Positions 1 through 64,000 of a DNA stretch of 64,000 nt are shown piece by piece (positions within the stretch are counted from its first letter, which is position 1; every line of letters starts with the position of its first letter). Made by a program: the position numbers and the translations under genes. The DNA lies in the NCBI RefSeq assembly GCF_052425735.1, contig NC_135766.1:21700001-21764000 (forward strand). Direction: 5' to 3'. The notes under the pieces are model-generated. The model was not told where the DNA came from. It worked only from the letters and a program-made list of their open reading frames with translations, and searched no databases. The stretch comes from Oculina patagonica. Its lineage: Eukaryota.

Positions 1-804
1 CAATGACTGTTTCTTTCTAATCTTGTAGTTTCATTTACAATGAGAACATTGTGTGGTTCTGGAAAGTATCCATACCCCCCACAAAAAGGATTTTCCTTAG
101 AACCCCCCCCCCCTCCCTGCCACTCTGAAAATTCCAATTCAGCTTCATAGATTTCCTTAAAGTTTTAGGCCCTTGAGATCTTTCACCTCTAGGAATTTCC
201 AAATCCCTTCTATGGGGGGAGTCGGGAAATCTGGAACCACATGCACATTACTAATTTATCAATCACTTAATGCAGTGCTTCGTCACATTTCCAAACACCT
301 TTTCTCCTTCCCTCCGCCGCGAAAAAAAGAAAGCCTGATCACAGGTTACTAATTTCTTAGACTGCAGTTCCCTTCTCATTTCCTCCCTTGCTCACTTGTA
401 TAAACTTTTCCGGTCATGTGTAGAATTTCCCGACCGCTCTTGGAGTGGCTCCCGACTGCTCTTAGACTACTAATTTCTCTGCTATCTAACACATTTTCAA
501 CTTCCTTCCCAGTGTTGTTAAAATGTGATGTCAGTCTCTGATGTATTACATAATTATAACAAAAGGATTGATTGTACTTGGATTCTGGATTTTCTTTTTT
601 TCAAATCCAGAAATAAAATTTATCAATGCATTAAACCAAGAGATGACAACTGCAAAAAAAATCATGGTCAACCACAAATTATATCAAGGCAGTTAATGTT
701 AACTTGCATATCACGTCACTTTAAAATGATAAAAGGATGTTGGTGGTTTTCTAGTTACTTAAAACAACATGTCTGGAATTTATTTTGTTGACTACTGACT
801 ACTT

Positions 805-844
805 TCCCCTGATGAAGGCTTTAGTTAAAGCCGAAACGTTGGGA
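805..844 (+). ncRNA. Minimal type-I hammerhead ribozyme (Penelope-like element remnant)
   Basis: TCCC CTGATGA A GGCTTT AGTT AAAGCC GAAA CGTT GGGA: complete catalytic core, 4-bp stem I, 6-bp stem II, palindromic AACGTT in place of stem III. Confidence 0.8.
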
Positions 845-920
845 CATTGCGGATATTTTACGAACATTTTTACAACAAATTTTTAACCAGAGTAACATTT
901 TTATTTCTTAATGTACTTAC

Positions 921-3900
921 TGTCAGTTTAATGAAGCGAAGAAATTTTCTCAAAACAATGACAAGAAGAGAAAAATCTCCATCTGGTAAAAGGCCACGGA
1001 TAAAGCACTGGTTTGCCTGAGCCAAGACAAAGATACCGATAATTAATAAGACAGTAATAATTTATTACTAAATATATCTAATAAATAATTCATAATATTA
1101 ATTATAAATATTACCTATAATAACATTTTTTATTAAATTCTCAACCTCGGATATTGCATTTCTAGCTTTCTGATTGGTTTACTGAATCCCGGTTGTCAGC
1201 TCGTATACCTATGTTTGACCTTATATGGGAAATGAGTGCGGCAAGTGCCGCTTATACTAATAAGTGAAATTAAAATTTTCAGGAAGCGACAGTTCCTTCA
1301 AAAAAATGGTTTTAAACAGCAAATTTGGGGAGCTTTATGAACAAGAAATAATTAGCGGTGCCTAGAATAACCACAGAAATGCCATAGTAAATTTAACTAC
1401 GCAAAACAAAAGGATTGATGCGAAAAGTTTAATTAATAATACTTTTAAACGCACAACAAGAGCGAGTGAATAAAGTAGAAAAGCAGCAAATAATTTACGA
1501 AAGAACGGCAAACTGACACAGTTTCATTCAGTGTACGTCATAAAACTAGGCTCAGCACTTCAGTAAAGTTTGTTACCTTTCAATCTTGGTTTTGTACTTT
1601 TACACTTCAATAAACCTGTTCGACTTTGAGCTCAATTTCGCTTCAAATAATATAGCAGTCTTGATGACAGCCGTGGAGCCGTAAAGAAGTACAATGTAAA
1701 CACTTGCTTCGTTCGACTTGCACAAGACTTGCAGTTTTCCAGAAAGCTTTTGCTTCGGATCTTCTTGTAAATCTTAACTGTTGTCACAATTTCCAGGATG
1801 TTTAGATGACTTCAGAGGGGATTGTTCGAGGAAAATCTTGGGAAGAAAGCTCTCTCACTCGCTTTCCTCGTAAGTTTCATTCAACTCAAGAAGTGAACAC
1901 CGCGCCTGAAATTTTCGCGCCTTCTCATTCTATCACTTCGTTTAATCAAAATGAAATGTCCAGTCGATTTAAACTTGAGAAGAATTTAATAAAACAGTTA
2001 TTCCATTCGCCCTTGTTGGATACGAGTCGTTATAGCCAACTTGGCGCTTCGCGCCTCGTTGGCTATTCCGCGCCTCGTTGGAATAATTGTTAAATATTAA
2101 GCTTAAGTAAAGGCAATTGAATTAAATAATTTGCGTGAAGGTTCTTTTCCTTTCGGTGCTGCCCAGTATGAAGCTAAGATTTTCAAGCTCTTGGTGAAAT
2201 TTGTTGGTGATTAACAGATACTGTGGGCCATTTCAAGAGGTGCATCATCTCCACGCATGTTTTTAGTTGGAAAAATTCAAATAAAATACAGTCGAAATGG
2301 TTTGACCTGGATTACGAATGCCCATATCTGTTTTCATGCACCAGACACATTATTTTTCAAACTTTACATTATTACACTTGATACTAACCTCATTCTCCTG
2401 TAGTAAACATCCGAGTAGCAAGGCAACATACGCTGCCACAACACTATCTTCCATGTGTTTTCCAGCCTTTTGTAAAGCTTTGTGAAAAAAAAAAACAGCC
2501 AAATTAACTTTGTTTAAAAGCAATAAAATAAAAATGAATGGTGCCTTTTTTAGGTTGGTTTTTACTAGCGACCAAGTCAGAGTCGGGGTCATAATCAGAA
2601 GGGCAGAGGATTACACATACGATCTAGTGAAAATCAAACCAGTGGACTCATAAGCAGAGTTCCGTTTCCACTCATGACGCCGCGGCTAATGATTTAGTGA
2701 AAACAAGATTGTTGGAGTTGCAAGCAGAAAGAAAGCACTTGAAGTGCCAAAGACTGAAATAGCATTAATTGTAATTGGTTTGTTCTTCAGCTTCTGCAAA
2801 TTTGACAATCTAGTTCTTACTGGATCATAACACAGAGTTATAAGCAAAATCCAATAATCAGATTCTGATTCTTATGACTCCAATTCCCTCAAGTTTACAA
2901 TGTTAACTCTGTTTGATTTTCACTTGGTTGTAACTCCTCTTACGACTCTGCCACTAGTGAAAACCAGTCTTAAGTATTTAAATAAAGGTTATTTAATAAG
3001 TCTCTGCTTTTGTTCATGCTCTCACCTTTTCCAAGTTGTACCTCCAATGGCACTTCCTCTTCTTCTTCTTGTGCATCTGCAGCATTTTTATTTCCTTCAA
3101 CAATGGAAACATCAATATCTTCACCGCAAATCCATCCCATGCCATCCTTTGTTGGTTTTAATGACTCCTGGCTACTTTCCTCTGATTTAGTAAAAAACAA
3201 AAAATTAATAATAATAAATATTACTTACAAAGCTGGATGAGTTGACATAAGCCAGTCCAGATAAAGCTTGCTTGTGACACACATGAAGCCAAATGAAAGT
3301 ACTTTTGACTGGCATGCATGCAATTCAACATTGACCAACTGAAGATATTCTCATTTTAAGTGACCAAAACACATGTAATATGTAAGTTCATAAAAAATAC
3401 TTTCAAGATTCCTAGAACCGGCATCATATGTGGGTTGAGTTTGTTTTTGAATCTCATCCTTGCTCTGGACATGGGTTTCTCTCCAGGTTCTCCTCAGACC
3501 AGTTAAATCCTCCCTCCACAAAAACAAAAGTTCTAAATTCCAATTCAATTGAAGGAATTTGAGGGCCACAGCTTTGTCCGTTGTAGGACTGTCATGTGCA
3601 ACCCTTAGAAAAGAACACCAATTATTTTATTAACTAACAGAGTTACCTTAATATAGGAAATTAAAGATACATGTTATTAACGCGAATTTCAAAAATTCGC
3701 GTTAATTTTATTGATGTTAACTTTTTTACTATAAGGATTTAACCAGAACTTTTCTTAAATTCACGTTAATTTTATTACGCCTACATTTTGTTCGCGTTGT
3801 TAAAATGCTTCGTTATATTCCTATAATAAGGTAGGTCAGTCATGGCAAGGAAATCTTTTGGTTCTGTTTCAGAAAATATTGAATAAACTAGGTGCAGCCA

Positions 3901-6900
3901 TAGCCAAATATTTTCCTTCTGGCCCTCCCAGTCAGCCAATAAATGCATTATAGCGTTATTAACGTCATGTACCTGGGTCATTCCACAGTATTATGGACAA
4001 AAAAAAATTGAAAAATCAAATTTGTTTAACTTACTCAAATTCCAGACAAATTGATAGCATATTAGCTAGAATTTATGAAAATGATAACTATTTTTTGTCG
4101 TCAATTGTTGTTTGTGCATAAATTATCATTTATTACCATTAATAGTGATAATTGCTGTTGCGGAGGGGAAAGTAATATGTTTTACTGGTAAAAAATAGAA
4201 AACAGGAATTTTGCTGAGATGGTATTGGACTCAAACTACTTAAGACAAAGTAACTTTAACATTACCCAAAATTGATATTTCTCTCAGCGTGTCAGCAGGA
4301 GACAACAATCTGTATGCTGCTTTCCCCTCCGCAACATTTTAAGGCCTAAAAGTTTAGTTTGTCAGCTTGTAATTAACAAACTCAACTTCATGTTTTCACA
4401 TCTTCTGATTTTGGGCTAAGGTTAAGTTTTATTACTGTCAAAGAGATTTTATGTTTTAAGCTGTAGTTAAGAGGAATGATTAAATACCGTTGCGGAGGGG
4501 AAATACTGTTGCGGAGGGGAAATTTTGTTGCGGAGGGGAATTCTGTTGTGGAAACAAAATCTTTTTTGAGAGAGATTTAATTAACAACGGTGTTCACATT
4601 GGGAAGAGAAAGGATTTTCTCACCAAAGTTTACAACATTACAGTATCTTACAGGTGCATATGCACAGGTGCATCTTACAGGTGCATATGCACAGCTTACG
4701 TGCATTCAACACGTAAGCTGTATTTTATGGGCCAGTTTAGTTAAGGCAATTGCCCTTTTATGTACAGTTTTGGAATTATCATGAGCAGGAACATACCAGG
4801 CTCACATCTGTTTTTGTTTTCCAGAAGTGTTCAATTATCTATGGGTGTTTGCTGTTTAACATTGACACTGCTTTGTTACATGTATGAATCAGTTGTATTT
4901 TCATACCTGTTTTTTGACTTTACTTAGTAAAATTCATAGAAAGTACATGTTAACCCATAACTGCTAAAAATTGTTTAAAGGCTGAAGATATTTAAGTGTC
5001 ATTGTGAAATTGTAATAATAATTATCAAAATGTTAGGGTTATCACCATCTTTTAACTGCTCATTTATTGTGAATACTGAAAAGGACAAATTTTCCCCTCT
5101 GCAACTTCCCCTCCGCAACAGCAAACAATGTTCTAAATTCTGGATCACTGGAAAAACACTAAACATTTGAGTTTCTTTTTGTAATCTTTCTAATAAACAT
5201 ATAATGAGGAAAATCAAAAACCTATTAGGCACAGAAAAGAATTTCAGAATTCAGAGAATTTTGAGAATGAAATTTAAAAACAAAAAACACCATTTTCTCT
5301 GTTCCCCTCCGCAACAGCCCTTTTTTGAGGCTCTGCGATCTAAATAATGTATTTTCGAAAAAAGCAGGGCGGCAGCAAAGAAAGCTTTCTTGAAGACTTA
5401 AACCCTGAATAAATAATCAGAGAAGATAAATGCCTATTAAACCACAACAATAAAAGTGTCTCCAATCCCCTCCGCAACAGACGGAATACTGTGGAATGAC
5501 CCACCTTCAGTTGATAAACCTGATGTCATCTCATCCGTATTCCTAGCAGCTTGTTCTCTGACAAGAAACAGCTGTACAAGTGCCTCAATGGAACTGAGTT
5601 GACCTTCCTGATCTTCCATTTCTTGACTACTGTCTTGACTCTCATGGCAGGGGGAGGTACGCAGCTGAACCAGGGAGGCAATGTTTTGTTTACTGTCTTC
5701 CACAAGATTAATTAAAAGTTCCAAGCTCTGGAAAAGAAAACAACCAACATTGAACTGCTTACTTCTCCATAATGTTACTGAAATATGGCAATTCAGTTGA
5801 CTCTCTGTTAAGTGGGCACCACTAGCTATAAGGCTCAGTTTCTGGGATGTGTCCATTTACTATACCATAGCCACTTAGGAGATCAGGTATTTGCTTACAG
5901 GAGGTGCTGCTCCCAAGTGTCTGTTTACATGAGATGCTCGCTTACTTGAAGTGTCTTGATAGAGATGTTCATATACAGCAAGTATCAACTAATGGGTGTG
6001 GTCTTCCTACTCAGTGAGATGTCTGACTCTTCCTTCAGTTGACTACTAAAACTAATAATATTCAGCTAGAGCTTTGTTCTTTCCTCATGTCTTAACTGCT
6101 TTGAAACTTAAGGTATTTTTCCATTGAATATTAGCTATGGGCAGTAGCAGTTTTATCAATAAAAAATTCAGACAGAGATAAATCAGGGTTGGAAACGTCT
6201 TTCAACATTAATTCTCAATTTTGGTCACAATGCTTTTACACCAGCCTGTTAGAGAGTGTGTGTTTACTTTGTTATTGCTTCTAGCTGTAGTACACATAAT
6301 TATAATGCAAACTTACCAGAACAAGCAAATCAAACCTCTTGCTCTCTGTGACAAACTGTGGTAACTAAGTGGAAATTGTAGAATTTGTTTTAATTACACT
6401 GGGTTGCAAATGTACATGATATCGAAAATGCAAAAGAACATAATGCATTTTACAAAAGATCCAGAGTTTAAACTTCTGAAGCTGGGTTTTCAAATGCTCC
6501 CCAAAAAATTAAGGGCTGGGGGCATTTTACTGACAAATAATTATGAGGCCTAAACAGCTGAGTAAGTGGGTTACATAATAATTATGGTAATTAATTGTTT
6601 TGTATCAATTTTTTGTAACTTTAAGAGAAATCTTTGTCCATGTTATTTGTACTAACCTAGTAAAATAATAAAGATGGTAAATTTTAAGCTTGGTAATAAA
6701 TAATGAAGATGAAGTGTTCAACATGACTCGAGCATGGGACAAAGAAAAAATCTGAGTCCCAGACGGGAATCGAACCCATGGCCTCCCAGATACCGGTTGG
6801 GTGCTCTAACCAACTGAGCTACGAGAGACTCGTTGTGTGCTGGGCCATTTTACTAGGTTGATAAGTGACACGCGTCCTGCATACTGCTAGGATCAGCAAT

Positions 6901-9900
6901 GTCGAATTCATCAAGTTTGTAGTAAATAATAAAGATGGTAAATTTTAAGCTCGGTAATAAATAATGAAGATGAAGGCCCAGCTCACAACGAGTCTCTCGT
7001 AGCTCAGTTGGTTAGAGCGCCCAACCGGTATCTGGGAGGCCATGGGTTCGATTCCCGTCGGGGACTCAGAATTTTTCTTTGTCCCATGCTTCTGTCACGT
7101 TGTACTAACCTGTAGGACAGTCAGCAGAAGTGACGAGAGAAAACCATCCTGCTGACCAACGCTTGAGCTGCCTGCCTCTGCACAATAAAAACAATTAAAA
7201 AAATGTAAAAAGTGAGGTCTGCATTCGAGCAAAGTGGCTCATCAGGCCGGAGCAAGCTTATCCCCTTTTCTGTAGTAGTATTACAGTCAAAACCATTAAA
7301 GCATGAACGCCTAAAATTATTTCTGGAATGTTTATTGTTTTGCAACCAATCAGATGCGAGACGTAACCATAACAAACCGCAAGAGTAATTGAATTGACAA
7401 TTGAATTGAAAATTAAGAGAGCAGAATTTTACGTCTTTTAGTATTTATTACAAAAACTGCTCAATTCAGCAAGATATCATTCTGGCATACAGTTGAATCC
7501 TGGTAACTCGAACGTTCAAGGGAAATCAAAAAAGGTTCGAGTTAGCAGTAGTTCGAGTTATCGAGGTTAAAATTAGTAACAAATGACCTGGAGGGGAATC
7601 AAAAAAGGTTCCAGTTAGCAGGAGGTTCGAGTTATTGACTTGAGGGTTCCAGTTATCGGTATTCAACTGTAGTTATCCGTTGCTTATGCATAAGCTCTGA
7701 AATAGAAAAAGAATGACAATTTCAGTATTTGTTAATGGTAGAATCAAGGATTTATCGTGGAAAAAAAGCCAACTCGTTGTTTCGTGACTGATCCAAACCT
7801 TTCAGCTAATTACTCTTGTGGTTCTCGCATCTGATTGGTCGCTAATAAACCTTCCAGAAATAATTTTACGTGTTCGTGCTTTTATGGTTTTGCCTGTAAG
7901 AGAGTAGGAGTATTTCTACTCCTCCACTAGATGGGATGCTAGTCCACTGCAGGGTTTTCCTCTGGCATTTAATTCACTGATACCACTTTATACACCTGGA
8001 CAGAAAGAGAGGCACTATGAGAGTAAAGTGTCTCACCCAAGAAGATAATGCAGTAACCCTGGGAGGGGCTCCGACCCTGACCTCTTGATCTGGAGTTCAG
8101 CACGCACTGACCTTTAGGTTACCTTTGCTCCCACACTCACAAATAAATTTACCAGACGACAACTGTACAAAATGATTTCTAGTTAGCAGGCTAGTGGAAA
8201 TGTGCCCATATCAAAACAAATATATTGCAGTAAAAACCCACATGCAAGAACCTAAGAATTAAAGAACCTTCTGACAAAAATTTGCTTTTTAATACCCCAA
8301 AATATAAGAACCTGTTTAGCCAAACAAATTCCAACAGGTTCTTATATGTGGGGTTTAACTATCTAATTTATTTATTTTTTTACCAAAAACCAAAAAGGTG
8401 ATGTTATATACAGTACTGTATCATTGATCAATTAATGTTGTTGGACTTTTGGCAACATGGGAACATTAATAAATATTTATAGTGATAAACAGGCCAGATT
8501 TAATTCTATTTTCTGATAATCAACAACAATGTCTACTCTGTAGAAATTAAGAACCTAATTAAGAACCTACTTAGCCTAAACTGTCAATAACTACCCAATA
8601 ATACAAAACCTTTTTTGAGGGGGGCGTAAGAGTTTGCGGTGATGCGGTTTTGCGTATATTTTTCGTGTGGTTTTGCGGTAATTTTTATTTTAACCTGCGG
8701 TATTGCGGTTTTACAAGACTACGCGGTGTGCGGTAATTACAAATTTTAGGTCGCGGTAGTCGGTGAGAAAACTGTCTGCGGTAATATGATTCTCTTACGT
8801 TTCCACTGGATCCTTTCACATTCGGTTGTTTTGCTTCAGTTAAACAAGCTTGAGCCAAGTGTTTTGTTTTACAGCGTATCAGCTTACACAATCAGGGTTC
8901 GTTATTAAGCAAACTTGCCCTGTGGCTTGTAATTGCAGCCTCTTCCAGTTAATATTTGATGTGTTTAACTGTTTTATCCAATGATACGTTGACTTGATGA
9001 CATTCCAGGCCAGATCTTCGGCTCAGATCCAGTCTTATCTACCGTTGTTGGTCATTTGAAATTGCGGTTTCGGCTTTTTGGTAAAATTTGATGCGGTTTG
9101 CGGTTTTGTAGCGTATTTCTGTGCGGTTTTGTGGTTTTCGGACCCCCCTTACGTCCCCCTCTTTTTTGCCAAGCTCTGAAAAAAGTAGGTTCTTACATGC
9201 TGGATTTTACTGTACCAACAACATGACTTACCAAAGTTGTGAGTCAGATTCAAGAAAACTTTAAGAATGCTAAAGAAACAGTCTTCAAATGCCCTGTCTG
9301 GTTTTTTCTTGGTTTGCTTTGAAGAAATGCCATTGTTGAGTGTGTTCAGACACAACTGCATCAACCTAAAGACAATAATAAAAAGTTAACTCATTGAAGG
9401 GCTACAGCCAAAATGAATCCCGAAAAAAAACTGATCCATATCTTGATACTGTCTTCATTTACCTGACCAGTGAAGTCACAAAGGATCCCTTTTCATATTG
9501 AATCATGTGCTCTTGATTAGCAGAATTTTGGATTGTAACCTGCAAAGTATTTTTATTAATTAAATATTAACATGATATTTTTCTAATTAAGGTCACTGTC
9601 CCGAAATAAAACTGAACATAGATTTTTAACCAAACTTTGCCTACTGGTTTATTACTTTAAGGGAACTTAAATTTTGAAATGAAAAAGGGGGGTCACCAGA
9701 TTCGTTTAGGAGCAGGAAGACCTTGTATATTCCATATATTTCCTTTAAAAGTCCTATGCGAGTACTAGCAAAGTACACAGTTTTAGCGATAATTTATTTT
9801 TCAAACACAAGAAATGAACTGTTTTCATTTTACAGAAAGAATTTAATCACTACACCCAAAATATAAGAAAAAACTGATAGGTCACCAGACTTGTTTATGA

Positions 9901-12900
9901 AAAAGCGACAATTTACTTCTCTCGCGGACTAAGCCACATAGAAAAAAGCCGCCATTTTGTTTATGTGCGCGCGCTAATTACGCGTAAAATTCTGCGCAGT
10001 AAGGATGCGCAATGCAATACAGGGCAATGACCTTATGTACAAAATAAATACTGGAAGTCAAGCACAGCATCACAGCTCCAGGCTTACAAATGACTACAAC
10101 AAGCTCAACAAATGTTCCATGTACTCACGTTCTCCAGTAGTCTCATACATCTTGTCATCTTTTTCAGCTTTGCTGTTGATACACCCTCATGTAATCTGGC
10201 ATCAGCATATCTCGTCAGAAGGTTTTCAATAGTCTGAATTGCTAAGCAAGACATGAAACTTTGCTATTAGAAATGTGCACAACAGAATTCTATTGCTCTC
10301 AAGAATCCAGTAAACTTTTGAAAATGATCCCTGGGGTTAAAATCATTTAATTTACATGTATAACCTAAACTTACCCCATCAGTCAGTCCGTCAGTACATG
10401 CAGTCGGTCAGACAGACAGTCAGTCAGTCACTCAGTCAGTCAATCAAAAGAAATTATTTATTTAGCAAATAAATTGTTTTATGCACCTTATGAACAATGA
10501 ATCTGTTCGGGCTTCCGGTCAGGTGATAGTAATAAGACCTTGCAACATTACCCTTCGTGATATATACACTGTTAGATTCAAACGTCTCGTTTTGTTCTTT
10601 AGTATTATTTTTACATCGTTCACACGCGTGACATTGTGTTACTTTGTTTATCATGTGATTGCTATCAGTTTACATCATTCTAAGTTTATTACACAATCAC
10701 CTCGTGTTTTGATCTTTCTACGATTACGTTCTTTCTATTCACGTTTTTGTCCTGATTTGTCTTCGCTCCGCCGGATCAGAGGAATATTTGTAAGTTTTGT
10801 TCTTTCAGTGTTTTTTCAAATCGTTTATTAGTTTCTTATATTGTTGTAATCTATTGCTTTTCAGTCGCACCATATTCATCGATGATTGTTTCTATTGTCT
10901 GATGCATTCAAATTACCTCTATTCAATAAAGTAAGCGTTAAATGGAACAAGACTCTGAACTGAACGATTTATTGCTTACATACACTGTAAGGCAGAGTTG
11001 GGCTATCTTGAGCCTCTTGGTATCGAAGCATTCAAGACGAAATCAACATTTCCCTCCCACCCTGCTTCCCATAGGACAAGATTTATATACATGTGTTCAG
11101 GTATCCCTTCGCCTTTGCTGGGAACAGTTTCATTAATTTAGAATAAGCTTCATTTGCATTTTGTTACTAAAAATAAACAGCCACCTTGGTGGCCAAAAGA
11201 TGGCAGGTGTCACGTCAAATCTCTTCCCAGCAAACCGAGCTCAACCAAGGCAATGAGTGCAGAATATGATTATTTGCACTGGGTAATGCATAAGGGAGCA
11301 TAAATGTTATTTACTGAGGGTGACACTTAACAGTTATAAAACTAACAAACTTGTGACTCTCTTAAAAATAACTAGGTGCACATTGATTTTGAAAACTATT
11401 TGACTGTGTTAACTGTTGCCTCATAAAGGGACAATCTCCATCCCGACAAAGGATGTGTTACAACATAAATTAATTAATTTCATCAAAGTAAATATAACTT
11501 TTGGTATCAACCTATGTCCATAATATGATCCAGTCCCCGCAGTACTCTTATCTCCTCTTTAAACCACTCTCCAGTCCTCTGGGACGTCAAAGACAGCATT
11601 GACTCACAAACTAGAGATGCCGGCTGTGGTAAAAAAAAAAATAGATCAATGTTAGAATGATCAAAAAAATTCAACAAGAAAAAAACAACAAGAAAAAGCA
11701 ATTAGTCTTTGATAATAGAGTGATGAATGATTTGAACATAGTCTCAGATAAATTAATAAGCGCAAAATGCAGCAAAACTTTGCTCAATTGGTAAGTCTAA
11801 AATTTTTTTGAATTGGAAACAGATTTGAAGTAACTGTAAATATTTATACATTTTTAACTTCAATATTGCTAATTATTACACAAGCAAACATAATATTATG
11901 GCACTTTGAGCAGCAGTGCTCTTGAAATTGATTTTCAATAATCAATCAGTTTAATTAGTTAATTATTACTTTTTTAATTTTTAAATACAACATAATCAAC
12001 AATAATAATATTATTATTGATGTATTAATTAACAAAACTTACATTGATGTCATCATCGCCTGCAGCTAGTAGTTCATCAGATCCATGTTGTTTTTCTAGT
12101 AATGTCCTATTAATCATAATGTATCATATTTATTTTAATAACAGGTACCGGTAAATAATTTTGCATTGAAATAAACTTATTTTGTGCAAATTTTGTTGTG
12201 GTTTAAATATTTGCTGTTGGATTGAAATTTGTTGAACCAGTTTGATTTTTTGATTTTTCCCCTTGATTTCAGGTTATGATATAATTAATTACAAATTTAA
12301 CATAATATGACGCAACCTACTTAATAGGAAAACTAAATCAGAATATACTGCTTTCAACAAACTGTCAGACAAAGGCTAATTTAAACCACAACACATTGTT
12401 TGAGAAGAAAAATAAGCGATAGGAAAGTTGAACGACGTTTCGATGACGCCATGTCATCATTATCAAGTTAAAATTATAATACGGAGTTCATGCTTATATA
12501 GTGATCTAGGGTGTGATAATATATTAGCATATTAAGATTTTAAATAAACAGTTTAGCACACACAGAATCTGATTGCGTGTTAAGTTACGGCTTTATGTTT
12601 CTAATAAAGAGCATTTCGTAAATTAAACAGTCCAACTTCGTGCGGCATTTCTTTAAAACAGAAAACTGGTCTTGTACATTGTAGACTTGCAGCTAGTGGT
12701 CTTCTTTTAAGTGTCGGCCAATCGCAGAATATTTATGTTCAGCGATGCGTTGAAAAAGATGTCGGGATGTGAACCCAACATAATCTGCATCACACAGATT
12801 ACATGCGAATTTGAAGACAACGCAATGCTGATTTATAAGGGGAGGCTTGGCTTCTACCACTTTGATGTCATCCATAATTTTCTTGCTTGTAAACACAGGC

Positions 12901-48242: not shown

Positions 48243-51200
48243 CTACGGCCTGTAGTTATTATGAAGGGTCTTTTGAAAATAGTTCCTAGATAAAGTAGTT
48301 CTTGCTGTTCTGCTTGTTCGCTTGCCGTCAGCAGACCTACAAAAACAAAAACAAAAACAAAAAACAGTACATTATTTGGAACCTTTTTGTACAGACATAA
48401 TAAACCATGACTCACGGAGTACTGCACAGTAGTACAAGCTTTCTTTGGGAACAGTCAAAGCGATTTATAACCTCCTTGTAATAACAGCAGATAAAACCTG
48501 TTAAAAGTTTGCTCACCTGGCTCTGAGGAGTAATTTACCACTGACGACAGTTGCCTTGTTTGGATCAAACCAACTTCGTCCGCCATCAATACTGCATTCA
48601 ACGGTAAGACCAGGGAAGGCTACATTGGTAACGAGAACTCCATTTATCATCCTGAAGAGAGAGATATTACATTTCAGTAAGCTGGAAGCAGTATTTTTGT
48701 CACGGATATATTAAGTCAAGGATGGCTAAATTTGGAAACCGGGAAGGCTCCGCCCCGAGGTCTAATCCTTTCCCTTAATATACCATTTTTGACAGAAAAA
48801 GTTACCCCTAAATATACCTTAACTCCGTAGAAAATAGTACCATTCCACATACCAACGGCAGAAATATTGCTTCACTTTCCTAAACTTACCACTTGAGTAA
48901 CCCCTTTAACTATTTTGAAATGCCCTTTTAAATATCTAAATGACAGTTTTCGCTACCCTTTTATATACTTCCAGAAAGAAAAAGGTACCCCTTACGGGCG
49001 GAGCCTTAACCTTAACGTATCGTCCACTATAGGAAATATCTCTCTCAATAATACAACACAATAACGTCGGACAATGATCGAAACAGGACTGTTCGACCAG
49101 GCGTTTTACGAGATAACCAATAAGACACCGTGCCTCCCAGCCTCTCTTATACCGTATTGGAATGAGATAGTTGACCAATACCTTGCACCCGGTACAGGAA
49201 TGTGATAAGCTATACCCAGCTTGTCCAAGCGAGCTAGCTCCTTGTAGCCCAGAGTGTTAGCAAACTTTGTCCAGCTTGCTTCCTTCATTCTGTTTCTGTT
49301 TAATTTATTTCTGCTATTTTCCCATGCGTCTTGATGCCAGGATCTCTCGGCCACGGCAAGTAGCCTTGGGAATATCATGGACTGGAACTGAGCGGGAGTT
49401 CTTATTGTTTCTGACCAGATAGCGCCGGCCAAACCTGTCAATTAAAAAAAAATGTGGGCTAAATTAGACCCTGAAGTCTGTTGTATACTAGCCGATTTTA
49501 TGTCGGCCGTAAAAGTATCTTATTTTCTCGGTTAGTGTGCGGTGAATTCAGACATTAGTCTACGATAAGAACGGGCCTTGTAGGGAAATATCTGGCAGTA
49601 CCAGATCTCAAAATGTCTTGTCGGGCCTTTTCAACAAGGCGGCTGTCGAACAGGAGCACCACAAAAAATCGGCTAGTGTGCGGCAAGCTGATGGCCCGTC
49701 AGATGTTGACCCCATTAAGCTTCATTTGACTAGGGCTTTTCACAAGTTGCTCGGCAACGTTTTGGCAACTTATTAGATTTTGAGCAACTTTTTCCCCTTC
49801 GAGCATTTTTTTCCTCTTGAGCAACGTTTGGCATTTTGAGCAATTTCTTGACCGAAGATCTCCAAAGATTGTCCAAATGTTGTTTAAAGGAGCAGTGCTG
49901 TTTAAAGGCCTTACGAACATTTGTGAAGATTAACGAAGTTTGCCGAAGATGTTCGAGGAACATCCGAAGATGTTTCAACTTTCGGCTCAGTCGCATTGAA
50001 AACATTACAAAACCCGTCAGCAAACATGACGTCATCGATATATTCACGACTTTCCTCAGTGAAAGAAATTCTTGCTAATTAACAAATATTTGCGTTAAAA
50101 TGTTCATTAGATACTTCTTTTGCTATGAAATGACCTGAAACTGCTTAGAAATCTTTACTTCAAAGAGAAATTAGTATATATTTGGATAAATATTCGTGAT
50201 AAAAAGCAGCGTTTTAGATTTTTTGGGCAACTTTCGAGCAACTTTTATTTATCAAAAGCACCTTTTTGGGATTTTTGCAGCAAGTTTTGAGCACCTTTTT
50301 GAGAAATTATGAGCAGCTTTTCGGGAAATTCCAAACAACTTGTGGAAAGCCTTTCATTTGACTCCGATACAAAATCTCCAGTTCTGCGACGAAAAATCGG
50401 CTAGTGAGTGGCGAGCATAAAGCATGAATATATATTTTTGCTATATTTTACTACTCACCCACTATATTGTCAAGTTTCTGAGGTGGAACACAGCCTCCGA
50501 CTTCACTACAGTAATCGGCAATCGGTCTGCCATCGCCGTCTTTCTCAATACTGTCGTACAAGTGTTCAGGCATAAAGCCAAACGCCTTTCGAGTGTCCGT
50601 GTACCGGGTGGCCCAGTAAATTCCTCTCTCTTCTGGATCCGGCTCGTGTGGGTGATCAAAATACAGATAAGATGCTTGAGTCATTATAACCTGTAATAAC
50701 GGAAAAGATTGATTTCATGGAACGTCTTTGAGTGTCCTTTCATAGTAAAGTCATCAACATTCTTAAACCTGAATTATCGATCAAGAACGGACCAAGGAAG
50801 GACCAAGACCCTGAACAGCCTGGAGCAACTTTAATGAGACCCTTTGCCAGTTAGTCTCCCTCGCAGCCGTTCTTAGTGTCGTCACGCAAATTCCTCCCCA
50901 CTAACGGCTGCTCACATCGAACAACATTCCTTTCCACCATCAGCCAATCACCTTCGGTTCATATATCTCAGGAACCGTACCCGCCAGTCTAACCAATCGC
51001 ATGCGTTATTTTGGAGTTCTCAGCTATAGTGACCCTTGCCTGAAGAAGTTTGATGTTGTTTAATGCATACATATCGAGTAAAAATGGTAACTCCGAATGA
51101 TAGTGAATGTGATCTGCTAAGCGACAGAGCGCAAGCCATCAAAGGCAAAAAGGCACGATCACCAAGAGTAAACTGAGAAGGGAACGGAATTCAAGAAAAA

Positions 51201-52132
51201 ACGCTTGTTAGAGCGGAAAGAGAGGAGTGCGACAGCTGCCGTGGAAGCCCAAATTTTACAATTCCGATCAAACAGAAGGAGACTCGACTCAAGGTAGTAC
51301 AAAATTCCCTTCCTACATTTAAATTTTTTTTTATCGCATTTCGTCCATAAAAAAAATTTTTTTCAGATTTATCGAATGTTCGAAAACGTAATTCTCGAAG
51401 ACGTCAGAACGAAGAAAAAAAACGAAAACAATTTTTTTGCTCCCGAACGCAACTCGCGTGCAAATTAGGGAAAGTAGTTATCCCAAATATCTACACAGCA
51501 GAGAATATTGAGACGTATGTCTCGATCTTCTGCGTTTAACCGGTAGACGCAGAAGAAAATACGAAAGGACGGGAAGTAGCGCGGTAACGGTGGTATAAAA
51601 TAAGCTAAAAGATAAAAGTTTGCGCCTTACTTGCACGGCAGCGGGAAGCCGATATTCCCGATAAGGGTTATCGGCACCATATAGAGAGTGACGCCGCGGA
51701 AAAAAAAATAATTAAACGGACGTGCGACACGCGCATACAGGTCTCGTTTAGTTTCTGCTAACGAATTAGTACAAACATAAGGGCCGTCCGGATTAAATGC
51801 TCGGTGATCGTGACGAATGCCGTATAAAATGATCCGTATGCCCAGAATGTCTCCGCACAACCGAAGCGGGAAAATGTGAACGATCTCCCGGGAGCACAAG
51901 AAAAAAGGGAAAGGATGTTTCGAAGTGAGCAGCCAGGGGAGGATGCGTGACGACACTAAGAACGGTGCGAGGGAGATATTTGCCAGTACGTGTCGTTAAA
52001 AGGTGAGTAAGATTTGTATCAGTAACACACACGAATGTTTTTTGGTTGATTGATTGATTGGTCGCGGTTGGTTGGTTGGTTGTTAGTTGGATGGTTAGTT
52101 GGTTGGGTTGGTTGGTTGATTGATTGATTGAC

Positions 52133-52190
<58 letters not shown>

Positions 52191-55100
52191 GCTATGTTTA
52201 CAGTACAACTGTGAGCAAATCATTAGCCAAATGCAATATATTTATTAATCGCATACCACGCTTAGTAACACCCTTGGTGACACCAATTAACGGCTAAGCA
52301 ACAAATACCTTGTACCCATCATTTGCCAGTCTGTAACCAAGATTCATAGTATTTCCCCAGGCGTAACCATAAACCTCGTCACCACCCAGTTTGCTCCGCA
52401 TGACAGGCGTGTGCGAGTGGTCCATCAATCCATCTTCCCACAGCGCCAGGTGGACACCGTACTTCCCAACAATTCTAGCGATGCGCTGAATAAAAAACGC
52501 CTTCCAGTCAGGATAATCAGATTTTATTTTCTCTGACAGTTCTTGGCAGGCGGGAGACAGACTCCATGCGCCTAATGGAACTTCATCTCCCCCAAGATGG
52601 ATGGCTTTGAGCGGTTGAATCCCTTTGTGCAGGGCTTTCACTTCATGTACCAACTTATCCACGAATTGGTAGGATGTCTCAATACACGGATTGACAGAAT
52701 TATTAAAAAAGAATTGTCCTGATTGGTAAATGGATTCATCCTTTAAATCGTTTAAGTAAAATTGTAGTCCATCTTCAATTTGATCCATGTCGCGGTGCCT
52801 TTTATATCGAGCTTCCATGGCTTTGATGGCAGCATGTGAATGGCCAGGGAGGTCGAACTCCGGGATAATTTGAATGTGTCGTGCTTTGGCGTGCTTCAAG
52901 ATTTCTTGGTAATCTTTGACGGTATAGTGACCACTTCCAGACGTGTTGTTAAACGGCCCTGAACCTAGCTGAGGCGCAAGGCAATGTGCTTCTTGTAGAT
53001 CATGACATCTCTGTGATGCAACCTGGAAGAAGAGATTTTTTTAAAAAAAACCTTAACGATTGCAATACCTTTAATATCTTCTGTTCCACTCATTCATTTC
53101 TGTTTCTGCTGTAAATTAAAGCTTCATGGTTCTCTTTATCTCTGCTTGCCGAGTAATCTGTCTACCTATCTGCTGAATTTCTATCGACTATTTGCCCATC
53201 TGCTTATTTGCCTTTTGGTCTAACTCGCTTGCCTTTCTCCTTACCTATCTCTCTACCTAAAATGAATAATCAAATATTTAACAATTACCCTGCGAAATCG
53301 CGCGGAATATCGCCTTATACTTAGCCGACGAGGCCGTAGGCCGAGTTGGCTAAAACCAGACGATATTCCGCAAGATTGAGCAGGATAATTGTTTTATTAT
53401 TCAACAAATTGTCAACGAAACACATTTTGGACATAGAAAAACTGTAATTATGCAGCGCTTTACAAGATCTCGGACGAATCTTCGCAACCTACGAATATCG
53501 CAGGATATCTGTTATGTACGGATGACAGATATCGTTAACATTTTGACCATATATGGGCAGCGCGCGCATCTGTCGAATAATAAATACTAGTTATGCAACG
53601 CTTTCGAGTGGTATACTATGGAATATCCCACGAGTCACTTGTATTTTCTCGGTATACACACGAGCCTTTAGGCGAGTGTGTATACCAAGAAAATACAAGT
53701 GACAAGTGGGATATTCCATAGTATACCACGAGAAAGTGTTGTGTAACTATTTTATACCATGCCATAGAAAATACGCGTACTAAATTTCGTCGAGAATACA
53801 ATCGCAGCGCACGATGGGAAGGTTGGGTTGAATACCGTCGAATATACAACGGCTTTCCTGTATTCTGATTGGCTGTATTTTCTATGGCATGGTATAAATA
53901 ACTATATTTTGAGAGCTCTTTAGCTCTAGCTGGTTTTCATGCGATTCTTCTATCCAGTTTGAATTGGAATTCGGAAATGTTGGTTTTTGTGGAGGGAGGA
54001 AAACCGGAAAACCCGGAGAACAACCCTCGGAAAAAGGACGAGAACCAACAACAATCTCCACCCACATATGACGCCGGGTCCAGGAACCGAACCCGGGCCA
54101 CATTGGTGGTAGACGAGCGCTTTCACCACTGCGGCATCCCTGCTCTCCCCTGCTCCCCCTACCTACTTACCTACCTACCTATCTACCTGCCTACCTACCT
54201 ACCTGCCTATCTACCTACCTACTTACCTATCTGACGGTCTGCCTATCTACCATATCTGCTAATCTGCGTATCTGTCTATGTCTAGCACCTGCCTATATCT
54301 GACTATTGACCTAGGCAGATTGACAGATGGGCGATACGCTAATCGGCACAGGAATATGCTCCTGCAGACCTACTTTTGTAAGTTCTGGTAATCCAGGAAT
54401 CTCCAACCTCCAGCCTTCATCATCCGTCAAATGAAGATGGAGCTTGTTCATCTTAAACATTGCCATCCCATCAATGATCTTCATCACTTCCTTCTTAGGA
54501 AGAAAGTTTCTAGCAACATCTATGCTCAGTCCTCGATACTCGTATCTCGGAGCGTCCTTCACGGTGACCCAGGGTACCTTGCCATTGTTCACGATACTCA
54601 AAAGGGTTTGGACTCCCCAGAACACCCCCTTGGGAGTTTTTCCAACAATCTTTATGACTTCCTTCTCAGGATCAACCTCCATGCTGTAAGCTTCATCGTT
54701 GTCACTGTTCTTGTGTTTTATATCAACAGTACCGATCTTGAGCTCAATAAACTTGCGTGGTGGTGTTTTAGTTTTAATAAATTTCATCTTGAGCTTTTCT
54801 ACAGAAGAATTAATCGAAAGGAATCAAATTATTATTTGTAGTTATTTGGGGGTACTCCTTCGACATTCTTATGATATTCGCCATAGTAATATTTAGGCTT
54901 ATGGCATGACTGAATTGTAATTCAAATTTATGGTTCTGGAGTTTGTTCACCAATATCAAAGCAAATACATACAAAAACAATTATTTGGAAAATTTTCACA
55001 CCAGACACCTTTTTTTTTTGTGTTTAAAGAGTTAATCATGAAGAATTTTACACCATTAATGAATATTGATTAAAATTGAAATGCAGAATACAGACTTTCA

Positions 55101-56698
55101 ATATAGCTCCTTTCTAGTAAAATATAAATTAAGTAGCCATTAATTTTAAAACGTAGTTTTTCAAACTTTAAATATGATTCAAGCCACACCATTTATTTGG
55201 CCAACAGTCGTCGAGAGGCCAGGGACCCGGGCTTTTTTAGGCCAAACTAAGGCCCAAAGGACCAAGAAAAATTGTTTTCAAGAGCGCCCCCTTCCCCTTT
55301 CCAGGGTTTGATGATCGGGTCCCCACTTACATGAAGGTGTGGACTAAGAACCATACCTGCTAGATATCGAGCTTCTCTATCCAAACCTCTCTGAGCGACA
55401 ATATTCCACTTTCCACTATTTAAATCCACTGTCTGTGACGCGCTTAGATATTTTAAAACCAATGGAGTCGGTATAATAAGATTTCCTGGCCTTTTGAGAT
55501 CAGCAATGTTATTAATCTTGAAGCGTTTCTCAGGAGTGTACGGATTGTACATATCTTGTGGAGAGCGTTTCCATTTTGAAGCTGAATCAAATGATCCAAC
55601 AAATTTTAAACTTTCTCCTTTAGTGCTTTCGATGATTCTCGGTTCCAAGCCACGAGCGGTCACATACCAGTTTGGCATGACGTCAGTCTTGGCAACAATC
55701 GCACCTTTCGCGTAGAGATCAACTTGAACGTCGCGACCCGGAAGTAGGTTTGGAAAGGCTTTAGTGGGCGTCAGTTTGTGAAGATAGCCGTCTATGTGAG
55801 CGACAGTCATTTTTTTCAGGTTTGATGCGAAAGGATTGGCATCGTGACTCATTGCTCTGATAATGCTAAAATAGATTTTCCATTTACCAGAACTGATGGC
55901 AAAGCGACCTTTGTTGGTGAAGGTCAAACGAACATAACACCCTCCCGCCATGTTAGATAATACGTCAAAACGTAGATCCAGACTGGACGCCATGTTGTCA
56001 AGGAATGCTTGATCGATTGGCTGACAGAGAACTGGAAGAAATAAAAATACAATTAAAAAATAAACCTCTCATTGTAAAAATGTTTTAAAAACATTGGTGA
56101 TTATAAAGTTATTAGCGAATTTCTAACTGCACCTCTAAAGTTGGTCTATCGTGGAAGTAAAAGTTGAGAAAATACTCAGCCCCGGAACTCTTGTTGTTGT
56201 TAATAATTAGCCACTAGGTATTCAATTGACCTGAAATCTCCAGGTAGACCCAGCCCAGTTTTAAAGGACCTAAGAGCCCATTGCTTTTCTATGGGCTTAT
56301 TTTTATCATCTTTGGTGATAAGGAGGAAGTTCCTTTATATAAATCAAGGAAATGCGGTAAGTCGCTTCACTGTTAACTAAACAAAACAGAGAGTTGATGA
56401 CCTGTCCCATACAGCAGGTCCTGTCGGGATCAGGTCGCCGTATTTACTAACTGTTAATTACGAAACACTGTTCTATTTAACTGACGATAAGTAGCAAACT
56501 CATGTTTTAATTTAACGATAAAGTTGACACAGGAAAAGACATCGATGCTTAGACTATAAAACTCCCCCATTGTTTGAAGTATAATTACCTCGTTTCTTCA
56601 ATTTAAGAAACAAAAAACTCAAAACTTTACTTACCTGTTGCAAGAAGACACTCAAAAGCTATTAAAGATAATATACTTTGCCATTTTACTGGTCCCAT
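48243..56698 (-). CDS. GH20 beta-N-acetylhexosaminidase, chitobiase type (copy B), 863 aa, intact
   Basis: Exons 56698-56635, 56031-55357, 54798-54374, 53022-52309, 50690-50459, 49434-49182, 48651-48517, 48336-48243 (2592 nt, open frame). Signal peptide MGPVKWQSILSLIAFECLLATVLC. Motifs DAPRYEYRGLSIDVARN, HLTDDEGWRLEI, PEFDLPGH, HLGGDE, GAIWSE. Same intron positions and phases as copy A. Confidence 0.92.
49731..50354. mobile_element. hAT-type MITE
   Basis: TAGGGCTTTTCACAAGTTG / CAACTTGTGGAAAGCCTTT; 8-bp TSD CATTTGAC; GAGCAAC subterminal repeats. Confidence 0.8.
50852..51978. mobile_element. Non-autonomous TIR element with 9-bp TSD (AcademH- or MULE-like)
   Basis: TAGTCTCCCTCGCAGCCGTTCTTAGTGTCGTCACGCA / TGCGTGACGACACTAAGAACGGTGCGAGGGAGATA; TSD TTTGCCAGT. 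Confidence 0.8.
52043..52191 (+). repeat. (TTGG)n/(TTGA)n microsatellite
   Basis: Direct reading. Confidence 0.95.
53275..53900. mobile_element. Two adjacent hairpin-bearing repeats
   Basis: TTAGCCGACGAGGCCGTAGGCCGAGTTGGCTAA and a long foldback centred on TATACACACGAGCCTTTAGGCGAGTGTGTATA. Confidence 0.55.
53955..54149 (-). mobile_element. tRNA-derived SINE (family of 15815-16063)
   Basis: Same head (GCAGTGGTGAAAGCGCTC…GGGTTCGGTTCC) and body (ATATGTGGGTGGAGATTGTTGTTGGTTCTC). Confidence 0.75.
54159..54231 (+). repeat. (CTAC)n microsatellite
   Basis: Direct reading. Confidence 0.9.
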
Positions 56699-57374
56699 TG
56701 CCGGTGCTTCAATGTGGGCTTTTCTATGTTGACACCAGCGAATCCAAACGATTGTTTTCTAAATCTATTCCCCTTGTTTCAAAACGGTTTCGTCCATTAC
56801 AGAGAAGACAAGAAAATCGTGAACACTGGTCTGTGTCACGACCAATCAGGCTTAACATCACAGTGTCATAAAAACCCACAAAACTGATTTCTGTTATGGT
56901 TTGCGATTTAGTTATCTCGCATGTGATTGGTTTGCAAAGTAAACATTCCAGCCTATATTTTCGGTTCACAGCTTTCTTGTTTTCACTGTATTTGTTTGAT
57001 ATTAACAAAGCGTGTCATTGGTCGAAACCAGGTTGCTATTGATCTACGAGTAAGCTAAAGCTAACTTAATTAATCACAAAAACCAAAACAGAAAATTGTC
57101 TTTTGCCTATTTCCTCGTTAATGCTATGTTAGTGGTGTTGTGCGTAAAAAGCGCTTGCTGACATTTTTTACTTTATGTTATATAATTTTATTGTTGATCT
57201 ATTTTTATTGGGCTAACCTAGTTTTATGTAACCTTAATTTTTTTCCTTTGATTAGTTGTTTCACTTATTTTATTTTTTAGTGTCTTAGAAAAATTATAAC
57301 ATTATATTAGTTTTAGCTATTTTTTTAATAGAAAAATGTAAGCGCATTGAGTTTTTTAAATGCGCCCAAAAAAC

Positions 57375-57375
<1 letters not shown>

Positions 57376-57437
<62 letters not shown>
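57376..57437 (+). repeat. (TTA)n microsatellite, probable retroposon tail
   Basis: Preceded by TGTAAGCGCATTGAG…AATGCGC, which resembles the L2-type SINE tail at 20790. Confidence 0.9.
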
Positions 57438-57438
<1 letters not shown>

Positions 57439-58028
57439 TGGGTCAGTAGTTGGTATCTAAGGGACAAATCGGTGCACGACGAGCCTGTACGTTTGGCTAC
57501 GAGTTCAGAATATGGCGCGTGCGCAGTTACCACCAAATCTGCCAAGCCAAATTTCAATTCAAATACCTGTCTCATGAAATCATCTGCTTTCAAGCCAAAA
57601 ATACTGTATATACTGAAAACTAGAAAGTGGGAAATACTAGAGCTCAGTAGTTATTATATCGTTGTAGTCTGCATCATTTTTTTTTTTTGACGTTTTCTTT
57701 ACAAAACCTATAGTTAGATACGAAATTGACATCGAATATTATCTTCTTGATCTCGATGTCAGTAGCCAGTGTTTAGTTGTCCATTGCTTTGCTTAGCATG
57801 GATAGCGTGTTTTTGTTTAATTAATAACTTCTCTGGTGTGAAATATCGCAACAACTTCTTTTTGGCTCCACTAGTACAGGAAGAGGAGGGGACGGGGGAA
57901 CTTAAGTTAACGTCAACTTGATGTCAGTGGTTATAACACAAACGGTCCGTTTATTACATCTCTTTATTTCATTCACACAGATACATTATCTCGAAGTATC
58001 TGTTTTGTTTACTCAGTATTTCTATTCC

Positions 58029-61000
58029 TTAGGCTTGAATCTCCACCAGCCTGCTAAGACGTCGTCTATCCGCTGACCTGAAAACCACCAAAGGGTAGGC
58101 TCAAAATGGATGAAGTTTGAAATACCTCGTCCTAGGCCTCTTGCTTCTTTTGGTCGCCAGAGATAACAAAGATCGTACAGTGGCTGTTTTTTAGCCCGGC
58201 GACAGAAAAACCAAAGGAAAGTTTTAAAATTCTAACTTAGTTCCGAGGATCAAAAGAATAAAACTAAAAGATGGTTTAAAAATACCTCAGCCTCAATGTT
58301 ATTTGATTTCTTTTGTTTCCCTAAGCCACAAGGTTAACATAGGATTTTACAATTTCATAATTTTCTCATTGTGGAGATGTGTCCCCAGTTTTAATTTGCG
58401 ATTTAATGAGAATTTGTTTTTTGGCCAAAAAACCGCGCATTTGTTTATAGACCAGTTAACCACTTGTTATAAGTAAAAACTGTTTATATACAAGACAGTT
58501 CTGATTACAGTGCAACTAATTATCCTATACCAAGGCCTCCCAAGCAAATTCTTTGCAAATTGACCAATAGTGTCCGAGTGCTAAAACAAGAAAAAAGGCC
58601 ACAAATTTATTGCTTTTGTAGTGTGCAGCTTGCTTAGATTGATAATTTGTCGCAAATCTATTTTTAACGTCCGAGGTTTTCATTTATCAATTGTTAAAAG
58701 AGAGGGGTGGGTGTTTTTTTTTTTTTTTTTTTTTTTTTTCGCACAAAATTTTGTCAGGGGTGGTTGACTTGGTTTGAGTAGTCACACTGTAACAATGCAA
58801 AAACAGTTCCGAAAAACTAAAACTCTTTTTTCGCACCCTTAACGGTGTTTTAAGCTATTAATAACAGTTTCTTATTTGTTCTTTATGCTTCTCACGGAAA
58901 TACGCGTCATCCAAGACATTTTAAAAAACTCACCTTGTTCCCAGTACTACACGACCAGAAACTGACATGCCATCTTTGACGTCACTCCAAGTCAGACCAC
59001 CATCAGTACTGCATTGGATTGACAGACCAGGAATGGCGGAATTGACTTCAAGCTTTTGGTTCACGATCCTAAGCGAAAAAGATTCGACCATAATCAGACC
59101 TATTTTCTTAAACTTAGTTTGTGGCCATTCAAGTACTTTCATTAAAATAGCAGTCAACTCTCTCTAATTCAGACTGTTAATACTGTAGAGAGGTGGTCCA
59201 TCTTATACAGCTGATGAAAACTCACTGTGTGTGTGACCATTCAAATGAAAGCTATTGAGCAGTACTTTTATGTGGTCCTGTTTCTTATGCTGTACAAGGC
59301 CATTTCTGAATTTTTAGTCTGTGGATGAAACCCTAGTGGGTGACTATCAAAATAAGATCTACTGAGTAGCTGAAAGGAAATATGTATCTTGGGCCGCGCC
59401 AAGTGGTCAATAGGACAGTGAAGACAATGGACTAGCGGAGCCCGCAAGGAAATAAGGACACTAACGAAGAGTAGTTCTTTCATGTGGTACTGTTTGTTAT
59501 GCTGTACAAGGTAGCTGTTCTAACTTTAAATTCTGTCGATGAAACCAGTCCAAAGAAAGCTTCTGAACAGTACTCTGATTTGAAATTTTCACTACGCTGT
59601 GCGAGACAGTTTTGAATTTTGTACGTCTTAATTAGGATTAAAATTATGTGAAACATTCAAATGAAACTTATCAAGAAGTGCAGGGTTTCTGCAGACTCAA
59701 CAAAAATGTAAGCAATGGTTATTGTTATTTTTAGAAGCTGGTAGTGCAGATGTAATAAAATCTGATAGTCATTGTTTAAAGGGAAAGTGTGCAGTAAATC
59801 TGAAATAGTATAGACAACGGTATTACCTGGCTCCAGGAACAGGTATATGATAATCAATGTTCATTTTATCCAAGCGTACCAGCTCCTTGTGTCCAAGGGT
59901 ATTAGCAAAAGCTTCCCATTCCATGTTCTTCACTCGATCGCGTTTCGCTTTATCAACTTCATTCTCAAAGCAAGCCTTGTGCCAGGCTCTCTCGGCCAGT
60001 GCTAGCAGTCGTGGATAGACCATGGACTGGAGCTGACTTGGGGTTCGTACAGTTTCGGACCAAAGCGCACCTGCCATTCCTAAGTATAAAGAGAAAAGAT
60101 TATGGGGTCAAAGTGAGCCACTCCAAAAATGCGTTTCCCGGTTTCTGTAGCATATAGGATTATTGCTACCGTAGCTGGCTGGAATATTTGTCCATCGCTG
60201 CGTGGTTAATCCAGTATTAGCTAGTACTTTGGTCCAGTCACCCAGACAATACGCCATTTATACACCTGGGTGGAGCAAGGAACCCTGTGAGAGATATGTG
60301 TCTCGCCCCAAAAAACAACGAGCCATTATTCATAATTATTTCAGTGGATTAAAGCCTAACGTTCAAAATGTCAGCTCTGCAAATCCACTATAGCAACTAA
60401 TTATGAATAGTTAGAGTGATTTGATTTGATTTCAGTTGGACACATAAATTCCGTTATCGGCACTTTGTCATGGTTCCAGCTACAAACAAACTCTACATTT
60501 TCAACCGCCCATTAGCGGGCACCTCTCTTAAAGGCGCCATGGCACACACTTTTAGGACCTTTTAGGCAATTTTGGCTCTGACGAACTCGCCATAGAATTA
60601 ACTGAAATATCAAAATAATGGCTTAAAACTGTAGACGAACACAAAAGAAGCACTGAAAGGCCAAAGGGGGCATGGATGGGCAAAATTCGAGAAGATTAAA
60701 ACGAATTGCGTTCGGGCAAACTTGTAAAACGTCGGACCGACTTTTTTCAAATTTATCACCAATTTATATGAAAGTGCCATTTACGATGCTCGAAAATCAT
60801 CCTTGTTTGTTATGTGGCCGTTATTTTACTACTAAAAGACTTTTGCTTTGCAAATTTAAAGTTTAGAGCTCTTAATTCAGAGGCGGCGGAGCGTTTTGGA
60901 ACGTGGGGGGCTAAGACTGTCCCAAAAATAGTCGGCATGTTTTCATATTTGGAGCAACTTTTTTCCGTTCCATCAACCTCTTGTTTTTTGAGCATTTTCT

Positions 61001-63543
61001 AGACCGAAGATTTCCGAAGATTCTCGGATAGTTGTTCGAAGGCCATACGAACGTTTCCGATCATTTTCGAAAATTTCCGAAGATAAACAAGGTTTTCCGA
61101 AGACTTCCAAGGAAGTTTCGAAGATGTTTGAACTCACTCACGAGACGGAATATCTTGACAAACAAATTTTACGCTGCGCTCGCGATATTTTCGGCACCAA
61201 AACATGGGGGGCTGCGCCCCCCAAATTTTCGTTTGGGGGGGGCAACAGTCCTCCCTGCCCCCCCCTGTCCCGCCGCCTTTGTTATTCATGAAAATAAATA
61301 AAATCTAAAATGCCTTGACCTAACCTTTTTAAATAAATGGTTCTACTGTACCTGCAATATTTTGGGGCTTGTTAAGAGGAACACATTTCCCTTTGTACAT
61401 TTCCTCGCACAGGTTGTTAATGGGATCTCCCATCCTCCTGAAATCAGCATTAGCATACACGTCATCCGGGATAAAGCCAAAAGTCTTCCGGGTGTCGATG
61501 AATCTGGGAGCCCAGTAGTAACCTCTCTCCTCCGGGTCAGGCTCGTACGGGTGGTCAAAGTACAGATGGGTTGCTTGAGTCAAGACAACCTTGAGGAAAA
61601 AGAAAAAAATGGTAGTTTACGTCAGTGCAGTAGGCGGATACCGTAGAATTCCGGTTATAAGCCCTGGGCTTATACAACTTCGTAAGGGGTTTTGGGTGGG
61701 CTTATAAGCGGAGGGGCTTATATCATTCCGGGGGGCTTATAAGCGGAATGAAAAAAGCGTTCCGAAACGAGCCACAGGAGTGTTGATGGAAATACTTTTT
61801 TAAGTTAAAAACGCATAATAAAGCAACATTTAGCCCTATTCAGTACTGTCATCTGGTAGAGGGGGGCTTATATCCGGGGGGGCTTATAATCGGATGTATT
61901 TTTTGTTTCCAGGATGATGGGCCTATAACCGGGGGGGCTTATAAGCGGGGGGGGGCTTATAACCGGAATTTTATGGTATTCTATTAGACCATTTTCTAGA
62001 TCAAATGTTGACCTAAGAAACATAACTGCACATTTTAGCCGGTGTTAAAGCAAGTAAGATCAGTGAAAGAGCTTGTTAAGTATAGATATTGGATTATTTT
62101 ACTTCAAAGCTTCAAAGCTGCATGCTTGTTGCGAGTTGTTTCACAGACAGACAAACCGTATTCCTCTCACACTTAATAAATGCAGAGGATTTGGTTGTTT
62201 TTAGTAATTTTTTTTGTGTCATCCTGTCAGAGGAAATAGCCAGTCTTCTAGTCAAATCAACAGTTAACCTAGAAACCCAAGACCTAAAAACTCGATGTGA
62301 GAACTGACCAGCACATCTTGCAATCATCCTTTTTAGCTTGTAAAACAAGTAACACAAATTTCTACCAAGGAACCCCAGACGTAAGACCTAAAACCTTAGT
62401 ATAACTACTAAACAAAATCTACCTTGTAATCAGCATTTGCCAGCTTGTAAGCCCGATCACCCTGTCCCCATTCCCAAACGTTATCCCAGGCATACGCATA
62501 CACATTTTTATTCTTCAGGTAGCTCCGATCATAAGGCGTGTCCTTGACACCGAGCACGCCGTCCTCCCAAGCTCCAAGATCAAGGCAGTATTTGGAAGAC
62601 ACATCAGCGACGCGGCGAACGAAGTACTCTTTCAAGTCCTTGACGATAGTGGGACTTGTAAAGTTCATTCCCAGCTTATGCGCTAGCTGTTTGCAAGCTG
62701 GGGACTTGGTCCAAGCACCGTGGGCCACTTCGTCTCCACCAAAGTGGAATATCTTGAAGATAGAAATATTCAAGCGTAAAGAAGGCGGTCGCTAAAATTA
62801 AATCTAATCGGCAGTAGTATTGTTATAATTTGTTTTAAACAGCAGAGCTTGAAACATTCTATTCTCCTTATTTAAAGCTATGAATTATCGTTTCTATGTC
62901 AGAATCTCGGCTTTTAGCCAGGACAGAAAATGCCAAGACGATCAAAATGCCAAATCGATTTTGTTCAAATGCAACTTAGAACCAACATTGTCATCATGTG
63001 ACAGTGTGTGACATGAAAGTGTACAATTTGATTTTTTTTGTAGAGTCGTAACGCCGAGTTTAAAAAAAAAAAAGAAAAAATCGCCACTAATAGAAGACGT
63101 TGCGGGTTTTAGAGGATGCAACGTACCTTCAAGGGTTGGATATCATGATGCATGTGTCTAATACTGGCCACAACATGTTCCAGGAACTCGTAAGTGGATT
63201 CCAAGCACGGATTGATAGCATTATCCATAAAGAACTGCACAGACAGATACTCCGATGTATCGTGTGGATCTGACAACAGGTACTGATCGGCCTCAAACGA
63301 CTGCCCCGTGGCTGCATGCTTCTTCTGTCTTGCTTGCATCGCTTTGATGGCGGCATGACCGTGACCAGGCATGTCAAATTCTGGAATGACCTCCACGTGC
63401 CTCTCTTCAGCGTATCGTAATATCTCCCGATAGTCATCGACCGTGTAGAAGCCGCTACCTGAGTTGCCAGTTCCAGGTCCCGAGCCGAGCTGAGATCCAA
63501 GGCAGGTCTCTTCCTTCAAGTCATGGCAACGTTTTGATCCAAC
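58029..63543 (-). CDS. GH20 beta-N-acetylhexosaminidase, chitobiase type (copy C), 5' exons beyond the window end
   Basis: Exons 63543-63127, 62752-62423, 61589-61352, 60079-59827, 59068-58934, 58077-58029 (stop TAA). Motifs PEFDMPGH, HFGGDE, PEERGYYW, GALWSE. Exon sizes 238/253/135 are identical to copy A. Confidence 0.92.
59180..59620 (+). repeat. Degenerate ~105-bp tandem repeat
   Basis: Recurrent GATGAAA…GTGTGACCATTCAAATGAAAGC…AGTACTTT…ATGTGGT(C/A)CTGTTT…TTATGCTGTACAAGG units. Confidence 0.65.
61641..61976. mobile_element. Tigger/pogo-like MITE
   Basis: TA-CCGTAGAATTCCGGTTATAAGCCC…GGGCTTATAACCGGAATTTTATGG-TA, with GGGCTTATA repeats. Confidence 0.85.
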
Positions 63544-63644
63544 CTTGAGAAAATGAAAAACAAAGAAATTTAAACGAGTAATTCACAAAGTAAGCTACGT
63601 TTTTGTTTTTTGTTTTCATGAAAAAAAAAACACAATAAATTTGT

Positions 63645-63844
63645 TGTAAATAATAAAGATGGTAAATTTTAAGCTCGGTAATAAATAATGAAGATGAAGT
63701 ATTCAACATGACACGAGCGTGGGACAAAGAAAAATTCTGAGTCCCCGACGGGAATCGAACCCATGGCCTCCCAGATACCGGTTGGGCGCTCTAACCAACT
63801 GAGCTACGAGAGACTCGTTGTGAGCTGGGCCATTTTACTAGGTT
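63645..63844 (-). mobile_element. Second copy of the tRNA-containing retroposon
   Basis: Nearly identical to 6659-6859 (AATAAAGATGGTAAATTTTAAGC…GGGAATCGAACCCATGGCCTCCCAGATACC…CATTTTACTAGGTT). Confidence 0.85.
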
Positions 63845-64000
63845 AAAGTCAAGCTATAACTTGGTATTTTGTGCCAAGGTGACTTCTTTAGCTTGACTCG
63901 AACTCTGTTGCTTTGAACCATCCCAATCCAACGCAACAAGAAGCATCGTTGCATTGTATCATGCGACGAGTACCGTGATTAAATGATTTAATTTCTTATT

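Follow-up and report, generated by a model that had tools for sequence, protein, structure and literature searches.

Insertion of a non-coding retroposon across a splice donor of the WAPL gene in Oculina patagonica

WAPL exons and the interrupted intron

The window, meaning the whole stretch of DNA that was analyzed (64,000 nt of Oculina patagonica, NCBI RefSeq assembly GCF_052425735.1, contig NC_135766.1, positions 21,700,001 to 21,764,000, forward strand), carries coding exons of WAPL on its minus strand, one of which is bordered at its donor by a repetitive insert (Table 1). This 68-nt exon (exon 13 in the first-pass annotation) follows an acceptor (...ttattgtgcAG|) and ends at a donor at 7110|7109; together with its downstream flank, it is unique in the genome. 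The intron behind it is now 745 nt long (453 + 292 nt), and the pre-insertion intron of 292 nt corresponds to 6365-6646 plus 10 intron bases from one copy of a repeat.

Table 1. Features of the WAPL locus around the insert, in window coordinates
Feature	Position	Strand	Remarks
68-nt WAPL coding exon	7110..7177	-	Located with coral WAPL proteins P0005 and P0008 (tblastn); spliced translation continuous
Target-site duplication, copy 1 (AGGTTAGTACAA)	7100..7111	-	Last two exon bases and intron +1 to +10; donor CAG|GTTAGT
Inverted, 5'-truncated element piece	6975..7099	-	Antisense tRNA-like module (7067-6992 on the + strand)
Single direct unit, ~261 bp, in gene sense	6715..6974	-	tRNA-like module 6829-6754, directly followed by a T6 run
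Partial tandem repeat and constant 3' tail (...CCATCTTTATTATTTTACT)	6659..6714	-	
Target-site duplication, copy 2	6647..6658	-	TAG|GTTAGTACAA; AG 6658-6657, GT 6656-6655; candidate zero-length-exon site
Remainder of the original intron	6365..6646	-	Unique in the genome
48-nt micro-exon	6317..6364	-	True downstream partner of the donor of the 68-nt exon
WAPL exon after the micro-exon	5505..5727	-	Donor carries a separate DNA-transposon insertion (3971-5506)

In six transcript-derived coral WAPL proteins (P0151-P0156), the 68-nt exon is joined to the next at TVLQ|LPQF, as it is in three further WAPLs, two NCBI gene models among them, with Stylophora P0157 and the NCBI model P0158 included; the micro-exon is skipped in one Stylophora model or isoform (P0159). 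Continuing past the 68-nt exon into the intron gives VSTT and then TGA, a stop after five codons, and therefore the working donor has to be the first. From protein conservation and this in-frame stop, we infer that the exon-side copy, CAG|GTTAGT, has this role, as the first-pass annotation had proposed; the donor sequence was also called strong there, which overstates it, since U at +3 makes it good and not consensus-strong. When proteins were searched with the open frame surrounding the 68-nt exon, to find fragments that read through into the intron, there was no match, and no contigs from an RNA run (X15; another coral, ~92% identical in a neighboring exon) fell on the 68-nt exon.

The insert and its repeat family

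The insert is 441 bp long (6659-7099) and bounded by exact 12-bp repeats of TTGTACTAACCT (AGGTTAGTACAA on the minus strand), whereas chance would give ~0.04 exact 12-mer pairs in 1.2 kb, a figure that does not require a position at the ends of an element. The upstream copy lies on the donor of the 68-nt exon, as expected for the 12-bp duplication over this donor that was first proposed. The order within the insert is 125 nt inverted, one unit, and 56 nt. In a 131-nt inverted repeat (93% complementarity), the inverted piece is the left arm, and the predicted RNA hairpin (~130 bp, near-perfect, −282.6 kcal/mol, z = −27) begins 8 nt past the donor; its folding is predicted to take out ~390 nt and to leave both splice sites no more than ~65 nt apart. 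The hairpin might affect splicing or undergo editing, a point against a neutral reading of the insertion. At the other end, the 56-nt tail gives a pyrimidine tract and a branch-like motif (UUUAC) ~22 nt upstream of the AG.

The insert belongs to an abundant, non-coding family with a 261-bp unit that contains a tRNA look-alike (ARAGORN and Rfam tRNA, 39 to 41 bits). An exact 17-mer of the family tail occurs 2,070 times in the genome and 0 times in the reversed control, and the direct part of the insert (query positions 125-437, window 6975-6663) is 96 to 98% identical to other copies (at least 176 matches scored). Copies elsewhere have a constant 3' end (terminus ...TTTAC(TA)), variable 5' ends (5' truncation), 1.2 to 5 tandem units, inverted 5' pieces or head-to-head junctions, and duplications of 10 to 15 bp. 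The reading of the insert as a retroposon insertion is upheld, with the 12-mers as its target-site duplication.

This copy structure matches the published signature of Penelope-like elements and their non-autonomous passengers (PMC8557442), as its copies are likewise truncated at the 5' end, the partial tandems have a short extension, a 5'-truncated copy lies inverted next to them, and the duplications are variable (PMC8557442). To judge by these features of the sequence, the insertion scars of the family are those of Penelope-type retroposition. Unlike Penelope-like elements, however, the unit has a tRNA look-alike, no hammerhead or other ribozyme was found in it in Rfam at E values up to 1, and no reverse-transcriptase partner is linked here. 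A classical tRNA-derived short interspersed element (SINE) was considered and rejected: an A/B-box tRNA-related module is present, but it is internal to the tandem unit with the T6 run directly behind it, and the 261-bp unit does not have the SINE arrangement of a 5' head with Pol III transcription of the whole element. The resemblance of the downstream flank to the element (CATGG(G)ACAAAGA) was not above that of shuffled sequences.

Both 12-mers could in principle be older than the insertion, as a tandem donor duplication, or the arrangement could be an assembly error. We found no point that supports either, and we regard both as scarcely credible. The repeats adjoin the ends of the element exactly, as they do at ~20 other copies of the family, and the orthologues in Acropora digitifera (L043) and Stylophora pistillata (L044) have a single donor at the same exon border with no such element adjoining. 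Against an assembly error, the 3' junction (6658/6659) is crossed by DNA contigs from two independent runs of other labeled coral taxa (X6 and X9) at >99.5% identity. No joint that skips the 453 nt, as an empty allele would have, was present among the joints listed for public runs. At the nucleotide level, the introns of A. digitifera and S. pistillata are too diverged to serve as an empty site, with alignments not above shuffled controls; identity to this WAPL is at most 75% for all coral WAPLs among those listed. A partial 5' duplicate of WAPL ~39 kb upstream was rejected as a paralogous empty site, as it ends at window position ~10377 without the 68-nt exon. A metagenome scan for the exon end with the 12-mer gave one match, on a contig that has no relation to the coral locus, and this match was set aside as chance.

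Donor targeting and the neighboring DNA transposon

WAPL carries a second insertion of this kind. A DNA transposon (3971-5506) whose terminal inverted repeats are perfect over 19 bp and whose duplication, AGG(T), is 3 to 4 bp long lies on the donor of exon 5727-5505, which is the next but one after the donor hit by the retroposon. Two WAPL donors have therefore been struck by unrelated elements with the same outcome, as stated at first pass: both are duplicated, with the element between the copies. The second case differs in that it involves a cut-and-paste element, and the +3 to +6 positions of the working donor come from the element itself. A double donor hit in one gene under random insertion can be put at a few per cent, which is a rough estimate and not a computed value. 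This second hit counts against a purely neutral-chance account of the locus.

The two hits in one gene are what speaks for a preference of the element, or of the transposons of this genome generally, for donor-like targets, by which donors would be struck above chance. We consider such a preference very unlikely. When the 529-Mb genome was searched for a donor-like motif, AGGT[A/G/T]AGT (AGGTDAGT), no more than 8 nt from the family tail, only this copy was found (n = 1), against ~0.7 to 1.9 expected by chance (i.e., about one). At ~22 other copies, the curated duplications are AT-rich and none is donor-like; most share microhomology with the tail at their start (TA, TAC, or AC). A donor preference is thus disfavored for this family, and the suggested insertion bias toward donors is not upheld.

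Splicing of the enlarged intron

The best explanation is that this is probably a tolerated, effectively neutral insertion, and splicing was most likely left unharmed by it. A non-coding retroposon would have entered a 292-nt WAPL intron via target-primed reverse transcription, with a staggered cut across the exon/intron border whose repair would have duplicated 12 bp. The exon-side donor, intact from −3 to +10, would have stayed in use, and the 441-nt insert with the second repeat copy would amount to extra intron. Survival of the insertion is plausibly explained by the duplication itself, which on the sequence keeps the exon-side donor and allows the insert and one repeat to be removed together as a GT...AG unit.

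At the second copy, TAG|GTTAGTACAA is preceded by 15 pyrimidines in 20 positions (three neighboring real acceptors have 13 to 16 in 20), and its donor sequence is the same as that of the first copy from −2 to +10. The duplicated donor and the adjoining acceptor-like sequence, TAG|GTTAGT behind a pyrimidine-rich tract, are therefore as the first-pass annotation described them. It had also derived the second site from the 3' end of the element, which is right for the T-rich tail but not for the AG; the tail ends ...TTTAC(TA), and the AG comes from the duplicated target. As the element is oriented in the sense of the gene, its T-rich tail and the duplicated AG|GT behind it have the appearance of an acceptor joined directly to a donor.

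The 453-nt unit could come out separately, before or after the 292-nt remainder. Removal of the insert plus one duplication copy as an intron of its own, by two-step excision in either order, is possible, though we hold it only tentatively. If it does occur, donor insertions of this type would be self-healing, and a recursive-type site would be born in one mutational step. The more specific proposal, in which the second copy acts as a recursive site, with the exon spliced to the AG|GT at 6657/6656, the donor regenerated and then joined to the micro-exon, appears unlikely; under the recursive reading, a nested order is also possible, with 292 nt out first and then 453 nt. The candidate acceptor with its pyrimidine tract and UUUAC motif, the identical donor copy, and the predicted hairpin that draws both sites together are consistent with recursive use. 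The mRNA, however, is unchanged either way, and there is therefore nothing for selection to act on.

Further points against recursive use come from comparison with known ratchet points. In Drosophila, these lie in introns of 11 to 133 kb, from which 2.6 to 64 kb is removed per step, are conserved, and are backed by junction and lariat reads (10.1101/006163). The WAPL site is like the zero-nucleotide-exon ratchet points of Drosophila in having a pyrimidine tract and an AG fused to a GT donor. Unlike them, it is a site predicted from the sequence and lies in a 745-nt intron (453 + 292 nt, as opposed to an intron of at least 11 kb with kilobase segments), it is the product of a recent insertion, and the orthologues in A. 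digitifera and S. pistillata have no site of this type. On the length of the intron, the youth of the insertion, and the unconserved site, the ratchet-like label does not hold as a class assignment.

To return to the tolerated insertion, all three splicing routes (in one step, or with the 453-nt unit out before or after the remainder) would yield the same mRNA, and therefore no function is implied; the case gives no indication of a new splicing device or of an element that seeks donors. Its value is as a clean case of staggered-cut insertion onto a splice donor without gene breakage, and it could be used in teaching or, in a minigene, to study competition between identical donors.

In introners and other transposon-derived introns, the target-site duplication supplies a splice site (PMC11282704). 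The WAPL insertion is like introner elements in that the element and a single copy of the duplication together make up a full GT...AG unit, in which the duplication provides one splice signal (PMC11282704). It is unlike them in that no exon sequence has been turned into a new intron, nor has the family produced such introns repeatedly: the intron position is old and common to Acropora and Stylophora, and this copy is the sole donor-type junction of its family in the genome.

Insertion site and repeat family

In gene sense (minus strand), the exon ending in ...CCTACAG|GTTAGTACAA is followed by a 441-nt insert, a repeated AGGTTAGTACAA and unique intron. Exact 12-mers were found at both insert ends (repeat finder), which bears out the 12-bp target-site duplication over a donor of WAPL, the cohesin-release gene, described in the first-pass annotation. 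Within the insert, the two arms of a 131-nt inverted repeat are 93% complementary, a 52-nt stretch recurs in direct orientation 261 nt away (both repeat finder), and two tRNA-like modules lie in opposite orientation (ARAGORN, Rfam); no ribozyme family matched it (Rfam, E up to 1). It opens with 125 inverted nt, continues with a single unit and closes with a partial repeat of 56 nt that ends in the tail.

A search of the species' own 529-Mb assembly returned at least 176 scored matches to the insert among 2,005 candidates, and the exact tail 17-mer CCATCTTTATTATTTAC occurred 2,070 times in the genome (reversed control, 0). Family copies comprise 1.2 to about 5 tandem units of 261 bp, with a constant 3′ end (...TTTATTATTTAC(TA)), variable 5′ ends, frequently an inverted 5′-truncated piece and, in ~22 independent copies, flanking duplications of 10 to 15 bp. 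The same structure has been described for Penelope-like elements and their nonautonomous relatives (PMC8557442), which the window copy resembles in build (inverted piece, unit, partial repeat with tail). By these structural hallmarks, the element is classed as a Penelope-type, tRNA-bearing retroposon. A textbook Pol III SINE was rejected for the family, as the tRNA-like module is internal to the unit with a T6 run directly after it. This run, immediately 3′ of the module, is found at 6745-6755 and family-wide; it should stop Pol III, so the RNA that is copied is unlikely to be a plain Pol III product spanning the whole unit. Coral metatranscriptome contigs pile up on the element (6701-7117, 90 to 99% identity), and other corals thus carry, and may transcribe, the family or close relatives. 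A second, shorter family copy lies at the far window end, and the intron upstream of the exon holds a separate repeat (at least 40 genomic copies, 85 to 89% identity).

Features of the WAPL insertion site and related repeats (window coordinates)
Feature	Position	Length	Strand	Basis
WAPL domain hit	14900-15085			WAPL Pfam model
Separate repeat	7486-7676	~185 bp		
Exon ending at first 12-mer	7177-7110	68 nt	minus	tblastn with P0005
First 12-mer	7100-7111	12 bp		repeat finder
Insert	7099-6659	441 nt	minus	
Second 12-mer	6647-6658	12 bp		repeat finder
Interrupted intron	7109-6365	745 nt	minus	exon map
Micro-exon, next downstream	6364-6317	48 nt	minus	tblastn with P0005
Exon after micro-exon	5727-5505		minus	tblastn with P0005
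Cut-and-paste insertion	3971-5506			
Second, shorter family copy	63637-63844			

WAPL exons and the second splice site

Coral WAPL proteins were retrieved by library search with the WAPL-domain exon, and exons were mapped with the Acropora digitifera protein P0005; their spliced translation is unbroken and agrees with the family. The resulting interrupted intron measured 292 nt before insertion. TVLQ is joined to LPQF in six transcript-assembled coral WAPLs (P0151-P0156) and three more, including two NCBI models. The micro-exon is absent from one annotated Stylophora pistillata isoform (P0159) and so may be alternative in corals. Translation continued past the 68-nt exon reads VSTT in the intron before it meets a stop, so the conserved protein requires the first donor.

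Judged by sequence, the second site (TAG|GTTAGT) joins a reasonable acceptor directly to a donor: its tract has 15/20 pyrimidines, versus 13 to 16/20 at the three neighbouring real acceptors. The insert is predicted to fold into a hairpin of ~130 bp (−282.6 kcal/mol, z = −27; minus strand, window 6630-7130) which begins at donor position +8 and stops 57 nt short of that site. Given such a site and hairpin, removal of the intron in two steps, in either order, is chemically plausible; every splicing route yields the same mRNA. The site had been called ratchet-like. Ratchet points in the literature occupy introns of 11 to 133 kb, take out no less than 2.6 kb at each step and show conservation (10.1101/006163), whereas none of these Drosophila-type features (long introns, kilobase steps, conservation) holds in this 745-nt intron, and a working recursive site at 6657/6656 is unsupported. 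The single RNA run covered consisted of contigs from another coral. The near-perfect predicted hairpin is also a possible RNA-editing substrate or influence on micro-exon inclusion.

Donor hits and their survival

Curated family duplications are AT-rich and mostly start with TA, TAC or AC, suggesting that priming relies on microhomology to the tail; none is donor-like. Across the genome, a single tail, that of the window copy, is followed within up to 8 nt by AGGT[A/G/T]AGT. With a local motif frequency of 1.0e-4 per position and 800 to 2,070 tails, 0.7 to 1.9 sites are expected genome-wide, so there is no donor-motif enrichment behind family tails, and the proposed insertion bias toward donors is unsupported.

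The other insertion on a WAPL donor, a DNA transposon in the annotation, is of the cut-and-paste type: its 19-bp inverted ends are perfect, and its 3- to 4-bp duplication, AGG(T), lies on the donor of exon 5727-5505. By rough, uncomputed estimate (~5 insertion offsets per donor copying the donor core, roughly 2e5 donors, 5e8 bases), a donor core would be duplicated by about 0.2% of insertions at random; single hits are therefore expected to be frequent across the genome, and a pair within one gene is unusual but was noticed after the fact. For the retroposon insertion, the preferred reading is a neutral one: it would have survived through duplication of the donor.

Orthologues and age of the insertion

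At the same exon border, the orthologues have a single donor (CAG|GTCAGT in A. digitifera, CAG|GTAAAG in S. pistillata) with no such element adjoining, and neither intron aligned to the interrupted one above shuffles. No nucleotide-level empty site was found in these orthologues or the partial WAPL duplicate, which ends at window ~10377; the reading of the 12-mers as a duplication made by insertion thus rests on their exact fit to the element ends and on like scars at ~20 other copies. The direct part of the insert is 96 to 98% identical to other family copies, which, with identical 12-mers, points to a young insertion. No joint skipping the insert occurred among the joints listed, a minority of all joints. 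In runs labelled as two other coral taxa, DNA contigs match the downstream flank at >99.5% identity, cross 6658/6659 and extend 32 nt into the element; the insertion is thus not private to one colony, and an assembly error was rejected, as these independent-run contigs span the 3′ junction.

The 5′ part of WAPL has a partial segmental duplicate, likewise oriented, ~39 kb upstream (window 10377-22416 versus G000:C9:21662712-21684226, 81 to 98% identity), including an open WAPL-domain exon (59.4 bits, versus 59.7 for the original). The orthologous intron at the S. pistillata locus holds a tandem array with a unit of ~100 bp (L044:13044-13530).
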